Source: an uncultured virus (IMG/VR IMGVR_UViG_3300025418_001062)
Lineage: Duplodnaviria; Heunggongvirae; Uroviricota; Caudoviricetes
Reading direction: 5' to 3' (one strand)
DNA: 64,000 bases
IMG/VR virus record: IMGVR_UViG_3300025418_001062
Part shown: piece by piece, positions 1 through 64,000 of the stretch
How the letters are laid out: each line of letters starts with the position of its first letter
How positions within the stretch are numbered: position 1 is the stretch's first letter
Made by a program: the position numbers and the translations under genes
The notes under the pieces: generated by a model
Database searches by the model: none
The model's input: the letters and a program-made list of their open reading frames with translations, nothing else
What the model was told of the DNA's origin: nothing

Positions 1-103
1 GGTCAGCCTGGTCAGCCTGGGGCAACCTGGGGCAACCGGTCAGCCGGTCAGCCGGTCAGGGCTGACCGGCTGACCGGTCACGGGTCAGGGCTGACTAGTC
101 AGC
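1..103. repeat. Cluster of short GGTCAG(C/G)/GCTGAC repeats in both orientations
   Basis: About ten GTCAG/CTGAC cores in 103 bp plus tandem CCTGGGGCAA; read directly. Confidence 0.85.
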
Positions 104-658
104 GTAGGCAACCTTACGAGCGCCGGTCATCTTCCCGCCGTTCTGAAACCGCATGTCATGCGCCCATGTCTCAACATCGAAGAGCCATGCAAGCGGGTCG
201 GCAACGGGGCGCGCGTAGTCAGCATCAACGGCTGACCAGATAACGTCTGCCAGAACGATGGCAACATCTTCAGGAGTGCTGGTCACGGTCAGCCCGTAAC
301 CGTTGCCCTTCTTCATGACCGTCTCACCGTTAGCCTTCACATAGCCACCGGCAACATTCACGCCATCGCCAGCCAGCCAGCGAACGGCACCAGCGACAAC
401 GCTGACAACAGTGACAGTCACGTCATCAGCCCATGCGCTGACCGGCTCAACGCTGATAATCAGCATCTCACCAGCCACGCCACGACCGGCAACGTACTTA
501 CGGCTCACCGCGCCGTGCTGACGCATGTAGTCAGCCTCAGTCACGGTCACCAGCCCGATAATGCCGCCGGTCATCTCATCTTCACTGATAGTCAGCCCGA
601 TAGCCTTAGCGGCTTCGATAACGGCAAACTGGTCAGCGTAGTTATTCATTGTGTTCAT
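95..658 (-). CDS. Hypothetical protein (likely early gene)
   Basis: 187 aa ORF with AAGGGAA RBS, 5' hairpin and TTGCAC-N17-AATACT promoter upstream. Confidence 0.75.
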   Translation of the reverse strand: MNTMNNYADQFAVIEAAKAIGLTISEDEMTGGIIGLVTVTEADYMRQHGAVSRKYVAGRGVAGEMLIISVEPVSAWADDVTVTVVSVVAGAVRWLAGDGVNVAGGYVKANGETVMKKGNGYGLTVTSTPEDVAIVLADVIWSAVDADYARPVADPLAWLFDVETWAHDMRFQNGGKMTGARKVAYAD

Positions 659-700
659 GTCATTCCCTTATGTAGTACCGGCGTAGTTGCCGATGACCAG

Positions 701-729
701 AGTATTGCACGCCTAGCGCCAGAGTGCAA
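701..729 (-). promoter_or_regulatory. Sigma70/SigA-like promoter
   Basis: TTGCAC(729-724)-N17-AATACT(706-701), TGn extended -10. Confidence 0.55.
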
Positions 730-918
730 GCACCTTGCATAATCCCTGATGAGAGGGTAAAAAAGACGCTAAAAAAAAGGCAAAAAAGGGCAAAAAAAGG
801 CTTGACAACAGGGCAAAAGTATGCATTGTGATACACAAAAGCGCGAGCGACCCGCTACACAGGGCGCAAATAGTAGTCAGGGTGTCACCACGCGCACAAT
901 TCCACTTTTTCTTCCAAA

Positions 919-932
919 CGAACAAATGTTCA
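919..932. promoter_or_regulatory. Gram-positive-type SOS (LexA) box
   Basis: CGAAC-AAAT-GTTCA; core GAACAAATGTTC identical to the box in the recA promoter. Confidence 0.55.
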
Positions 933-1078
933 GACACGCTTGAGCAGAGGGGCCTCAAAAACCCTGGGTCTTGGAAAATCGCTACAGACCACTAAGGGGG
1001 GTGGCAAATTTTTTTTCGGGGGGAAATCCTGGACTTCGAATGCTACAATTGAACACCAGGTTAAAAGGAGATGAACTA

Positions 1079-1237
1079 ATGGGCAAGAAACTCGACACCG
1101 TTGAAGAAAAAATCATGCTGGCGTTTGAAGAGTCACTAAATAAGTTGCGGGCGCCTTCGCACCGAGACGACCAGTTCGAAAACGGCTACGCAACAGCGCT
1201 ACAAGACGTCAAGCACCTCATTGCTTCTCTGAAGTAG
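1079..1237 (+). CDS. Hypothetical protein
   Basis: ATG 1079 downstream of AAGGAG; 52 aa. Confidence 0.6.
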   Translation: MGKKLDTVEEKIMLAFEESLNKLRAPSHRDDQFENGYATALQDVKHLIASLK

Positions 1238-1258
1238 TTTGTGGTATAATAGTAGCAT

Positions 1259-1798
1259 ATGACTACGCAACCACAACCAAAATCGGGGCGGCCCTACGGA
1301 GCCCGTGAACTCATTTCCCTCCTTGCAAAAAAATGGGCGGAAGATTACCTTGCTGCGGATGAAGCGGCCATTGCAGCGACGATTAGGGCCCGTCTACAGC
1401 ATTCTAGAGTAACACCTGAAGACGTAGCCAAAGTAAATAACAGTGAAAGGATTGACATGAGCAAGTACAAGTCAAACGTGGAGTATATTGCAACTTGGGG
1501 GGAATCGCTGTTGAAGAGCCCCCACAACACCTCAACGCCTCGGGAAAAAAATTCGGGGGCAGACTCAGCCTTCTTTCACCTGACTCGAGACTTCTCTGAA
1601 AAGGTCTTTGAAGAGTTTACCCAGGGTACAGCATTCAACGTCTCCTTTGCCAATAACAAGGGACTGCGAGAATTGACGTCGGTAGAGATTCAGGGACTAG
1701 AGGGACTTCCGGGCGACACCGTAGTGCGATACAACGGCACATTCGCAATCCTGAAGAAGACTCACCAGGTTTGGAAACACAAGAACGAACTCCCATGA
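1259..1798 (+). CDS. Hypothetical protein, probably leaderless or near-leaderless
   Basis: 179 aa ORF; TGgTATAAT ends 8 nt before the ATG, no RBS. Confidence 0.7.
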   Translation: MTTQPQPKSGRPYGARELISLLAKKWAEDYLAADEAAIAATIRARLQHSRVTPEDVAKVNNSERIDMSKYKSNVEYIATWGESLLKSPHNTSTPREKNSGADSAFFHLTRDFSEKVFEEFTQGTAFNVSFANNKGLRELTSVEIQGLEGLPGDTVVRYNGTFAILKKTHQVWKHKNELP

Positions 1799-1870
1799 CA
1801 GTAGCAGTAGTAACATTTATAGTGATACTAGGAATGATTTGGTTCTCTGAACCGCATCCACACAAGTGAG

Positions 1871-1909
1871 AAATCCCCCGCCCGGCGAGTGCTAGGTGGG
1901 GGATTTTTT
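1871..1909 (+). terminator. Intrinsic terminator, possibly bidirectional
   Basis: AAATCCCCC...GGGGGATTT stem followed by T run, between convergent units. Confidence 0.7.
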
Positions 1910-2047
1910 ATTGAACACGTGTTTTTTTATGTACCGTTTTTTGCAAAATTTTTCAACGGCTATGGCTGGGGTAGTTAAATAGTTTGTTTTGTTTATTTAA
2001 TTTATGGGGGGCCACAATAAACTAATACAGCATTTTGTATTATCAAT

Positions 2048-2229
2048 TGGCTGGCAGACTAGGACTCGAACCTAGAACGGAGGAACCAGTCTGCTCTGGG
2101 GCCTCGGGTCGAACGAGGGCTAGGAGTTTCAAAGACTCCGGTGCTACCTTTACACTACCCCAGATTGTTTAGGTGTTTGCGAATTGCGTTATCCGAAACT
2201 CCCCAGTGTTGCCATTACACCATCTGCCA
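2048..2229 (-). tRNA. Split/interrupted Gln-type tRNA (5' half ~2229-2198, 3' half ~2089-2048) with a ~108-nt insert in the anticodon loop
   Basis: Acceptor TGGCAGA/TCTGCCA+G+CCA, D arm GTGT/ACAC, anticodon stem GGGGA/TCCTC, T arm CTAGG-TTCGAGT-CCTAG. Confidence 0.8.
2094..2164 (-). tRNA. tRNA-Gln(UUG), nested inside the split tRNA
   Basis: TCTGGGG/CCCCAGA acceptor, GGAGT-CTTTGAA-ACTCC anticodon arm, CCTCG-TTCGACC-CGAGG T arm. Confidence 0.92.
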
Positions 2230-2230
2230 C

Positions 2231-2316
2231 TGGTCGATGGGGAGGGATTCGAACCCCCGAACTCTATTGAGGTCTGGTTTACAGCCAGAAGCGTTTGGCC
2301 ACTTCGCTACCCATCG
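2231..2316 (-). tRNA. tRNA-Tyr(GUA) with long variable arm and C1-G72
   Basis: CGATGGG/CCCATCG+A+CCA; TCTGG-CTGTAAA-CCAGA; TTCGAAT T loop. Confidence 0.93.
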
Positions 2317-2323
2317 ATATTAG

Positions 2324-2395
2324 TGGCGGGGGTGGGATTTGCACCCACGACCTTCGGGACATGAACCCGCTGCTCTACTGCTGCGCTACCCCGCT
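2324..2395 (-). tRNA. tRNA-Met(CAU), initiator-like, somewhat divergent
   Basis: 1:72 mismatch (A/C), GGG/CCC anticodon stem, loop TTCATGT, T loop TGCAAAT. Confidence 0.8.
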
Positions 2396-2401
2396 TTGAA
2401 T

Positions 2402-2430
2402 AGTATAGCACACGCGGTACTACTTGTCAA
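2402..2430 (-). promoter_or_regulatory. Strong promoter for the Met-Tyr-Gln tRNA cluster
   Basis: TTGACA-N17-TATACT with TGn, 6 nt upstream of tRNA-Met. Confidence 0.85.
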
Positions 2431-2433
2431 ACC

Positions 2434-2577
2434 TCATTCTGCAAATCTTCGGATTTCCTCAAAGATGTGATAGATAAGAAGGGCTTGGTGAATCGGCGCC
2501 TCCATGTATTGCAAGGAGATGATGGCGTTCTCTTCTAGCCGGTTTACCTGCTCGAGAAATTCTTCCCGGTCAATCAT
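2434..2577 (-). CDS. Small hypothetical protein (47 aa, MIDREEFLEQ...)
   Basis: ATGA overlap with the kinase stop; translated by hand. Confidence 0.55.
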   Translation of the reverse strand: MIDREEFLEQVNRLEENAIISLQYMEAPIHQALLIYHIFEEIRRFAE

Positions 2578-3128
2578 CCCCAGCCGCCGATAATTTCACC
2601 GATGGTCCGCAGGGCATCTTCTGGCGTGCCGTCGTTGGTAATTGAGTAGTCCCAGTCGTTTTCTAGCAACGTCTCGCTTTGGTGCCCGTTGACGGGACCC
2701 AAGCCGGTGCGCGTAACTTGGATAATGCTACCGCTCCGGTCGCGAATAGCCTTTGCCTCATTAGGGAACCTAACGTCGGGGATTACAATGCGGTCAGTTT
2801 TTGCGTTCTTGAAAAGTGTCTCGACCCAGATTTCTTCCCCCAAAAATTTGCGCCCGCCCTCGGTGCCAAAGCGTTGAAGAAGTTCACGAATCTCTGCGTA
2901 CTCGACCTTTGCCTGGTCCCAGCCAAGCGTGTCTACAAGTTGTTGCAAGCGCGTGACTTCCCTAAACTTCTCTTCGTAAAAAAGAACAATGATTGGGTTG
3001 GTAGCGTACAGCATGTTACGCATAGCATCGGCAAAAGCAATGCACTCAAATCCGTGGTTTTTAACCATGAGTTGAGCAATTGTTGTTTTACCGCTACGAG
3101 CGTAACCGGACAGTCCTATAATTTCCAT
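2574..3128 (-). CDS. Deoxynucleoside monophosphate kinase
   Basis: IIGLSGYARSGKTT P-loop, RELLQRFGTE, IPDVRFPNE, HQSE motifs. Confidence 0.9.
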   Translation of the reverse strand: MEIIGLSGYARSGKTTIAQLMVKNHGFECIAFADAMRNMLYATNPIIVLFYEEKFREVTRLQQLVDTLGWDQAKVEYAEIRELLQRFGTEGGRKFLGEEIWVETLFKNAKTDRIVIPDVRFPNEAKAIRDRSGSIIQVTRTGLGPVNGHQSETLLENDWDYSITNDGTPEDALRTIGEIIGGWG

Positions 3129-3204
3129 GGTGCCCCCGGACGGATTCGAACCGCCGACTCCCACGTTACAAGGGTGGTACTCTGGCCATCTGAGTTACAA
3201 GGGC
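3128..3204 (-). tRNA. tRNA-Thr(UGU)
   Basis: GCCCTTG/CGGGGGC+A+CCA; loop CTTGTAA; TTCGAAT T loop. Confidence 0.9.
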
Positions 3205-3209
3205 GGGCG

Positions 3210-3282
3210 TTGGTCAGGTGGGAGTCGAACCCACACAAAACGGGATAGAAGCCCGTGGCACTATCCTTTATGCTACTGACCA
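3210..3282 (-). tRNA. tRNA-Arg(UCU)
   Basis: TGGTCAG/CTGACCA; ACGGG-CTTCTAT-CCCGT; GTGGG-TTCGACT-CCCAC; no encoded CCA. Confidence 0.9.
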
Positions 3283-3287
3283 AAAGT

Positions 3288-3359
3288 CTCCGGGGGCAGG
3301 GGTCGAACCTGCGACATACCGATTAACAGTCGGTTGTTCTGCCACTGAACTACCCCGGA
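3288..3359 (-). tRNA. tRNA-Asn(GUU)
   Basis: TCCGGGG/CCCCGGA+G; ACCGA-CTGTTAA-TCGGT; GCAGG-TTCGACC-CCTGC. Confidence 0.93.
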
Positions 3360-3365
3360 AAACCC

Positions 3366-3650
3366 TTAGCGAAGGTGCTTAGCGGGAGCAGTCTTCTTGA
3401 CGGGCGCCTTGGCCTTTGCAACTGCCTTGACAGGAGCAGGCGTTGGTGCGGGAATCAAAGCAGTCAACTTTGTTTCCAGTGTTTGCAATTCGGTGAGAAC
3501 GTTGTCGAACTCAGCCTCAATGTGTGTGATGTACGCAGTGAACTTGGTGTCTTCAGCCTTGGCAGTCTTGATTGCATAAGCAATGAAGCCAACGGCAGAA
3601 GCAACCCACGAAGTGCCAACTGCGGTGAAAATGTTAGCGGATGCCGACAT
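3366..3650 (-). CDS. Membrane-anchored coiled-coil protein with Ala/Lys/Pro-rich tail
   Basis: AGGAAGGA RBS; N-terminal hydrophobic helix; PVKAVAKAKAPVKK C-terminus. Confidence 0.7.
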   Translation of the reverse strand: MSASANIFTAVGTSWVASAVGFIAYAIKTAKAEDTKFTAYITHIEAEFDNVLTELQTLETKLTALIPAPTPAPVKAVAKAKAPVKKTAPAKHLR

Positions 3651-3691
3651 GGTTTTCCTTCCTCTTAAACCCCACGTATGTGGTGCTTTCC

Positions 3692-3721
3692 ATTGTAGCA
3701 CAAAAATGAAAACCCTGTCAA
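3692..3721 (-). promoter_or_regulatory. Promoter of the leftward tRNA/kinase operon
   Basis: TTGACA-N18-TACAAT with TGn. Confidence 0.7.
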
Positions 3722-3750
3722 CCTTTTCAACCATGTCAAGTTTTGGGCAT

Positions 3751-3801
3751 TTATTTAATACTAATATTAGTATATATACCCCTCCTCACTGGTGAGGACC
3801 C
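3751..3801 (-). repeat. Inverted copy of the replication-initiator iteron plus AT-rich tract
   Basis: Reverse complement of 3779-3800 = GGTCCTCACCAGTGAGGAGGGG, identical to 49559-49580; similar AT-rich flank. Confidence 0.9.
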
Positions 3802-3828
3802 CAAAGTTTCAAGGAAATTGCCAAATGG

Positions 3829-3857
3829 TTGACATAAAACCCTGTAAATGATAGGGT
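3829..3857 (+). promoter_or_regulatory. Rightward promoter, leaderless start at 3865
   Basis: TTGACA-N17-TAGGGT, ATG 7 nt later; overlapped by AAAACCCT/AGGGTTTT inverted repeat. Confidence 0.7.
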
Positions 3858-3864
3858 TTTGCCC

Positions 3865-4236
3865 ATGAGCGAAAACAGCAAAAACAGGTATCTTGTTCTT
3901 GCTCACATTGACAACGAAAAATTGACATATCGAGACGTAGTGGTACCAGATATTGTACCACTCTACGTAAACACCGAAGAACGAAAACACATAGGTTCCG
4001 CGCATTTGCGCAAAAGAGGCAAGCGCATCTATGCTCTCATTGAGATGACCGATAGCGTTTTAAATTTTGGGCCGGCCCCGTCAATTGCCCTCAGTCTCAA
4101 AAGCAAAAAACCGGTAATTGAAAACAACGTGTCCTACATTGACGAAGGTGTGGTACTATGTGCATACATCGTAAACCACGATGCGTGGGAATCTTTATAC
4201 GGGAACACAGAGGACAAGTATGTTGAATTGGATTAG
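3865..4236 (+). CDS. Hypothetical protein
   Basis: ORF directly after the promoter. Confidence 0.65.
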   Translation: MSENSKNRYLVLAHIDNEKLTYRDVVVPDIVPLYVNTEERKHIGSAHLRKRGKRIYALIEMTDSVLNFGPAPSIALSLKSKKPVIENNVSYIDEGVVLCAYIVNHDAWESLYGNTEDKYVELD

Positions 4237-4444
4237 TTGGGCGCTCGGCGTTTATTTTTTCATTGCAATTCTTTTCTTTGCCCGAGTGTTTTACATATCA
4301 AATCGCATGATTAAGACTTGGAAGAAAGAAGGCTTTAACTTCCCAATTCTTAACCTCTTGACCAGAATGATTAGCGATTGCCTTTTTTGGCCTGTGTACA
4401 TTTTGTGGCATGGATTCAAGAACATCATTGAGGACCTTCGTTGA
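4220..4444 (+). CDS. Small membrane protein
   Basis: Two hydrophobic segments; overlaps neighbouring ORFs. Confidence 0.65.
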   Translation: MLNWISWALGVYFFIAILFFARVFYISNRMIKTWKKEGFNFPILNLLTRMISDCLFWPVYILWHGFKNIIEDLR

Positions 4445-4731
4445 ACACGCCCCCCAAAATCCAGGGCAGTCATTTTGCGAATCCAAGTCTCCGCGGTGCA
4501 ATTATTGCCGAATGCCCTAAGTGCGGCATTGTATGCGAAGACAGTTCAATCTCCATTTCTCGCATGACGGTTGTTTCTGCGGACAAAACGGAAACGACCG
4601 AAAACTTCAAGGGGACGATTATGACCAAGTACGTCATTGAAATTTTTGGAGAGTTTCTTCACCGCACCTGCCTTGTTTGCAGATACTCATGGGAAGACCC
4701 AACCGTCGACACGATAGGAGACTTGCTATGA
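4441..4731 (+). CDS. Zinc-ribbon protein
   Basis: CPKC...CLVC; 4-nt overlaps at both ends. Confidence 0.65.
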   Translation: MNTPPKIQGSHFANPSLRGAIIAECPKCGIVCEDSSISISRMTVVSADKTETTENFKGTIMTKYVIEIFGEFLHRTCLVCRYSWEDPTVDTIGDLL

Positions 4732-5081
4732 GCAAATCCCGCGCAAAAGGCACCTCATTTGAGAGCGCTCTTGTAGAGATTTTGAACGAAGAAGGATTCC
4801 CCGACGCCAAGCGTCCCGGCCCAATCAACTGGGAGTTCGGTGACATTGATGGGGTCCCAATGGTCATTGAAGCAAAAAACCAACAAGCCTTGGCTCTCGC
4901 CGCCTGGATGAAACAGGCCGAGATTGCTTCTAAAAAAGCCGGCATGCCGTTTGTGGTTGTCCACAAGCGTAAGGGGAAAAATGCCCGTAAAGCGTATGCC
5001 ACTCAAGAGTTTGATGCGTGGTTGATTTTGTTCCGCGCATACAAATACTGCATAGAAAACAACGTCGACCTAAATCCTTGA
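4728..5081 (+). CDS. Holliday junction resolvase (Hjc-like PD-(D/E)xK nuclease)
   Basis: KGTSFE...GDIDG..VIEAKN motif. Confidence 0.8.
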   Translation: MSKSRAKGTSFESALVEILNEEGFPDAKRPGPINWEFGDIDGVPMVIEAKNQQALALAAWMKQAEIASKKAGMPFVVVHKRKGKNARKAYATQEFDAWLILFRAYKYCIENNVDLNP

Positions 5082-5157
5082 CATTGTAAATTTTTTGTTG
5101 TACATTTGTCGTATAATGGACACCTTTGGGTGCTCCCAGTTCTTTATGGAGGAACCC

Positions 5158-5742
5158 ATGGCTAAGAAGTTGAACCGTCGTTCTCAACAGCGTTTGAAGA
5201 GAATGACAGACTCCCTCGAGGCCATTAGTCGGTTCACCAACAAAATCTCCGTTGTGGAACTTGAAACCCTTGTCCGCCGTGATGAAATCGGCGTCGACAC
5301 CTATGCAGTTTCCAATACAGGCACAAGCATTGCCGCGTCAAGTCGCGGTGCAAGTTCTGAATTGACCCCCACCGAACGCGCCGCCGAAATCAGCATGAAG
5401 GGCAAGAAGCCCTATGACCCGGTTCGAGAAGAAGTTCGCAAGATTGAAAAGAAAATTATTCAATCAGAAGAAAACCTTCGTCAAATTGTAGAAAGCATCA
5501 ACTTTCTTAAAGAAGGCGTTGAAAAGAAAAAGCGCCGTCAAACAAGCGAACCTTGCGAGATTTGCGAAGTTCTTCCTGCGGTTAAAACCGCAATGTGTTC
5601 TGATTGCTACCTTGATTGGGTAGATGCGGGGGCTCCCGACCGTTTTCGTTGGCGTGCATACATGCACCAACTGACAAACTCTGACGGGCAAGTTTTGGTA
5701 ACTGATGTACCGCCCGCCCGTCGTCAAGTTTTAAATACTTGA
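5158..5742 (+). CDS. Hypothetical protein with coiled coil and C-terminal C4 zinc finger
   Basis: GGAGGA RBS; CEIC...CSDC. Confidence 0.7.
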   Translation: MAKKLNRRSQQRLKRMTDSLEAISRFTNKISVVELETLVRRDEIGVDTYAVSNTGTSIAASSRGASSELTPTERAAEISMKGKKPYDPVREEVRKIEKKIIQSEENLRQIVESINFLKEGVEKKKRRQTSEPCEICEVLPAVKTAMCSDCYLDWVDAGAPDRFRWRAYMHQLTNSDGQVLVTDVPPARRQVLNT

Positions 5743-5766
5743 CATTTCAGAAATCTGTGTTAGTCT

Positions 5767-5943
5767 ATGAACAAGAATCGGCCTCATTCTGCCCCGAGCA
5801 CGGAGGAACTTTATTACCTTGGTTTTGAACCATGGCAAGTTTCTATTATTCAGAAACTACCGATTGACCTTCAGTGGGAAGCACATGATGAGTTCATTCG
5901 GCGTCTAATGTCAGACAATGACGTAGACAATTTAAGGTTCTAA
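5767..5943 (+). CDS. Small hypothetical protein (58 aa)
   Basis: MNKNRPHS...; fills the gap; translated by hand. Confidence 0.5.
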   Translation: MNKNRPHSAPSTEELYYLGFEPWQVSIIQKLPIDLQWEAHDEFIRRLMSDNDVDNLRF

Positions 5944-5948
5944 CGATT

Positions 5949-6230
5949 ATGCACAACGACGACATTAACCAACGTTCAGAAGAACTCATTGAGAGCCTGG
6001 GCAACCTTGTTGGCGAAAACGAGATTGAGGCCCGTAAGTATTTGGGCGACAAGCAATACGAGGAAATCACAGCGTTTCTTCGCATGAACAACAACTTGAG
6101 CATTGCACAAACAGCGGCTCAAATTGAACTTCTAAAGTCTTCTGCGTTTTTGCGTTCGTCGTTTGCTTTTATTGCCCTTTGGTCAATCGTTCTTGCAACA
6201 GCATGGTCTTTTGTCATTTGGTTTAAGTAA
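5949..6230 (+). CDS. Hypothetical protein with C-terminal TM helix
   Basis: TAATG overlap with terminase. Confidence 0.65.
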   Translation: MHNDDINQRSEELIESLGNLVGENEIEARKYLGDKQYEEITAFLRMNNNLSIAQTAAQIELLKSSAFLRSSFAFIALWSIVLATAWSFVIWFK

Positions 6231-7762
6231 TGTCTGGTAACACTTTTGGAAAGTTTATTTCAGATTCGGTCAAGCCGCCTGAAATAGATGTATTTGGCAT
6301 TCTGGGATACGTCCCAACAGAACGCCAGCAAGTGTTTCACGCGGCTTCCGCCGAGCGAGTAGACGCCATTCTTTATGGTGGTGCTGCCGGTGGTGGTAAG
6401 ACAGCGGCGTTCTTGATGGACGCGCTCTACAATGCCGCAAATTTTCCTGGTATGAAGATTGGTTGTTTCCGTCGTTCATACCCAGAGTTAGAAGAATCGT
6501 TCTTGGCGCAGTTAGCCAAGTGGAACTACGGTCGTGACCTAGGTGCCAAGTGGAACTCAACCAACAAGGTTTTGAAGTTCGCTAACGGTTCTATCATTAA
6601 CTTTACATACGCTGAAAACTTGGTTGACGCATCCCGAATCCTCGGTGGTGAGTACCAAGCCTTTTACATTGACGAAGCCTCGCAAATGATGCCCGCTGTT
6701 ATTCAGCACATCGAAGAGCGTCTTCGTTCCGGTAGCCGACTTGTTCCGGTTATTGGTTTGCGCCTTGCTACCAACCCTGGTGGTATCGGCCACAAGTACC
6801 TTAAAGACCGATTCATTAATCCCACTAAGCGCGGGAAATTCCGGTACGAAGAAAAAGTGGGCGACGGCAAAAACACCCGTAGCGTTGCTTTTATTCAAGC
6901 AAAAGTTACGGACAACCCTCACGTCAACGAGGGCTACCACGCAGTTCTTGACTCCATTCCTGACCCACGGCGCCGCGCAGCGATGCGAGATGGTGACTGG
7001 GACGCAATGGTCGGTCAGTTTTTTGAGCAATGGCAATACTCCAAGCACGTTGTGCCATCTTTTGAAATTCCAAAAGAGTGGCCTCGTTACGCTGGTATTG
7101 ACTATGGCTTCAAGGACCCGTTCGCCGTTGTATGGGTTGCAATAGATAACGATGGTCGCATGTGGGTGTACCGAGAGATTTGCGTCTCTGGTTACAACTC
7201 CGACGAGCAGGCCAAACTTATTCTTGCTACCGAACAAGGCGCGGGTGAAACAGAAGTTATCAGAGTGGCCGACCCTTCAATGTGGGGAAGCCGCGGTACT
7301 CCTCTTTCTATTGCCGACGACTATGGCATTAACGGCTGTGGCATTATGCCCGCCAACAATGACCGTATCAACGGCTGGGCAAGAGTTCACCAGTACCTCA
7401 ACGACGCGCCAGCCTGTGAATATCACCGGGCAGAAGGCAAAGAGCGTTGCCCAATGCTTCATGTTTTTGAAGACAAATGCCCGATGTTTATTGAGCAAAT
7501 CCCAGCGTTGCCACGAAGCGCAGCCAAGCCGGACGACTCAGAAACACGAAACGTTGACGACCACATTCCTGACGCGTTGCGTTATGTTTGCATGTATGCC
7601 GGCGTTTATGCTCGACCCGTAATTTATAGCGACTTTTCTTCGTCATTCACAACGAGTGTTCCTGATACAATGGTTATTGTAAAAGAAGACGAAGCCCCTC
7701 CACTAAGGCAACCAAACTTTGGTGGTCTATTTGTTGGAGATTTTGGGCTTAGTCCCTTTTAA
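6230..7762 (+). CDS. terL: Terminase large subunit
   Basis: Walker A GGAAGGGKT, Walker B YIDEA, ATNPGG, nuclease GIDYG and DDHIPDALRY. Confidence 0.95.
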   Translation: MSGNTFGKFISDSVKPPEIDVFGILGYVPTERQQVFHAASAERVDAILYGGAAGGGKTAAFLMDALYNAANFPGMKIGCFRRSYPELEESFLAQLAKWNYGRDLGAKWNSTNKVLKFANGSIINFTYAENLVDASRILGGEYQAFYIDEASQMMPAVIQHIEERLRSGSRLVPVIGLRLATNPGGIGHKYLKDRFINPTKRGKFRYEEKVGDGKNTRSVAFIQAKVTDNPHVNEGYHAVLDSIPDPRRRAAMRDGDWDAMVGQFFEQWQYSKHVVPSFEIPKEWPRYAGIDYGFKDPFAVVWVAIDNDGRMWVYREICVSGYNSDEQAKLILATEQGAGETEVIRVADPSMWGSRGTPLSIADDYGINGCGIMPANNDRINGWARVHQYLNDAPACEYHRAEGKERCPMLHVFEDKCPMFIEQIPALPRSAAKPDDSETRNVDDHIPDALRYVCMYAGVYARPVIYSDFSSSFTTSVPDTMVIVKEDEAPPLRQPNFGGLFVGDFGLSPF

Positions 7763-7776
7763 AGAAAGATAACCAC

Positions 7777-9321
7777 ATGGCTATTACATCATTTAAGAGG
7801 GGACTTGAGGAGGCCGCGAGCGCCTTTGAAGAGATTCTAGAGGCACGCCCTAAGAGTTCTCCAAAGCGAGCAGGCTACGCCACTGGTGTTCCTATTGGCG
7901 GCTCAACCGAGGTTAACCCCGGCGAAAACGTAACCGCTGGAACCCTTGACCGCGCCACGTTTATGCAGCAATTGCTTCAAGCGTACTTGGCCTGCCCATG
8001 GTCGTCTGCTTCCGTAGACACCATTGCGCGCACCGCTACCGCTGGTGGCCTCGAGGTTGCTTACGAAGGCGGCATGACCGGCCCGACCAAGACGCCAGAC
8101 GCGCCAGAAGACGTTAAAAAGGTCCAGCAACTTCTCAAGTATGTCAACCCACAAGACGACATTCGACAGTTGATGCGTCAGATTATTACTGACCTTATGA
8201 TTTTTGGTGACTCGTTCACCGAAGTTGTTTGGGTTATGGGCGAGCCAGTTGCGCTGTACCCGCTTGACCCAACAACAATGACTGTTCTTGCTAACGAGCA
8301 TGGCGTTGTCAATGGCTACTACCAAAAAACCGCCACAAACCGTGAAGCAAAGTTTAAGCCCAACGAAGTTATTCACGTTAAGTTTGACTCCCCCGGCTCA
8401 ACCTTGTACGGTGTATCGCCAACGCAAAAGAACATTCTTCCAATTACTTCGTGGTTGTTTACTGCTGCACTTGTCAAAGAGACAATGAAGCGCGGTGACC
8501 CTCTGCGTGCGCACGTTGACTGGCCCATTGCCCTGCCTGAAGCAGAGATGCGCAAACTACAGCAACAATACGCAATTCGTAACTTGGGTGCTAGAAACAT
8601 TGGTAACTTGTTTGAAACCAAGGGTGGCGCGGTCGTCACCGAAATGGGCTCAAACCAAATTAACAACTGGCTCAACACCCTTCAGCAACGCCGTGACGAG
8701 ATTCTTTCTGGCTACGGTGTTCCGCCTTCAAAAGTCGGCGTTATTGAAGCCGGTAACCTTGGTGGTGGAACGGGAACCCAGCAGGACAAGACGTTCCGCG
8801 TCAACACTGTTGGTCCAATTCAGGAACTAGTTCTTGAAAAGTTTTCGTTTGCGCTTCTTTATCAGGCTTACGGCATTACCGACTGGGTTATCAAGTTCGG
8901 TGTAGTCGACTGGCGAGACGACGAAGTTATTGAACTTATTCGTGACCAGCGTATCCGTAACGGTACTTGGACTCTTAACAAGGCTCGCTCAGACATTGGC
9001 GAACCTCCTGTTAAGGGTGGCGATGACGCGGTTCTTATTGACCGTCAGAACATGGTTCTTTGGGCTGACCTTAGCGACCTGTCTGCTGCAAACCTTGCAG
9101 TGGTTCAGTCGCAGGGCGGCACCATGAACATGCCTCAGTTGCCAAACACAAATCCCGGTGCCCCCGACGGCGCCGGAGCAAAAACGCCAAAGTCTGCGGT
9201 AAGCCCCTCGTCAAAAAAGACTAAGCAGGCGGCAACCCCGATGGGCGCACCAAAAACTCCCAAGGGTTCAGAAACGGCCTTTGCCAAATTCCTAAGGGAA
9301 GACGACAGTGACGACGAATAA
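7777..9321 (+). CDS. Portal protein
   Basis: Follows terL; GDSF, LYPLDP, YGVSP, YGVPPSKVG, TLNKAR..IGEPP..GGD motifs. Confidence 0.93.
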   Translation: MAITSFKRGLEEAASAFEEILEARPKSSPKRAGYATGVPIGGSTEVNPGENVTAGTLDRATFMQQLLQAYLACPWSSASVDTIARTATAGGLEVAYEGGMTGPTKTPDAPEDVKKVQQLLKYVNPQDDIRQLMRQIITDLMIFGDSFTEVVWVMGEPVALYPLDPTTMTVLANEHGVVNGYYQKTATNREAKFKPNEVIHVKFDSPGSTLYGVSPTQKNILPITSWLFTAALVKETMKRGDPLRAHVDWPIALPEAEMRKLQQQYAIRNLGARNIGNLFETKGGAVVTEMGSNQINNWLNTLQQRRDEILSGYGVPPSKVGVIEAGNLGGGTGTQQDKTFRVNTVGPIQELVLEKFSFALLYQAYGITDWVIKFGVVDWRDDEVIELIRDQRIRNGTWTLNKARSDIGEPPVKGGDDAVLIDRQNMVLWADLSDLSAANLAVVQSQGGTMNMPQLPNTNPGAPDGAGAKTPKSAVSPSSKKTKQAATPMGAPKTPKGSETAFAKFLREDDSDDE

Positions 9322-9439
9322 TCAGACTCCCATTGAGTTAGATGGCAAACCTTTTTACAACGAAGGCGAGCCTGTTGTTCCTTTCCTCGGCCTTACAGCC
9401 GCTCGAGCAGCAGCATTGGTTCCAAAAGAAGTAGGATAA
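9308..9439 (+). CDS. Small hypothetical protein (43 aa)
   Basis: GTG start after AAGGGA; fills the gap; translated by hand. Confidence 0.4.
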   Translation: MTTNNQTPIELDGKPFYNEGEPVVPFLGLTAARAAALVPKEVG

Positions 9440-9440
9440 T

Positions 9441-9953
9441 ATGGGCCAGTACCCATCGCCAAAGGTTTATCACGCTGGCTACATGGGACAGGCAGGTGCG
9501 TTCGCAACGCACTATCGTTATCCGGCTGGGAGCCAAACGTACGCGCAGTTAACGGCAGAGCGTAACAACCTAATTAAAGCCCGTGCGGCCAAAGGTTATT
9601 ACCACAAAACCAGTGCGGCCAAATCAATGGCACGCAATCACGAGAGTGCTACTTTCCGAGGCAATCTTGCCCGTAATCACGTTTATGGCGAGTATTACTT
9701 GGCTAGCATTAAGCAACACGCAGTTGGTGTTCGTTGGATGGCTTTTCACCAAAAAGCCAAAATCAAAAAACCAAGCATCAACGGTAAGTTTAGAAAATTT
9801 AAGGGCGATATTGCCCCTGGGCGCTACATGCAAAGAACTGCTTGGGGGACCGCAAGGAAACCTTCGTTTAAAAGCAATCTTACAAAGCGTTCAAAAAGAT
9901 TTCACCACATTCACAAATGGCGTGGACACGGGAACAAGTTTGTACCGCTGTAA
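9441..9953 (+). CDS. Highly basic protein in the head module
   Basis: K/R/H-rich, very few acidic residues; between portal and protease. Confidence 0.7.
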   Translation: MGQYPSPKVYHAGYMGQAGAFATHYRYPAGSQTYAQLTAERNNLIKARAAKGYYHKTSAAKSMARNHESATFRGNLARNHVYGEYYLASIKQHAVGVRWMAFHQKAKIKKPSINGKFRKFKGDIAPGRYMQRTAWGTARKPSFKSNLTKRSKRFHHIHKWRGHGNKFVPL

Positions 9954-9972
9954 ATAAAATTTAAGGTAAATT

Positions 9973-12207
9973 ATGGCAGACGGTTTTTCGCCACCGGAAC
10001 AAGTTAGAAAGAACGCAGCGCGCTCGCTGGAACTCCGCAAGGAACACGGTCGTGGTATGACCGCTGTTGGCGTTGCGCGCGCTCGAGACTTGTCCAATGG
10101 CAAGAATATTTCCGCCGATACCATTAAACGCATGCACTCTTACTTTGCTCGTCACGAAGTTGACAAAAAGGGCAAAGACTGGGCTAATCAGTCCAACCCA
10201 TCTGCCGGTTACATTGCGTGGCTTGGCTGGGGCGGAGATGCTGGTCGTTCTTGGGTCAATGGAATTATGAAGAAACTTAACGCCAAAGAATCTCAGGAGA
10301 TTTCGGAAATGGCCTCAACAAAAGCCGCAGTAATTCGTGGCATTTTTCTAAAGCCTGGCGTGTCTAAGAACCGTCGTCTTTACACGAAGAACAACATTGC
10401 TAAGGCTGTTGAGCGCATGAATCAGCACTTGCTCAAGGGCGAGGGAATGCCTCTGAACATGGCTACAAGCCACGCTGCCGCCTTTAAAGACGACGCAACC
10501 TCAACCGTTGGTCGTATTACAAAGGTTAATCTTTTGCCTGACGGTTCAGCCGCTTTTGAAGCAGAGATTGCCAACACGGCTCATGGTCGTGACGTTGCTA
10601 ACTTGGCTGCCGGTCAGTTCATCAAGGGTGTTTCAATCCGAGGTGAGTGGATGGGCGAGCCCCGTTCTACGCTTCACACAGACGGCGAAGAAGCCACCAC
10701 AGCCGACGACCTTGCTGTCCACGGCATTGACTTTACAAACAGCCCCGGCGTTGAAGGCGCGGAGATTCAGTACGCTGAACTTTCGGAATCCTACGACCGA
10801 CACGCAATCTACGAATCCATTGAAGACGTAGAAGTTGTTGAGCGTTTCTCTGCTCTTGAGCAACTGGCAGACGAGAAGGACGCTTCAAAGCCTTACGGCG
10901 ATGTTGACTACGCCGACCCTGGTTACCAGAAGGACAAGAAGAAGCGTTACCCAATTAACACCGCCGCGCACGTTCGCGCCGCTTGGTCTTACATCAATCA
11001 AGGTGACAACGCCAATCTCTACACCGCCGCTCAACTTGCTCGCATTAAGACGCGCATCAAGTCAGCCGCCAAGAAGTTTGGCATCAACATTGTCAGCGAG
11101 CAAGAAGCGCTTGCTTTTGACATTCAACAAGTTCTCGAGGCTTACGCCTCAATTGCTCTTGTCAACGACGACGACAGCATCAGCATTACCGGTTACGCAA
11201 CAGACCCTCACCAGTTGAAGACGGTTGCTAACCGAATCGCTTTTGGAGCCATTGCAGCAATGCACGCAATTGACCCAGATGACGACGGAGACATTTACCT
11301 ATCTAAGCCTGATTGGTCACAGGTAGATGCAACCGGCGACGCTGGGGGCATGGGACCGGAAGACGAAATGTATAAAATAGACGACAACAACATGGAGTGC
11401 GCTGAGTGTGGCTGTGAATGCTACGAAGGCGCCGTCCACTGTCACATGTGCGGAGCACTTCTGCCTGCCTCACCGGCAACAGATGCGCTTGGCTGCGGCA
11501 CTTGTGGAGCATCAACTCCGCAGGACGCCATGTATTGCCCCACTTGCGGGGACCCCGTACCACAGGCAGAGTCAAGCGACGATGCCCTAACCCAAACAGA
11601 GGAGGAAGTCACTATGACTGACGACCAGACTACTGCTGAGGCTCCGGCTGAGGAAATTGCGCTTGAATCAACCGCTACCCGCACCCTGACCGACGCAGAC
11701 CTTATGGCCTTTGCCAGCATCATTGCTGCTGCGCTTAAGCCTGTCGAATCAACACCCGAAGAAGAAGTAACCGCCGAGGTTGCTCCCGAGGAAGAGGCCG
11801 CTGAAGCACCTGCTGAAGAGCCCGCTGCCGAGGAGCCTGCCGCCGAGGTTGCTGCTGAAGAATCTATCGAATCACAGGAGAACACCGTGAGCGAAAACAC
11901 ATTTACCGCTGAACAAGTTGCCGCAATGATTGCAGAAGCCGCCTCTAAGGCCGCTACTGAGGCTGTTGCCGCTGCTAAGCAAAGCGCTGTTGAGACGTAC
12001 CGCAACGGGGGCCAGACCTTCCGTAAGGGCTTCGCAACCAGCGGTTCAGTAGGAAACGACGCCTCTGACTTGTCAGAGTCGGAGGAACTGGACCCTCGCA
12101 AGTTGGCTGAGATGAACTCTTCAGCCTTCCGTAAGGTTCAGGCAGAGGCATGGGGCTCGACTCCATTCTTTGCACACAAGTTTGCCCAAGCCGACCGCGG
12201 CTACTAA
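9973..12207 (+). CDS. Multidomain prohead protease/scaffold
   Basis: Protease-like core (PGVSKNRRLY, SH, GVSIRG, IDFTNSPG); extra domains; CxxC zinc ribbons; acidic scaffold-like tail; precedes capsid. Confidence 0.8.
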   Translation: MADGFSPPEQVRKNAARSLELRKEHGRGMTAVGVARARDLSNGKNISADTIKRMHSYFARHEVDKKGKDWANQSNPSAGYIAWLGWGGDAGRSWVNGIMKKLNAKESQEISEMASTKAAVIRGIFLKPGVSKNRRLYTKNNIAKAVERMNQHLLKGEGMPLNMATSHAAAFKDDATSTVGRITKVNLLPDGSAAFEAEIANTAHGRDVANLAAGQFIKGVSIRGEWMGEPRSTLHTDGEEATTADDLAVHGIDFTNSPGVEGAEIQYAELSESYDRHAIYESIEDVEVVERFSALEQLADEKDASKPYGDVDYADPGYQKDKKKRYPINTAAHVRAAWSYINQGDNANLYTAAQLARIKTRIKSAAKKFGINIVSEQEALAFDIQQVLEAYASIALVNDDDSISITGYATDPHQLKTVANRIAFGAIAAMHAIDPDDDGDIYLSKPDWSQVDATGDAGGMGPEDEMYKIDDNNMECAECGCECYEGAVHCHMCGALLPASPATDALGCGTCGASTPQDAMYCPTCGDPVPQAESSDDALTQTEEEVTMTDDQTTAEAPAEEIALESTATRTLTDADLMAFASIIAAALKPVESTPEEEVTAEVAPEEEAAEAPAEEPAAEEPAAEVAAEESIESQENTVSENTFTAEQVAAMIAEAASKAATEAVAAAKQSAVETYRNGGQTFRKGFATSGSVGNDASDLSESEELDPRKLAEMNSSAFRKVQAEAWGSTPFFAHKFAQADRGY

Positions 12208-12257
12208 GCAAAGTATTACCCAACCAACCTATCCAAAATATTTAAGGAGAATTAGCC

Positions 12258-13805
12258 ATGGCTAACGATTTGGAAGAGGCCCTTACTGCCGCGGGTGCTG
12301 CTGCACTCGTACAGAAGCAAATTGACCCTGTATTGCTCGAGTACCAGCGCCGCTACGCGCCACTGGTCCGCGCACTGCCTACGGTCAAGTGGGGCTCAAC
12401 AGTTTACTACTTCAACAAGCGCACACAGTTGCCTTCTGGTGGCTTTGTCACCGACGGTGGTGCTCGCGCTGTTTCAACCTCTAACTACGCCCAGGAGAAC
12501 TTTCAGATTCGTCTGCTCCAAAGCGTTGGTGCTGTCACGGGTTACTCACAGGCTGTTACCGCAGACCTGATTGGTGACCTCCGTGCCCGTGAAATCGAGG
12601 GCGCTGCCCGTGGTTTGTACTGGGACATGGAAACGGCGCTTATCTGGGGTGCTGAACTGCCCACAACAAAGGGCCCATACCCTCAGTTTGACGGTCTTGA
12701 CGTCATCTGTGCATCATTTACTTCGTCCCCAACCGGCGGTCCTACACAGGGCATCGGTGGCGGAACAATTGACAACTACGGCGGCGCTTCGGGCACAGCC
12801 GGTTGGGGTGCTCCCAACTACAGCCCGTGGACTGACGGCGTAGACCAGAACGCTATCAACGCTGGTGGCGCTCAACTTTCACTTGGTGGTCTTGACCTCC
12901 TCATCGACCTCGTTGAATCGAACGTCGCTGAGCCCGTCGAGAACTCGGAGTGGATGTTCGTCATGTCCCCCGCTGCTAACAGCCGTCTGTCGCAGTTGCT
13001 CATCAACCAGCAGCGCTTTGTCGACCAGGTTGAGATTTCTTCCGGTTTGATTGTTCCCACATACCGTGGCGTTCCAATCGTGAAGTCGTCCTTCCTTTCG
13101 CCTCGTACCAACAAGATGGTCACAGTTGTTGCAACTGGCTCGACTGCTACTGGTACGCTTGCCGCTGCTACATACAACTACGTTGTGTCGGCAGTTATCG
13201 CTCGCTTCGGTGAAATCCAGGGCTCGACCGCCGCTACCGCAACTCTTGCTGGTGCCGGTAACGTTACGCTGACCTTCTCGACCCCAGTTGGTCCTGAAGG
13301 CGCTCAGCCTACCCACTACAAGGTGTACCGCGCTACCGGTTCGTCGCCTGCCAACACGGCCTACACCCTCGTCGGTATGGTTGACGCCAACTACCTCGAC
13401 TCGTCGGGCAACATCTGGCCTGTCACTCAGATTGTGGACAACGGCGCTGGCCTTGTTGCAACTGACGGCACGCACGCTACGTCCGCCTCATCGGGCTACT
13501 TCTACGCCAACACTGGCCTGAACCCTCTGACCGCCAACGGTGAGCAGAGCATCTACCTCATGTCACGTGACCCGAACTACATCGTTCGTCCTCACGTCCG
13601 TGAGATGCAGCCAGTGAACGTGTTCCCGACCACTGCTTCGCCCGACAGCCTGCCGTTCGCATTCGTTGCGGACACCACGCTCGCCGTTCGCGCTCCGAAG
13701 TACATCGGTCGCTTGGCTAATGTCAAGGCTGCTCTCGACAGCACCGCTGGTAACGGCATCCTGCCTACCAACACGTCGTACACGCCTAACTTCATTGTTG
13801 ACTAA
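12258..13805 (+). CDS. Major capsid protein with an inserted beta-rich domain
   Basis: AAGGAG RBS; position; FDGLD, YRGVPIV, FVADTTLAVRAP; hairpin downstream. Confidence 0.88.
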   Translation: MANDLEEALTAAGAAALVQKQIDPVLLEYQRRYAPLVRALPTVKWGSTVYYFNKRTQLPSGGFVTDGGARAVSTSNYAQENFQIRLLQSVGAVTGYSQAVTADLIGDLRAREIEGAARGLYWDMETALIWGAELPTTKGPYPQFDGLDVICASFTSSPTGGPTQGIGGGTIDNYGGASGTAGWGAPNYSPWTDGVDQNAINAGGAQLSLGGLDLLIDLVESNVAEPVENSEWMFVMSPAANSRLSQLLINQQRFVDQVEISSGLIVPTYRGVPIVKSSFLSPRTNKMVTVVATGSTATGTLAAATYNYVVSAVIARFGEIQGSTAATATLAGAGNVTLTFSTPVGPEGAQPTHYKVYRATGSSPANTAYTLVGMVDANYLDSSGNIWPVTQIVDNGAGLVATDGTHATSASSGYFYANTGLNPLTANGEQSIYLMSRDPNYIVRPHVREMQPVNVFPTTASPDSLPFAFVADTTLAVRAPKYIGRLANVKAALDSTAGNGILPTNTSYTPNFIVD

Positions 13806-13850
13806 TTTAGTCAACGTGTGGTTACGGTTTAAGTAGCACACAATTCTAGT

Positions 13851-13889
13851 GTGGCGGGCGGGGCCCCTCGTTCCTCCCCCGCCCGCCGC
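13851..13889 (+). terminator. GC-rich hairpin after the capsid gene
   Basis: GTGGCGGGCGGGG/CCCCGCCCGCCGC stem. Confidence 0.65.
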
Positions 13890-13913
13890 GCTGGATTTCC
13901 CGAAAGGTTTAAA

Positions 13914-14222
13914 ATGACTTTGCTTGCAAAGAACGAGCCAGGCGGCGCTGCCGGACTGGTTTGGGAAAAAGCAGGAGCGGAAGGCGCCATTGAGATTCAC
14001 CCTCAGTTGGCCCAAGAACTTCTTGCCATTCCCGGAAAACTATTCTTCGTTGTTGAAAAAGAATTGAAGAAGGCCGAAGAAGAAGTAAAGGAAGCGGTCG
14101 AAAAGGTCGTTACCAAAAAGGCAGCCCCCGAGGCACCTGCCGCTGAAGAGAAGGTCGGAGACGACCTCTCAGATGCCTTAGAAGCAACATCACCAACTAA
14201 GCGACGCGCAACAAAGGAATAG
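13914..14222 (+). CDS. Hypothetical head-region protein
   Basis: GAAAGG RBS; E/K/A-rich tail. Confidence 0.7.
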   Translation: MTLLAKNEPGGAAGLVWEKAGAEGAIEIHPQLAQELLAIPGKLFFVVEKELKKAEEEVKEAVEKVVTKKAAPEAPAAEEKVGDDLSDALEATSPTKRRATKE

Positions 14223-14229
14223 GTATACC

Positions 14230-14916
14230 ATGGCAAATAACGGGTCACAATATTCGGACCCCGTTGCTCTTGCCACGGTTGCCGAGTTCTCAAAGCGCTA
14301 TCCTGAATTGGTTGTTGACTTGGATGCGACAACTATTGCGGACATTCTTGTTGAGGCAACTGCCCACCTTGAAGACCTTACAGGTCGTCGTCTTGCTCCT
14401 TTCAAGGGGCACATTTACCAAGACCGTCTCTTTGGGATTGACCCAGGTGAGTACGGCAACAACGCCGACATGCCGATGGACATTTTTGGTTCATTGGGCA
14501 TGTCACAGGCTATTGCACTTGGCGCCTCAACGCTCGTCCGCCACTTTTGGCTTGACCAGCACGCGCCGGCATACCCTGAACTATGGACTTACAACATTCA
14601 GTCCATGACCATTTACCGTACCTATGGTGACTACCAGCCAATTGACTTTAATCATGGTGGCGTCCGCGGCCCAGACGTAACCGACGGTCACGTTTGGATT
14701 CGACTAGGTACATTTGCCCCCGAGGGCTCACGAATTGAAGTTGTTTATGACGGCGGTTATACAAACGGCATTCCACCGTCATTGCGACGTGCGTGCTTGT
14801 TCCAAGCCGCTAAATTTATTATGCTTGAATTTGAACCACAAACCCGTCGCGAGATGAACCTTGACGACATAGACAAGCAAATTAACAGTCTAATTGGGCC
14901 TTGGGTACGTGGTTAA
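14230..14916 (+). CDS. Head-tail adaptor
   Basis: Position; LEDLTGR, IEVVYDGGY..IPPSLRRAC motifs. Confidence 0.75.
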   Translation: MANNGSQYSDPVALATVAEFSKRYPELVVDLDATTIADILVEATAHLEDLTGRRLAPFKGHIYQDRLFGIDPGEYGNNADMPMDIFGSLGMSQAIALGASTLVRHFWLDQHAPAYPELWTYNIQSMTIYRTYGDYQPIDFNHGGVRGPDVTDGHVWIRLGTFAPEGSRIEVVYDGGYTNGIPPSLRRACLFQAAKFIMLEFEPQTRREMNLDDIDKQINSLIGPWVRG

Positions 14917-15665
14917 TGCCAGTTAAGACAATTGTTTACGGCAAAACGTCTAAATCGGAAAAAAACTTCGCTAATTTTGCAGCCCGGCTTGACATTATCA
15001 AGGAACGCCTTGAAGACCCACAGCCGGCACTAAACTCAATTGTTGCAGAGTTTGGCCTCATGGAAGCGCAACGTTTTCTTGATGGCGGTTTTGCTCCTGA
15101 ATTTGGCATTAATAAAGCATGGACTCCTATTAGCAAGGAGCAAGGGTATAATCGCAATTCTGAGGGCGGAAACAAAAACACCGACCAAACCCTTTTGAAT
15201 TTTGGTTATCTTGCTCGAGCCGCATCTAATCCCGAACTAGATTATGTTGGGGTTAAAGCGGTAAAGATGATTATTGACCCAACCCGGGAAGCGCCCAGGG
15301 GTTATTCTCATGGTCGCAACTATGGTGAGTTTCACCAACACGGATTAGGCCAAAACCCTAAGCGTGAAATTGTTACCATCACACCAGCGTTTGTTAAAAT
15401 CGCTAACAAAATTATTAAAGTCTACGTGCTTGAAGGCGCAGGAAAAGAAGTTGACCGCAAAAAGGTTAACATTCCTTCTAACACTTGGCGTCGTGAAGAC
15501 GTTAAAGCGGAACTCCGCAAGTACGAACGTCGAATGGAACGTCGCAAGGCGGGCCTTCGCACTTTTGGTGAAAGCCACATTATTCACAGTGGTCGCGGCA
15601 TTCCCAAATACGAACAGCAGTCAACATTCCTTGGCGGCGGAAGACTTGGTAAGAGGGGCTACTAA
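14916..15665 (+). CDS. Virion morphogenesis / tail completion protein
   Basis: W.P, LLNFGYL, YGEFHQHG, PKR motifs; neck position. Confidence 0.7.
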   Translation: MPVKTIVYGKTSKSEKNFANFAARLDIIKERLEDPQPALNSIVAEFGLMEAQRFLDGGFAPEFGINKAWTPISKEQGYNRNSEGGNKNTDQTLLNFGYLARAASNPELDYVGVKAVKMIIDPTREAPRGYSHGRNYGEFHQHGLGQNPKREIVTITPAFVKIANKIIKVYVLEGAGKEVDRKKVNIPSNTWRREDVKAELRKYERRMERRKAGLRTFGESHIIHSGRGIPKYEQQSTFLGGGRLGKRGY

Positions 15666-16300
15666 TGGCAAACAAAGAGTGGTGGACAAATTGGTCCATG
15701 ACAGACCTTGGCGATGCTTACGGTCCGGTCTACGGCGGTCATTCAGTTCAAGAGGCTTTTTACAACACGCTTCAGACGTGGTTTCCAACTTACATTGCCG
15801 AATTCAATCGTGCAATTGGAAGTAACGTTCTTGCCGTTCCTTTTGAATATCGCCACCGCCCCGATTATCGCACACTGCCCCGCAACGCAAAGGCAGCAGT
15901 GTTAGTAACGGTTCCTGGCACAGCCGGGCAACCAGAGATTTACCAAAACAATGTTCGTGCTCACTTTCACGTTGACGTTATGGTGTACATTTATGGTACA
16001 ACCGACTGGCAAGAAACAGAAGCACTTACACAGGCGTATGCGTCCTGTATCCGTACCTGCATTGTTCAAAATCGTGCCCTCGGCGGTCTTGCCGAAAGCA
16101 CTATTTGGGTGGGCGAAGAATACCTTGAAGGCGAACACAGTTCCGGTCGAACAACCGGCGTATCGCACATTCGTTTCTTGGTTACCATCGGCAATGTAAT
16201 GAACATCTTTGGTGGTGTTCCTGCTCCCTCTACAGCGGCCCCAGCGCCGTTGCCAGAAGTGGAAACGTACAACATTACCGTCGAGAAAGAATCGCTATGA
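15665..16300 (+). CDS. Tail terminator-like protein
   Basis: Position before sheath; size. Confidence 0.6.
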   Translation: MANKEWWTNWSMTDLGDAYGPVYGGHSVQEAFYNTLQTWFPTYIAEFNRAIGSNVLAVPFEYRHRPDYRTLPRNAKAAVLVTVPGTAGQPEIYQNNVRAHFHVDVMVYIYGTTDWQETEALTQAYASCIRTCIVQNRALGGLAESTIWVGEEYLEGEHSSGRTTGVSHIRFLVTIGNVMNIFGGVPAPSTAAPAPLPEVETYNITVEKESL

Positions 16301-16551
16301 ATCAAATCACAATTCTAATCCAGTCGAACTATGTAGTATTTGACGACTTGGGGCAACCGATGGCACAAGGAGAAATCCACACTGTCAATCAGACGCCGGT
16401 TATTGAGGACCTTATCTCAAATGGTCAAGCCACTATTGTCCCTACGCCCGTAGTCGAAGCGCCGGTTCAAGAAGTAGCACCAAAGGCCGCCACAACAACA
16501 AAAAATTCTAAGAATCAGGAAACTGTTTCAACTAGCACAGGAGAAATCTAA
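16297..16551 (+). CDS. Small hypothetical protein
   Basis: Overlaps both neighbours. Confidence 0.7.
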   Translation: MNQITILIQSNYVVFDDLGQPMAQGEIHTVNQTPVIEDLISNGQATIVPTPVVEAPVQEVAPKAATTTKNSKNQETVSTSTGEI

Positions 16552-18095
16552 TGGCTCAAGCCCCAGGCACTTATGTTACAGTGACCGCTAATGCCGCCAA
16601 TGTTGCAGTCCAAAACCCCACGGGTACTTGGTTTGCACTTGGTGTTGCCGCCGGTCCTGCCAACATTCCGGTCCCCGTTCAGTCAATGAACGACTTTAAC
16701 GCCGTGTTCGGTCAGATTGTGAACGGTCAGATTACTGGTCGCTACACAACCGCCAACGTAAACAGCACATTGCTGTACGACGCCCTTGACACGTATTTCC
16801 GTGAAGGCGGCATGCAGGCTTACGTAGTCCGCGTTCAGCCCACTTCGACCGGTGTTGCCGCCACTTCCGGCACAACTGGTGGTGCCTGGACTCTTACCGC
16901 TAGCGGTAAGGGAACATGGGCTAACTCGTCAAGCGCCGCCGCCAACGGTGTTATCGTTACCGTTAACTACATTTCAGCCGGTAACTACAGCGCCACAATT
17001 GCGTACAACGGAAACATCAACGCTTCAATCACTGGTCTTTCTGGTGACACCGACATTATCAACTGGATTAACTCGCTGCCTCTTTATCAGGGCCTTGTTA
17101 GCGCCGCCTCGTCTGCCGGTGCTTCGACACTGCCGACCACAACCGCCGCGCCTCTCGTTGTTTACATGACCGGTGGTACGGACGTTGCTGTTGTCGACGT
17201 TGACGTTACAGCCGCTCTTGCTTCAATCACCGAAGCCTACGGTCCCGGTCAGGTTTCGTACCCCGGTAACACCGACGCTGCAATGTACGTTAGCCTTGCT
17301 AACCACGCCGCTGCCTTTAACCGTGTCGCCTTGCTGGACGCGCCCAACTCGGCCACCGCAACCACCGTTGCTTCCGCCGTGTCGACCTTCCAGGGCAACT
17401 CGAGCGTTACCGACCCTTCGTACGCCGCGTTTTTCGGACCTTGGCTGCTGACCCCCGGTAACGTCAACACCAACCCCTCGGCAACAAACCCCTACGCGTT
17501 TACTCGCACAGTCGCCCCTGTTGCTTTGGCTGCCGCCAAGATTGCACAGACCGACGCTGGACACGACTCAAACGTGCCTGCCGCTGGTTTGGTCAACGGT
17601 GCCGCCTCGTACGTGACTGGTGTTACTCAAGTTTACAGCGCCGCCGACCGCGGCACCCTGAACTCTGCCGGTGTGAACGTTGTTCGTAACGTACCTAACG
17701 TTGGCACAATCTGCATCTATGGCTTCCGCTCCGCTGCCGTGAACCCTGCTTGGATTTACTTCAGCAACGTGCGCTTCCGCATGCAGGTTGTCAAGCAGTT
17801 CGACGCCATCGCAGAAGGATACGTGTTCCAGGAAATCGACGGCAAGGGACAGTTGTTCTCGAAGTTGTCGGGTGCCCTCGGCGCTCAGTGCCAGGCATAC
17901 TGGCTGCGCGGAAGCCTGTACGGCCCAACAGCCGGCAGCGCCTACGTGGTCAACGTTGGCCCAACGGTCAACACCCCTGCCACCATTCAGGCCGGTCAAA
18001 TCAACGCTGTTGTGAGCCTCAAAATGTCGCCATTCGGTGAGTTTGTGAACATCAGCATTGCCAAGTACGCCGTAACCGCTACGCTTCCCCAATAA
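16551..18095 (+). CDS. Tail sheath protein
   Basis: PGTYV N-terminus, YFREGG, RVALLDAP, LNSAGVNVVR, YGFR, YVFQEID. Confidence 0.93.
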   Translation: MAQAPGTYVTVTANAANVAVQNPTGTWFALGVAAGPANIPVPVQSMNDFNAVFGQIVNGQITGRYTTANVNSTLLYDALDTYFREGGMQAYVVRVQPTSTGVAATSGTTGGAWTLTASGKGTWANSSSAAANGVIVTVNYISAGNYSATIAYNGNINASITGLSGDTDIINWINSLPLYQGLVSAASSAGASTLPTTTAAPLVVYMTGGTDVAVVDVDVTAALASITEAYGPGQVSYPGNTDAAMYVSLANHAAAFNRVALLDAPNSATATTVASAVSTFQGNSSVTDPSYAAFFGPWLLTPGNVNTNPSATNPYAFTRTVAPVALAAAKIAQTDAGHDSNVPAAGLVNGAASYVTGVTQVYSAADRGTLNSAGVNVVRNVPNVGTICIYGFRSAAVNPAWIYFSNVRFRMQVVKQFDAIAEGYVFQEIDGKGQLFSKLSGALGAQCQAYWLRGSLYGPTAGSAYVVNVGPTVNTPATIQAGQINAVVSLKMSPFGEFVNISIAKYAVTATLPQ

Positions 18096-18121
18096 TCAGA
18101 ACTAGCCTTTAAGGAAAACAA

Positions 18122-18700
18122 ATGTCATCAACAAATTACACCAACGCAGGGACACCTACGTACTTTGGTTCCGAGCAGCAGTTTCTTGTGTCGCTCAGCA
18201 TTCTTACGGCGCCTTCCAACGTTACCTTCTCGAGCAACCTTGCTGCAAACGCATCCGTAACGTTCGACAAGTTCAGCGGCGGCGACGTGCAGAGCACAAT
18301 CAACAAGCATCGTCCCGGCGGCATGGGTCCCGAGATTTCGTTCTTGGCCCTCCCCACGTACTCGGACGTTTCAATCTCAAAGGCTTGGAACACCGGCACA
18401 GACAACGCTCTGTGGCAGGACCTTACTAGCGTGATTGGTAACTCAATTGCGCAGGTCACGGTTCAGCCCCTTGACGACGGCGGTAACGCCTGGGGCGCTG
18501 CCACTGTCTACACGGGTCGCATCAACAAGGCTATGCCTGGTGGTACTGACTCGAACAGCAACAGCGTTCGTTTGCTTGAAGTTGGCCTTTCGGTCGAGAC
18601 GGTTGGCCTTGTTACGGCTAACGGCGTCGGCTCCGATGGTTCGACCACGCCGAGCACCTCAATGGGCGCTTCTCTTTGGGGCACTCAAACAATCATCTAG
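18122..18700 (+). CDS. Tail tube protein
   Basis: Follows sheath; FDKFSGG, RPGGMG, DSNSNS motifs. Confidence 0.85.
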   Translation: MSSTNYTNAGTPTYFGSEQQFLVSLSILTAPSNVTFSSNLAANASVTFDKFSGGDVQSTINKHRPGGMGPEISFLALPTYSDVSISKAWNTGTDNALWQDLTSVIGNSIAQVTVQPLDDGGNAWGAATVYTGRINKAMPGGTDSNSNSVRLLEVGLSVETVGLVTANGVGSDGSTTPSTSMGASLWGTQTII

Positions 18701-18738
18701 TCTGATAGACTAGCAACATTATAAACCTTGGAGGAAAC

Positions 18739-19284
18739 ATGGTTGATTTTACTATTGACGGGCAAGAAATTTCTACGGCAACAGAGGGGGAGATTGTCTC
18801 TGCTCCTGCGGAAGCAACTCCCCTTCTGTCGCTGAAGAAGCGCCGTGAGCAAATTGTTAATGACTTGTACATTGACATTAAGGTTCCACGCTGGGACAAC
18901 CCAGAACTTTACCTGCGCTTCAAGCCTGTTTCGGCAACGAAACTGGGCAAGACAATTGAGAAGTATCAAAACAAGGCAAAGGCCGACAAGAACACAGACT
19001 GGTCATTCTTGGCCAACGCTGAGATGCTTCTTGACGCTTGCATCGGTATCTACGCTGTTGTAGATGGCGACAAGGACAATAAGTTGTCGCTTCGTCCCAA
19101 CGAGCCTCACAGCCCTTGGACGCGCTTTGACGAGGACATGGCCGCTGCGCTTGGTATTGAAGCCGCGCGCGCCACAGATGTTGTTGTCGCCACCTTCTTT
19201 GCAGAGGGTGACCTCATTGAAACGGCAAACCGTTTGTTCCGTTGGAGCAACATTGCCAACAATGAGGCTGACGAAACTTTCTAG
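18739..19284 (+). CDS. Tail assembly chaperone
   Basis: Between tube and tape measure; GGAGG RBS. Confidence 0.8.
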   Translation: MVDFTIDGQEISTATEGEIVSAPAEATPLLSLKKRREQIVNDLYIDIKVPRWDNPELYLRFKPVSATKLGKTIEKYQNKAKADKNTDWSFLANAEMLLDACIGIYAVVDGDKDNKLSLRPNEPHSPWTRFDEDMAAALGIEAARATDVVVATFFAEGDLIETANRLFRWSNIANNEADETF

Positions 19285-19508
19285 AAGCCCTGCGCGAAGA
19301 CCCCTACGTTGAATCGGCGGGGTATGCCGCATACCTAGGCATGGACCCAAACGTCCTACTAAGCCAGGGCACTGAAGACTACATGATTAGCATTGCCGTG
19401 CTTCAAAGCGCAATGAAATTAAAGAATTCAGAAAAAATCGAAGAAATCAAAGTTCTCGCGGAACTAATTGGCTATGAATTCGCAAAGAACCTAGCCAAGA
19501 TTTTCTAA
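19278..19508 (+). CDS. -1 frame extension of the tail assembly chaperone
   Basis: Open -1 frame FLEALREDPYV...LAKIF overlapping the chaperone stop at GAA ACT TTC TAG. Confidence 0.7.
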   Translation, partial: FLEALREDPYVESAGYAAYLGMDPNVLLSQGTEDYMISIAVLQSAMKLKNSEKIEEIKVLAELIGYEFAKNLAKIF

Positions 19509-19548
19509 CCACCAACTCCGCTTACAAATTTACTTGGGCGGCAGGACA

Positions 19549-19580
19549 GCCGCTACCTCTACGGGGGTAGCGGTTTTCTT
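19549..19580 (+). terminator. Intrinsic terminator before the tape measure gene
   Basis: CCGCTACC/GGTAGCGG stem + TTTTCTT. Confidence 0.75.
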
Positions 19581-19597
19581 GTTTATAAGGGCCAATT

Positions 19598-22500
19598 ATG
19601 GACGAACAGTTAAGTTTTAATCTAGAGTTCCGCACGTCTGATGCGGTCAAAAATATTGAGAACCTTCAGGTCTCTATTGATGACTTGTCAACGTCGATGG
19701 ACGATAACGTCAAAGTCGGTGCCGACCTTGTTAAAGGTCTTGACAGCGCAACGACTGCTTCTAGCGACTTAACTAAATCAATTAGCGACCTTGCCAAAGT
19801 CATGGCCGACGTTGCCAAGGCAAGCGAAGACAACGTAGTTGCTACGGACGCAAACACAAAGGCAACAGAAGAAGCCATTGCTGTTCAGGCAAAAGAGATT
19901 GAAGAACTTCGCGGCCTTATTGTTGCGTTGAACGAAGCCGCTGCTGCCTCACGTGAAATGGCTTCTGCGGATGTTGAATCCGCCTCCGCGGGCAAGGCGG
20001 CAAGCACCGCTCGCGCAGAGTCAACAAGCATTCTCACAAAACTCGGGAACCTTGGTACGCCAGAGTTGATGAAGGCTGCAACGTGGAGTGCCTTTGCCGT
20101 TGGCGGTATTGCATACGAAGCCGTCAAGCAATACGCTTCGTTCAATTCTGCTCTTACGCAATCAATTACTCAAGCCGGGCGCGCACAAAACAGCATGCCT
20201 TTCTTGAGCCAAACCGCAATGAGCATCGCTCAGCGTACCGGTATGCACCTTACCGACGTTGCAAACATTATTTACCGTGTTTCGTCTGCAACTGCCAACT
20301 GGAACAAAGGACTTGGTGCCACTAACGCGCAGTTGGCGCAAATGGCTCAGCAAACGGCAAACCTGAACGTTCTTGGTGGCGTTTCCGGCGGTGCCCCTTC
20401 AGAGCAGTCTGCCCGAATCATGGGTGCTGTTATGAATGCCAACCTGCAAGGTGTTGGCACCAGCGCCGCGTCCGCAGCCGCGTGGGTTAACGCATCGGTC
20501 GGTGCTGGTGACATTAAGCAATCAGAGTTTATCTCTGCCATGGGTCGAGGTCTTCTTGCCTCTCTGTCGGCACACAATATCTCTGCTTCCAGTGGTTCTG
20601 CGTTCGTTGACCTTCTGACGACATTGGGTACGCCAGGTTCAACCGCTGGTCAGTACGCAAAGACTGCGCTTACCCTGATGACCGCGCCTAGTGCGCAGGG
20701 CTCAACCGCTATGTCCATGCTTGGCATTAACGTTGGTCAGTTGGGCGCGTTGCTTCAGCAAAAAGACGGTATTACCGCTGCGGCTGAATACATGCGCAAG
20801 CAGATGCAAACGTTTAATCCTGCCGCCACCACACTGCCCGTTACCGAAAAGTTGGCAAACGGTTCCAGCGTTGTATTGACGGGTAGGGCTGCCGCAGAAT
20901 ACCAACTTGAAAAATGGACTTCTGGCGCGCTTCCTAAAAGCGTCATTAACGCCTGGGCGACAGGACACCTTGCCTCTTACACCGCTTCGCAATTAGGCAC
21001 CACAACTTCAGGTGCTAATGGAGCCGCAGTTTCGGGCGCCCAGTGGCAGAACACGCTTCAGAACCTTATTATTACCAAGGCATTTGGTGGTTCACGCAGT
21101 TCCGCAACCATTGACGCCCTGATTAACAACGTCGGTCAAATTGCCGGTATTCAGCAATATATTGACACTCACTCAACGGCAGCGAACTACAATAAAGACG
21201 TTGCCATTGCAATGAACACGCCGCAAGTGCAGATGCGTCGCATCGAAGAACAAGTTATGGTTGCTCTTGTTCGCTTTGGTAAAGAGATTACGCCTATCGC
21301 TCTTCGTCTCGGCCACGCTTTTGCCGACATAATTACTTGGTTGACCAAAACCAAAGCAGTCCTTATTCCGCTTGTAGAGTTTATTGGCGCAATGGCTGGC
21401 GTTGCTGTTGTTTCTAAAGGTGCCAGGTTAGTACAAGGATTCATCGGAATGTTTGGAAAGGCTTCCGGCAGCCTTGGACGTTTCTACGGCAAAATTGCCG
21501 GTGGCGACGTTATGGACGAAAGCATCCAGCGCACCAAATTGGGAGGATTCTTTGCTTCGCTAAGCCGCAATAGCAACCTTTTCTCAACGCCCGCCGACAA
21601 GATGAACCTTGCTGCGGACAAAATGCTCGAGGCTGCTGGTGTGGGCGGTGGCGGAAACCCTCTCGCAAAACTGTTTGGCAAGGGTGAAAAAACTGCCCTT
21701 TCAGACGTTGAAAAGTCTTTGCTTACTAAGGGCGAAGCAGTCACCAAGGCTTCCGTTCGCCAAGCACTTATTGACGCAGGAAAGATTGAAGGAGCCGGAC
21801 GCGGTAAGGAAGCAGAACAACTTATTGGCTCCACCCTTGACAAACTTCGTGGCATTCAAGGTGGCGCCCTTAAAGAGGTCGGTTCTTTTGTCGAAAAAAC
21901 AGGAGCCAACGACATTGTTGGTCTTGCTGAAAAAGAGGGCGGTGGTCTTCTTGCTAGATTTGCCGGCGCTGGTGTGGGCGACATTGCGGGCGGCCTTTTG
22001 GGTGGCCCCATTGGCATGCTTGCCATGTCAACCATTGGCCCAATGCTTATGCCATACATTGCTAAGGGGCTTGGCTCTGCCATCGGTGGCTTGGGCCACT
22101 TTTTTGGTGGTTTGTTTGGCGGCGGCTCAAGCGGAACTCAAAAACCAATCGTACCTATTAAGCCAACGGGTTCGGTGGCGCTAGGCCCAGCCGCTCTAAA
22201 TGCTGAAATTTTAAACGCACAAGCGGACATGACTCGTCTTTCTGGCCTTATTGGAAGCAATAAAGCAACAACATCAGACTACGCCAAGTTCTATCAAGAC
22301 CAGCAAACCATTAGAAACGTACAAGGTCAACTGAATCTGTTCAAAGGTTTAAGTACCAGCGCTGCAAGCGCAAAGGTTATTGCGGCCAATGCGGCAAATC
22401 TTAAAAACTGGACAGCGCAAGCGACGAATTTAGCGTGGGTTTCCAGCAGCCTTTCATGGGCTCGGAATGAAGGCGGCTATGGAAGTAACGAAGGCACTGT

Positions 22501-23200
22501 TCTAACCTACGCCTCTTTGCAAAAACAAGTTCCATCTCTTAATACTTTGCCCACCAGCACTCAAGCGGCTATTAAGAGCATTTATGCTAAATACTCAAGC
22601 GCAAATTGGTCTGGCGGAAACCAAGCACTTCTTAACGACGTTCAAGGCGTTCTTAAGGGAACCGAAAATCAAGTTAAGACGCAAATTTCACAATTGCCTC
22701 AAAGCGTTTCGTTAACTGGCGCTCAAAATGCAATTAAGAATCAAATGGCAAACGACACTGCAAGTAAGTCGCTTTTAAAGCAAGCCTCGCAAGGAAACCT
22801 TGGCATTGGAACCGCGTCAAGCGTTTATGCGCAATTAACGCACGCCTCAATTTCGTCTGCTCTTGACTCGGCTTCGGACACTCGAGCCGCAGCCGCTCAA
22901 GCCGCAGCCGGCAACCTTGCCGCAGCCAAGGCTTTGAAGGACGCCGCCGCAACGCTCAAGGCTCAGTCCGTCGCGGAAGCAAACGCCGCTACTGGCGTGG
23001 CGCAAAAGAACGGCCTCAACCCTCAAAACATGAGTGCTTTGGCCAGCGCGGTTCAAACGTCTTTTGCCAACGCCGCCACAAGCATTGGTCTTACACCAAG
23101 CGGCATGGCGCAAGCGTTTAGTTCGGCTCTTAACGCGCCGCACGGTGGCCTTAAGGGCGCTGTGCTCAAAATCATCAAGCAGGGCACTTCAGGAAAGTGA
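19598..23200 (+). CDS. Tape measure protein
   Basis: 1200 aa, Ala/Gly-rich helical; canonical position. Confidence 0.93.
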   Translation: MDEQLSFNLEFRTSDAVKNIENLQVSIDDLSTSMDDNVKVGADLVKGLDSATTASSDLTKSISDLAKVMADVAKASEDNVVATDANTKATEEAIAVQAKEIEELRGLIVALNEAAAASREMASADVESASAGKAASTARAESTSILTKLGNLGTPELMKAATWSAFAVGGIAYEAVKQYASFNSALTQSITQAGRAQNSMPFLSQTAMSIAQRTGMHLTDVANIIYRVSSATANWNKGLGATNAQLAQMAQQTANLNVLGGVSGGAPSEQSARIMGAVMNANLQGVGTSAASAAAWVNASVGAGDIKQSEFISAMGRGLLASLSAHNISASSGSAFVDLLTTLGTPGSTAGQYAKTALTLMTAPSAQGSTAMSMLGINVGQLGALLQQKDGITAAAEYMRKQMQTFNPAATTLPVTEKLANGSSVVLTGRAAAEYQLEKWTSGALPKSVINAWATGHLASYTASQLGTTTSGANGAAVSGAQWQNTLQNLIITKAFGGSRSSATIDALINNVGQIAGIQQYIDTHSTAANYNKDVAIAMNTPQVQMRRIEEQVMVALVRFGKEITPIALRLGHAFADIITWLTKTKAVLIPLVEFIGAMAGVAVVSKGARLVQGFIGMFGKASGSLGRFYGKIAGGDVMDESIQRTKLGGFFASLSRNSNLFSTPADKMNLAADKMLEAAGVGGGGNPLAKLFGKGEKTALSDVEKSLLTKGEAVTKASVRQALIDAGKIEGAGRGKEAEQLIGSTLDKLRGIQGGALKEVGSFVEKTGANDIVGLAEKEGGGLLARFAGAGVGDIAGGLLGGPIGMLAMSTIGPMLMPYIAKGLGSAIGGLGHFFGGLFGGGSSGTQKPIVPIKPTGSVALGPAALNAEILNAQADMTRLSGLIGSNKATTSDYAKFYQDQQTIRNVQGQLNLFKGLSTSAASAKVIAANAANLKNWTAQATNLAWVSSSLSWARNEGGYGSNEGTVLTYASLQKQVPSLNTLPTSTQAAIKSIYAKYSSANWSGGNQALLNDVQGVLKGTENQVKTQISQLPQSVSLTGAQNAIKNQMANDTASKSLLKQASQGNLGIGTASSVYAQLTHASISSALDSASDTRAAAAQAAAGNLAAAKALKDAAATLKAQSVAEANAATGVAQKNGLNPQNMSALASAVQTSFANAATSIGLTPSGMAQAFSSALNAPHGGLKGAVLKIIKQGTSGK

Positions 23201-23214
23201 TAGACTAGGAAAAC

Positions 23215-23937
23215 ATGGGATACGCAGACGGCAACGTTAATACAAAAACACAAGTAACGTTTACACCACAAGGCGTAAACAATGACGCTTATTTTCCCGT
23301 TGTCGGAAACCTTCTTGGCGACTCAACATTTAGTCAAGTTCAAGGCGCTGGTGGTTGGCAAATTGTAGAACGCCCTAAAAACACCTCGGCAACCCAGTGG
23401 TATGACCGTGCTTTGTATCAAACCCAGATGACTATTATGTTCCAAAACGACATGCTCCCTAGCGGCAGAAGCGTTACGGAAATGTATGAACAATTGATTT
23501 CCTGGGTTGAGCCAATCCCAAACACATATCAACCTCCGGTTTTTAAAATCTCTGGTCCAACGGCTGCTGGTTCTTCTACTCTTTGGTATCTTTATTCTTT
23601 TGAGTTGCGTGAAGCAATCCGTGACGGGCAAACAGGCGAGCCACTTCAGCAAACCGTTTCCATTGTTTGCTACGAATACCAAAGCCCTATTCCCAGTGTT
23701 CAAAGCCACGCCGCCCAATCGAGTAAAAAAACGTCAACCCCTACAAGCCGGCCATATCTTGTAAAGGCTAATGAAACTTTGCAACAAATTGCAACAGGGC
23801 CCAATGGCTACAAACACTGTAAAAAGTACACAACTCTTAACACGTGGATTGCAGAAGTAGGTCGGTTAAACAACCTTAGAGACCCTAAAGACACAACCAA
23901 AATCAAAGCGCACACTACTATTAAAATCCCCGTATAA
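23215..23937 (+). CDS. Tail tube initiator with C-terminal LysM-like domain
   Basis: YLVKANETLQQIA...LNNLRDP..IKIP; follows tape measure. Confidence 0.75.
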   Translation: MGYADGNVNTKTQVTFTPQGVNNDAYFPVVGNLLGDSTFSQVQGAGGWQIVERPKNTSATQWYDRALYQTQMTIMFQNDMLPSGRSVTEMYEQLISWVEPIPNTYQPPVFKISGPTAAGSSTLWYLYSFELREAIRDGQTGEPLQQTVSIVCYEYQSPIPSVQSHAAQSSKKTSTPTSRPYLVKANETLQQIATGPNGYKHCKKYTTLNTWIAEVGRLNNLRDPKDTTKIKAHTTIKIPV

Positions 23938-23939
23938 TC

Positions 23940-25337
23940 ATGGCTCACAAGAAAAAAGCCGCAACAAGAAAAACTACAAAAAGCGCCACGTCTGGCGTTA
24001 CCGATACTGTTGTTGCAAATCCTTCAATGGTCCCCGACAACAGCGGGAAACTTAAACTTCAAACGCTGCCGACGGGCATTGGGTTTGGACCAGACGACCT
24101 TGCAAACTTTGTAACTCTTGACCCCAAAACGGGAACCGTTTATCAAAAACTTGGTTACTATTACGAAGACGCAATTACCGACATTATTCTTCAACAAAAC
24201 ATGCTGGGAACGTCAACTATTACCATTCAGTTGACAGACCCCACGCGTCAGATTTTGCGTAGTACCGGAGCCGGAAGCAACAAGACCACAGGCGGTTTTC
24301 TTTCTTTTGCTGAAGTTACTGACTCCGCCGCTGGTGGCGGTGGTCAAGGAATCAAGCAAGGGCTTACTTTAATTGTTGCCGGAACAGGCAATGGCAGAAC
24401 GCAACCCTTTGTTGACTCAAGCGCGCTTGCTGCCGCTTCCAATTATGTGCTTACAACCGCGGACAAAAAAGTTATTCAGCAATCAAACAAATTGGTTTAC
24501 ACGCTTGTGCAATTTGTCAAATCCGGCGACCAGGTGCAACTGGTGTTTGAATCAGAAGCGGTTTTTCGTCTTCAGCAACAACGCGGTAACGGCAACATAA
24601 CTAGCACCACAAGCGCGGGCGTAACCCCGTTTATGGCAGGTCTTGTAACGGCCCTTAACCCCGCTCCAAAAAACAGTTTTTATTCAGACATTAACCTTGT
24701 TGCGCCAGACTACGCCACAATTTGGAACGCTCTTACGGGCAATAACAATGTTCCGGTAATTACGGTTGCATTGGGTCGAGGCACTACAACAGACCCGTAT
24801 GAAGACTCATGGACAGCAATGAGCCGCATCGCTTCGAGTATTGGTTGGCGCATCTGGGAAAACGCTAATACCGTTTATTTTGGCCCAGACGAATACTGGC
24901 TTGGTATTCTGCCAGGGCAAAACGGCGAGCCGCCAATCAACAAAATTAAAGGCACAACCGGCAAGAATATGCAGGTTATCTCAGAGTTCAATGACACAAT
25001 TCAGTTGATTGACTTTGACTGGGACGTGGGCAAGCCCCTCGGTCAAGCCACGGTAACTTGCATGCTTGACAACTGGCAATTTGACATTGGCGAAATTGTT
25101 ATGGTTTCTGGCTGTGGAATTGCTGACGGGCAGTGGATGGTTTCGTCTATGCAACGTGACGCATTTAACCCACAGGCTTCAATCGTCCTTCAGGTTCCAA
25201 TGCCATACGGTCAAGTTTACGACCCCAGTTCCCAGCCTCTTGCTCCGTTCCCAATTGGTTCAGAGTACAGCGCCGCCGCATGGGCCGCTATTGCATCTGC
25301 AAACGGCTCCCCCACAACTACAACAACGACAGGTTAA
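23940..25337 (+). CDS. Baseplate hub protein
   Basis: Position; EDSWTAMSRIA..IGW, GIADGQWMV motifs. Confidence 0.7.
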   Translation: MAHKKKAATRKTTKSATSGVTDTVVANPSMVPDNSGKLKLQTLPTGIGFGPDDLANFVTLDPKTGTVYQKLGYYYEDAITDIILQQNMLGTSTITIQLTDPTRQILRSTGAGSNKTTGGFLSFAEVTDSAAGGGGQGIKQGLTLIVAGTGNGRTQPFVDSSALAAASNYVLTTADKKVIQQSNKLVYTLVQFVKSGDQVQLVFESEAVFRLQQQRGNGNITSTTSAGVTPFMAGLVTALNPAPKNSFYSDINLVAPDYATIWNALTGNNNVPVITVALGRGTTTDPYEDSWTAMSRIASSIGWRIWENANTVYFGPDEYWLGILPGQNGEPPINKIKGTTGKNMQVISEFNDTIQLIDFDWDVGKPLGQATVTCMLDNWQFDIGEIVMVSGCGIADGQWMVSSMQRDAFNPQASIVLQVPMPYGQVYDPSSQPLAPFPIGSEYSAAAWAAIASANGSPTTTTTTG

Positions 25338-25339
25338 CA

Positions 25340-26044
25340 ATGAGAAGTCAAGACACGTTTACTCTTATGCAAAACCAGTTGAAGTGGCAAGGAAATATCT
25401 TTGCATCTGGGCGGCAGACAGAAGGAACGTATTATGGCACCGTTGTGCAGACAGACGCGTCCGTAACAGACGGTTCAATCACTGCTGGAAATTTGACTTT
25501 TACAATTCCCTCATACAGTGGCACGCAAGTATGGGGTCCGGTCCCGTATCCGGGTTCTGTTGCTCCGCCGGTCGGCACGTCTTGCACCGTTACATTTACA
25601 CCTCAAAACGTTCCGGTCATTCACGGATTTCTTGGCTTTGGAAATGGTAGCGGCGCACAAGGGCCACAAGGCCCGCAAGGCGCGCAAGGTTCTCAGGGCT
25701 TGCAGGGCTACCAAGGCCCTCAGGGAGCGACGCCATCAACCGTTGGCGATAGTGGCTGGGCAAACGTTTCTTCTTTTTCTAATGGCTTTGGCTCTGCTGG
25801 AACGGCTCCTGCTTATCGGCTACTAAACAATGTTGTATACCTTCGGGGCAACGTAACCGGCGGCTCCGCAAACGCTACGGCATTTACTCTTCCTTCGGGA
25901 TACCGGCCTTCTGCCGCAACGGTAATTATGACGCAAAACTTTGGCACGTCTGGCTACACGTACGTGACGGTAAATACTGACGGTACCGTTGTTCCCAGCG
26001 CATCGGCAACGTGGCTTTCTGGGATTGTTTTTCCAATTGGATAA
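25340..26044 (+). CDS. Baseplate spike-like protein with short collagen repeat and C-terminal beta domain
   Basis: YYGTVV...PPVG OB-like N-terminus; GPQ/GAQ repeats; FTLPSGYRP. Confidence 0.65.
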   Translation: MRSQDTFTLMQNQLKWQGNIFASGRQTEGTYYGTVVQTDASVTDGSITAGNLTFTIPSYSGTQVWGPVPYPGSVAPPVGTSCTVTFTPQNVPVIHGFLGFGNGSGAQGPQGPQGAQGSQGLQGYQGPQGATPSTVGDSGWANVSSFSNGFGSAGTAPAYRLLNNVVYLRGNVTGGSANATAFTLPSGYRPSAATVIMTQNFGTSGYTYVTVNTDGTVVPSASATWLSGIVFPIG

Positions 26045-26125
26045 AGTAAATCCTTGATTTTTCTTCTTGTATGGTGTATTATGTCTCTATAATGGGGCAT
26101 TTACTGCCGCTCTGAGGGGAACGAC

Positions 26126-27367
26126 ATGATTTCAATATTTACGCCGAGCCACAATCCTAAATATCTTGATGAAGCCTATGAAAGCATTAGGGCTCAAACC
26201 ATTCAAGATTGGGAATGGGTGGTTCTTCTCAACGGTGATGCCCATTGGGAGCGCCCAAATTACGATGACCGCGTTCGGGTAGCATACGCCGAGCCCCACA
26301 TGAACGGCTCTGTAGGCGCGCTTAAGCGCCACGCCGTCGACCTTTGCTCCGGCACCATTTTGGTCGAATTAGACCACGATGACACGCTTGCACCAACGGC
26401 ACTAGAAGAAATTAAAAAGGTTTTTAACGGAGACCCCGAAACCGTTTTTGTTTATTCAGACTTTGCTCATCTTGACGTTGACGGCAAACCGCACGCTCAC
26501 ATGTTTGACCAAACATACGGTTGGAACTATTACACCGATGGAGAGCACGTCGTTTGTGCCGGCATGAAGCCCACGCCCCACAACGTTTCGTTTATTTGGT
26601 ATGCTCCAAATCACGTGCGCGCTTTCCGAAAGTCCGCTTACGACGCCGCAGGCGGATACGATTATTCACGCAAGGTTCTTGATGACCAAGACCTTATGGC
26701 TCGGCTCTACCTTCAAGGCAAGTTTCATCACATTGAAAAATGCTTGTATTACCAGCGTCTTCACGGGGAAAACACTCAAGTAGACCCAGAGACCAACGTT
26801 TTCATTCAAGAGGAAACCGTTCGTCTGCACTCTCAAAACATTCAGTCCCTTCTTTTAAAGTGGTCTGAAGACAACGGGCTTCTCGCTTTGGACTTGGGCG
26901 GTGCGCACAACCCCGCGCCGGGATACAAAACCGTAGACTTGCACGAACCCGCTTATTACGTCGGTGACATTTTCAACGTTTTGGGCGAACTCGAAGACAA
27001 CTCAGTAGGCGTTATTCGTGCTGTTGACTTTTGCGAACACATTGCCGACAAGATTCGTTTGTGGAATGAGTTTTACCGCGTTCTTGCTCATGGTGGCATG
27101 GTTGTAAGCCTTACACCCAGCACCGACGGACGGGGCGCCTACCAAGACCCAACGCATGTTGCGTTTTACAATGAAAATAGTTTCTGGTATTGGGTTGACG
27201 ACAATTACCGTCGTTACGTCCCAGAAATTAAAGTAAACTTTCAAGTAAGCCAACTCTTTACACACTTCCCTTCAGAGTGGCACAAAACACACAATATCCC
27301 TTACGTCTGCGCCAACCTTATTGCTATTAAGGAGGGGCCACGCCAGGGGGGCAGACTAGGAATCTAA
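26126..27367 (+). CDS. GT2 glycosyltransferase fused to a SAM-methyltransferase-like domain
   Basis: ISIFTPSHN, QT..DWEWVV, LDHDD; C-terminal LDLGG, EHI, RVL..GG, QDPTH. Confidence 0.88.
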   Translation: MISIFTPSHNPKYLDEAYESIRAQTIQDWEWVVLLNGDAHWERPNYDDRVRVAYAEPHMNGSVGALKRHAVDLCSGTILVELDHDDTLAPTALEEIKKVFNGDPETVFVYSDFAHLDVDGKPHAHMFDQTYGWNYYTDGEHVVCAGMKPTPHNVSFIWYAPNHVRAFRKSAYDAAGGYDYSRKVLDDQDLMARLYLQGKFHHIEKCLYYQRLHGENTQVDPETNVFIQEETVRLHSQNIQSLLLKWSEDNGLLALDLGGAHNPAPGYKTVDLHEPAYYVGDIFNVLGELEDNSVGVIRAVDFCEHIADKIRLWNEFYRVLAHGGMVVSLTPSTDGRGAYQDPTHVAFYNENSFWYWVDDNYRRYVPEIKVNFQVSQLFTHFPSEWHKTHNIPYVCANLIAIKEGPRQGGRLGI

Positions 27368-27368
27368 A

Positions 27369-28040
27369 ATGGCTGACGCAATTACAGAACTTACAGAAAC
27401 GTGGGTTGAAGGCAAAGGCGTTCAACTTAATTGGACCGCGGCAGATGATGCTACGACCGGTTCTTTGTACGAAGTTTATGTATTGCAAAACGTCAACCAA
27501 ATGGTTCCAACGTGGTCGCTTGTTACAACTCTTGGGGCAAACGTCGTAAGACAAACTGGTCAAGCGTCGTATTCGCTTGCGGCCCCAATGACTTCTTACT
27601 TTTATCAGTTCCCGTCTCTTACAAGCCCCCCGCTTTCGGTGGCATTTAGTATTATCCATGTTGACTCAACCGGTGCAGAAAGCGACGCATTAAACGTCTC
27701 TTCTTTCCCCCCTCCCGTTAATCCGGTTTTTGGGCCGCCGCATTTTCAGAATGGCATTACACTTGACCCCTTTGGTCAAATCGCCATGAACCCGCAAGAT
27801 TCTTACGAAGAAATCTCTGCCTCTGTTGCAATGGTTGTGGGTGCTTTGGTTGGCGAACGAACAATGCTCCCGGACTTTGGCATTCAAGACCCTACATTTG
27901 CCGACGTAAATGCTATTGAAATCCAAGACGCAATCAATCAATGGGAACCTCGAGCCAACGCAAGGGTTTCTGTAAAATATAACGACCAAAACGTTGCCTC
28001 TGTGGGCGTTGCCATCACCAGCAGTTTAGGAAATAAATAA
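27369..28040 (+). CDS. Baseplate wedge gp25/gpW-like protein with N-terminal Fn3-like domain
   Basis: GERTMLPDFG...QWEPRA; N-terminal VQLNWTA..YEVYV. Confidence 0.8.
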   Translation: MADAITELTETWVEGKGVQLNWTAADDATTGSLYEVYVLQNVNQMVPTWSLVTTLGANVVRQTGQASYSLAAPMTSYFYQFPSLTSPPLSVAFSIIHVDSTGAESDALNVSSFPPPVNPVFGPPHFQNGITLDPFGQIAMNPQDSYEEISASVAMVVGALVGERTMLPDFGIQDPTFADVNAIEIQDAINQWEPRANARVSVKYNDQNVASVGVAITSSLGNK

Positions 28041-30709
28041 TGAGCGGTTACATTGACATTCCCATCGTAACAGAGGCTGACGTACTTGTTCAGCAATCTC
28101 TTGCCTCAATTGCTGCCAACGTTCCCGGCTGGGTGCCGCGTGAAGGCAACCTTGAAGTTCTTCTTCTGGAACAGTTTGCCTCAATGGCCGCAGAGGCCGC
28201 TAACGTGGCTTCTGACGTCCCCAAATCTATCTTTCAATATTTCGGTTCACTTATCGGAATTACACCAAATGCGGGCCTTCAAAACCAACTTTACACAACA
28301 TGGACATTGGTTAGCAACGCCCCTACCGGTGGATACCAAATTGCCGCCGGAACCGTTGTCGGCCTCTTCTTTTCCGGCGCTTCTTACCAGTTTCAACTTG
28401 TAAATAGCATTACAATTGCAGCGGGGACAAACGCGCTTACCAACGTTCTTGTTGAAGCAGTAACCCCAGGCACCGCTTACAACATTCAGAACTTTTCAAG
28501 TTTTAACTCCGTTGGCGCATTCTTGCAACTGCAAACTCAAAACCCCAACATCTCTAGCGTTGTGGTTACGGCAACCCCTGCAACAAACTCAAACCTTGTA
28601 GCGGGCACTGACCCAGAGACAACAGATTCATTCTTGAGCCGTTTGACGGCAGAATTGCAACTTCTTGCGCCCCGCCCAATTACGCCCAGCGACTACGCGT
28701 TGTTTGCTCAAAACGTATCCGGCATTTACCGTGCGCAGGCATTTGATGGCTTCAACTCTTTGACCAATCTTTTCTCTGCCGCTAACGCAAACTTTACAAC
28801 AGCATCGACTTCTGGTTCCGCCCCCTCTGGCTGGGGTGTTGTTGGTGACGGAACAACAACTGTTCCATCTATATCGACCCCCGGAACTTCGCCGTCAAAC
28901 TACTTGCAATTTACAAGTACGTCAACCGCGCTTCCAAGCGGGCTTGCAGTAAACACCGCAACAACGGCAGGTGCGTCTTCAATAAAGTTGACGACAACCG
29001 CTTTGCACACAACTGCAAGTTCTTCAGCGCCAGACCTTTTCTTGATTTCCGACAGCACAAACGGCAATGAAATTGTAATTGCAACAGCCGTTTCAGCCGC
29101 TTCCGGTGGTGCGCAAACATTGACGCTGGCCGCCCCAATGCAGTACGCTCACTCAACAAGCGCAACCGCAACCTTGCTTCAAGGTGCGTCGGCACCTGCC
29201 GCTACGGGTCTGTACGCAAACTCTTATTGGTACCAAGCCGCCGCCGTCATCAAGGCTGCTGGTTCCGCGCCGGCAACAACGGCAACAGAGCGCCCGTACA
29301 TTGTGGCTCTTGCCACTTACATTGACGGTTCGACGCGCGCGTTTTCTTCATTGCCACAGTTTGACGATTCCCTTTACACCTACACGTCAAACTCAAAAGT
29401 TGTTTGCTGCAACATTCCCTCAACAAACGCAAACTCTGCAAACGTGCTTGCTTTTGACCCCGGTGTGCCAACAATTTATTCGGCAACCAACCCTAACGCT
29501 CCACGTCCATACGTAACAAACATTCAAATGTACATTGCTTTTTCCACAACGGAAACAAGCAAGACGCACGAAGTTACTTACGTGTCGCTTAATGAGGTTC
29601 AGGTTGACCTTTCTTCCGCTCAAAGTCAAACGCTAACAAACAGTGACTACAACTTTATTCCTGACGCCACCTTCCTTGACTACGAATTCAGCGGTGGGTA
29701 CGGCTCGTCCTGGAGCAACCCAAATGGTACTGTCATATTGCCGGGAACGGGAGTTCAGTACCAGGGAACCGGCTCCGCACTCGGCTCCGCCCTTACGGTA
29801 AGTTCGCAAATCTTTAATTTGTCGCACGTCGTTTCTGACACCACGGCAACCACGCGCACGTACACGTTGTTTGCGACCGTTAACGCCAATTACGTGACCG
29901 GCACAACGTACAGCAACATTACGATTCAAGTTGTCAACGTTGCCACATCTGCCGTTCTTGCTACTGTTAGCCCTGCGGCTGCGGCCACGGTGACGCTTCC
30001 AATTACGTTTACGCTTTCATCTGCGGCTGACGTTCAGGTTAACATTATCTTTGGAGCCGGCCTCAACGTGCCATTGGGTTCGAGCGTTATTGTTTCAAAC
30101 GTTGCAGTTGTCTCTGGCTCGTACACATTGACAACGCTTCCGGCGCTCAACCAGTACAACTACACATGGACGCCAGGTGGACTCTACAACCCCAACACGT
30201 TTAACTACCCTCGCACCGTTTCTGTTGTGCCCGTTGATGCAAATGGTTTGCCGGTTGTTCCTTCAATCGCCCAAAGCCTCTCTGCCTACCTTGCAACCCG
30301 TCGCGAGACAAACTTTACGGTTAACACGATTAACCCCAATTACATTCCAATTGACGTTCAGTACACTATTTACGTTTCGCCGGCTTACACAACAACGTCA
30401 GTGCAGTCTTCGGTTACCGCCGCTATTCGTTTGTTCCTAAGCCCCGCTAACTGGGCTGGTGGAACAAACACGCCGCCATATTGGAATGGAGCCGCAACGT
30501 CGGTAAACATTATGGACCTTGCCACAATCATTGGTTCTGTTGAAGGCGTATCAAACGTTGTTACCGTAAGCGCCAGAACTTCATACCCAACCGGCGGAGC
30601 CTACTTGACCACAACGGTCCCGCTTTCCGGAATCGCTCCTCTTCCAATTGCTAACGCAATTGCCGGAACGGTTTATGCCAATACAAGCAACACGTTTACT
30701 GGACTTTAA
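28040..30709 (+). CDS. Baseplate J-like protein with large insertion
   Basis: GTDPETTDSFLSR, PITPSDY, VEGVSNV motifs; 889 aa. Confidence 0.85.
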   Translation: MSGYIDIPIVTEADVLVQQSLASIAANVPGWVPREGNLEVLLLEQFASMAAEAANVASDVPKSIFQYFGSLIGITPNAGLQNQLYTTWTLVSNAPTGGYQIAAGTVVGLFFSGASYQFQLVNSITIAAGTNALTNVLVEAVTPGTAYNIQNFSSFNSVGAFLQLQTQNPNISSVVVTATPATNSNLVAGTDPETTDSFLSRLTAELQLLAPRPITPSDYALFAQNVSGIYRAQAFDGFNSLTNLFSAANANFTTASTSGSAPSGWGVVGDGTTTVPSISTPGTSPSNYLQFTSTSTALPSGLAVNTATTAGASSIKLTTTALHTTASSSAPDLFLISDSTNGNEIVIATAVSAASGGAQTLTLAAPMQYAHSTSATATLLQGASAPAATGLYANSYWYQAAAVIKAAGSAPATTATERPYIVALATYIDGSTRAFSSLPQFDDSLYTYTSNSKVVCCNIPSTNANSANVLAFDPGVPTIYSATNPNAPRPYVTNIQMYIAFSTTETSKTHEVTYVSLNEVQVDLSSAQSQTLTNSDYNFIPDATFLDYEFSGGYGSSWSNPNGTVILPGTGVQYQGTGSALGSALTVSSQIFNLSHVVSDTTATTRTYTLFATVNANYVTGTTYSNITIQVVNVATSAVLATVSPAAAATVTLPITFTLSSAADVQVNIIFGAGLNVPLGSSVIVSNVAVVSGSYTLTTLPALNQYNYTWTPGGLYNPNTFNYPRTVSVVPVDANGLPVVPSIAQSLSAYLATRRETNFTVNTINPNYIPIDVQYTIYVSPAYTTTSVQSSVTAAIRLFLSPANWAGGTNTPPYWNGAATSVNIMDLATIIGSVEGVSNVVTVSARTSYPTGGAYLTTTVPLSGIAPLPIANAIAGTVYANTSNTFTGL

Positions 30710-30711
30710 TT

Positions 30712-31980
30712 ATGACGGTAACCTTACCGAATAGTTACAACACCCAGTCGATTTATAACACGGTGCCGCAATTTATCCAAGACCAAGACGCGCAAAATGG
30801 TTACGCTCTTTGGTACTTTATTTACGGCGCCGCGTCGCAACTTGACCAACTTGACATTCTGACTAGAAACAATGTCGGTCAAGGCATTCACGTTGAAGCA
30901 AACTTTGGTGCTTATGCAACGTACGAAATCACAGACGTTCAAATTGCAAACCCTCTTGCACCCGGCGACACAACAATTACAATTTTTGGAACAGACAGCA
31001 CTTGGTATGTGTTCCCAACAAATCAACCAATTCTTTTAGAGTTGGTCAATTCGCTTACTGGCGCCGTTGAAACAATTTCGGTCCCCGCCGGATACAGTGA
31101 TTGGAACGCGCCAACAATCACCTTTACGGGTGTTACGCGCAACTATCCTACGGGCGGCGCCGGCCTATCCTGGCCCGCAAGCACAGGAGCAGACGGAAGC
31201 GTTTACCTTCAGGACTGGGCCGGCGCTCCCGGCTGGTCTCAAGCGGTTGACATTCAACGTTGCCCAAACTACGCCCTGCCTTGGCTTGCTCAATTTGTAG
31301 GCGCTTCAATCCCATCTGACACAACCATGAGCCGTCAGCAGATTGTCCAAACGATTAACTCCCTTGGTGGTTTTAATCGGGCAACCGCCGAAGCAATTAC
31401 GCAACAGTTGATTCAGGTAATTAACTCCCAGTTGGTTTCAAGCGTTTCTCAGTTGTCTGAGTCGCAAGTAATCATCATGGAAAACACGCAATCAACCTCG
31501 TACGCAATTACGGGCGCTTCTGCAAACGGCACAACAGTAACTTACACGTGTGCCAACTCTCTTATTGCGGGTCAAGTTGTAACCATCTCGGGATTGTCTA
31601 CAACAGCGTTTAACCTTACAAACGTTACGGTGGCGTCGGCAACTGCAACGCAATTTACGGTCACAAATTCAGCAACGGGAACAACAGTTACAAGCCAACA
31701 AGGCGCTTGTGCGCTCAAAGAGCCGTATTCAAACAGTTTTAATGCAATGACAATCTTGCTTCCATCTATTTATTTTTCGTCACAGTCGTATCAGACTTTG
31801 ACGGCTGATGCCGGTGGCGCTTCTTCAACGTACTCGTCACTTCAAACGTATCTTACAAGCATTGGTGGTCTTTACTTTGACCTTCAGGGCAGCACCGTTG
31901 CAAGTAACAACTCACCGTACATCAACTTTATCTATCGTTACCGGCCTGCCGGAATGCAAATCTTCGTAGGAGGATACTAA
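30712..31980 (+). CDS. Baseplate wedge / P2 gpI-like tail protein
   Basis: LPWLAQFVG and terminal RPAG motif. Confidence 0.75.
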
Positions 31981-34217
31981 TGTCAAGTGGAAAGACAACG
32001 CGGGCCCAGGTTCCATACCCGGTTTCAAGCGACACGGCAAACGTTGCCTCTGACATTCAGAGCGTTGCCAACTTTATTGACAGCAACGTTCCGCTTTGGG
32101 CCACGACTTCGGACGGCTCAACGCCAACGCCTTCAGTAAACAGCACTGGCGGTGAATTCTGGTGGTGCGCGCTGGCAACATCTGCAAGTTACGGCCTTAA
32201 TTACTACAACGGAACTTCGTGGGTCAATTTGGGCGCCGACTCCGTTTACGTAGGCACAACAGCCCCAACCGTGGCTTTCCCTGGTCAGGTTTGGGTCAAT
32301 ACCACTTACACCAACCCTTCTATTTCTTACTACAGCGGCTCTACTTGGATTACCGTTGTGCCCGGAACATCAACCAGAGGTTTGATTATGACCTCCGGCG
32401 CTGCCGGCCCTCAATACTCGTCTGCCGTTGCAGTTCAGGGTCCGCAGGGTTATCAGGGCGCAACCGGCCCGCAAGGTTCTACTGGCGCACAGGGCGCTCA
32501 AGGGTCGACCGGCTCGCAGGGCGCAACCGGCTCACAGGGCGCAACCGGCTCACAGGGAGCCCAAGGAACTCAAGGTGTCCAAGGCGCAACCGTGCAGGGC
32601 CCTCAAGGTTCAACGGGTTCGCAGGGCCCAACCGGCTCTCAAGGCCCTCAAGGATACCAAGGTGCCTCCACTCCGCAAACCATTACAGCCGCAACTACGG
32701 GCGCGCAGGGCGTTATTCAATTAGCGGGCGACCTCACTGGAACATCAACGGCACCCGCTTTGATTGCAACCGGCACACAGGGCACGTACACAAAGGTCAC
32801 AACAGACGCAAAGGGGCGCGTAACCGCAGGAACAACGCTTTCTGCATCGGACATTCCTACAACCCTTGGCTCAACAACGTCGGTAAACGGCACAACAATT
32901 CCGGCTTCTTCAACTTTGTTGACCTCAACAACTGGTCAAAACATTGCATTCCCAAATATTTTGACGACTGGCTCTCAGTCAATTATTGCAAACCAGTACA
33001 ACATGTATGCGGGAAGCACGGCGCAATCCTACACTTGGCCAAACGTTGCAACGTCTGGTTCAAAAACTGATTTTTACAACAACACCAACTTTGTTGTAAC
33101 AATCTCTGCTTACTCGGGCCAATCTTTTCACCTTTACGGTTCTTTTGCTGGTGCAACGTCTATTACCGTTAACCCTGGAACTAGCATTTCCTTTGTTTAC
33201 GATGGAAGCACCAACTGGTACGCTGAAAACCTTTCATACGGCACAACTCCGGTGGTCGCTGGTGGAACGGGCGCCTCAACCGCAAGCGCCGCTCTAACAA
33301 ACCTTGGCGCTGCACCGGCAGTAGGCTCCTCTTCAATTGTCACAACGGGCACTGTTACAAACGGCCTTTGGAATAGCACAATTGCTTTTACCGAAGCAAC
33401 CGTCTCTTCCTCAACTGGCAAGGGGCCTACTCTTTCAGCGCAATACAACGTTGTTAACGCAACCGCGTCGGGGCAAGCCGTAACGCTTCCGGCAATTACT
33501 ACGTTGGGTCAATTTGTAATTATTGACAACGCAAATAATTATTCAATCTTGGTTTATCCAAATGGCGCAAGTCAAACAATTGACTCTGCCGCTGGCGGTG
33601 TTGCAATTACTCTTCAACCGTACGCATACTGGATGGGTGTTGTAGAAACGACCGGCACAACCGGCTCCTGGGCTTCAATGATTCAATCCCTTGCAGGCTC
33701 TTCAGACATTACGGTTAATTACACGACCCCCGGCAACGTTACGTTCTCAGCCTCGAGCACAAATGGAACCGGCTCGCTGGTTCGTTCCACAAGTCCTACG
33801 TTGACAACGCCAAACCTCGGAACGCCCTCGGCTGTAAATCTTTCCAACGCAACAAACGTTTTGGGCGTTTTCCAACCGGCCAACGTTACAAGCGGAAGTA
33901 TTGTGACCGGTTCGATAGGAACCGTAATTTCTCAAACCGTTGCAGGTTACAACAATTATCTGGTTGCCTTTACTCTTAGCGGTAGAAACAACGACACCGT
34001 AACGCGTGTTTTGTATACCGCTATTACAAATGGTACAACTAGCACCCCAGCAATGCAATCAACAACATTTGCTGGCGGATTAATAACAAACTCAAATCAA
34101 TACCTCTTTACCTCTCAGGGGACCGGAAACATCACCATTTCCGGTCAGGCTTCTTTCGGTGGTGTAACGCAAGGAACTATTGTAGTTGCCACTCTTTCAA
34201 TTATTGGATTCAACTAA
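31980..34217 (+). CDS. Tail fibre with collagen-like repeats
   Basis: G-X-Q repeats; [10 protein letters not shown] fibre motif; Thr/Ser-rich. Confidence 0.85.
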
Positions 34218-34231
34218 AACAAAGGACAAAT

Positions 34232-34792
34232 ATGACAACACCTATTGACCACCGCACCGCCGAAGTCGCATGGGCCCATTGGGCGGTTGCTGACCGCATC
34301 AAGCACCCCGAACACTGGGTTTATTCAGAGGGCGCAAACCGCATGGCAAACATCGGTCAGTGGCCCATTAAGTTTCCCATCACAACCGACTGCTCGGGCT
34401 CCATCACTCTTTACGCCTACTTGGCGCAGGGCAACGACCCCAACGGGCTTAACTTTGACCACGAAGGCTACACGGGCACACTTTTGAGCCATGAGGAGCA
34501 CCTTGCTCTTTGGGTGAAGCAAAATCCCGTGGCAACAATTCAAGACATTGAAGTTGGTGACTACGTTGTTTACGGCCCCGGAGTGGGTGAACATGTAGCA
34601 ATTATTGTCGAAATTCAAGGCAACGACATTCTTACGGTAAGCCATGGCGAGCAGGGCAACCCAACATACTGCTGGGTTAACCCACCGTCAGCAAATCCTC
34701 ACGGTTACCCCGTCGACGGTCGCATGCCACAAACGTTCCTTCGCAATGTAACGGCTAACACAAAGCCAGTGCGCATGCCGCCAGCCGCATAG
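34232..34792 (+). CDS. NlpC/P60-like peptidoglycan hydrolase (candidate endolysin)
   Basis: DCSG...GYTG...GD.V.YG..EHVAI..SHG. Confidence 0.75.
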   Translation: MTTPIDHRTAEVAWAHWAVADRIKHPEHWVYSEGANRMANIGQWPIKFPITTDCSGSITLYAYLAQGNDPNGLNFDHEGYTGTLLSHEEHLALWVKQNPVATIQDIEVGDYVVYGPGVGEHVAIIVEIQGNDILTVSHGEQGNPTYCWVNPPSANPHGYPVDGRMPQTFLRNVTANTKPVRMPPAA

Positions 34793-34799
34793 TACCGTC

Positions 34800-35192
34800 A
34801 TGTTAGTAGCAGAGACATTTGTAACTTGGATTAGCAATACAGCAAACCTTTGGGACAGCATTGGTTGGTTCCTCGCCGGACTGGGTACCGTTGGTGCTTT
34901 TGTCTGGCGACACCACCGCAAACAAATCAAAAACGTAGTTCGCGAAGAACTTATCTCCGAACTTGACAGCGACCTTATCAAGAACTTGGCAAAGGCTGTT
35001 GAAGAAATTCACCACGAAACTAAAAACAATGGCGGGTCCAGCATGAAGGACGCCATCGACCGTGTAGAGCGAAACCAAAACGAAGGATTTAAAAAGGTAG
35101 ACGAGCAGATGGAGCGCATGGAGCGTTACATTCAAAAACTGGAAAAGGTGATGGAACGCCACCTTGGCTATCACGATGGGCATGATGATTAA
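34800..35192 (+). CDS. Membrane protein (lysis cassette)
   Basis: N-terminal TM; NGGSSMKDAIDR motif; coiled coil. Confidence 0.65.
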   Translation: MLVAETFVTWISNTANLWDSIGWFLAGLGTVGAFVWRHHRKQIKNVVREELISELDSDLIKNLAKAVEEIHHETKNNGGSSMKDAIDRVERNQNEGFKKVDEQMERMERYIQKLEKVMERHLGYHDGHDD

Positions 35193-35557
35193 TGGCAAAA
35201 CACTGGGAGTTTCACCCTTCGGTTCGGACCGGCAAAGAACGAACAATTGGAGAACGAGCGGCAGACAGAATGCGCCTGGGAATGGGAACATGGACATTCC
35301 TAATGACGTTTCTCGTTTTGATGACGTTTTGGATTGCCAGCGGCGGTTTTGGAATTGACCCCGCGCCTTATTTTCGGCTAAACCTTGCCTTGTCAATGCT
35401 GGCGGGGCTGCAAGGTTCCGTTCTTCTTATCGCAGCAAAGCGCAGTGACAAAATCTCTGCGGAGTTGCAAAAGTTTCACCTTAAGACAACACTTGACCAC
35501 GCTGAAATGCTTGCGGAAATTAAGCAAATTTTGTCTGAACTGAAAGAAAGAAAGTAA
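35192..35557 (+). CDS. DUF1003-like membrane protein
   Basis: GERAAD..GTWTF..DPAPYFRLNL.LS..A.LQ. Confidence 0.7.
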   Translation: MAKHWEFHPSVRTGKERTIGERAADRMRLGMGTWTFLMTFLVLMTFWIASGGFGIDPAPYFRLNLALSMLAGLQGSVLLIAAKRSDKISAELQKFHLKTTLDHAEMLAEIKQILSELKERK

Positions 35558-35856
35558 TGCACATCTGGTTAGACGTTGCGTTTTACTCATTTGTTGGTTG
35601 CGTTTGCATGATTGCTCGCGACGTTCTCAACACTGTTCTGACCAAAGCAATTGCTGAAGGTCACGCAAAACTTGCCGGCAACATGGACGGGCTTAGCGAC
35701 ATTGTAAACATTGTCCTTGCCTCTTTTTCCGGCGTACAACTCATTCACCTTGGCTGGCGCGGCTGGCTAGGCATTCTTCCCATCGGAATTATTGGCAAGT
35801 TTACAACAGAACACGCTACCAACTGGTCTCACAAGAACGTCACAGAGGAAAAGTAG
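35557..35856 (+). CDS. Membrane protein (holin candidate)
   Basis: Two to three hydrophobic segments. Confidence 0.55.
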   Translation: MHIWLDVAFYSFVGCVCMIARDVLNTVLTKAIAEGHAKLAGNMDGLSDIVNIVLASFSGVQLIHLGWRGWLGILPIGIIGKFTTEHATNWSHKNVTEEK

Positions 35857-36588
35857 ATGCAAGAACGTATCGCTGGACGGCGGGGCAAGGCCCCAGCCGT
35901 AAAACTTTCAATGGGCACCCTGTCCAATTACGTTAAGGGCACGGTTCCATCTGCGCCACGTTCTTTTGACTACTCCAATCGTGTCAAGGACTACCCAATG
36001 GCCCTTAATGACACGTATGGCGACTGCACCATTGCAGGCGTTATTCACATGCTTCAACTTGCTTACGCAGAAATCGGTGAGGTTTTTGAGTACCCAGGCG
36101 ATGAAGCCGTAAAGCAAGAATACTTTAAACTCACTGGCGGCGCCGACACGGGCCTGGTTGAGCATGAAGTCTTAAAGACATGGATGAACGATGGATTGTT
36201 TGGAACAAAAATCTCTGCTTATGCGCCGGTTAATATCAAAAACCGTGATGAGTTGGCTGCTGCCATTTACCTTTTTGGCTCTGTCTACCTTGGTGTTGAA
36301 ATGCCGCCAGATGCGGAAACCCAGTTTGAGTCTCACCAACCCTGGCATGTTCCCCAGTACGCGGAGGAAGCCTCTGGTGGCCACTGTGTCGTGGCTACGG
36401 GCTGTAACAGGTTTGGTGTAGACATTATCACTTGGGGCGCCACAGAGTCGATGACGTGGCAATGGTGGGAAACCTACGGCTCTGAAGCATGGGTTGTTAT
36501 CCCAGAAGCATTTGTTGAACTTGACCACGGCCCCGTTTGGAACGTAAATATTCTTTCTTTGCAAGAGGACCTAAAAAACCTTGACTAA
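35857..36588 (+). CDS. Papain-like cysteine peptidase
   Basis: NDTYGDC...GGHCVV..G..ITWG. Confidence 0.7.
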   Translation: MQERIAGRRGKAPAVKLSMGTLSNYVKGTVPSAPRSFDYSNRVKDYPMALNDTYGDCTIAGVIHMLQLAYAEIGEVFEYPGDEAVKQEYFKLTGGADTGLVEHEVLKTWMNDGLFGTKISAYAPVNIKNRDELAAAIYLFGSVYLGVEMPPDAETQFESHQPWHVPQYAEEASGGHCVVATGCNRFGVDIITWGATESMTWQWWETYGSEAWVVIPEAFVELDHGPVWNVNILSLQEDLKNLD

Positions 36589-37102
36589 CAACAACTATAT
36601 TCCACAGCCAGGCGACGCAGTTTTTGCGCACACCCACAACCCTTACGGCGCAATGATTCGCTTTGCTCAAGCCGTTCGCTGGTGGAAGTATCGCTCATGG
36701 AACCACATGGCAATTGTTGAATCGGTTGACGCAAACGGTCAAGTTTGGGTCATTCAAATGGCTCGACGCTGTGAGCGCGTGCGCATTGAGGACGTTGCCC
36801 CCGGCGGTCACGTCAAAGTGATTCCCTGCCCCAAAACAGTCAATTGTGAAGAAGCGGTTGCCTATGCGCAACGTCAATTGGGCACAAAGTATGGCGTACT
36901 TACCATTGTCAGCATTGCTATCAACATTATGCTTCCGGCATTTTTCCGTTTTGACATTCGCATTGCCGACACACTCATCTGCTCTGCCCTTGTGGCCCGC
37001 TCTTGGGAGCACGGCTCTTGGGACTGCCCAACCGACCCATTTGACATTACCCCCGCAGAATTCGACGGAGTTCTCGGTGGTGGTGGCGTACAAATTTATT
37101 AA
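36581..37102 (+). CDS. Permuted papain-like NlpC/P60 (YiiX-like) protein
   Basis: QPGD, NHMAIV, G.KY, ICSALVA, TPA motifs. Confidence 0.75.
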   Translation: MTNNNYIPQPGDAVFAHTHNPYGAMIRFAQAVRWWKYRSWNHMAIVESVDANGQVWVIQMARRCERVRIEDVAPGGHVKVIPCPKTVNCEEAVAYAQRQLGTKYGVLTIVSIAINIMLPAFFRFDIRIADTLICSALVARSWEHGSWDCPTDPFDITPAEFDGVLGGGGVQIY

Positions 37103-37111
37103 GGAGTCATT

Positions 37112-37537
37112 ATGACAACCAGCAACACTCTTTTTAGCAACACTCCAAACCACCCCATTTCTCCATACCCTGTATTTTTTGACACAACTTCAGGTTCTGT
37201 TCAGCACTTCAATGGGACAGCAAATGTTCAGGTGGGTGGATTTGCGCCTGCGTTTACTAGCAACGTCCCATTCACGTCTGGCACGGCGGTGCAAAACACC
37301 GCTCCTTGTTTTGCCACGTACTACATCTTTATTGGCGGTGCCACAAACGGTACAGTTCAAGTTGCTTTTGGTTCAACTAGTGCTTGTGCAAACGTAGTTA
37401 TTCCTTCGTCTGCGGGCAACGCGGCAAACAACCACGCCATTACGGTGCGAGTTCCTTCGCAGTGGTACATCAAGGTGACTACAACTAACAGCGCCACAAT
37501 CTCTTCGGTTAACGTACTTACTGAGGGTTCTTTCTAG
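37112..37537 (+). CDS. Beta-rich virion-type protein
   Basis: AAGGAG RBS; Thr/Ser/Val-rich. Confidence 0.65.
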   Translation: MTTSNTLFSNTPNHPISPYPVFFDTTSGSVQHFNGTANVQVGGFAPAFTSNVPFTSGTAVQNTAPCFATYYIFIGGATNGTVQVAFGSTSACANVVIPSSAGNAANNHAITVRVPSQWYIKVTTTNSATISSVNVLTEGSF

Positions 37538-37981
37538 ATGCTCGAGACCCCGGCTCATGACCAGGGTGTAACGCATCACTACGTGGTTCATTATCCGCAT
37601 CACGAACCACGTGAGCACGACCCGCATTACAAAGACTTTAACGCATATCGTCGTCGCACAAAAGCAACGGCGGTATGCGCTATTGGCGCTCACCGCAACG
37701 ACTTTAGCGAATGTTCGCTAAGCAAGCCTTTAGAATTGCACCATGCACACATCGAGTTTTCCTTGCAGAATGGTGTAGACTTAAAGTGGCTCGAGGCTGA
37801 CTACCCCGGCGTTTCGGACCCTTCAATTGTTGGCGCATGGGTCGAGTCCGCAGAAAACCTTATGTGGCTTTGCGAAGCCCACCACCGTGGCGCAGGCGGA
37901 ATTCACGTTGCTGCCGCCTCTGATTTTGAAGCAGAAAAATACGTTCGCGGTTTAATATCACCGGTTACTGAGGAAAAATAA
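37538..37981 (+). CDS. His-rich protein, HNH-like
   Basis: ELHH...NLMWLCEAHH..GIH. Confidence 0.5.
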   Translation: MLETPAHDQGVTHHYVVHYPHHEPREHDPHYKDFNAYRRRTKATAVCAIGAHRNDFSECSLSKPLELHHAHIEFSLQNGVDLKWLEADYPGVSDPSIVGAWVESAENLMWLCEAHHRGAGGIHVAAASDFEAEKYVRGLISPVTEEK

Positions 37982-37984
37982 ACA

Positions 37985-40900
37985 ATGGCATACCCAACTT
38001 CAACAACAATTCGTTCGTACGGAGGCTCCGTTCCGCCCACGTACATTACAACAGACGTACCTAACTCTTACATCCCCAATCAAGGCATCACGGTTGCTTC
38101 TTTGGCGGGTTGGTACGAAGTAAGCGCCACGGGTCAAGCAACAACAAACCCGCTTGGCACTTCAGGTCCATTTGTAATTGTGTTGAATCCGGGCGAAACA
38201 AACGAGGAGCACATTCTTTGCTCTTCTGTTAATCTGGCAACCTCCACCATTGCGGTTTGGACAGACGGCACAAACAACGGTCGTGGATACGACGGCAACA
38301 TCATCTCTGCCCACTACCACCAGACCACGCAAAACAAAACAAACGACGTTTTTCACGGTGCCTCAGCAACCGAAAGCCTTCAGTTTAACCATGGCGTTCA
38401 ATCAGCAATCACCACCGCCAACCAAGCACTTTCATACGTGCAGGGTCTTACCGGTCCACAAGGCCCACAGGGTTATCAGGGAACGCAAGGCGTTCAAGGC
38501 CAGACTGGTGTTCAAGGCAGTCAAGGAACGCAAGGCGTTCAAGGGCCTCAAGGAAACCAAGGCATTCAAGGCGTTCAAGGCCAGACTGGCGCCCAGGGAA
38601 CGCAAGGAAACCAAGGTTTTCAAGGCAACCAAGGCATTCAAGGTTCAACGGGCGCGCAGGGAAGCACCGGCTTGCAGGGCCCTACGGGCGCTCAAGGGCC
38701 ACAAGGATACCAAGGCGCATCTGTTCAGGGGCCACAAGGATACCAAGGCGCATCTGTTCAGGGGCCCCAAGGTTATCAGGGTTTTCAAGGTTCAACGGGC
38801 GCCCAGGGTTCCAATGGTGCTCAAGGCAATCAAGGTCCCCAAGGTTCCACGACTTTTAATGGCGGAACAATAACCAACCCCCTTAACGGAACGCAGGGTA
38901 TTTTTTCTCAGTACGTTAGTACGCCAGTTATTTACGCAAACGGTTCATCAACCATTACTGTATTAAAACAGTCGGGTGCAGTAAATTATGTTCAATGGAA
39001 TGATGGTGGAGTTGCGCAAAAAGGAAGCCTTGTTGTAAACGGTGGACCACTGCAAGTTTCTTCTGCATTGGGCCTTCAGTCGTCACGATTTGTTGGTTCT
39101 ACAACTTCCGGCGCTCCAAATTCAACAAGTTACGCCTATCTTGTTGGTGACTTTGCGGTTGACCGCACGGGGGCTATTTGGATTTGCACCGCTGCGGGTT
39201 CACCGGGCACTTGGGCTCAGGTTGTTGGCTCGCAGGGGGCCCAAGGTGCCCAAGGTGCTCAAGGTGCCCAAGGTGCTCAAGGGGCACAAGGTCTTAGCGG
39301 CGGCCCATACCTTCCCCTTAGCGGTGGCACCTTAACGGGTGCCGTTGCTGGTACGTCTATCTCTCTTTCCGGAGAAGATGTTGCGACTGACTTTAAGGCT
39401 ACGGGCCTTACCGGCGCTACGTCTGGTGCTCGTTTTGTCGGTGGCACGATAAACGGCGCACCTACTTCGGGAACGTGGACGGTTGGCGACTTTGTAATTG
39501 ACCAGACCGCAACTATGTGGGTATACACCGGTTCTACTGCTGGCTGGTCTACCACTATTTCAAATCACCTTGTTTTGCGTTCGGCAACGGCAACGGTCGG
39601 ACGCAACGAGATAACGGTATTTACCGGAACCGCAGGTCAAACACTTTCAACCCCTAGCAACCCCATTGACGGTTCTTCTTGGACAATTATTAACAACAGC
39701 GCCAACTCAGTCACGCTGAGTTTTGCCAACTCAATGTACCCGCTTGGTTCCGGCTCAAGCGTCACTACTTACACCTTGTTATCCTATGGAACGTTAAGTT
39801 TTGTCAACTACAACGGCGGCAATTGGTACATGACAAACAGCAACAACTTGTCAAACCTTATTGGCACCCTTTCATTAACGAATAACGTTTCTGGTGTGCT
39901 CCCCACTACTAATGGTGGAACTGGTCTTTCTACAATTGGCACCGCCGGTCAAGCACTTGTGGTTAATCCAAGCGGCACCGGTCTTATTTACTCAAACAAT
40001 GCTGGTGCTCAAGGCTCACAGGGCGCAACCGGTGCTCAGGGTGCCACGGGCGTTCAGGGCGCTACGGGTGCTACTGGTGCTCAGGGCAGTCAAGGTTATC
40101 AAGGCGTCGTTGGTGCAACTGGTTCGCAGGGTGCCACGGGGGCTCAAGGGGCCCAGGGTGCAACAGGTCCTCAAGGATACCAAGGCGCATCTGTTCAGGG
40201 CCCTCAAGGATACCAAGGGACAGCAGGTTCTACTGGTACACAAGGTTCACAGGGCTATCAAGGAAACCAAGGCGTTCAAGGTGCAAACGGTGCAAACGGT
40301 GCGCAAGGAGCGCAGGGCGCAAATGGAGTAAATGGCGCTCAAGGACCGCAAGGTTATCAGGGCTACCAAGGGTACCAAGGTGCCACGGGCCCCTCAACAG
40401 GTACCGCTGGCGGCGACCTTACAGGCTCGTACCCCAACCCCACTGTTGCAGCAATTCAAGGCAAGTCGATTACCTCGGCGCAAGCCACCGTTCTTGGTCA
40501 GGCTGGCAACTTCAAGTCCTACACCTCATCGGGCGGCGCGGCCCCAGCCGCAGGAGAAAACTCGTTCTTGGGTGTCGGCTTCTCGGGGTCGGTTACGCTC
40601 CCCTCGGCTCCGGCGAACGGCACTATCAACACCATCTACAACAACACGAACGCCGCGACCATCAACCGAGGCGGAACCGACACCATCGCTTTCGGCAGTT
40701 CAACCACGAACACGGCCTACACCCTGCCGTACTACTTCAGCGCATCTCTCATCTACTATTCGGGCGTTTGGTACTTCATTGGCGGTAACACGAACTACAC
40801 CGGCAACGGCAGCGTTGTTCAGTCCACCAGCCCACTGCTCACAACGCCAGTCCTGAAATCGTCGTTTGAACTTGCCTACGTCGATAGCACCGTTCTCAAC

Positions 40901-41245
40901 GGAACCTACAACATCTACTCCTACACCAACGGCTCGCTCATCCTGAACACCGGAACGCCGAGCGCAAACTTCACCTTCAACGTGGCCTCGACCTCGGGGC
41001 AGACGCTGAACGCCGCTCTTGGTGTCGGGCAGTCATTCACTTTCACGGTGCTGGTCACGAACGGGTCATCAAACGCCTACTACCTCACCGGTATCTCGGT
41101 AGACGGAACCTCGCAAACCGTGAACTGGCAGGGTGGCTCCGCTCCCTCAACCCCAGCCCTCTCGACAATGTACGCCTACACCGTCACGATTATCAAGACC
41201 GCCGCAAGCACCTACACCGTTCTCGCTTCCCAGACACAGTTCTAA
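37985..41245 (+). CDS. Large collagen-like fibre / adhesin
   Basis: Three G-X-Q tracts separated by beta-rich domains; 1086 aa. Confidence 0.85.
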
Positions 41246-42087
41246 TGCCACTCACCTCAACGCTTGCTTCGAACACATCACACGCACTTGGCGAGTTCTA
41301 CTCGTTCTCGCTGGACTACCTCGTCATCGGTGGCGGAGGCGGAGGTGGTGGCTCGGGCCCCGCTCGCTTTGGTGGTGGTGGAGGTGCGGGCGACCTGCTT
41401 CAGACCGCGACCTTCGCTACTGGTGGAGTGACCAGCCCCAAACTCAGTGGCATTACCCCTGGCACAGTCCTCACCATCCTTTCGGGTATTCCTGGCTTTG
41501 GGGGCATAGGCGACGTATCGGGAACTACAGGTACTAATTCTTCCATCGCCTACGGCGCACTTGGCAATCAGAAAATTATCATCGCCAACGGTGGTGGTTA
41601 TGGTGGCCTCGGCGGAACATCGGCAACGTTTGGTAGTGCAGGTGGCTCTGGCGGTGGTGGTGGTAGAGCAAGTGGCGCTGGCGGGGCCGCAATAGGAACT
41701 AATGTTTATGCCGGTGGTACCGCTCCGTCGGGAAGCGGCATAGGAGCCGGTGGTGGTGGTGCGAGCGCGGTCGGAACTTCAACGGGAACCGGCGGCGCAG
41801 GACTGGCAAACACGATTACCGGAACGTCAGTGACCTACTGCATCGGTGGGTCCGCAGGACAGACCTCTGGCCCCACGACCTACGGGTGCGGTGGATACGC
41901 TGGCAACACTGCTTTAGCCAACGGCGCAAACGGCAACTACGGCGTGGTTATTTTGGCGTGGCCTGCCTCGGCTTACAAAGGGACGCCCAAGTTCAACGGC
42001 ACCGTCCCCCCTACGGTGCAGACCAACGGCAACTACAAGTACGTCGTGTTTGACATCAACACCAACTCGAACACCATCACTTTTTAA
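41245..42087 (+). CDS. Glycine-rich virion protein
   Basis: DYLVIGGGGGGG...GGGGAG motif; TAATG coupling to the fibre gene. Confidence 0.75.
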   Translation: MPLTSTLASNTSHALGEFYSFSLDYLVIGGGGGGGGSGPARFGGGGGAGDLLQTATFATGGVTSPKLSGITPGTVLTILSGIPGFGGIGDVSGTTGTNSSIAYGALGNQKIIIANGGGYGGLGGTSATFGSAGGSGGGGGRASGAGGAAIGTNVYAGGTAPSGSGIGAGGGGASAVGTSTGTGGAGLANTITGTSVTYCIGGSAGQTSGPTTYGCGGYAGNTALANGANGNYGVVILAWPASAYKGTPKFNGTVPPTVQTNGNYKYVVFDINTNSNTITF

Positions 42088-42136
42088 AAAATTTTAGGCA
42101 TTTACAGCAAATTGGCAAAACTGACAGGAGACTTTA

Positions 42137-42340
42137 ATGTCATTATTTAATCAAGGATATTACGGTCTTCCTAAAACTTGGTACACCAGCCCGACCTACC
42201 CACAATTAACGGCGCAGCCAGGCAACGTTGTAGCAATTGACTTTTCTGCAAAACTTTGGAACTTAGACATTTCTGCTACGGTTAGCGGGGCGGACCACGC
42301 CGACGCGCTCTGGGGCAAAGACAACAATCAGGAGCAATAA
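42137..42340 (+). CDS. Small hypothetical protein
   Basis: AGGAG RBS; coupled to next ORF. Confidence 0.65.
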   Translation: MSLFNQGYYGLPKTWYTSPTYPQLTAQPGNVVAIDFSAKLWNLDISATVSGADHADALWGKDNNQEQ

Positions 42341-42723
42341 TGTATCCAGTAACAGTAAACAAATACGAACAGGGAACTGCCGTTATTCTTACAACCGGCG
42401 AACCCTTTACGTCGTACTTGGGAACGGTTGTTGACCCCGACCTTGTGTACCTTGGCGTGCAAATCAATGGCAACGACGGCTCCACAACCCTTTTAACCTT
42501 TAAATACACAAACGGGGTGGGCGACACCACGGGAACCATTGTGCGTACCAGTGTCGGCGCGTACCAAGCGTCTATTGACTCTAGCCTTTACCCCGCGGGC
42601 GTTTGGGTGTATTCGTGGATGGGCGAACCTTCCGAAGAAGTAAACATTGACTCTACAAAGACCAAGGTTCGCTCGAACGACAAGCAACTTATTATCGAAC
42701 AGCCTGCGTTTCCTTTAGGGTAA
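42340..42723 (+). CDS. Beta-rich (Ig-like) hypothetical protein
   Basis: AGGAG RBS; G.Y.A.ID...GVWVY.W pattern. Confidence 0.65.
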   Translation: MYPVTVNKYEQGTAVILTTGEPFTSYLGTVVDPDLVYLGVQINGNDGSTTLLTFKYTNGVGDTTGTIVRTSVGAYQASIDSSLYPAGVWVYSWMGEPSEEVNIDSTKTKVRSNDKQLIIEQPAFPLG

Positions 42724-42766
42724 TTACAATGATAAACTGGGGGTGTTTTTTAGAAGGGAACACCCA

Positions 42767-43000
42767 ATGGCTAAACCCGATTTGTCCGAGTTTCTTGAGA
42801 AACCAAAACGTATTTGCATTTCCAACCAGTTAATTCAGCGCCTTGACAAAGAAGACCGTGAAAAGGTTGAAGCGGCGCTATTGGAAACAACCATTGACGG
42901 CGCCTCTATTGTGCGCTTTATTCAGAAGCGCGGCCTTGACGCCAAGCACCCCGCCCTTTTAAGGCATCGTAAAAAGGAATGTATTTGCTATGGCATCTAA
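42767..43000 (+). CDS. Small putative DNA-binding protein
   Basis: C...RHRKKECIC; precedes phosphoesterase. Confidence 0.6.
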   Translation: MAKPDLSEFLEKPKRICISNQLIQRLDKEDREKVEAALLETTIDGASIVRFIQKRGLDAKHPALLRHRKKECICYGI

Positions 43001-43982
43001 GAAACTGGATTTGACCGAATTTTACCGTCACCGTCTTGAGCCAATTGAGGTTGACCAAGAAGACCTAACGGCTCTTCAAAAAATGGTTGAGCGAAAGAAG
43101 CCGGCAAAGCCAGTTGAGCCAGAGGGCGAAGTTGCTATGTTGGCGCTTTTGGCCGACTGGCAAATGGGAAAAATGGAGGGCGGTGGCAGCAAAGCCATTG
43201 TCAATCGGATTGTTACGTTCCAAGACCGTCTTATTTTCCGCCTCCGTGATTTGAAAAAACTTGGGCGCGGCGTAACAACGGTTTATCTTGTGGGTCTGGG
43301 TGACCTTATCGAACAATGTTCGGGACACTACGCAATGCAGACCGCCAATACGGACCTCGACCGTCGTGAGCAAATGCGGGTCGCTCGTCGTTTGGTAATG
43401 CGAATAGTCGACCTGTTGGTTGACGAGGGCTACAGGGTCGTTCTAGGGGCCGTTCCGGGCAACCACGGAGAGAATCGCAACGCCTACGGAAAAGCGTATA
43501 CGTCTTGGACTGACAACGACGACCTTGCTATCTTTGACGGCGTATCCGAAATCATTGCGCACAACCCAGAACGCTACGCTAACGTAAGCATTCCCCTCGG
43601 CGCCATTGCCGAAGACCTTACAATGACCCTTGACATTGCCGGCGTTACTTGCGCCTTTGCACACGGTCACTCTTTCCGCAATGGAAGCAATAAGAACTGG
43701 GTAAAGACCAACGGTAGCATTGGCAAGATTGAATCATGGTGGCAGGGACAGGTAATGGGAAATCAGCCCGTCTCTAAGGCTAAGATTCTTTTCTGTGGCC
43801 ACCTGCACCACTACGTAGCCTCGAGCGCAACGGGTCGTCAAGTCTTTATGGCACCAGCCGCAGACGGCGGCTCACACTGGATTACTAGCACTGCGGGCGT
43901 CAACTGCCCCCCAGGTATGCTAACATTGTTAGTCGGTTCCGGCTGCGGACCGTTTGGATGGAGTGACCAACAGATTCTATGA
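42990..43982 (+). CDS. Calcineurin-like metallophosphoesterase/nuclease
   Basis: ADWQ.GK, GDLIE, GNHG, HGH, GHLHH. Confidence 0.85.
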   Translation: MASKKLDLTEFYRHRLEPIEVDQEDLTALQKMVERKKPAKPVEPEGEVAMLALLADWQMGKMEGGGSKAIVNRIVTFQDRLIFRLRDLKKLGRGVTTVYLVGLGDLIEQCSGHYAMQTANTDLDRREQMRVARRLVMRIVDLLVDEGYRVVLGAVPGNHGENRNAYGKAYTSWTDNDDLAIFDGVSEIIAHNPERYANVSIPLGAIAEDLTMTLDIAGVTCAFAHGHSFRNGSNKNWVKTNGSIGKIESWWQGQVMGNQPVSKAKILFCGHLHHYVASSATGRQVFMAPAADGGSHWITSTAGVNCPPGMLTLLVGSGCGPFGWSDQQIL

Positions 43983-44236
43983 AGCGAAACAAAGAGCCTT
44001 CTCAGTCAAGCATAGAATACGCAAAGCGTAGCAATCTATACCTTAGCAAAGAAGAAAAATTGCTCTGGGTGCCCTGCATTGTTTGCGGGGACCTGTGCCC
44101 TCAGCAACTTGAGGGCGCTTTTGCCGCTTTTGATGAGGTGCATATGTGTTGCACAATGGAACCTGAATACCCCAAGCGGGTCAAAGAATTAGAAAAACAA
44201 CGCCAAGAAGTAGAAGCGCCCTCTTCACTCTTTTGA
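43979..44236 (+). CDS. Small Cys-containing hypothetical protein
   Basis: CIVC...HMCC; ATGA overlap. Confidence 0.55.
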   Translation: MKRNKEPSQSSIEYAKRSNLYLSKEEKLLWVPCIVCGDLCPQQLEGAFAAFDEVHMCCTMEPEYPKRVKELEKQRQEVEAPSSLF

Positions 44237-44554
44237 TTCTAGGCTTAGCCATGCTTCCTCTACGCTAATGTTGGCTTGAATTAATTTCGTGCGCTCTTCT
44301 GGCGTGCTTCCGCCCCAAACCCCGTCTTCGGTTTGTGTGTTCATTGCGTATTCAAAGCATTCGTACTGGACAGGACAAAACCTGCATGTATTTATTGCCT
44401 TTTTAATGACCGAGGACTTGCCCCGACCGGGAAAAAAGTTTGCAATTCCTTGGTTCTTACAAGCCGCGTAGTTGTAAAAATCTGGGCGCGCATCAGCAAG
44501 AGTGTTGATGAACTGATAGATTTCAAACTCGGTAAAATTAAACTCCGGTAGCAT
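44225..44554 (-). CDS. whiB: WhiB-family transcription factor
   Basis: AAC..FFP...CRFCPVQYEC..GVWGG...ER. Confidence 0.9.
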   Translation of the reverse strand: MLPEFNFTEFEIYQFINTLADARPDFYNYAACKNQGIANFFPGRGKSSVIKKAINTCRFCPVQYECFEYAMNTQTEDGVWGGSTPEERTKLIQANISVEEAWLSLESKE

Positions 44555-44705
44555 TGGCACCGAATGATTCCGAGATGTGGAGATGGCCCGCTGAATGGGC
44601 CAGGGAGCGCGTCTTATACTTTCCGCTCCAATGGCATGAGCAAACAGTGTTGTACGTGCCCTTCTCAAAAACCACTTCTACGATGTGCTTTTTTACTTTT
44701 CCCAT
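44538..44705 (-). CDS. Small C2H2-like zinc-finger protein (55 aa)
   Basis: MGKVKKHIVE...CSCHW...AHSAGHLH; translated by hand. Confidence 0.5.
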   Translation of the reverse strand: MGKVKKHIVEVVFEKGTYNTVCSCHWSGKYKTRSLAHSAGHLHISESFGANATGV

Positions 44706-45085
44706 GACCATTTTCTAAATCCTCTTCTATGCGCTTCTGCGGGGTTGTCTGTAATCATGGTGTGGCAGTAGCGACACACAGCCATAAATTGACTTAAATC
44801 TTCGCTTAGTATAGCACCCCCTGCGCCGCGGGGTAACACCTCATGGACGTCCACAGAACGCCCAGAGCATTCATTATCCCACCGTGCTTGGCAATGTGGG
44901 TTTGCTGCAAAGAACGATGCAACAAATGCAGAACGTTCTTTGTAGACTTCTTTTGTTTTTTTGGAACGGGGCGACAGCGATTTTTTCGTTGTTAGCCCTT
45001 TTTTGCTTTTTAGACCTGTATTTTGACGCAACGAAACCCCCCGTTGTAATCCCTTGCGGGCAACGAGGGGCTTCTTGCGCTCCAA
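44693..45085 (-). CDS. HNH endonuclease-like protein
   Basis: CQA..C..DVHE...R..GG...VCRYCH. Confidence 0.75.
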   Translation of the reverse strand: MERKKPLVARKGLQRGVSLRQNTGLKSKKGLTTKKSLSPRSKKTKEVYKERSAFVASFFAANPHCQARWDNECSGRSVDVHEVLPRGAGGAILSEDLSQFMAVCRYCHTMITDNPAEAHRRGFRKWSWEK

Positions 45086-45238
45086 CTAAAAGTCGATGTG
45101 TTGCTGTTGTGTATTTAGAATTGCGTTAAGTCGGTGCGACTCACGCAGAGAGGTTTGTAGCATCTCAATCTGAATGTTCAAATCCTCGATTTGCTTTTCC
45201 AGCGTCAAGATGTACTTTTGCAACTCTTCTTCGTACAT
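45086..45238 (-). CDS. Small coiled-coil protein (50 aa)
   Basis: GGAGG RBS; MYEEELQKY...; translated by hand. Confidence 0.6.
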   Translation of the reverse strand: MYEEELQKYILTLEKQIEDLNIQIEMLQTSLRESHRLNAILNTQQQHIDF

Positions 45239-45246
45239 AAAGCCTC

Positions 45247-45609
45247 CTAGTCTCGATAAGAAGCCATAAGACTTCTTAACACTTCTAGTCTACTACGTAC
45301 AGACATAAGCGCCTGACGCGTAGAATCATTTTTTGCCTTTGCCGCTTCCATTGCCATTCGCTCCACTTCTGTGTCCACTGTAGCAATGTCTTCAGCCATA
45401 TCGGAAGTTACCTTTACCCCGTTAATTGGGCCGGCGATACGGGCATTTAGACGGCTTTTGGCATAGGCTGACTTGAAGGCCGCTTCTGCTCTGCCGTACT
45501 CGTCCGCCGTCCCCGCAAAAATCTTGGTCAATTCGTCCATTCGGTCAACCGAATGCAAGATGGAAGACTCAATATTTTTGTAGGTAAGCGGAGCGGAGTA
45601 ATCAGACAT
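45247..45609 (-). CDS. Helical protein, possible recombination mediator (UvsY-like)
   Basis: All-helical 120 aa next to SSB; function inferred from context. Confidence 0.45.
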   Translation of the reverse strand: MSDYSAPLTYKNIESSILHSVDRMDELTKIFAGTADEYGRAEAAFKSAYAKSRLNARIAGPINGVKVTSDMAEDIATVDTEVERMAMEAAKAKNDSTRQALMSVRSRLEVLRSLMASYRD

Positions 45610-45617
45610 GGTTCAAC

Positions 45618-46031
45618 CTAAAACTGGTCGTCGTCCCAAACGTTTCCGTTGTTAACGTCACGGTTGGGCTGGTTGAAACCATTGGGTGCGGAACGCTCGT
45701 TCTTGGTGATTGAAACCGTTGCAAAGCGGAGCAGTGCGCCCACTTCGTCGGCTACCACCTGAACGCTGGTGCCCTTGGAGCCGTCGTTACGCTCGTATTC
45801 ACGAACTTCCTGACGACCCTTGACGATGACGCCAGAACCCTTGACCAAAGAAGCGTGAATGTTTTCGGCGCTCTTGCCGAAAGCAACCACGTCGTAGAAA
45901 CTGGTGTGTTCCTTCTCCTTGTTCTTGTAGGTTTCGGCTACGCCAAAGCGAACCGTTGCCATGCCGCTATTGCCGAACTTGAGTTCAGGGTCACGGGTAA
46001 TGTTGCCTGTAATGGTGATTGTTGATGACAT
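45618..46031 (-). CDS. ssb: Single-stranded DNA-binding protein
   Basis: GNITRDPELK, VVAFGKSAE, acidic-aromatic C-terminus. Confidence 0.95.
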   Translation of the reverse strand: MSSTITITGNITRDPELKFGNSGMATVRFGVAETYKNKEKEHTSFYDVVAFGKSAENIHASLVKGSGVIVKGRQEVREYERNDGSKGTSVQVVADEVGALLRFATVSITKNERSAPNGFNQPNRDVNNGNVWDDDQF

Positions 46032-46046
46032 GTTAAGTCCTTTCTG

Positions 46047-46733
46047 TTACTGAAGTGATTGTAGGTGTTCGATGACCTTCTTGGCCTCGTCAAAGGTCAA
46101 CTTGGTAAGGTCACTAATTTCACGCCCGATGACTTCTGACACGGTAGCGAACTGCTGTGCGTCGTCAAAGTTAAGCGTCTTGTGGCAGATGGCCCAAATC
46201 ATGCGGGTCATCTTCTCGGTAGCCATACCCGAAGCCTTGGCTGGCGCTGGCTGTCCGGCTGCACTTGCAACCTTAGAGTCAAGCGACTGCTTTGGTGGAG
46301 CAGACTGAGCGGGCTTTACAAAAGCCTTCTGAACATCAGCGGCAAACGTAGCGGCGTTGCCGTCGTCGTCATTGTCTGCAACCAAACCGAGCGCCGCCAT
46401 GTAACTGTAACGACGAGCGTAGGTAATGGCGCTACCCTGTGATTGTGGGTCATTAGACTTAGCAACGTGAAGTCGCATTGAGTGACTAATGAACTCACCC
46501 GATGAGTGAAGCAAATACGTGGTGAGTAAGTCACCGAGGTCGTCAGAGTCAACGAACTGAGCGACAGACAAACCATTCTTAGACAACACTGGTGTCGCCG
46601 TGGCAACTACGTCCGGCAATGCGGCGTACTTGCTCTTGAAGAACGGGTTGTCCGCTCCCTTGGGTACTGCTGAAAACTCCCCTTGCGCAGCGGCAAGAGC
46701 AACTGCAAGATTCTTGATTGAATCACTCTTCAT
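46047..46733 (-). CDS. ERF-family single-strand annealing protein
   Basis: NPFFKSKYA.L, QGSAITYARRY, DDDGN. Confidence 0.92.
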   Translation of the reverse strand: MKSDSIKNLAVALAAAQGEFSAVPKGADNPFFKSKYAALPDVVATATPVLSKNGLSVAQFVDSDDLGDLLTTYLLHSSGEFISHSMRLHVAKSNDPQSQGSAITYARRYSYMAALGLVADNDDDGNAATFAADVQKAFVKPAQSAPPKQSLDSKVASAAGQPAPAKASGMATEKMTRMIWAICHKTLNFDDAQQFATVSEVIGREISDLTKLTFDEAKKVIEHLQSLQ

Positions 46734-46761
46734 TTACATTCCTTTCTTTAGAGGTGTAACC

Positions 46762-46790
46762 ACTATACCATACGAACTTGAACGTGTCAA
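46762..46790 (-). promoter_or_regulatory. Promoter for erf-ssb genes
   Basis: TTGACA-N17-TATAGT; -35 lies within GAACTTGA-N5-TCAAGTTC inverted repeat. Confidence 0.8.
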
Positions 46791-46795
46791 GTTCA

Positions 46796-47830
46796 TTATT
46801 TAGAATTAATCCGAAGAGTGCGTGCACCGGGACGAACCTTTTTGAACCGTTCCCAGATTTCGGGTGCTTCCTTCTTGATTCGGTCTGCGTCAAGGCTTTC
46901 AACTTCCTTGCCGGCCTTGTAGGTAAGCAGCACGGTCCCGTTGTACTTGGCTGATTCGGCATCGCCTACCAATTCAACAATCTGTGCGCGCAGAGCCTTG
47001 CGCTTAGCGTCGGCGGCATCTGCTTCTTCCTTAGCGGCCTCAAACTCGGCAATCAAAGCGAGAAGGTCTACCTCTGCTTCAACAAACTTGCCTTCTTCGT
47101 GGCGAGGATAACGCTGACGTTGTGCGGCTTCGGTCGCCTCGCTACCGTCTGTAGGTGGCGCGGTCTTTGTTACGACCTGCTCCCAAAACTCCGCCTCGGC
47201 AATAATAAGGTTGTCGGCAATGTTCTGGTTCCATTCCATCTCACGAACCTGCAAGCCCTGACCACCAATAAGCGCCGCAAACGTAATCTTTGGCACTTCA
47301 TGGAAACCAGCCACGATACCGTAGTGGTACCCCTGCAACATGTAACTCTCGGGAATGTTGTTGTACGCCCATGCACCGGGATTACCGGGGCTAGCAATAC
47401 CAGCGGTCTTGACTTCAAGAATGCCTTCAACGTTGGGCGGGGGCGTAGCAAAGCGCCACGTCTGAACTGTGCCGGCAGGGAATTCCTCGCTGGGCTCCAC
47501 AATCAAGAAGTCAAGGTTGGCAAACATGAACTCACGCCCCTCTTCGAGCGAACGAAGAATGACGGGCCACTCAACTACAGCCTTGTTGTGCTTACGTGCA
47601 TAGTGAGCCGCAATAGGACGCTCGAGGTCGTGACCCCAATCAGTCGCATCGTTACCACTAAATTCAGTGGGCATGATGCCGGTCTTCTCGCCCCACAATG
47701 CGTAGGCTGACTTGTACTTGTTTACGCCGACAATAGTGCCTGCGTCTGAGCCACCGATTCCGCCCTTGCGAGCCTCGAGCCACTCATCATTGCTCATATC
47801 CCATACGGGGATTACTTCTACTTTGTTCAC
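46796..47830 (-). CDS. YqaJ-like (lambda-exonuclease family) nuclease
   Basis: WLEARK.GIGGSD, WGHDLE, ANLD, LEVKT. Confidence 0.92.
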   Translation of the reverse strand: MNKVEVIPVWDMSNDEWLEARKGGIGGSDAGTIVGVNKYKSAYALWGEKTGIMPTEFSGNDATDWGHDLERPIAAHYARKHNKAVVEWPVILRSLEEGREFMFANLDFLIVEPSEEFPAGTVQTWRFATPPPNVEGILEVKTAGIASPGNPGAWAYNNIPESYMLQGYHYGIVAGFHEVPKITFAALIGGQGLQVREMEWNQNIADNLIIAEAEFWEQVVTKTAPPTDGSEATEAAQRQRYPRHEEGKFVEAEVDLLALIAEFEAAKEEADAADAKRKALRAQIVELVGDAESAKYNGTVLLTYKAGKEVESLDADRIKKEAPEIWERFKKVRPGARTLRINSK

Positions 47831-48051
47831 TCTGTTCCTTTCAGTTTGATGGACCTTGCCACCTTTTCGTTTAATTCAATTACATTTGTTTCTTTTAATT
47901 CCTTGCACACGTTGAACACGGTGCCAAGAGAAATGCCCGTAATGCGGGAAATGTCTCGGTAACTCGGTCCGTACGTATGTCCAATATACCACATCTTGAT
48001 TGCTTCCGCAACTCGAACTTGATTGTTTTTTTGTGCGTTCTTCTCACTCAT
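47827..48051 (-). CDS. Stand-alone LexA-like DNA-binding domain
   Basis: GPSYRDI...G.S..TV....L.....I......RSIKL; no peptidase domain. Confidence 0.75.
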   Translation of the reverse strand: MSEKNAQKNNQVRVAEAIKMWYIGHTYGPSYRDISRITGISLGTVFNVCKELKETNVIELNEKVARSIKLKGTE

Positions 48052-49063
48052 CGTTTTCGTCCAGTGCCTTAGTGACGTTGATTAGTGCTAATACACGCTG
48101 GTACAACTCTTCGTACAACGCTGGGTCGGACTCAATCTTTGCCTTAGCCTTTGCACGCCCGTTTGCAAACTGCTCGCCATCGTAGTAAATCCAAGCGCCA
48201 CGAGACTGCAACACGCCTACATCGGTGGCGCAGTCAATCAACGCGTTAGCCTTTGGGACGCCAACGCCGTACTCAAGGTCAAACTCTGCAACACGATACG
48301 GTGCGGCAATCTTGTTCTTGACAACCTTGACCTTTGTGCGGTTAGCCGTTGCTTCGTCGCCCTTAGTGATGGTCTTGATTCGTCGAATGTCCAAGCGAAC
48401 TGATGCGTAGTAAGGCAACGCCTTGCCGCCTGGGGTGTATTCAGACGGCCCGTACATCTTGCCAATTGACTCTCGCAACTGATTGATAAAGATAACCAGT
48501 GTGTTGTTGTCAAACGCGGGACCGGCCAACTTGCGCAACGCCTTACCCATAAGGCGAGCCTGAAGGCCGACGTTGGCATCGCCCATTTCGCCCTCAAGTT
48601 CGGCGCGGGGGGTCAAAGCGGCAACGGAGTCCACCACAATTACGGAAACCATTCCGGTCTCTGCAAGGCGAATAGTAATCTCCAAGCCTTCCTCGGCAGT
48701 GCTGGGCTGAGACAAAAGCAATTCGTCTAAGTTCACACCAAGAGCCTTGGCATACACAGGGTCAATAGCGTGCTCAGCGTCAATGTACGCACACACTTTG
48801 CCCTGCTTCTGCGCTTCTGCAATTGAGTGCATCGCCAGCGTTGATTTGCCTGATGAGGGCGGCCCGTAGAACTCAACGATTCGGCCCAGCGGAAGACCGC
48901 CAGCGCCCAGCGCCATGTCCAACGGAAGCACGCCAGTAGAAATAACTTCTACGGGTGAAACCTTGTCGTTACTCAGTCGTACAATAGACCCTTCACCAAA
49001 GTCTTTGTCAATTTGTGCCATAACTGCGTCTAAAATAGAGGCAGTATCTGTCTTTTTTGCCAT
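48044..49063 (-). CDS. recA: RecA recombinase
   Basis: GPPSSGKST, IDAEHA, VVDSVAAL, QARLM, INQLR, GGKAL.YYASVRL. Confidence 0.98.
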   Translation of the reverse strand: MAKKTDTASILDAVMAQIDKDFGEGSIVRLSNDKVSPVEVISTGVLPLDMALGAGGLPLGRIVEFYGPPSSGKSTLAMHSIAEAQKQGKVCAYIDAEHAIDPVYAKALGVNLDELLLSQPSTAEEGLEITIRLAETGMVSVIVVDSVAALTPRAELEGEMGDANVGLQARLMGKALRKLAGPAFDNNTLVIFINQLRESIGKMYGPSEYTPGGKALPYYASVRLDIRRIKTITKGDEATANRTKVKVVKNKIAAPYRVAEFDLEYGVGVPKANALIDCATDVGVLQSRGAWIYYDGEQFANGRAKAKAKIESDPALYEELYQRVLALINVTKALDENDE

Positions 49064-49087
49064 TAGCAACCCTTCTTTCGTCTCTCA

Positions 49088-49109
49088 AGTGTATCAGAAC
49101 AAATGTTCT
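49088..49109 (-). promoter_or_regulatory. recA promoter -10 with abutting SOS box
   Basis: AGAAC-AAAT-GTTCT (49096-49109) next to TGaTACACT. Confidence 0.75.
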
Positions 49110-49122
49110 AGGAGGTGGACGC

Positions 49123-49152
49123 TTGACACGGGGGGTGTTTATGGTGTAAGGT
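49123..49152 (+). promoter_or_regulatory. Promoter of the replication operon
   Basis: TTGACA-N18-TAAGGT, 9 nt before the ATG. Confidence 0.65.
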
Positions 49153-49161
49153 TGATGGCCT

Positions 49162-50160
49162 ATGACAGAACGAGTGAAAGAACAACAGCCACGGCGTTAC
49201 TCAAAAGACGGCAAGCAAATAGTTGCTTCGCTGAAGTTTGGAGATAACACGTTGGTGGGGGACGTAACGGGTGATACGTCGGTATCAATTCCTGTATGGA
49301 TTTTAACACATGACACGCTCTCGAGCCGAGCGGTGCGCCTATGGGCTTATCTTCGTGGCGCATTGAATGGGTCGTTGAGCATCCCGGGGACGAGTCATCG
49401 CTCCATTGCGACGCTTCTCGACGTTAGCGACAGCACTGCTGAGCGTACTATTTACGAACTTCGTGATGCCGGTGCGCTTCAAATTGTGCATTCGTTTTCA
49501 AACGGTCGTCAAGTTGGCAACATCTACTACCTGTGGCCGGCCTTACCAACCGGTAATGGGTCCTCACCAGTGAGGAGGGGGGTCGTCACCAGTGAGGAGG
49601 GGTATATTAATACTAATAATATTAATACAATATCCCCAACAGTTGATACGAAGAAGCCGGTGCCACGTAAGCCACGTGCTTCATACCCTGATGCTTTTGA
49701 GGAGATGTGGAAGTTTTACCCACGTCACGATGCCAAGGCCGGGGCTTTTGAAAAGTACAGCGCCACGGTCAAGCGTGGAGTTGAACCTGCGTTGCTTCTT
49801 CTTGCCGCTCAGAATTATGCTTTGAGCCGTAAGGGCGAAGACCCTGCTTACACAATTTACGCACAGACATTTTTTGGTCACACCGAGCGTTGGCGAGAAT
49901 TTGTTGGCGGTACGGAATCAAACACCGTTGAGGTCGAACTTACAGACGAACAAAGGGTTTTGGCGGTTATTTACGACGCCTACGATGCCGGCAGTGAGTG
50001 GAAAGACCCCAAGAACAACGAAGTTCGACTTGACAACCCTGCAAAATACGGGTATACTCGTCCTACCAACTCAAAAGGTGAGTTGCTTGCCGGTGACGGA
50101 ACTACATACGCTTTGGATGCACAGGGTGTTCGTCGTTCCGGTAGTTACTGGCTTAAGTAG
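49162..50160 (+). CDS. Replication initiator (N-terminal wHTH)
   Basis: LSSRAVRLW..SHRSIA.LL.VS..T..R.I.EL; FEEMWKFYPR; internal iterons; precedes helicase. Confidence 0.85.
   Translation: MTERVKEQQPRRYSKDGKQIVASLKFGDNTLVGDVTGDTSVSIPVWILTHDTLSSRAVRLWAYLRGALNGSLSIPGTSHRSIATLLDVSDSTAERTIYELRDAGALQIVHSFSNGRQVGNIYYLWPALPTGNGSSPVRRGVVTSEEGYINTNNINTISPTVDTKKPVPRKPRASYPDAFEEMWKFYPRHDAKAGAFEKYSATVKRGVEPALLLLAAQNYALSRKGEDPAYTIYAQTFFGHTERWREFVGGTESNTVEVELTDEQRVLAVIYDAYDAGSEWKDPKNNEVRLDNPAKYGYTRPTNSKGELLAGDGTTYALDAQGVRRSGSYWLK
49559..49628 (+). repeat. Putative replication origin: two 22-bp iterons plus AT-rich tract
   Basis: GGTC(C/G)TCACCAGTGAGGAGGGG x2, then TATATTAATACTAATAATATTAATAC, inside the initiator gene. 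Confidence 0.8.
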
Positions 50161-50171
50161 ATAGGAGCGAG

Positions 50172-51368
50172 ATGACAGAAAAGAAGATTCCACATGACTT
50201 GGTTGCCGAGGATTCGCTCATTGGAGCAATGATTCTTTCGGTGGGGGCTATTATCACCGCCGCAGACCTTGTGACGGCTGAGGACTTTTACCGTCCTCGC
50301 AACTCCGACATTTTTGGTGCCATTTGCAACATTTTTAGTCGTGGCGAAAAGGTCGACCCCGTGACGATTTCGGCGGAACTCAACAACAGTTCGTTGGTTT
50401 CAACCATTGTCAGCATGTCGGTCAACTGCCCCTCGGCAAACAACGCCGATGGTTACGCCGCTATTGTTGCGAAGCACGCCGCCGCTCGGCGTTTGCTCTC
50501 CGATTTGCAGAAGGCTCAAGATTCTATTGAGACTGGTGGCAGTCCATACGAAGTGGCTCAGACAATGGGCAATGTTATTGCTGGCGTCGGTGCTGTACGC
50601 TCAGTTCAGCCCGAAGCAATGACGATGAGCGAACTTGAGATGAACGCTGATTCCATTGCGCCTATTGTTATCCCCGGCATGATGACCCGTGAAAGCCGCA
50701 CAATTGTTGTGGCCGAGGAAGGTGCCGGTAAGTCAATGATTCTTCGCACCATTGCGATGGCTGCGTCGCAGGGCGTTCACCCGTTTAGTCACCGTGAGAT
50801 TCCGCCAGTTCGGGCGCTCATCATTGACCTCGAGAACCCTACGCAGGCCATTACCCAAACCGGTGTTCCATTTATGAACATGCTTCGTGAGCGTGTGGGC
50901 GATAACTACGACGAGAGCCGACTGAAGTTTTTCCGTCGTCCCGGTGGCATTGAGATTCGCAAGTTGTCTGACCTCGCTGAGATTCAGCGTGAGATTGCGG
51001 CGCACCGACCAGAGTTGGTATGCATTGGACCCATTTACAAGATGTATCGACGTGGGGCTAACGAGACCTACGAAGACTCTGCCGACGGCGCAATGGCGGT
51101 ACTTGACAAACTGCGCACAACATACGACTTTGCTTTGGTCATGGAGCACCACGCCGCCAAGGGTGCCAAGGGCGAGCGTGAACTCACCCCTATGGGTTCG
51201 CAACGATGGATGGCGTGGCCTGAGACCGGTATCTCGCTCTACAAGGACGAAGTGGATAAGACCATGCTCCATGTAAAGCGTTTCCGTGGCGACCGTTTGC
51301 AGGGTGTAGACTGGCCTGACCGTATTTTGCGTGACCGTCAGTTCTTGTTTGATGGCGTGTGGGACTGA
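50172..51368 (+). CDS. DnaB-like replicative helicase
   Basis: PHDL.AE..LIG, EDFY, VDPVT N-domain; AEEGAGKS Walker A. Confidence 0.85.
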   Translation: MTEKKIPHDLVAEDSLIGAMILSVGAIITAADLVTAEDFYRPRNSDIFGAICNIFSRGEKVDPVTISAELNNSSLVSTIVSMSVNCPSANNADGYAAIVAKHAAARRLLSDLQKAQDSIETGGSPYEVAQTMGNVIAGVGAVRSVQPEAMTMSELEMNADSIAPIVIPGMMTRESRTIVVAEEGAGKSMILRTIAMAASQGVHPFSHREIPPVRALIIDLENPTQAITQTGVPFMNMLRERVGDNYDESRLKFFRRPGGIEIRKLSDLAEIQREIAAHRPELVCIGPIYKMYRRGANETYEDSADGAMAVLDKLRTTYDFALVMEHHAAKGAKGERELTPMGSQRWMAWPETGISLYKDEVDKTMLHVKRFRGDRLQGVDWPDRILRDRQFLFDGVWD

Positions 51369-51871
51369 TGAGTGTCATCGTTGCATACACAAACAAAGAC
51401 GAATGCTCAATGTCTTTCGACTCCGGTGCTTCCGGCGACGGAATGATTTTTGAAGTAAAGACGCCCAAGGCAATCAAACATGCCGGCAATGGGTTAATCG
51501 GAGTTGCAGGGTCGTGGCGAGTAATCAACCTCGTTGCTTCCTTGAAGTCCGAAAACTGCACTCCACAAAACATTGTGGATTTGCTTAAAGGGATTACGGG
51601 CGAAGAATCCTCTATGTCTGACATGGAGATTCTTTGTGCGTGGCCCGGAAAACCGTTGGTCATTATTCAGAATGACTTTTCGGTTCTTCAATTGAACTCA
51701 CCGTTTATGGCAGTGGGTTCCGGTTCGCCCTACGCTCTTGGCTACCTAGAAGGTCGCAAAGAGTTGAACAAGGGTGCGCTAACCGGCGCAGTGGAAGCAG
51801 CAATCAAGTATTCCACCAGCGTCTCTGGGCCTGTGAAAAATCTTCATTGTGCCGCTAGAGAAAGGCTGTAA
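51368..51871 (+). CDS. HslV/proteasome-beta-like Ntn hydrolase
   Basis: MSVIVA..DS..K..IGVAG..AVGSGS.YALG..AV.AA. Confidence 0.75.
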   Translation: MSVIVAYTNKDECSMSFDSGASGDGMIFEVKTPKAIKHAGNGLIGVAGSWRVINLVASLKSENCTPQNIVDLLKGITGEESSMSDMEILCAWPGKPLVIIQNDFSVLQLNSPFMAVGSGSPYALGYLEGRKELNKGALTGAVEAAIKYSTSVSGPVKNLHCAARERL

Positions 51872-52371
51872 TGAAAAACGTAATAGCGGCAATTTTTATT
51901 GCCACATTGATTTGCAATCATAGTGCTAACCATGGTACAATTGATGCAAATGACAAAGCAAACATTAAAACAACAGAGGCTATTCTTGAAATCAAGTTCC
52001 CAGAGCCAGCCTCAAAACCAGCAGCAAAACTTAGTGCAGGAAACGAATGGGACACAAGGGCAACGGACTCAACGGCCTACTGGCCTTCAGCGTCAAGCCC
52101 CATTGCCTCGATTCCGCTCTCAGCCCAAGCAGCCTTTGCGTGCATCCGGTTTCACGAATCAACCAATCACCCGACAAGCGTAAATGTTTACTCTGGTGAT
52201 GGAGGGCTTTACCAATTTGCCGACTACATTTGGGCTCACTACGGTGGCTTAAAGTATGCGGCACTTGCTCAGAATGCGAGTGGTCCTGAGCAAGACGCAG
52301 TAGCAGTAGCAGTGTATAAAGCCAACGGGGGATTTTTGCCCGAGTGGTCAGCAGACAAAGAGTGTTTTTAA
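51871..52371 (+). CDS. Rpf-like lytic transglycosylase with N-terminal signal
   Basis: CIR.HES...GGLYQF...W..YGG....A...EQ. Confidence 0.85.
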   Translation: MKNVIAAIFIATLICNHSANHGTIDANDKANIKTTEAILEIKFPEPASKPAAKLSAGNEWDTRATDSTAYWPSASSPIASIPLSAQAAFACIRFHESTNHPTSVNVYSGDGGLYQFADYIWAHYGGLKYAALAQNASGPEQDAVAVAVYKANGGFLPEWSADKECF

Positions 52372-52385
52372 CAGAAAGGAACAAA

Positions 52386-52589
52386 ATGGAAATAACGTTT
52401 GAACAATGGTACAAGATTGGTATGGAGAAGGGGTTTTGCAGTGAGCAGTTTTGCATGACCCACGATGCCTACCCTTTGCATGAATCCGAAGAGCGTGCTT
52501 GGGACGAGGGCCTAGACCCCTGCGCCCACATGGTGCGACTTGGAAACGTCGAAGACTGGGAACTGCCAGAAGATTGGTTTTCTATCTAA
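52386..52589 (+). CDS. Small hypothetical protein
   Basis: AGAAAGGA RBS; CMTHD...PCAH. Confidence 0.7.
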   Translation: MEITFEQWYKIGMEKGFCSEQFCMTHDAYPLHESEERAWDEGLDPCAHMVRLGNVEDWELPEDWFSI

Positions 52590-53050
52590 TGGAACCAATT
52601 CGCAACTATGAATGGGCAGACGATGCCGCTTGTCGAAACAGCGGGCTTGATTTCTTTGCAGAAGAGCCGTCAGAAGAATGCTACGAACTTTGTGATGTTT
52701 GCCCCGTAAAGGAGCAGTGTTTAAAGCAAGCAATGCAGTACGAGCATTACGGATTTTGGGCGGGCACAACAGAACGAGAGCGATACGCAAAGCGTCGTGC
52801 GCTTGGCATTTCTCAGCCGTTTTTTGACCGTACAATCAATAAGCAGTTGCAGAAAGAGCGCCGTGCTCAAAAGCGAGGAGACCTTGTTTCGGACGTTCCC
52901 ATTGCTCACGGCACTGAGAAGGGCTACATCCTTCACAACAAGCGGCTTGAGCCAATGTGTGACCCATGTAAGGCCGCACATCGTGAATACATTGCCGAAT
53001 ACCGACGCAAGAAAAAGGCCGAAGAGGCAGAAAAGAAATTGAAGGCATGA
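52589..53050 (+). CDS. whiB: WhiB-family transcription factor with C-terminal HGT..Y..H..C..C zinc domain
   Basis: W...AAC..FF...CDVCPVKEQC..GFWAG...ER. Confidence 0.9.
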   Translation: MEPIRNYEWADDAACRNSGLDFFAEEPSEECYELCDVCPVKEQCLKQAMQYEHYGFWAGTTERERYAKRRALGISQPFFDRTINKQLQKERRAQKRGDLVSDVPIAHGTEKGYILHNKRLEPMCDPCKAAHREYIAEYRRKKKAEEAEKKLKA

Positions 53051-53194
53051 GATTTTATAAATCACTAAAACGCAAGCGAGCAATGAAGCGACACCCTAGT
53101 TCGCAACCAAAGCCCGCAGGCAAACCGATTGTAAAAACTTGGATTGTTGTTGGCACTAACAATGCCGCATCACACAACTACGAATTGAGTAGCA

Positions 53195-53902
53195 ATGACC
53201 GACGATGAACTCCTTTGGAGTGAAACATACCCAGACCAAAAGATTCCTGGCTCCGCAGAACCCGTTGAGGGCAAATGCGGGGCCAGGCTTCGTAGCAAGG
53301 AACTCAAAGAACTTGACATTACTCGCTACTGCGTCAAAACACAAGGCATGGGCACTTCCCACCTTGGCGAAGGTCGCTGTAAGTGGCATGGTGGCTCAAC
53401 GCCTACTCACGTCAAGGGCGCTGTGCAGGTTCAAATGAAGCGTGAGTTTGCAACGCTTACTGAGCGCCTTGGAGAGCCTGAACCCATTCGACCACCAGAG
53501 GTAGAAGCCTTTGTACTGGCCGGTAAAATGAAGCAGTGGTCTCTGGTGCTTGAAGAAAAGTTGCAGGAACTAAACGGCATCCTAGAGGTCACTGACAAGA
53601 CAGGCATTGAGCACACCCGTGCGCTTATTGAGGTTCTTGAACGTGCTTGGGAGCGATACCAAAAGTCCCTAGAGTTCTTGCTCAAGTTTGACTTGCAGAA
53701 GCGCATCGTGGCGCTCGAGGAGCAACAAGCCAACATGATTGGCGCGGCGTTCATGGCTGTTATTCTTAGCCGTGACCTGAACCTTAAGGAAAACCAGATT
53801 GAGACAGCACGCACAATGTTTGCTCGCTCTATCATGGACCTTGGCGACGGCATGACGCCTACCTGGGCCTCTGGTCTTATTGACGGGGAAGTCGTAGAAT
53901 AG
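53195..53902 (+). CDS. HGGxST-motif protein, candidate terminase small subunit
   Basis: CGA..C...GRCKWHGGST then helical region. Confidence 0.65.
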   Translation: MTDDELLWSETYPDQKIPGSAEPVEGKCGARLRSKELKELDITRYCVKTQGMGTSHLGEGRCKWHGGSTPTHVKGAVQVQMKREFATLTERLGEPEPIRPPEVEAFVLAGKMKQWSLVLEEKLQELNGILEVTDKTGIEHTRALIEVLERAWERYQKSLEFLLKFDLQKRIVALEEQQANMIGAAFMAVILSRDLNLKENQIETARTMFARSIMDLGDGMTPTWASGLIDGEVVE

Positions 53903-53944
53903 AAAAAACGGGGCACCTGAGTCGTTCCAAACTCAAGTGCCCCG
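53903..53944. terminator. Hairpin between convergent genes
   Basis: CGGGGCAC/GTGCCCCG stem, T run on the minus strand. Confidence 0.7.
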
Positions 53945-53961
53945 CAAACCTTGTCGGGCTA

Positions 53962-54393
53962 CTAAATCAGTGTAGCAGGTGCATCAACCTTTTTCTTGCT
54001 AGCGACCTTAGCCGCTTCTCGGTCTCCCGCACCATCGTAAACTTTATACAGCCCTCGCTTGACCTTGTAAAAGTAGTCGGTGTTCTTGAGCAACTTTATT
54101 ACAACAGAGTAAGTTACCTTAAGCGAGTTTTGAATTTCTTCAGTGGTCATCTCTCGACCAACGTTTTCTTTACCCCACGCCGGCAGGACCTTATTAGGGT
54201 CTTGCCGGCGATTCTTTTTGTTCAGCACAACCTCCTCACCGGTCAATTCTTCAATCAAACGGCGGGCAACAAAGTGAGAGGTCAGTTCTTCAATAACATT
54301 CTTGTCGTCCCTAACGGACTTTTCAATGATTGCATTTGCGCGCCAGCGTTCGCTAACTTCCCAACGCTCTTCCTTTGTGAGTTTTTTAGTCAT
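53962..54393 (-). CDS. Hypothetical protein (possible wHTH)
   Basis: Part of a coupled leftward operon. Confidence 0.65.
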   Translation of the reverse strand: MTKKLTKEERWEVSERWRANAIIEKSVRDDKNVIEELTSHFVARRLIEELTGEEVVLNKKNRRQDPNKVLPAWGKENVGREMTTEEIQNSLKVTYSVVIKLLKNTDYFYKVKRGLYKVYDGAGDREAAKVASKKKVDAPATLI

Positions 54394-54700
54394 CTTCCGC
54401 TTCTGACATAAGTTCAAAATAAATCGACGTTAATAGGTTGCCAATAAAGACACCAAACGAAAACCCAACTTGGTACGGGTCGTCTACGTCTGAAACCAGT
54501 TCTTTGATGTGGTCTTGAGAAATGCAGACATAAAGCGTCGTGCCTCCGGGCATCTCGATAACGTCATAAAAATTGCCTGACGACAACGATGAAGCCGGAA
54601 CTGACAATGCCAACAACTTTAACTCTCCCACTGCAAACGTGGTGATTAGACTTCCAGCCAAAGACTCTTCTCCGTCTGTCCAGCGATGATTTACTCCCAT
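54386..54700 (-). CDS. Hypothetical protein
   Basis: GAAAGGAG RBS. Confidence 0.7.
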   Translation of the reverse strand: MGVNHRWTDGEESLAGSLITTFAVGELKLLALSVPASSLSSGNFYDVIEMPGGTTLYVCISQDHIKELVSDVDDPYQVGFSFGVFIGNLLTSIYFELMSEAEDD

Positions 54701-55185
54701 TACTGCTCCTTTCTTTCTGTGTCTGTATATTCTACCTCATCAGAGGGTGTAATGTCAAGTACCCTAAATCCATTGCTAGCAAACAAGGCTGTAAGATTGA
54801 TTTCTTCAATGTCTTCGCCTTCTGCTAGGTCAATCTCTGCATACAAATTGTATGTTTTGACGTTGCGGCTCTTAAAGTCTTCTTTGCACTCGTCTATTGA
54901 CGATGCTTCCCACAAGACAGAAGCGACAACACGCCGAGACAGTGAGTTGATAAGACGAACCTCGTATGCCGACGTTGGCAACGTAGGGTCAATCTTTTCT
55001 GCTTCTAGGGAATGTTGGACTACTTGCCACATGGGGATTGCATTGCAAAACTGCGTAAACATCTCAAAGGCTTCAACGGGGGCAATTCCGCCCTCAAACA
55101 AAACCCCAATTTCCTTGTATTCCCGACCGCGTTTTTCGTATGCCGAGATAACAAAAGGGGTTTCTATTTCGTAGAAGTGGTTCAT
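54700..55185 (-). CDS. Acidic hypothetical protein
   Basis: Overlaps both neighbours. Confidence 0.7.
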   Translation of the reverse strand: MNHFYEIETPFVISAYEKRGREYKEIGVLFEGGIAPVEAFEMFTQFCNAIPMWQVVQHSLEAEKIDPTLPTSAYEVRLINSLSRRVVASVLWEASSIDECKEDFKSRNVKTYNLYAEIDLAEGEDIEEINLTALFASNGFRVLDITPSDEVEYTDTERKEQ

Positions 55186-55514
55186 GCGTCGTCCCAGCCC
55201 CGTGCTTCTGACAGCACCAAAAGTGCGCTCATAGTGTCAATTGCGCAAGAATCCAAAGGGAAAATCTTCTTGGCGTCGTCCGCAAACTGATAGTAAGCAT
55301 CGTCTTTGCGGTATTTGGTGGCACCAGACGCCGCATTGTAAGCAACAGCAACCTCACGGTTGTCGGGCAAAACAATGTAGCCGAACCAGTTTCCGTTGTC
55401 GCTGACCGCCTCCATAGCAAAGTAGTAGTCGTTAAGCAACTCTAAGTTAGTAGGCTTTAGCAACTCCAACTCCAAGTCGTCTGCTTCTGCAATAAATTTG
55501 TCCATTAAGAACAT
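55182..55514 (-). CDS. Hypothetical protein
   Basis: AGAAAGGA RBS; TTGACT-N17-TAGAAT promoter at 55588-55560. Confidence 0.75.
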   Translation of the reverse strand: MFLMDKFIAEADDLELELLKPTNLELLNDYYFAMEAVSDNGNWFGYIVLPDNREVAVAYNAASGATKYRKDDAYYQFADDAKKIFPLDSCAIDTMSALLVLSEARGWDDA

Positions 55515-55795
55515 GTAATTCCTTTCTCTCGAATGTTACAGCCTATCTGCAACGCATCCATTCTAACATTTTCCAGCGTCGCAGTCAAATCGAGAGCCCT
55601 GGGAACGATAATTACACGTTATACTTATAACCGAGCAGTCTCACTCCCTGTTCATTGTAGTTCCTTTCTGTCACTGCAAAATGCCCCGGCCCCTAAAAAG
55701 GTCGGGGATTTTGCGTTTCTGACTTGACACGGGCTCGAGGGTGTGGTATCTTTGAATCGAACGCATTGGGGCGTTCTAAAGACAAAAGGAGTGAC

Positions 55796-56209
55796 ATGAA
55801 AATTACAGCACCATTTCAACGGAGTTCTAAGACCAGCCGAGAGGCCGCAGAATCTGTTGAACACTTGGTTGAAACCCAACTGGAAAAAGTTTACTCGCTC
55901 ATTAGCGAAAAGCCACGCACCGACCAAGAAGTAGCCAAGGTTCTTGGTATGCAGATTTCTTCCATTACCGCTCGACGCCGAGCATTGGTTCTTGAGGGAC
56001 GAGTTCGAGACTCTCAACTGCGTCGCAAGAACTCATCGGGTCGCAATGCTGTAATCTGGGAGGCCGGCGAAGCAGCAGAGCCAAGTCGCCCATCTCGGAG
56101 CGAACTGGAACGCCGAATTGAAAAGGCTATTATGCACATCGAGACCGCCGGCTACCAAGAAGTAGGCAATTTCCGTGCTAATCTGCAAAACATCTTGAAG
56201 GGAATCTAG
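55796..56209 (+). CDS. Winged-helix DNA-binding protein
   Basis: TSREAA..T.QEVA..L...S.TARR..L...G.V...R...SGR.A.IW; TTGACA-N17-TATCTT promoter at 55724. Confidence 0.75.
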   Translation: MKITAPFQRSSKTSREAAESVEHLVETQLEKVYSLISEKPRTDQEVAKVLGMQISSITARRRALVLEGRVRDSQLRRKNSSGRNAVIWEAGEAAEPSRPSRSELERRIEKAIMHIETAGYQEVGNFRANLQNILKGI

Positions 56210-56561
56210 TGCGAGAAGAATACACACCCGACCCTGTTGAGACGTGGCACTGCGAAGAATTTGGTGAAGTGCCATGGAAGTGTGAAGACTGCAACCCAGA
56301 GGAGGAAGAATAGTGTTAGTTGCAATTCTATGTACATTGCTTTTTATTACGGCAATTGGAAATATTGGGAGGGGTCGATGAAATACGCATGGGAACTCTG
56401 GCTTTTTTTGGTGCCTATCGTGGCGCTGATTACGCTCTACGTCTGGCTGGACCGATGACGTTGTTGCCAGAAATGGGTGTGTTTGCTTCTTTAGCAAACA
56501 ACGAAACTCAAGCATCGGTTAGCGGTCTAAAAGACTTCTGCCCCAAGTGCGGAGAGAAACT

Positions 56562-56882
56562 ATGACCCCCGACGAACGCCAAGCCCTACGAGAGAAGCAC
56601 AGCCAGGACGAAAAGAATCAATGTTCTTACTGTTTGTATGAAAGGTACCCCTGCGACGTAATCAAGGTGCTGGACGAAGTAGACCAAGCAAACTTTCAAG
56701 CGGCAATAAATTACGAACGTGGATACGATGACGGTTATAAGGTACTGGACGCTACCGAAAACCTAAAGTTTAACGACCTAAAAACTAAAGTTGAGTGCGA
56801 ACACCTATGGCTCAGTAGAGCCAATGCTAAATACCAATGGACTGTTTTCACCTACTGCCCCAAGTGCGGAGAGAAACTATGA
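56562..56882 (+). CDS. Small zinc-binding protein (paralog 1)
   Basis: MTP..ALREKH..CSYC..YPC; ends CPKCGEKL. Confidence 0.7.
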   Translation: MTPDERQALREKHSQDEKNQCSYCLYERYPCDVIKVLDEVDQANFQAAINYERGYDDGYKVLDATENLKFNDLKTKVECEHLWLSRANAKYQWTVFTYCPKCGEKL

Positions 56883-57046
56883 CCCCCACCGAAATCAAAG
56901 CCCTACGAGAGAAGCACCAGCCCGTGTTTCAGAACATTGGCAGGGCTGGTGACGTTAATTACTGCGCCGGCTGTAAGGGTCCCAATGGCACCTTGATTCA
57001 AACGTGGCCCTGTGAAGTGCTGCGGGTACTGGAAAGTACCTTCTAA
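56879..57046 (+). CDS. Small zinc-binding protein (paralog 2)
   Basis: MTP..ALREKH..CAGC..WPC. Confidence 0.7.
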   Translation: MTPTEIKALREKHQPVFQNIGRAGDVNYCAGCKGPNGTLIQTWPCEVLRVLESTF

Positions 57047-57093
57047 AAATAAGTATGGTCATGGTACTCGACAAAAGTGCCGATGATATGTAC

Positions 57094-57122
57094 TTGCATT
57101 GCCCCAAAACCTGTGCTATAAT
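57094..57122 (+). promoter_or_regulatory. Promoter
   Basis: TTGCAT-N17-TATAAT with TGn. Confidence 0.7.
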
Positions 57123-57154
57123 AGACGGGTAACAAACAACAGAAAGGATTACAA

Positions 57155-57301
57155 ATGATTTTGCTACTAGAATTGCTGTTTCCTGCTCTGTTCTTCGCAA
57201 TGGTTGGCTATTTTGCTTACCGCTGGAACAAGGCAGTTAAGGCTGGCATCTTTCAGAAGGGCCAGTTTACTCGACACATTATCAAGGGGAACAACCGATG
57301 A
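57155..57301 (+). CDS. Small membrane protein (48 aa)
   Basis: AGAAAGGA RBS; N-terminal TM; translated by hand. Confidence 0.6.
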   Translation: MILLLELLFPALFFAMVGYFAYRWNKAVKAGIFQKGQFTRHIIKGNNR

Positions 57302-57549
57302 CACCCGAACAGGCACAAGACCCAGAGTTTCTGGCACACCTGCAACAGAAGTACCGTGAGACTCTAGAGTTTCTAGAGCCACTCGACCCCGAACTTCAGG
57401 CTGAAGTCTACCGTGAGGCGCTTATTGCCCTTGCCGGTGGCCTTGCAAACCTGTCGGGCGAGCACGCAGAAGCGCAGTACAAGAGCCTATTCGTAGGCGC
57501 AATCAAGACCGGTCGTGAACAAGCCGGATTATCCGAAGAGGAGAAGTAA
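57298..57549 (+). CDS. Hypothetical protein
   Basis: Coupled ORF. Confidence 0.65.
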   Translation: MTPEQAQDPEFLAHLQQKYRETLEFLEPLDPELQAEVYREALIALAGGLANLSGEHAEAQYKSLFVGAIKTGREQAGLSEEEK

Positions 57550-57682
57550 TGGAAGAAGTAGACCTCGTACAGATTGGCGCAATGCTTTTCAACGGCATTG
57601 GAGCCTTGTTGCTCAAGGCCGGGCTTGACGAAGAAGGCATTGGAAAGTCGCTTTCCACCGCGTTCAACCCACCAGAGCAGTA

Positions 57683-57877
57683 ATGTCCGCAATCGACCGC
57701 GCCATCCTTGAGTTAGAAACACTACACCGGCAGTTGGCTGGGCTAGAGCATTTTGCCGCCACCCTGCAAGCACCGGAGTGGCTCGGCTACAAGGGCGGCG
57801 TGGAAGATTGCCGCATGCACATCAGACTAACTATCGAAAAACTAGAAGGAGAAAAAAATGGCTTTCAAGGCCACTAG
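57683..57877 (+). CDS. Hypothetical protein
   Basis: Coupled ORF. Confidence 0.6.
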   Translation: MSAIDRAILELETLHRQLAGLEHFAATLQAPEWLGYKGGVEDCRMHIRLTIEKLEGEKNGFQGH

Positions 57878-58127
57878 CGACAATGTGATTCTTCGCATGG
57901 AGCACAAAGAAAAGACCACAGAGACGGGTCTCGTAATTCCACAGGGCGCAGTACCACTGCCCGACATTGCTGAGGTTATCTCAGTTGGCCCCGACGTTGA
58001 GGGCATCAGTGAGGGCGACAGTGTTGTCTTCAAGCACGGTTTGGCATACGCAGTTGAGATTGCCGGCGTCAAGTACGTTCAGGTCCCAGTTGCCGGCATC
58101 GTAGCGGTGCTCGACAAGGATAACTAA
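57858..58127 (+). CDS. groES: Co-chaperonin GroES-like
   Basis: D.VI....E.TT.TGLVIP, V.SVGPDV..I..GD.V.F, IVAVL. Confidence 0.88.
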   Translation: MAFKATSDNVILRMEHKEKTTETGLVIPQGAVPLPDIAEVISVGPDVEGISEGDSVVFKHGLAYAVEIAGVKYVQVPVAGIVAVLDKDN

Positions 58128-58360
58128 TGCAGGTAAAGTTCAAGACTACTAGCAACCTGACGTTTGCTATCTTCAGTTTTCTGATGTGGCCTCTCGCCGC
58201 ATTGGTGGGCGGACTGGTGACGATGCTTTTGGCGGGCGACATTCATCGCTGGGCGCCCCAGTTCCGACCTATGGGCTTCTGGCAGGCCACGTTCATCTAC
58301 GCCCTTCTCTACGCCTTTACGAGCGGCCTAACGCCGTTCAAGAAGCGTGGCGACAACTAA
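58127..58360 (+). CDS. Membrane protein
   Basis: Two TM segments; GFWQA. Confidence 0.65.
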   Translation: MQVKFKTTSNLTFAIFSFLMWPLAALVGGLVTMLLAGDIHRWAPQFRPMGFWQATFIYALLYAFTSGLTPFKKRGDN

Positions 58361-58363
58361 TAG

Positions 58364-58627
58364 ATGAATACAAACAAAACTATTAATAAGCCCCCGTTAT
58401 TGATTAAAAAATTTTGGTCAAAAATTAGGAGTTTCAGAACTGCAACTAAACTTTCAATTGGCTGGTTCGCCGGCCTCGCAACATGGTTTGCGATTTGCAA
58501 TTGGAAAGTAATTGTGGTATCATTGGTATTCCTGATTACCGCTTGCACCTTTATCCAACTGGTGTGGGCAATAAATCGGGAGTTAGACAAACAAGAGAGT
58601 GAGAGGATGCGCCACTATGGCAAGTAA
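58364..58627 (+). CDS. Membrane protein
   Basis: Two hydrophobic segments; AT-richer than neighbours. Confidence 0.6.
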   Translation: MNTNKTINKPPLLIKKFWSKIRSFRTATKLSIGWFAGLATWFAICNWKVIVVSLVFLITACTFIQLVWAINRELDKQESERMRHYGK

Positions 58628-58820
58628 GAAAGAACTGAAGTATCGTATTGACATGTTGGAGACCAAGTTGTATGAGTTGCAACAGCGTATTAACGTTGTT
58701 CGACTTGTCACAAAAGAGCCCAGCGCCGAGGCCCGGACGTTTCACGAGGGCAAGAAAACTGTTCGTATTGACTTCCTCGGCCACATTGACCCAGTGTGGG
58801 AAGAAGAGGACAACCAATGA
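58617..58820 (+). CDS. Hypothetical protein
   Basis: Coupled ORF. Confidence 0.6.
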   Translation: MASKKELKYRIDMLETKLYELQQRINVVRLVTKEPSAEARTFHEGKKTVRIDFLGHIDPVWEEEDNQ

Positions 58821-59272
58821 CAGTCCTTCACAGCAGGGTCACTGAGATTTTGAATCGGGCGCACCAAACGGCGTTAGCGTATTACGAGATTGCCAAAACC
58901 ACCGAAGACAAGATGTATTGGATGGGCTATCGTCGTGGCCTACAGCACATTGACGAGCAAATCCACAGCAACTTTGAGCAGGATACTCGCCCCCGTTATG
59001 ACTTTACAACTCACACAGTCGGCACACGAGTCACGGACAAGCCTCTCAAGCCTTTTGTAAAGGAAGACGGGCTCGAGCGCCAACTGGAAGAAGTACGTCA
59101 GTTTGGTATCCAAACAGCCGAAGACTTGGCATACGCTGAAACCAACATCGAGCAACTGCTTTCAGACGTTATGGTGCTAAAGCAACGCATTGCAGAATTA
59201 GAGGGGCAACCAAAGGAAGACTGGAAGCCCTACCCTGAGCGTTGGCGCAACTACTGGAAGGAAGCAAACTAA
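58817..59272 (+). CDS. Hypothetical coiled-coil protein
   Basis: GAGGA RBS; ATGA overlap. Confidence 0.65.
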   Translation: MTVLHSRVTEILNRAHQTALAYYEIAKTTEDKMYWMGYRRGLQHIDEQIHSNFEQDTRPRYDFTTHTVGTRVTDKPLKPFVKEDGLERQLEEVRQFGIQTAEDLAYAETNIEQLLSDVMVLKQRIAELEGQPKEDWKPYPERWRNYWKEAN

Positions 59273-59273
59273 C

Positions 59274-59513
59274 GTGAGTGACCAGCCCAGCGAGTTTGAC
59301 CTAGACCTAGCACAACGCCTTCTAAGCCTCTCTGAAGTATTAGTAGAGACGGTACGACGTGTTGAGTATCTCGAAGGCAAGCCAAAGCCATCAGATGCCA
59401 GCCTAGAAGAACGCATTGAGCAAGCCGTGGCTATTATTGCCCCCAATTACCCTGAGATGACCGAAGAAGAAGAAGCCATCGTGAACCTTTTGTGGGGTTA
59501 TCCTGATGAGTAA
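59274..59513 (+). CDS. Acidic hypothetical protein
   Basis: GTG start; coupled. Confidence 0.6.
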   Translation: MSDQPSEFDLDLAQRLLSLSEVLVETVRRVEYLEGKPKPSDASLEERIEQAVAIIAPNYPEMTEEEEAIVNLLWGYPDE

Positions 59514-59784
59514 TTTTTTTGAGGGGGGCAACCAAGAAGAGGAAGCAACCGGGGCTTATTCAGGCAACTCAATAGAAGACCTACAGAACTACTTAGTAGA
59601 CTTATACAACGAGACAATGACTAAGAGTGGAATAAACCCAGAGACAGGTGAGCAGTTGAACACCGAAGTAGATGGAACGAAGGATATTGAACGCCTAGAG
59701 GCTCAGATTGATACGTTTCTGAACGCATGGGGAAATAGCCTGACGGAGCGGGACCTTGATAATAAAGGCAAGTGGAATGAGTAG
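59506..59784 (+). CDS. Acidic hypothetical protein
   Basis: Last rightward ORF. Confidence 0.65.
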   Translation: MSNFFEGGNQEEEATGAYSGNSIEDLQNYLVDLYNETMTKSGINPETGEQLNTEVDGTKDIERLEAQIDTFLNAWGNSLTERDLDNKGKWNE

Positions 59785-59885
59785 CGATGGGAACCATAAA
59801 AAACCATAAAAAACCATGTCAATACGCCCGTCTAAACGCACATTCCCGCGCGTATAGGGTACCCACCCCCGCATAACCCCCAGTT

Positions 59886-59927
59886 ATCGTACCAATATTT
59901 GACATGAATGTCAATTTATGATATACT
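59886..59927. promoter_or_regulatory. Overlapping divergent promoter pair
   Basis: + TTGACA(59899)-N17-TATACT; - TTGACA(59914)-N17-TACGAT; both with TGn. Confidence 0.75.
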
Positions 59928-59990
59928 ATTAGTATGATAACGTACCAATTGTGGCCGAAACCACAAGTAATAAGGCCGGCCCTAATAGCG

Positions 59991-60161
59991 TAATTTTTCC
60001 CCATATTTAGGTCAAAAACTGCCAGTGGCCACACAGAATAAATTTTCCCCACATTTTTTTGAAAAACTGCCAGGTCCCAGACATTTTTCTAAAGAACCGG
60101 CCCTTCGCGTATACGCGATATATATACGCGATTCGCGTACGCGATACGTATACACACGCGA
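59991..60161. repeat. CGCG block A with two TTTTCCCCA..AAAAACTG motifs
   Basis: Six CGCG in 55 bp; homologous to blocks B and C. Confidence 0.9.
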
Positions 60162-60183
60162 GGCTTTGATTTGAGACATTTTG

Positions 60184-60294
60184 GGGCACTGGCTAGGCAG
60201 TCTATCCGGTTTGGATAATACGGGCACTACAGGGCAATACAGGGGCACTACAGGGGATTTTGGATAGACTACCTAGCCGAGACTAGGGCACTAC
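60184..60294. repeat. 17-bp inverted repeat enclosing GGGCA(C/A)TAC direct repeats
   Basis: 60191-60207 vs 60262-60278, one mismatch. Confidence 0.8.
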
Positions 60295-60350
60295 TTAGAA
60301 GTATTCGTCACACAGGTCACAAACACCTACAAACTCTGAGCCGTCGCTCA

Positions 60351-60548
60351 TCATTCTGACTCCTCCACGAAGTAGTCATCGTACCAGCCATCAACCCATT
60401 CGGGGCTGTCTTCGTCTGGTTCGGGCTTTGCGACGTAGATAAAGTCCCACGCTTCCTCAAAACTGTTGAACGATAGGTTCGGGTCATTGCTCCCGAACTC
60501 TGTCCACAGTCGGTTGCCCGCCCAGTCTTTGATAATCCACTTACTCAT
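60351..60548 (-). CDS. Small acidic early protein
   Basis: GGAGG RBS; coupled. Confidence 0.7.
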   Translation of the reverse strand: MSKWIIKDWAGNRLWTEFGSNDPNLSFNSFEEAWDFIYVAKPEPDEDSPEWVDGWYDDYFVEESE

Positions 60549-60772
60549 CAGTAGCCTCCTTCTTCGTTTAGTTTGCGGATGTAATGCAGTAGCGCCGAAT
60601 AAAGGTTGGCGTCGTATTCCCTAAATCCCTGGTCAGGGATACGAAGATACTCTTGTAGGTCTTCATCCCAGATACAGCCGTCAGGAAACTGTGCTTCCAA
60701 GACGTCGGTGTCGCAAAAGAACCCACGGTCTTTGTGGTAGCCCACCACAAAATAGTGCGTGTAGGTACTCAT
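60548..60772 (-). CDS. Small early protein
   Basis: Coupled ORF. Confidence 0.7.
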   Translation of the reverse strand: MSTYTHYFVVGYHKDRGFFCDTDVLEAQFPDGCIWDEDLQEYLRIPDQGFREYDANLYSALLHYIRKLNEEGGY

Positions 60773-60939
60773 TACAGCACCTCGACGTGGAAGTCATTGG
60801 GGTTTGCGCCCGTCTGGTCGTTGAAAAGCCCGTCAGCGTACATCAGCGCCTCATCAGCGTTTTCAGCGATAACGCTTACGGTGTAGGTGTAAGAGACCTC
60901 CATGTATGGCGTCCCGTCGGTGTCATAGTTTACAGTCAT
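60772..60939 (-). CDS. Small acidic early protein (55 aa)
   Basis: GGAGGAG RBS; TAATG overlaps; translated by hand. Confidence 0.65.
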   Translation of the reverse strand: MTVNYDTDGTPYMEVSYTYTVSVIAENADEALMYADGLFNDQTGANPNDFHVEVL

Positions 60940-61157
60940 TATTGTTCTCCTCCGTAGGTGTAGTCGGTGTCAATAGCCCAGTTGTAGGGGTTGAAACCGT
61001 ATTCTTGAAAAATCTTTCGTGATGCAAGTTCCAGCAGAACGTCTTCAATGTCCGCTTCCAGCCGGTCGTCGTCGGGCGTTCTGTCGTAGTAGACAACAGT
61101 GTTTAGAACCATGTGGTCGCAAGTAATGCTTACGAAGTAAACGTGGTGCTCTCCCAT
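60939..61157 (-). CDS. Small acidic early protein
   Basis: AGAAAGGA RBS after promoter cassette. Confidence 0.75.
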   Translation of the reverse strand: MGEHHVYFVSITCDHMVLNTVVYYDRTPDDDRLEADIEDVLLELASRKIFQEYGFNPYNWAIDTDYTYGGEQ

Positions 61158-61180
61158 TTTGTATCCTTTCTGTCTGTCAC

Positions 61181-61231
61181 CACCGCTTTTCGGTGATGAA
61201 CCATTGTACCACGGGTTTTTTGCTTTGTCAA
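61181..61231 (-). promoter_or_regulatory. Early promoter-hairpin cassette 1
   Basis: TTGACA-N17-TACAAT then CACCG-AAAAG-CGGTG. Confidence 0.85.
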
Positions 61232-61234
61232 GTC

Positions 61235-61714
61235 CTAGTGGTGAAAATCTACCAAGACTAAGAATTGACGAGTGGGGTCTGTTTCCATGCGCTCACGGAG
61301 ATACTTGAAGTCTTCGCACCATTCTTTCAGGTCGTAGAAGTAGGCATCGTGCTTTCCGTTGCCCTCGGCAATGGCAATAGCCTGACGGAGATGGTAAAAA
61401 TCAAGACTGCGTCCGGCATCACGGCCATCAAAGTTGCGCACTTCTTCAATGATTGCCTCGGTGTCAATGTTGCTCAACAGAAACTTGATTTCATTCACTC
61501 GGTTGAGACGGGCACGCTCCAAAAAGTCCTCAAACTTTGTGGGGTCGTCTGCGTAGCAGTGAACCTCGCCCTCGTCCTCCCAGCGCCCCCCGATTTCTGC
61601 CCAGTCGCTCCACGGAAAAACGGGGTTGTCATCGTGCGTCAAAGCAATGTCTACTTGAGAGATTGCGTCTTCGGCGTTGTCAGCCTCTACTGCGATAAAA
61701 TGTAATACGTGCAT
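61235..61714 (-). CDS. Acidic early protein
   Basis: AAAGGAG RBS; DW.EIGGRW...LVDFHH motif. Confidence 0.8.
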   Translation of the reverse strand: MHVLHFIAVEADNAEDAISQVDIALTHDDNPVFPWSDWAEIGGRWEDEGEVHCYADDPTKFEDFLERARLNRVNEIKFLLSNIDTEAIIEEVRNFDGRDAGRSLDFYHLRQAIAIAEGNGKHDAYFYDLKEWCEDFKYLRERMETDPTRQFLVLVDFHH

Positions 61715-61731
61715 TATGCTCCTTTGTCTCT

Positions 61732-61785
61732 GCACCGGCTTTTCCGGTACTCATCTATTATAACAGGGGTTTTTTACTTTGTCAA
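61732..61785 (-). promoter_or_regulatory. Early promoter-hairpin cassette 2
   Basis: TTGACA-N17-TATAAT then GTACCGG-AAAAG-CCGGTGC. Confidence 0.88.
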
Positions 61786-62263
61786 GTCAGTGGTCAAAGA
61801 AATCGAAAACTTTGTCCGTGACTGCTACGTTCCACTGTAGCATCTCTACTAGCAAAGAATACAGCAGTTCGTTGGCTTCCGTCTCCTCGCCGTGAAACTT
61901 GCGCTCGGCGTATAGGATAAGGGCGCTCGACGCCTCGGTTGCGCTCCTCACTCTAAGCCCTCCCAGTCGTCGCTCGTCGCCCGTAGGTAAAACTCGGCGG
62001 GGTCTTCATCAAAAAGGTGCAGTTGCGCCTCGCTAAAATCCTCGGTGTCGAAGATAAAGAGGTCGTAATCCTCGGCGCTACCATAGTTGCCGTCAAAGCC
62101 TACATACATTTTTGCCATTATTCGCTCTCCTTTAGAACGCCGTCAATGAATGAATAGTTGGTGTAAATGATGACCTGACCCTCGTTGTCAAGGTCAATGT
62201 CGCAATTCGGGAGTGCTTTCTGCACCGCCTCTACTAACTGCTCAATAGTGGTGTAGTTGGTCA

Positions 62264-62470
62264 TTAGTTCTCCTCCACGTCAATGCTGTATACTGATGCA
62301 AAACCCTTGTAGTCTTCGTAGCGCCAGCCCTCGGCTTCCGCTTCCGCTTCGCCGTCGGCATCTACGTCAAACCGGTACTCAACCATTACCGTCACGCTGT
62401 ACGACGTAGGGCTGTCATCTTCAGTATCCTGAACCTCGGTGCTTACAACTTTCTTAGTGGCTGTCGCCAT
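62264..62470 (-). CDS. Small acidic early protein; followed by three further coupled small ORFs down to ~61786
   Basis: GAAAGGA RBS; MATATKK... Confidence 0.7.
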   Translation of the reverse strand: MATATKKVVSTEVQDTEDDSPTSYSVTVMVEYRFDVDADGEAEAEAEGWRYEDYKGFASVYSIDVEEN

Positions 62471-62491
62471 TGGTAATCCTTTCGGTAAATT

Positions 62492-62545
62492 GCCGAGACG
62501 TTTTCTCGACCCAAACAGTATGACACACGCCGACGTCAATGTCAA
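62492..62545 (-). promoter_or_regulatory. Early promoter-hairpin cassette (variant)
   Basis: TTGACA-N17-CATACT then GTCGAGA-AAACG-TCTCGGC. Confidence 0.75.
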
Positions 62546-62548
62546 ATC

Positions 62549-62640
62549 ATTTTCCCCATTTTTTTTTGAAAAACTCTTCGCGTACGCGATTCGCGTACAT
62601 GCCCACGCGATACGCGATTTCGCGTATGCGCACACGCGAT
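62549..62640. repeat. CGCG block B
   Basis: TTTTCCCCA..GAAAAACT then seven CGCG in 60 bp. Confidence 0.9.
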
Positions 62641-62649
62641 AGGGGGAGA

Positions 62650-62672
62650 TTGCCCCCAAACTTCGGGGGCAA
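62650..62672 (-). terminator. Hairpin after ORF 62677-62949
   Basis: TTGCCCCC-N7-GGGGGCAA. Confidence 0.6.
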
Positions 62673-62676
62673 CCTC

Positions 62677-62949
62677 CTAGTCCAATTCTTCCAACTCTTC
62701 GTCCTCGACCACAGTTTCCTCGCTCCACGGCTTGACTGTGATGTAGTAGCCCATTCTGTTCACAATGTGGTAGCCGTTCACAATGGTTCCGTCGTCCAGT
62801 TCCGTCCACACCATCTCGACGGGCTGACCCTGAACAAACTCCAGTTCCTCGCCGTAGGTCTCGAACATCTTGACAAAGTAGTATGCCCTAGATTGGAAAT
62901 GATTATCTAGGGGCTGATACTGGTTCCACCAATCCTCGAACTTCATCAT
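62677..62949 (-). CDS. Acidic early protein
   Basis: FETYGEE..VWT..G.HIVNR.GY.IT. Confidence 0.75.
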   Translation of the reverse strand: MMKFEDWWNQYQPLDNHFQSRAYYFVKMFETYGEELEFVQGQPVEMVWTELDDGTIVNGYHIVNRMGYYITVKPWSEETVVEDEELEELD

Positions 62950-63332
62950 ACCGCTACCACGGGGAGAAAGTCAAGGACAAACTCGTGAAACGACTTAGGC
63001 TCATAGACGGGTCGCCAGTGACTGTCCGCAAAGTCTTCGCTGTAGACACGCTCATAGATAGAAACTTCTTCCTTTACGTGGTCTACTTCTACCAAGCGCC
63101 AAGCGTCGCCAGCCTCACGGGTACTGATGCCGTAAGAAAGGTTGCTCTCGTCGCCTCCGAGGAGCGTCTGAAAGATGATACGATTGAGGTAGTCCTCATC
63201 GCCCCACCGGTCACGCCCCTTGTCCAGCCCCTGCGCCACAATTTCGGGCAGTCGGTAAGCAGTCCAATGAGTGTAAAAGTAAATCGGCTGTCCGTATTCA
63301 CTAACTAACTTGATGTTTCCACGGTCTCCCAC
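62946..63332 (-). CDS. Early protein (MGDRGNI...YTHW...RW.D..YL.R)
   Basis: GTG start after GAAGGGA. Confidence 0.75.
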   Translation of the reverse strand: MGDRGNIKLVSEYGQPIYFYTHWTAYRLPEIVAQGLDKGRDRWGDEDYLNRIIFQTLLGGDESNLSYGISTREAGDAWRLVEVDHVKEEVSIYERVYSEDFADSHWRPVYEPKSFHEFVLDFLPVVAV

Positions 63333-63352
63333 GGTAATCCCTTCTGATAAAA

Positions 63353-63406
63353 GCACCGGCTTTTCCGGTACTCAACCATTGTATCAGGGGTTTGTGTCCT
63401 TGTCAA
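63353..63406 (-). promoter_or_regulatory. Early promoter-hairpin cassette 3
   Basis: TTGACA-N17-TACAAT; hairpin identical to cassette 2. Confidence 0.88.
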
Positions 63407-63674
63407 GCCAAGTCCAACCTTTTTCTTCAAGGTCTTCTCGGAACTCCTGCGCCGCCTCTGGTGTGGTGAACGCTGTGGCCTTAGTTAGTGCAACTGCGTC
63501 TGGGCGAATACCCTTGTCACGCTGTAGCAGTCGCATAACCTGCGACTTCGGATTAGGCTTCTCTACGGCTTCCTGCAACTCTGTCCAAGTCACCTCGTCA
63601 CTGCGCACAAGCAAAAGCCCGTCAGCGATGCCTATAAGCCCGTCTGCCGTCACGAAATACAAGTTCTGTGTCAT
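63384..63674 (-). CDS. Hypothetical early protein
   Basis: GGAAGG RBS; CATACT -10 upstream. Confidence 0.7.
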   Translation of the reverse strand: MTQNLYFVTADGLIGIADGLLLVRSDEVTWTELQEAVEKPNPKSQVMRLLQRDKGIRPDAVALTKATAFTTPEAAQEFREDLEEKGWTWLDKDTNP

Positions 63675-63733
63675 CTGATACCTTCCCATAAATAACCCGT
63701 CTGAGGGGCTTACAGTATGACACGTAATTATTC

Positions 63734-63762
63734 TTGACTTTCACTCACGCATACGCTATAAT
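63734..63762 (+). promoter_or_regulatory. Plus-strand promoter facing CGCG block C
   Basis: TTGACT-N17-TATAAT with no credible ORF downstream. Confidence 0.7.
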
Positions 63763-63773
63763 TAGTCGTGCGA

Positions 63774-63894
63774 TAATTTTTCCCCATCTTTTTCTCAAAA
63801 ACTGGCTACTTTCGCCCGTAGTTTCTTTAGAAATCCTCTCGCGTACGCGATTCGCGTACCCGCGCCTACGCGATTCGCGTATACACGCACGCGA
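63774..63894. repeat. CGCG block C
   Basis: TTTTTCCCCA..AAAAACTG then seven CGCG in 54 bp. Confidence 0.9.
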
Positions 63895-63939
63895 AAAAAA
63901 TGGCGGAGCCGGAGCGAACACACGTTCGCCCCGACCCCC
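63894..63939 (-). terminator. Intrinsic terminator whose apex is a perfect SOS-box-like sequence
   Basis: Long GC stem + T7 on the minus strand; CGAAC-ACAC-GTTCG at 63915-63928. Confidence 0.7.
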
Positions 63940-64000
63940 TGCCACTACTCGGCTTCCACCGTCTCCGTCTCTGCGCCGGTGATGAAGTTCGTAGCCTTCT

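Follow-up and report, generated by a model that had tools for sequence, protein, structure and literature searches.

The window examined here is the whole 64,000-nt stretch of DNA of an uncultured virus of the Caudoviricetes (IMG/VR IMGVR_UViG_3300025418_001062). On its minus strand, the upstream end of a run of tRNA genes (Met, Tyr, Gln) adjoins a candidate promoter at 2402..2430 (TTGACA, 17 nt, TATACT, with TG), which is promoter-like by consensus match only (11 of 12 positions; the sole match within 1800-2600, shuffled sequences giving a mean of 0.9). The next genes are a tRNA-Met(CAU) (2323-2395) and a tRNA-Tyr(GUA) (2231-2316), both called by ARAGORN and scoring 51.3 and 56.9 bits in Rfam. 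The CCA of the tRNA-Tyr (2233-2231) is separated by one base from a nested structure, 2229-2048, in which two cloverleaf-competent halves of a tRNA-Gln gene enclose a complete tRNA-Gln(UUG) at 2164-2093. At locus L013 the same tRNA-Tyr is followed by an uninterrupted tRNA-Gln of the outer type.

Read along the minus strand, the nest begins with a 30-nt 5' part of the outer tRNA-Gln (2200..2229), which holds the 7-nt acceptor 5' strand, the D arm and the 5' strand of the anticodon stem (GGGGA). Its final four nucleotides, GGGA (2203-2200), are common to it and the next element and mark a deletion junction. This next element, 39 nt at 2165..2203, is a relic of a predicted HNH homing-endonuclease gene; it stands directly before the inner tRNA and its reading frame continues to a TAG at 2157-2155, within that tRNA. 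The initial annotation had described the stretch 2199-2165, which lies inside the relic, as an A-rich leader; it does lie between the two halves, as was stated, but it is the tail of the HNH gene and not merely a leader. The inner tRNA-Gln(UUG) (2093..2164) was called by ARAGORN and scored 53.7 bits with the Rfam tRNA model; its CCA is not encoded and it has U1-A72 and G73, which we take to be Gln identity marks. Between it and the resumed outer gene lies AGAC (2089..2092), the tail of the cassette and its right junction. The 41-nt 3' part of the outer gene (2048..2088) starts with anticodon bases 35-36, continues with bases 37-38 and the 3' strand of the anticodon stem and, past the variable region and a 5-bp T arm, ends in the complementary 7-nt acceptor strand with G73 and CCA. 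In the window the outer halves are perfect, with a 7-bp acceptor stem, D and T arms and a paired anticodon stem. The ARAGORN and Rfam calls for the inner gene and the reading of the outer halves agree with the initial annotation, in which a complete tRNA-Gln(UUG) was placed inside the anticodon loop of a split tRNA-Gln.

Our own half-finder detected exactly this one pair of halves in window 1501-4000, and on 80 other loci it gave 35 matches versus 1 on reversed-sequence controls. An ARAGORN run that permitted introns (0-200 and 0-3000 nt, at a relaxed score), a check that had been recommended, did not call the outer tRNA, and no half-tRNA or intron match was obtained at the nest with Rfam at E <= 1. 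When the outer halves of the window were joined in silico at the junctions suggested earlier, ARAGORN recognised Gln(CUG), Glu(UUC) or Gln(UUG), in agreement with the ambiguity of the junction pointed out there. In the minimum free energy fold of the 182 nt the inner cloverleaf forms and the outer acceptor stem reaches only 4 bp; the energy was no better than that of shuffled sequences (z = -1.18; 28 of 200 shuffles fold equally well). The ARAGORN intron run and the predicted fold would count against a neat nested fold, the z-score itself being uninformative either way. The 8-nt complementarity of GGAGTTTC in the outer half to the inner anticodon arm, also claimed before, is present in the window and absent from the second cassette subtype.

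The relic can be compared with a matched full-length copy, in which both junctions are defined to the base. This is the metagenome locus L141, in which a third tRNA-Gln allele carries a full cassette, consisting of a 225-aa HNH ORF and the same tRNA-Gln, between its anticodon positions 34 and 35 and has lost none of the outer bases. Window 2203-2086 is identical to the 3' end of the L141 cassette in 118 of 118 nt; the former leader matches the end of the intact HNH ORF in 39 of 39 nt, and tblastn aligned window 2202-2158 with the last 15 residues of that ORF at 100% (E 2e-4). Compared with the HNH ORF of L035, the leader matched in 26 of 35 nt, a score reached by none of 2000 shuffles. The window is without 684 nt of the L141-type cassette, which is almost the whole HNH gene, and the break falls at GGGA, a microhomology that the outer anticodon stem shares with the Gly-Val codons of the ORF. 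Through this deletion the outer loop bases 32-34 are gone and ORF sequence stands in their place; the GT and TTC that had been taken for outer anticodon-loop bases are actually sequence of the HNH gene tail.

In related lake phages a resident tRNA-Gln(UUG) gene is interrupted, between its positions 34 and 35, by an HNH gene and a directly adjoining, overlapping tRNA-Gln(UUG). In L141 and in L035/L148 the outer 5' half is followed, after about 60 nt, by a 225-aa HNH-motif ORF and then by the inner tRNA and the outer 3' part. The full 225-aa ORFs of L141 and L035, whose proteins are 64% identical, scored 21.9 bits with Pfam PF01844 (cut-off 21.4) and below the model's own cut-off with PF13392; the window keeps only the last 15 codons of the ORF. 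Relatives of the ORF are numerous: 604 were confirmed by tblastn in IMG/VR, and 217 were found in phage records, many of them annotated as HNH endonuclease. Of 80 homologue loci, 71 have a tRNA at most 400 nt away, and in 32 a tRNA on the same strand starts, on our own count, between -60 and +15 nt relative to the ORF end. Judged from this distribution, the family resides in tRNA clusters. A strict search for intact tRNA halves flanking the homologues returned 2 of the 80 loci and none in the control; these were L035 and L107, in the latter of which a member of the family lies inside a group I intron of a tRNA. The nest is accordingly a rare state in this HNH family. At L035 the nested tRNA is a tRNA-Asn, with a mixed T stem around it, i.e. 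with chimeric tRNA flanks. A TCGAA motif was observed at the left junction of the cassette in L141, L148 and Enterococcus phage 113; the motif is present in 31 of the 80 loci and in 21 of 80 segments taken as background, a comparison confounded by the T loops of upstream tRNAs. Enterococcus phage 113 (MZ147816.1), a cultured phage, has a tRNA that is split by an HNH gene but accompanied by no spare, and no ribozyme match was obtained there.

An interruption of the anticodon loop by an element whose flanking exons restore a tRNA on joining was found both in L141 (34/35) and, by the in-silico joins, in the window. No match to Rfam Intron_gpI at E <= 1 was detected in window 1500-3800, L141, L148 or L035, and the positive controls of the same run were found (L094, 65.5 bits; L107, 34.4 bits); the insert is not a group I intron, as had been maintained from the start. 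Among the proteins encoded in the window are RecA, ERF and an exonuclease of the YqaJ type. None of its 88 ORFs matched RNA ligase, polynucleotide kinase or RtcB, in accordance with the initial annotation as far as the ligase is concerned, and no gene of a splicing endonuclease or ligase was found in the window.

On this evidence the nest is very probably the DNA footprint of a homing-endonuclease cassette, a decayed one of a type that could be called "break one, bring a spare", and the nesting of one tRNA in another is most likely a scar in the DNA rather than a novel mode of RNA splicing. The following course of events is proposed. A unit of an HNH gene and a tRNA-Gln(UUG) would have been inserted between positions 34 and 35 of the resident tRNA-Gln(UUG), the halves of which would serve as homology arms for copying the cassette into cassette-free alleles cut by the nuclease. 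The damage to the resident gene would be offset by the spare tRNA of the same isoacceptor type and not by splicing. The HNH gene would then have been almost wholly deleted at the GGGA microhomology, so that the 39-nt ORF tail, the spare tRNA and the outer halves remain. The inner tRNA may be transcribed from the promoter-like site upstream of tRNA-Met, matured by host RNase P and 3' processing, and serve as the tRNA-Gln of the phage, the outer halves being presumably by-products without a function of their own.

The outer gene is also known in its uninterrupted state. It was found as an uninterrupted tRNA-Gln(UUG) in 12 of the 13 IMG/VR loci retrieved by the 5' half, and of 19 loci with a second outer allele, 15 had the gene uninterrupted, three had it nested with a relic and one with an HNH gene; since the searches used exact patterns, the contigs come mostly from a few lake campaigns and the IMG/VR and metagenome copies overlap, these locus counts do not represent independent events. 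The 24-nt 5' half (window 2229-2206) and a 24-nt part of the T arm and acceptor stem occur together, identically, in the 12 uninterrupted genes, thus the outer halves are not a chance resemblance. The closest empty site is that of a further relative, L008, whose flanks on both sides are about 79% identical. The cassette is therefore polymorphic for presence and absence at the same site among relatives. No allele free of the cassette turned up in the backbone of the window itself, where a scan with the downstream flank matched only the L002 contig. The DNA contigs that skip the insert do not reflect splicing; they belong to uninterrupted alleles of other phages. When 1900-2500 was compared by blastn with 50,697 phage records, the output was limited to five generic tRNA hits, none of them from a relative; in G001, the nearest record, nothing matched the nest, a region which that record may not span.

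The nest is carried by three further contigs of the same phage (L002, L136 and L145; 98.7-99.4% identity over 1.1-2 kb). The strains of this phage show all four combinations of a left SNP with two right flanks, as recombinants do, and in two of the four strains (L002, L145) the outer anticodon stem contains a G-G mismatch. Of the cassette, 13 distinct versions were compared: the outer 3' remnant is present in all 13, its sequence and length varying widely, and the outer 5' half is absent in five. Two HNH-bearing types have an anticodon stem that does not pair; in the L014/L148 and L017 types the sequence that replaces the 5' strand of this stem pairs at 0 of 5 positions with the 3' strand, and the L016 type has lost the 3' strand. 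The T stem is broken in two of the 13 types (L014 and L019, pairing 3/5); the T hairpin is intact in the other 11, including four types without the 5' half. A split or spliced tRNA would keep its halves, with paired stems, wherever it is interrupted, and this is not what the types display. By comparison of the types, the outer gene is not maintained. The perfect outer halves of the window fit a young scar, and selection would give the same picture.

That the T hairpin persists in types devoid of the 5' half might indicate a function for it. Without being ligated, the outer halves might pair into a gapped structure that resembles a tRNA and diverts an anticodon nuclease of the host, or the 3' T hairpin might serve as an element for the processing or stability of the inner tRNA; the persistence of the 3' remnant after the inner tRNA in every type and the encoded CCA retained by the outer gene speak for such a use. 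However, the remnant is highly variable in sequence and length, the 3' strand of the acceptor is left without a partner where the 5' half has been lost, and retention would also be expected from young insertions and from use of the halves as homology arms. We give this possibility a small chance of being right.

In the initial annotation the inner tRNA was proposed to act as an intron: RNase P and 3' processing would free it from a single transcript, the leader would be trimmed and the halves would be ligated, or they would persist as a nicked tRNA or decoy. Ligation would be the work of a host RtcB or another ligase and would give a second working tRNA-Gln, reading CUG or UUG. The window's halves are indeed intact and valid for ARAGORN when joined in silico, precise removal of the L141 cassette from its place between 34 and 35 would restore a normal UUG loop, and group I introns occupy this position in other phage tRNAs (L094, L107). 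Against this stand the types with a missing 5' half (5/13) or an unpaired or deleted anticodon stem (L014/L148, L017, L016), the mismatched outer stem in half of the strains of the window's own phage, the replacement of loop bases 32-34 by ORF sequence, the lack of a match to ligase, kinase or RtcB in the window and the weak support of the fold for the outer acceptor stem. Moreover, the intact outer alleles all read UUG, the same as the inner tRNA; the proposed CUG isoacceptor is not supported, and a rejoined copy of the same isoacceptor adds nothing obvious. Since relatives have uninterrupted or decayed outer halves, the very outcome that the annotation had itself named as speaking against its proposal, the splicing reading is unsupported and we regard it as very improbable. 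RNA-level fates of the outer halves seem, from these comparisons, unlikely in general.

The mobility of the cassette can be inferred from its distribution only. The remaining approximately 2 kb of L141 aligns to the window only at tRNA genes, and the 118-nt identity within these otherwise unalignable loci points to a mobile unit that would move between different phages; the same element was thus found in otherwise unrelated backgrounds. The right junction, AGAC followed by TGG, is identical beside three different outer 3' flanks, those of window/L136, L002/L145 and L141. These observations bear on an origin without any homing element, by illegitimate recombination or duplication between adjacent tRNA-Gln genes with an HNH-like leader being incidental. 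The phage has its own recombination proteins, and chimeric tRNA flanks such as those of the tRNA-Asn nest at L035 do exist; however, the leader is identical throughout to the terminal stretch of the HNH ORF that stands, intact, at this place in L141, the same unit recurs in two unalignable loci and one junction stands beside three flanks. This explanation, already disfavoured, is scarcely credible. An artefact, i.e. a contig made chimeric from reads of two tRNA-Gln genes, is a practically negligible risk: although tRNA genes are repeats able to confuse metagenome assemblers and uninterrupted alleles co-occur in the same samples, the nest is present in four independent contigs of the phage (the window, L002, L136, L145), run X10 has an independent Logan contig of 653 nt that bridges 2030-2500, and the tiling contigs of X5 reproduce 2050-2284 with 0 differences, so the misassembly that the initial annotation had named as a refutation did not occur.

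In contrast to the outer gene, the inner tRNA is maintained. Three variants of its anticodon stem occur among the relatives, each pairing at 5 of 5 positions, and between the window type and the L018 type three of the five pairs are changed on both sides, i.e. in a compensatory manner. It is the sole tRNA-Gln found by ARAGORN in the window and is presumed to be the working tRNA-Gln(UUG) gene of the phage. Its first 22 nt had 0 matches in 185,579 species genomes, hence no lead to a host or donor was obtained.

Within the interpretation as a decayed homing cassette we lean, by a little, towards a more specific reading. According to this the cassette compensates for its own damage: it would break the resident tRNA-Gln at the anticodon and deliver a spare that is resistant to the nuclease, the window holding a degenerated copy. 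Its HNH gene may have come from a group I intron, in which the ribozyme would have been swapped for a tRNA. The stop codon of the HNH ORF lies inside the spare tRNA, so maturation by RNase P would sever the stop from the nuclease mRNA, and the severed stop could couple the output of tRNA to the shut-off of the nuclease.

Several known systems share features with this locus. Group I introns with homing-endonuclease ORFs interrupt the anticodon loops of bacterial tRNA-Leu and tRNA-fMet. The insertion into the anticodon loop is alike, and L107 has the same order of an HNH ORF of the same family, an RNA module and the 3' exon; however, the cassette is without a ribozyme core, a complete tRNA stands in the place of the ribozyme, and function would be restored by replacement and not by splicing. 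In the Aeromonas phage Aeh1 the nrdA gene is split by mobE, a case of the "fractured genes" whose pieces still yield a working product. There, too, insertion of a homing-endonuclease gene leaves two separate gene pieces, whereas in the present case the comparative evidence suggests that the pieces are not maintained and that the spare gene does the work. Archaea have split as well as intron-bearing tRNA genes (the halves of Nanoarchaeum, the bulge-helix-bulge introns), and the halves described here could likewise pair through the acceptor stem and are interrupted at the anticodon loop, but they belong to a bacterial virus and are not conserved across relatives. Temperate phages and islands integrate into tRNA genes, carrying a copy of the 3' end of the tRNA. 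In both situations mobile DNA enters a tRNA gene and supplies sequence that keeps the tRNA working; the integrating elements do this with an integrase and a 3' end only, while in the present case an entire additional tRNA gene is supplied and the resident one is left disrupted.

In the literature searched, no description was found of a cassette of an HNH gene and a spare tRNA that splits a tRNA of the same type. To our knowledge, homing endonucleases are thought to persist inside genes only by means of self-splicing introns and inteins, and otherwise to be intergenic. If the proposed reading is true, it would represent a third lifestyle of homing endonucleases within a gene of essential type, beside introns/inteins and free-standing intergenic genes. 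Such a cassette would explain the reshuffling of phage tRNA clusters and the abundance of tRNA fragments in them. For annotation the lesson would be that two good tRNA halves around a tRNA should be recognised as a scar rather than taken for a novel splicing pathway.

Among known systems, SegB of phage T4 comes closest. SegB of T4 and T6 is a free-standing GIY-YIG homing endonuclease encoded in a tRNA gene cluster, and the likeness to the present case lies in a nuclease gene among phage tRNA genes (PMC2330249; PMC13096335). The target recognised by SegB is tRNA gene sequence, and SegB takes adjacent tRNA genes along when it spreads into related phages; microhomology of the 3' end of the nuclease gene with a tRNA promotes truncation of the nuclease gene (PMC2330249; PMC13096335). 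The two differ in the nuclease, which is GIY-YIG in SegB and a predicted HNH nuclease here, and in its position: SegB lies between tRNA genes, whereas the present cassette lies inside one, is flanked by the two halves of that gene and brings along a spare tRNA of the same isoacceptor type. A further difference is that the window has only a 39-nt relic of the nuclease gene, and with this it would add the end stage of the life cycle, in which the nuclease gene is lost and the spare tRNA is kept.

On the minus strand, a promoter-like site (TTGACA-17 nt-TATACT, 2430-2402) precedes tRNA-Met (2395-2323), which is followed by tRNA-Tyr (2316-2231), and the nest begins one base past the CCA of the latter. 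It consists of the 30-nt 5' part of the outer tRNA (2229-2200), a 35-nt stretch (2199-2165), the complete inner tRNA-Gln(UUG) (2164-2093; called by ARAGORN, 53.7 bits with Rfam), the four bases AGAC (2092-2089) and the 41-nt 3' part of the outer tRNA, ending with G73 and CCA (2088-2048), all on the minus strand. The layout described in the initial annotation was correct to the base, and the three joins of the outer halves that it discussed, made in silico, are called by ARAGORN as Gln(CUG), Glu(UUC) and Gln(UUG). The misassembly considered beforehand can be set aside, since independent Logan contigs also cover the nest: a 653-nt contig of sequencing run X10 covers 2030-2500, and tiling contigs of run X5 pass over the nest with no differences. 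It is also present in the loci L002, L136 and L145, which belong to the window's own phage (98.7-99.4% identity over 1.1-2 kb). The window itself is a piece of a tailed-phage genome, encoding terminase, portal, capsid and tail proteins and a DnaB helicase, and its DNA was found in freshwater and lake metagenomes. Two WhiB-type regulator genes (44228-44668, 52499-53047) suggest an actinobacterial host.

The first 22 nt of the inner tRNA were found in 8 IMG/VR and 16 metagenome loci, two overlapping sets as several contigs occur in both, and these loci represent 13 distinct sequence types, the window included. In three types (L014/L148 (= L035); L017/L140/L142/L143; L141) a 225-aa ORF lies directly 5' of the inner tRNA, with its stop codon inside the tRNA. 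The ORF product has an HNH nuclease motif (Pfam HNH 21.9 bits, cut-off 21.4), after which come Cys-rich and helix-turn-helix-like parts. A tRNA-Gln 5' half is located about 60 nt upstream of the ORF, and the matching outer 3' part stands directly after the inner tRNA. The window is identical to L141 at all 118 nt of 2203-2086, which span the terminal 39 nt of the ORF, the inner tRNA, AGAC and three further bases; according to tblastn, the final 15 residues of the L141 protein are encoded at 2202-2158. Thus the 35-nt stretch, interpreted earlier as 2 nt of the outer loop and a 33-nt A-rich leader, is the tail of a deleted nuclease gene, and the GT/TTC assigned to the outer anticodon loop belongs to the same ORF tail. 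In the window 684 nt of the L141 cassette are missing; the deletion junction is a GGGA common to the outer anticodon stem and the Gly-Val codons of the ORF, and no second copy of the ORF sequence was found by tblastn elsewhere in the 64 kb. L035, whose protein is 64% identical to that of L141, is a more distant subtype and matches the leader at 26/35 nt, a score reached by none of 2000 shuffles.

The outer halves are a real gene, broken recently. Thirteen IMG/VR loci share the outer 24-nt 5' half in an exact scan, and in 12 of them it continues through a UUG anticodon arm into the window's T arm and acceptor strand, as an uninterrupted tRNA-Gln(UUG); only L002 has the nest. The uninterrupted gene of L013 is preceded by the same tRNA-Tyr as in the window, and L008 provides an empty site, matching the window at about 79% on either side of the gene. 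In L141 the 5' stem strand and loop bases 32-34 of the outer gene are followed by the cassette and then by anticodon bases 35-36, so the cassette sits between positions 34 and 35 with no bases lost. The right junction (AGAC, then TGG) is identical beside three different outer 3' flanks, those of the window/L136, L002/L145 and L141; the acceptor stem of the L141 outer gene also differs from the window's, and L141 and the window do not align outside the cassette and the tRNA genes. Such an identical unit in different phages, beside different alleles, would be expected from a mobile cassette for which the tRNA halves serve as homology arms. Among the four contigs of the window phage, a C/T difference on the left is combined with two right-hand flanks in each of the four possible ways, which indicates recombination within about 110 bp. 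RecA, ERF, a YqaJ-type exonuclease and SSB are grouped in a single block of the window (46050-49069), and this full recombination kit fits the recombinant tRNA flanks. TCGAA(C) marks the point where the outer 5' half meets the cassette (left junction) in L141 (~281-286), L148/L035 (~2381-2386) and L150 (~1104-1109), three elements whose nucleases share only 38-64% identity. The motif is similar to that of the T loop and to the SegB cleavage motif described in PMC13096335; it occurred in 31/80 loci against 21/80 background segments, a comparison confounded by the T loops of upstream tRNAs.

In the relatives the outer halves are either uninterrupted or decayed, and the covarying, preserved halves proposed as a test were not what the comparison revealed. 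The 3' remnant is found in 13/13 types, while the 5' half is missing in 5/13 within the sequence available. The five bases that replace the 5' stem strand in the L014/L148 and L017 types pair 0/5 with the 3' strand, and comparison with L118, an uninterrupted allele of the same backbone, indicates the loss of positions 27-38. The L016 type has lost the 3' strand of the outer anticodon stem, L014 and L019 have broken outer T stems (3/5 pairs), and a G-G mismatch is present in the outer anticodon stem of the two window-phage contigs that carry the second flank. The uninterrupted alleles keep 4-5/5 stem pairs despite varied sequences. In the inner anticodon stem 3/5 pairs are changed on both sides between types, with pairing always kept; the inner gene is the sole tRNA-Gln in the window and shares its anticodon with all intact outer alleles. 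The comparative evidence says that the outer gene is apparently no longer used. The simplest account of these sequences is replacement, in which the cassette breaks one tRNA-Gln gene and provides another. The outer 3' remnant follows the inner tRNA-Gln in all types, even in those lacking the 5' half, e.g. L018, L134, L135 and L144; this persistence, like the intact T hairpin of most types, may be due either to the young age of the nests or to a use made of the hairpin.

The initial annotation had proposed that RNase P would excise the inner tRNA as an intron, or that the outer halves would act as a nicked tRNA or a decoy; these proposals are unsupported, the outer gene being decayed in relatives. 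A role of the outer halves as RNA without ligation is improbable, and one observation keeps it alive: the T hairpin of the 3' remnant is intact in 11/13 types. In the MFE fold, which is no better than shuffles, the inner cloverleaf and the outer D hairpin are formed, but the outer acceptor stem has just 4 bp. The 8-nt complementarity pointed out before is present between the HNH relic (2199-2192) and the 3' side of the inner anticodon arm (2128-2121, both minus strand); it is missing from the L035/L148 subtype and unused in the window's MFE fold. Ligation of the outer halves is more doubtful still. As noticed already, no RNA ligase could be recognised, and the RNA ligase, polynucleotide kinase and RtcB families had no match among the 88 window ORFs of at least 70 aa; a host enzyme is conceivable. 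The exclusion of a group I intron also held, since Rfam found no group I core in the window, L141, L148 or L035. The same run detected such introns in other phage tRNAs with anticodon-loop inserts, namely L094 (3107-3378, minus; 202-nt intron, 65.5 bits, HNH gene adjoining) and L107 (2340-3247; 836-nt insert with HNH ORF and group I core, 34.4 bits). Anticodon-loop inserts of an unclassified kind were seen in phage tRNA genes of L105 (2912-3131; 128 nt) and L083 (362-489; ~35 nt).

In IMG/VR 604 relatives of the nuclease were confirmed by tblastn, and 217 records of cultured phages contain relatives; the gene of Citrobacter phage Maleficent stops 2 nt short of a tRNA-Leu within a long tRNA run. 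One member of the family, that of L107, is housed in the 836-nt group I intron of a tRNA. A tRNA occurs in the retrieved sequence of 76 of the best 80 loci and no more than 400 nt from the ORF in 71; in 32 (own count) the start of a same-strand tRNA falls from -60 to +15 nt relative to where the ORF ends. Intact flanking tRNA halves were found by a strict test in 2/80 homologue loci (control 0). Thus the nucleases form a tRNA-cluster family in which the nest is one of the less common states. Since the last codons of the ORF, stop included, overlap the 5' end of the tRNA that follows (L141 1000-1008, L035 3098-3112), RNase P cleavage at the tRNA would take the stop codon off the nuclease mRNA.

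A member of the same family (38% identity), annotated as an HNH CDS, interrupts a tRNA (U1-A72, G73) in the cultured Schiekvirus Enterococcus phage 113 (MZ147816.1; ~130.5-131.4 kb = L150 1074-1898). With introns allowed, ARAGORN calls a 743-nt insert there; neither a group I match nor a spare tRNA was found between the halves, so this is either a dead gene or a case of unexplained rejoining. L035 contains a second nest (2110-2261), a complete tRNA-Asn(GUU) (2154-2226) flanked by a 5' piece of 23 nt (acceptor and D arm) and the 3' piece of another tRNA-Asn, whose T stem is a chimera of two alleles intact in L016 and L019 with the pairing lost; no nuclease relic is visible in its 22-nt leader. 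Beside phage tRNA clusters a tmRNA (L107 4294-4699, 109.5 bits), a ROOL RNA (L150 2708-3057, 170 bits, cut by the locus end) and a YrlA-like match (L105 1517-1651, 54.8 bits, under the threshold of 69) were also observed.

The locus is therefore very probably a homing-endonuclease cassette that has decayed and that includes a spare tRNA-Gln; the window holds its end stage and L141 provides the intact reference. A nest of nuclease and spare tRNA was not found described in the full-text literature outside subscription journals. With intron-borne nucleases the cassette shares position and ORF family, but the core that defines a group I intron was not found in it. The closest described system is SegB of T4/T6, a free-standing GIY-YIG homing endonuclease in a tRNA cluster, which recognises a tRNA T-arm motif and carries adjacent tRNA genes into related phages (PMC2330249); the 3' end of T6 SegB is truncated via microhomology with a tRNA (PMC13096335). 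The present cassette would act similarly, but it employs a different nuclease family, lies inside a tRNA gene of which both halves are kept, and brings a spare tRNA of the same isoacceptor.

Follow-up and report, generated by a model that had tools for sequence, protein, structure and literature searches.

Arrays of a TCGCGT/ACGCGA half-site restricted to spacers in the cassette arm of an uncultured actinophage

The window, a stretch of 64,000 nucleotides from a 75.7-kb record of an uncultured lake virus (IMG/VR IMGVR_UViG_3300025418_001062), ends inside a 16-kb arm of promoter-gene-terminator cassettes, ArdA and ArdC genes among them, which extends past the window to position 75722. The genome is that of an actinophage, carries WhiB genes and is not T4-like. 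A comparison of its capsid protein with 50,697 annotated phage records gave no match; among genomes, only Saccharothrix and Amycolatopsis contained similar capsids, at 50% identity, which places the host at the level of the phylum (actinobacteria). Terminal repeats were not located by contig depth. The gene at 95-658 gave no informative Atlas match (best 0.78), and PADLOC returned weak, unrelated matches only. The minus-strand promoters listed for the arm number 19, lie between 61.2 and 75.0 kb, and are sigma70-like with AT-rich upstream regions.

The preliminary description had reported three CGCG-rich blocks in the window, each with 6 to 7 CGCG, a shared motif ending in AAAAACT, a TACGCGA/TCGCGTA joint and a strictly alternating tract of 17 to 18 bp. 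All of this was borne out: the blocks lie at 60105-60161, 62578-62639 and 63839-63894, contain 6, 7 and 7 CGCG and alternating tracts of 17, 18 and 18 bp, respectively, and share the joint TACGCGATTCGCGTA (at 60125, 62583, 63844 and 63867, hence twice in block 3), for which 8 strand matches with at most 1 mismatch were found, compared to 0 in 100 shuffles. The TTTTCCCCA...AAAAACT motif accompanies each block, in two copies at block 1.

Block 1 (60105..60161) consists of 6 TCGCGT/ACGCGA half-sites and the 17-bp alternating tract. Next to it are a minus-strand sigma70-type promoter with a TG element (TTGACA-17-TACGAT, 59886..59914), which lacks a gene of its own and faces the convergent plus-strand genes, a backward consensus promoter on the plus strand (TTGACA-17-TATACT, 59899..59927) firing into the block, and the two TTTTCCCCA-T-tract-AAAAACT copies with their A-tract (59991..60068), retained in the related phage G005. 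We take the A-tract of this motif to be UP-element-like. On the other side, an inverted repeat of 17 bp with a 54-nt loop (60191..60278), also retained in G005, is located downstream of the last minus-strand gene of the arm, and small minus-strand ORFs with no function assigned occupy 60351..62470; of the promoters there, those at 61231 and 61785 are not preceded by a block. Block 2 (62578..62639) contains 7 half-sites and two units of 20 bp, each with an interior of 8 bp, and stands between a TTTTCCCCA-T-tract-AAAAACT motif (62550..62575), which separates it from the -35 of a minus-strand promoter with TG (TTGACA-17-CATACT, 62517..62545; closest CGCG 33 nt upstream of the -35), and a G+C-rich minus-strand hairpin (62641..62680) at the stop of ORF 62677-62949, which is terminator-like by eye and absent from the terminator scan. 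Block 3 (63839..63894), with 6 half-sites, two ACGCGA-T-TCGCGT joints and an 18-bp alternating tract, is flanked by its own copy of the motif (63774..63803), a backward plus-strand promoter firing into it (TTGACT-17-TATAAT, 63734..63762), both hexamers of which are identical in the relative L293 with 5 of the 17 spacer bases changed, and the predicted intrinsic terminator (63895..63938, minus strand) of an ArdC-type anti-restriction gene (63945-64835, minus strand; its 3' end, 63945..64000, lies in the window). The top of the terminator stem (63915-63928) reads CGAAC-N4-GTTCG, a LexA-box-like palindrome. In correction of the minus-strand order of gene, hairpin, block, A-tract and promoter proposed earlier, block 1 has a promoter (59914) followed by no gene of its own and a hairpin without a U-tract, and the plus-strand promoters at 59899 and 63734 also fire into blocks 1 and 3.

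Seven plus-strand consensus promoters of the arm point into blocks, which, together with a folding z score of -4.6 for the transcript of block 3, would be consistent with the blocks acting as small structured RNAs made from backward promoters. We hold this to be extremely unlikely: most blocks have no backward promoter, the folding is a consequence of the palindromes with the interiors unpaired, and Rfam has no match within 56-64 kb.

The three blocks are real but represent merely the first 3 of 26 CGCG clusters; 23 further clusters follow beyond the window, along with the ArdA gene (67716-68030), and the series reaches the end of the record, where a terminal array of approximately 600 bp (75056-75664) extends far past the last promoter. 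CGCG itself occurs 149 times outside the arm. The repeated unit is TCGCGT-spacer-ACGCGA, frequently joined as ACGCGA-T-TCGCGT; half-sites mostly number 3-8 per cassette spacer, in both orientations, as inverted pairs, and the distance between them varies from 2 to 22, unlike in a rigid dimer site. Alternating tracts of at least 17 bp are also concentrated in the arm (24 versus 1 in the remaining 59.9 kb).

The hexamer ACGCGA/TCGCGT is found at 123 sites in the arm spacers and at none in 8,919 bp of arm ORFs. It is likewise absent from the other 59.9 kb, where 6.0 (Markov order 4) or 12.2 (order 3) sites were expected, and from G005 outside its block (0 versus 3.3 expected), with the reservation that these expected counts are small, that this phage (G000) and G005 are related to each other, and that 12 of 2,080 hexamers are avoided even more strongly. 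Six relatives that do not use the hexamer showed normal observed/expected counts of 19/18.7, 15/15.9, 8/7.3, 5/5.7, 4/6.0 and 8/7.3 outside their arms. Within the arm, the base following TCGCG is T in 123 of 128 cases. Either T or C in that position permits Z-DNA. Half-sites accumulated 8 substitutions over 646 sites, compared to 53/547 in the interiors, 390/4787 in other spacer DNA and 574/5927 in ORFs; thus, half-sites change approximately 8 times more slowly than the interiors (Fisher p 1.5e-11), bearing in mind that the loci were partly retrieved by the half-site pattern and that gene conversion can also keep repeats constant.

The same data bear on the suggestion that the sites are decoys for a host restriction/modification enzyme, positioned so that cuts spare the cassettes. 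The ArdA and ArdC genes sit in the arm, and in the relative G007 GATC and AGCT are enriched in arm spacers (11.3 and 8.9 per kb versus 0.3 and 0.5 in arm ORFs), with a similar, weaker enrichment in G006. However, the 149 CGCG outside the arm make plain CGCG a poor decoy, this phage has purged other restriction-like words without distinction between spacers and genes (AGCT and GATC throughout its genome, TTAA within the arm), and a scan of 105 proteins revealed no DNA methylase. We thus consider a decoy role very unlikely.

Z-DNA propensity was assessed with published dinucleotide energies (PMC3024258, Table 1); the mean was 1.57 kcal/mol per step compared to 3.00 in shuffles (L348 included). 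L348 has no similarity to this genome and was therefore left out of the later unit and Z-ranking counts, and the G005 unit in the unit counts is an identical copy from L333. Spacers of even length account for 76 and odd ones for 11 of the 87 distinct units, which are not independent of one another, and the two peaks in spacer length, one at 10 with 22 units and the other at 22 with 17, are separated by 12 bp. Free interior dinucleotides track the Z energies (rho -0.80), with CC/GG in excess (71 versus 47 expected) and TC/GA absent (0 versus 18 expected). A calculation at sigma -0.07 was too permissive and was replaced by a single-run ranking. In this rough model, of the 40 genomic sites with the highest Z propensity, 35 fall in the arm, and the arms of G001 and G004 hold 39 of 52 and 39 of 45 favourable sites, respectively; the prediction is that Z propensity in the genome is highest in the alternating interiors. 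The scan recommended at the outset hence supported Z propensity, though not uniformly: block 1 scores weakest of the three (rank 67, unfavourable), and the arm stretches covered in G002 (a partial arm), G006 and G007 hold 0, 2 and 2 favourable sites. The arm genes show no regional trend to alternation, with values of 0.44-0.58 per gene compared to 0.50-0.54 in core genes.

These observations could be accounted for by protein-independent Z-DNA switches that soak up negative supercoiling in the wake of early promoters that are strong and partly divergent, with the T/A flanks serving as B-Z junctions; the parity and period of the spacers, the interior composition and the Z ranking fit, as does the preference for an A-T pair beside a Z dinucleotide at junctions described in PMC6212838. 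Such switches nevertheless leave the fixed sixth base and the absence of the hexamer elsewhere unexplained, and they do not sit well with the relatives nearly devoid of favourable sites, the orthologue of block 1 in G005, in which the half-sites are kept but an A-run is present and the alternating tract is broken, the 21 of 31 centres in G001 that break strict alternation, or the odd spacers. Moreover, dinucleotide slippage also preserves parity, and the transition excess of the interiors is not significant relative to third codon positions (p 0.14). Z-DNA as the sole function is therefore unlikely, and the Z-DNA branch of the earlier interpretation stands for spacer composition but not as a family-wide property.

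Related phages use another palindrome, ATCGCGC-NN-GCGCGAT, at fixed promoter positions. GCGCGAT occurs 85, 99 and 9 times inside the arms of G001, G004 and G002, respectively, and never outside them (expected 2.1, 2.1 and 0.7), and the base following TCGCG is C in 102 of 123 (G001) and 109 of 134 (G004) cases. The palindrome ends 14-16 nt upstream of an extended -10 in 18 of 30 copies in G001 (the rest being unmatched), covering the -35 position, and 24-25 nt upstream in 11 of 24 copies in G004, a difference of about one helical turn. In the present genome, the CGCG closest to the -35 shows no helical phasing (Rayleigh p 0.18, 16 promoters); another operator-like word, AGATA-N5-TATCT, occupies the same slots in 11 copies, and at 9 of the 19 promoters listed its distance above the -35 is 11 or 21-22 nt. 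Two relatives carry non-CGCG motifs in the same spacer slots, and an unrelated WhiB phage has 33 DnaA boxes in such slots. The motif search in relatives proposed earlier returned half-sites with a broken tract at the orthologue of block 1 in G005. Exact TACGCGATTCGCGTA was present at 73 loci in viral contigs, forming arrays in only 3, all of one near-identical contig, the remainder being single copies in unrelated sequence. A search for a host transcription-factor regulon covered the palindrome ATCGCGC-NN-GCGCGAT in 301 sampled Actinomycetota genomes (including the unpublished G097): 18 had 1-2 copies and none had more than 2, and 10 loci inspected shared no promoter context.

Two further explanations must also be weighed against the constant promoter distances seen in G001 and G004. 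The blocks might be mere recombination homology, kept alike by gene conversion and grown by slippage, with no reader. Indeed, the variant L145 lacks the cassette between the blocks at 65021 and 65599 and has an extra stretch of approximately 550 bp elsewhere, contigs from 3 of the 4 runs examined show this 564-bp skip as well, and unit length grows with position along the arm (rho 0.72). Yet recombination predicts neither the promoter distances nor a lack of the hexamer in 69 kb of other DNA nor freely varying interiors beside constant half-sites, and we regard it as quite unlikely to be the whole account. Alternatively, the arrays could serve DNA entry or packaging, with a protein, for instance the small terminase or a nucleoid protein of the host, loading on a site gradient densest at the genome end. 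Site density, length and cluster span (rho 0.56) increase toward the record end, near which tandem DnaA-box-like 9-mers are found in this phage (four, at the end of the arm), G001, G002 and G004, and TTAA is absent from the arm (0 versus 202 elsewhere), as expected of first-entering DNA; the T5 injection-stop region too has repeats, palindromes and 8 DnaA boxes (bioRxiv 10.1101/866236). Given that a variant contig crosses the end of the record, which may thus not be a physical end, and that the promoter distances point to transcription, we assign this possibility a low probability.

Confinement, invariance and the palindrome swap in relatives point to a sequence-reading protein, which makes an array of protein sites the best-supported part of the earlier interpretation, even though co-variation of proteins with motif type identified no binder and no protein clearly groups G001, G004 and G002 against G000 and G005. 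Two candidates were considered. The LexA-DNA-binding-domain-like protein of 74 aa encoded behind recA (47827..48051, minus strand) is unsupported as the reader, its recognition helix being the same across motif types. The winged-helix-like protein at 55796..56209 (plus strand), the fold of which is read from sequence with only a weak AdcR match (E 0.1), was found in no phage other than the two that carry the TCGCGT motif. Pfam and PHROG scans revealed no immunity repressor family, and several small helix-turn-helix-like proteins are candidates; no integrase or repressor was recognised, and no Z-alpha domain was found among the 105 proteins.

With slightly better than even confidence, we interpret the blocks as arrays of the half-site TCGCGT/ACGCGA, confined to the spacers of the cassette arm and most likely bound by a probably phage-made protein that would silence early promoters and block read-through. 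The protein would read the half-site, and the arm would be early or first-entering DNA. The reader is most likely an early-gene repressor: bound protein would repress rather than activate, as most promoters here are already near the host consensus, which makes the activator role suggested previously unlikely, although in G001, where the palindrome lies over the -35, an activator and a repressor fit equally well. The purging of single sites from transcribed DNA would be explained by a bound roadblock. The Z-prone interiors may, as a lineage-specific second layer, tune loading via supercoiling. A bolder version, which we consider rather unlikely, is a protein-anchored switch: a phage protein would clamp the TCGCGT/ACGCGA ends of 18- or 30-bp tracts that flip under supercoiling from the early and backward promoters, allowing the arm to sense its own transcription and to set the moment at which anti-defence genes are silenced, with the spacers also collecting host LexA, DnaA and ParB sites. 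If the spacers truly flip, they would offer a rare instance of functional selection on Z-DNA in a virus of bacteria. The family amounts to a natural experiment: two palindromes have been swapped, either of which is missing from the remainder of the genome that uses it, and some lineages have neither.

No description of such an element was found in the literature (main text of mostly open-access papers), but several known systems share some of its properties. Like Z-DNA sequences near promoters, the arm has in-phase CG, CA/TG, CC/GG and TA steps (energies from PMC3024258) with A-T flanks upstream of strong promoters; unlike plain Z-DNA elements, its tracts are bracketed by an invariant, genome-excluded hexamer and are missing from homologous slots of some relatives. 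The T5 injection-stop region (bioRxiv 10.1101/866236) shares non-coding repeats, palindromes and tandem DnaA boxes beside early-looking genes, but is one region in the terminal repeat, whereas here the sites occupy more than 20 spacers and are known from contigs only. PeSL cassettes of T4-type phages, as described in the accessible parts of PMC2839356 and PMC4122927, share intergenic repeats, a sigma70-like promoter with AT-rich upstream DNA, a stem-loop (here the predicted terminator at 63905-63938 and other visible hairpins), flanking small variable genes, and gain or loss of cassettes at repeats (here the skip in L145); those descriptions contain neither an invariant half-site array nor alternating tracts, and the T4-type context differs from that of a WhiB-carrying actinophage with an unmatched capsid. 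Stoperators of cluster A mycobacteriophages (PMC9283540), also actinophages, are likewise copies of a single site, numbering over 20, that lie in short intergenic spaces and promoter regions, and they have been proposed to stop both initiation and elongation. They are, however, asymmetric 13-mers oriented with transcription and read by a known immunity repressor, whereas this phage has 6-bp half-sites in both orientations, mostly 3-8 per spacer, at variable spacing.

The 75,722-base phage record, whose left 64 kb the window covers, carries recognisable genes for RecA, portal, terminase and baseplate wedge and two WhiB genes. Its capsid protein has relatives at 70 loci in viral contigs, none among annotated phages, and matches at 50% identity in two actinobacterial genomes; the host is thus likely to be actinobacterial. 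All 24 runs listed with the stretch come from freshwater metagenomes. The arm, which spans 59.9 kb to the record end, is a series of minus-strand cassettes, each with a promoter, a single small gene or a few of them, and a hairpin; the 19 promoters listed are near-consensus sigma70-type with TG. The presence of these cassettes and of the ArdC (63945-64835) and ArdA (67716-68030) genes, together with the absence of AGCT and GATC from the genome and of TTAA from the arm (0 versus 202 elsewhere), suggests that the arm is early or first-entering DNA. A conserved promoter with a leader hairpin is repeated before arm genes (window 61178-61235, 61732-61789 and 63353-63410) and occurs also without a CGCG block. 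Beside the record start lies a lone minus-strand gene (window 95-658) that belongs to no family and is biased in its word use; in variant locus L287 it is joined, in a diverged version, to the far end of the arm.

The preliminary description of three blocks with repeated CGCG and strictly alternating tracts was borne out: blocks 1 to 3 (60105-60161, 62578-62639 and 63839-63894) hold 6, 7 and 7 CGCG and tracts of 17, 18 and 18 bp, and TACGCGATTCGCGTA occurs 4 times compared with 0 in 100 shuffles. The blocks are the beginning of a larger array, a real element comprising 26 clusters and 123 TCGCGT/ACGCGA half-sites in the arm, with cluster span increasing toward the record end. Alternating tracts of at least 17 bp number 24 in the arm versus 1 in the rest of the genome. 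Units have the layout TCGCG-N-CGCGA, with even spacers in 45 of 47, and the commonest spacer lengths are 10 (14 units) and 22 (13 units); 17 CGCGA-N-TCGCG joints have one base between, and the base following TCGCG in the arm is T in 123 of 128 cases. Of the 38 units flanked by a purine on the left and a pyrimidine on the right, 31 pair a TCGCGTA half with a TCGCGTG half, so that perfect hairpins are not favoured. Seven plus-strand consensus promoters point backwards into blocks, among them blocks 1 and 3; in a diverged relative, both hexamers of the block 3 promoter are unchanged. A function of the blocks as RNA is extremely improbable.

Neither the arm genes (8,919 bp) nor the remaining 59.9 kb contain the half-site, although the latter should hold 6.0 copies by an order 4 model or 12.2 by an order 3 model. 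G005, the sole fetched relative with the TCGCGT motif, has none outside its block (3.3 expected), and the hexamer frequency is normal in six relatives not using the motif. In the complete relatives G001 and G004, about 25 copies each of ATCGCGC-NN-GCGCGAT replace it, G002 has a compact form of this palindrome, and in G006 and G007 the equivalent slots are occupied by GATC- and AGCT-rich motifs. The half-site of this palindrome, GCGCGAT, is likewise absent outside the arms of G001, G004 and G002 (4.9 expected over the three, p about 0.007). In an alignment of the arm with 14 variant loci, changes per site were 0.012 in half-sites, 0.097 in interiors, 0.081 in other spacer DNA and 0.097 in genes, although partial retrieval of these loci by the half-site pattern biases toward low half-site change. 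Exchange of cassettes at spacers was found, as expected if the repeats served only as recombination homology, but it leaves the half-site exclusion unexplained, and this reading is unlikely. In G007, two arm genes (7715-9906) lack 12 and 13 of the 16 palindromic 4-mers, and its arm spacers are rich in GATC, AGCT and GTTAC-N6-GTAAC; enrichment of GATC and AGCT is similar but weaker in the G006 arm.

On balance, we somewhat favour an array of operators for a putative protein that would silence the cassettes when bound to the half-sites and, acting as a roadblock, stop read-through. Repression is preferred on two grounds: activation would be superfluous at most promoters here, and a roadblock would account for the purging of lone sites from transcribed DNA. 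The palindrome ATCGCGC-NN-GCGCGAT ends 14-16 nt before an extended -10 in 18 of 30 copies in G001, where it covers the -35 position and fits activation and repression equally, and 24-25 nt before it in 11 of 24 copies in G004. Several points count against operators: the TCGCGT sites here show no phasing to the -35, spacers vary, and the densest array extends some 600 bp past the last promoter. The reader is probably phage-made, since the motif switches among phages with overlapping restriction-word avoidance and since no multi-copy regulon was found in 301 sampled actinobacterial genomes (1 unpublished), which need not include the phage's own host. A restriction decoy, also proposed previously, seems very unlikely. 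One candidate reader (window 47827-48051) resembles a LexA DNA-binding domain that stands alone and lacks the protease part; it is encoded next to recA, just behind it, and is conserved in 5 relatives, but its helix does not follow motif type. Another, winged-helix-like, was detected in G000 (the whole record) and G005 only.

The proposed Z-DNA propensity finds support in spacer composition. With energies from Table 1 of PMC3024258, interiors average 1.57 kcal/mol per step versus 3.00 in shuffles. Free interior steps (CG 167, CA/TG 137, CC/GG 71, TA 36, others 19) correlate with energy (rho -0.80), CC/GG exceeding the position-wise null (47) and TC/GA falling below it (0 versus 18). When close relatives are included, 76 of 87 distinct units have even spacers, with peaks at 10 and 22, 12 bp apart, although common ancestry links units and slippage likewise keeps parity; 12 bp is one Z-DNA turn. 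In a rough single-run model, 35 of the top 40 Z-prone sites fall in the arm, and the majority of favourable sites in G001 and in G004 lie within their own arms. The T and A flanks also fit, because A-T pairs adjoining the Z unit are, according to PMC6212838, the preferred B-Z junction. Z-DNA as the sole function is nevertheless rather unlikely: the three blocks first described are among the weakest Z-prone sites (blocks 2 and 3 take ranks 24, 27 and 32, and block 1, at rank 67, is unfavourable), the G006 and G007 arms have 2 favourable sites each, G002 has none in the 900 bp of arm covered, and in G005 the orthologue of block 1 retains its half-sites while its alternating run has become an A-run and its end tract is broken. 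Centres break strict alternation in 21 of 31 cases in G001 versus 2 of 25 in G004, and a scan of 105 proteins detected no Z-alpha domain. A hybrid protein-plus-Z switch is doubtful.

Other site-like words share the slots. AGATA-N5-TATCT has 11 exact copies (G000 64931-73357), 9 of which lie 11 or 21-22 nt upstream of a -35, and none was seen in the arms of fetched relatives. By their consensus, further words are LexA-box-like palindromes (5 here, 8 in G004, 0 in G001), parS-like 16-mers (2 in G001 and 2 in G004) and, at the arm's far end, tandem DnaA-box-like 9-mers (G000 75672-75713; G001:30827-30870; G002:706-759; G004:16829-16849), which short G+C-rich tandem repeats adjoin (window 1-95; G001 about 30630-30820). 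The LexA-box-like palindrome GAAC-N4-GTTC (window 918-933 and 49095-49110; G001:29578; G002:1681, 1716 and 61072; G004:18155 and 19108; G006:34239; G007:19801 and 19866) stands at the divergence point ahead of the plus-strand genes; in this phage and G002 it is also found between recA and the gene of the replication initiator. Together with the DnaA- and parS-like sites it hints that control is coupled to the SOS response or that a carrier state exists; no integrase was recognised. An unrelated WhiB phage (G013, from which locus L147 comes, and L146) carries 33 DnaA boxes, the majority of them a constant short distance upstream of a recurring non-canonical promoter-like motif (CAACT...CCGATA). 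In unrelated prophages (L003, L006, L013, L044 and related loci), one copy of TACGCGATTCGCGTA, probably an unrelated operator, sits within a promoter, between its -35 and its -10, ahead of a small gene starting MEFEWDEAKS, presumably a BrnT-like toxin.

A literature search of partial coverage found no description of such an element. The terminal array with DnaA boxes recalls the T5 injection-stop region (bioRxiv 10.1101/866236); a role in DNA entry or packaging is improbable. In layout, the cassettes work like the PeSL cassettes of T4-type phages, although this phage is not T4-type and the relevant passages of PMC2839356 and PMC4122927 describe them without site arrays. In number and position, the sites resemble stoperators, which PMC9283540 presents as asymmetric and oriented, unlike TCGCGT/ACGCGA sites. 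The element would be a form of operator-bearing early cassettes, distinguished by genome-wide half-site exclusion, by a motif that switches from one relative to another and by spacers that are Z-prone in three lineages.
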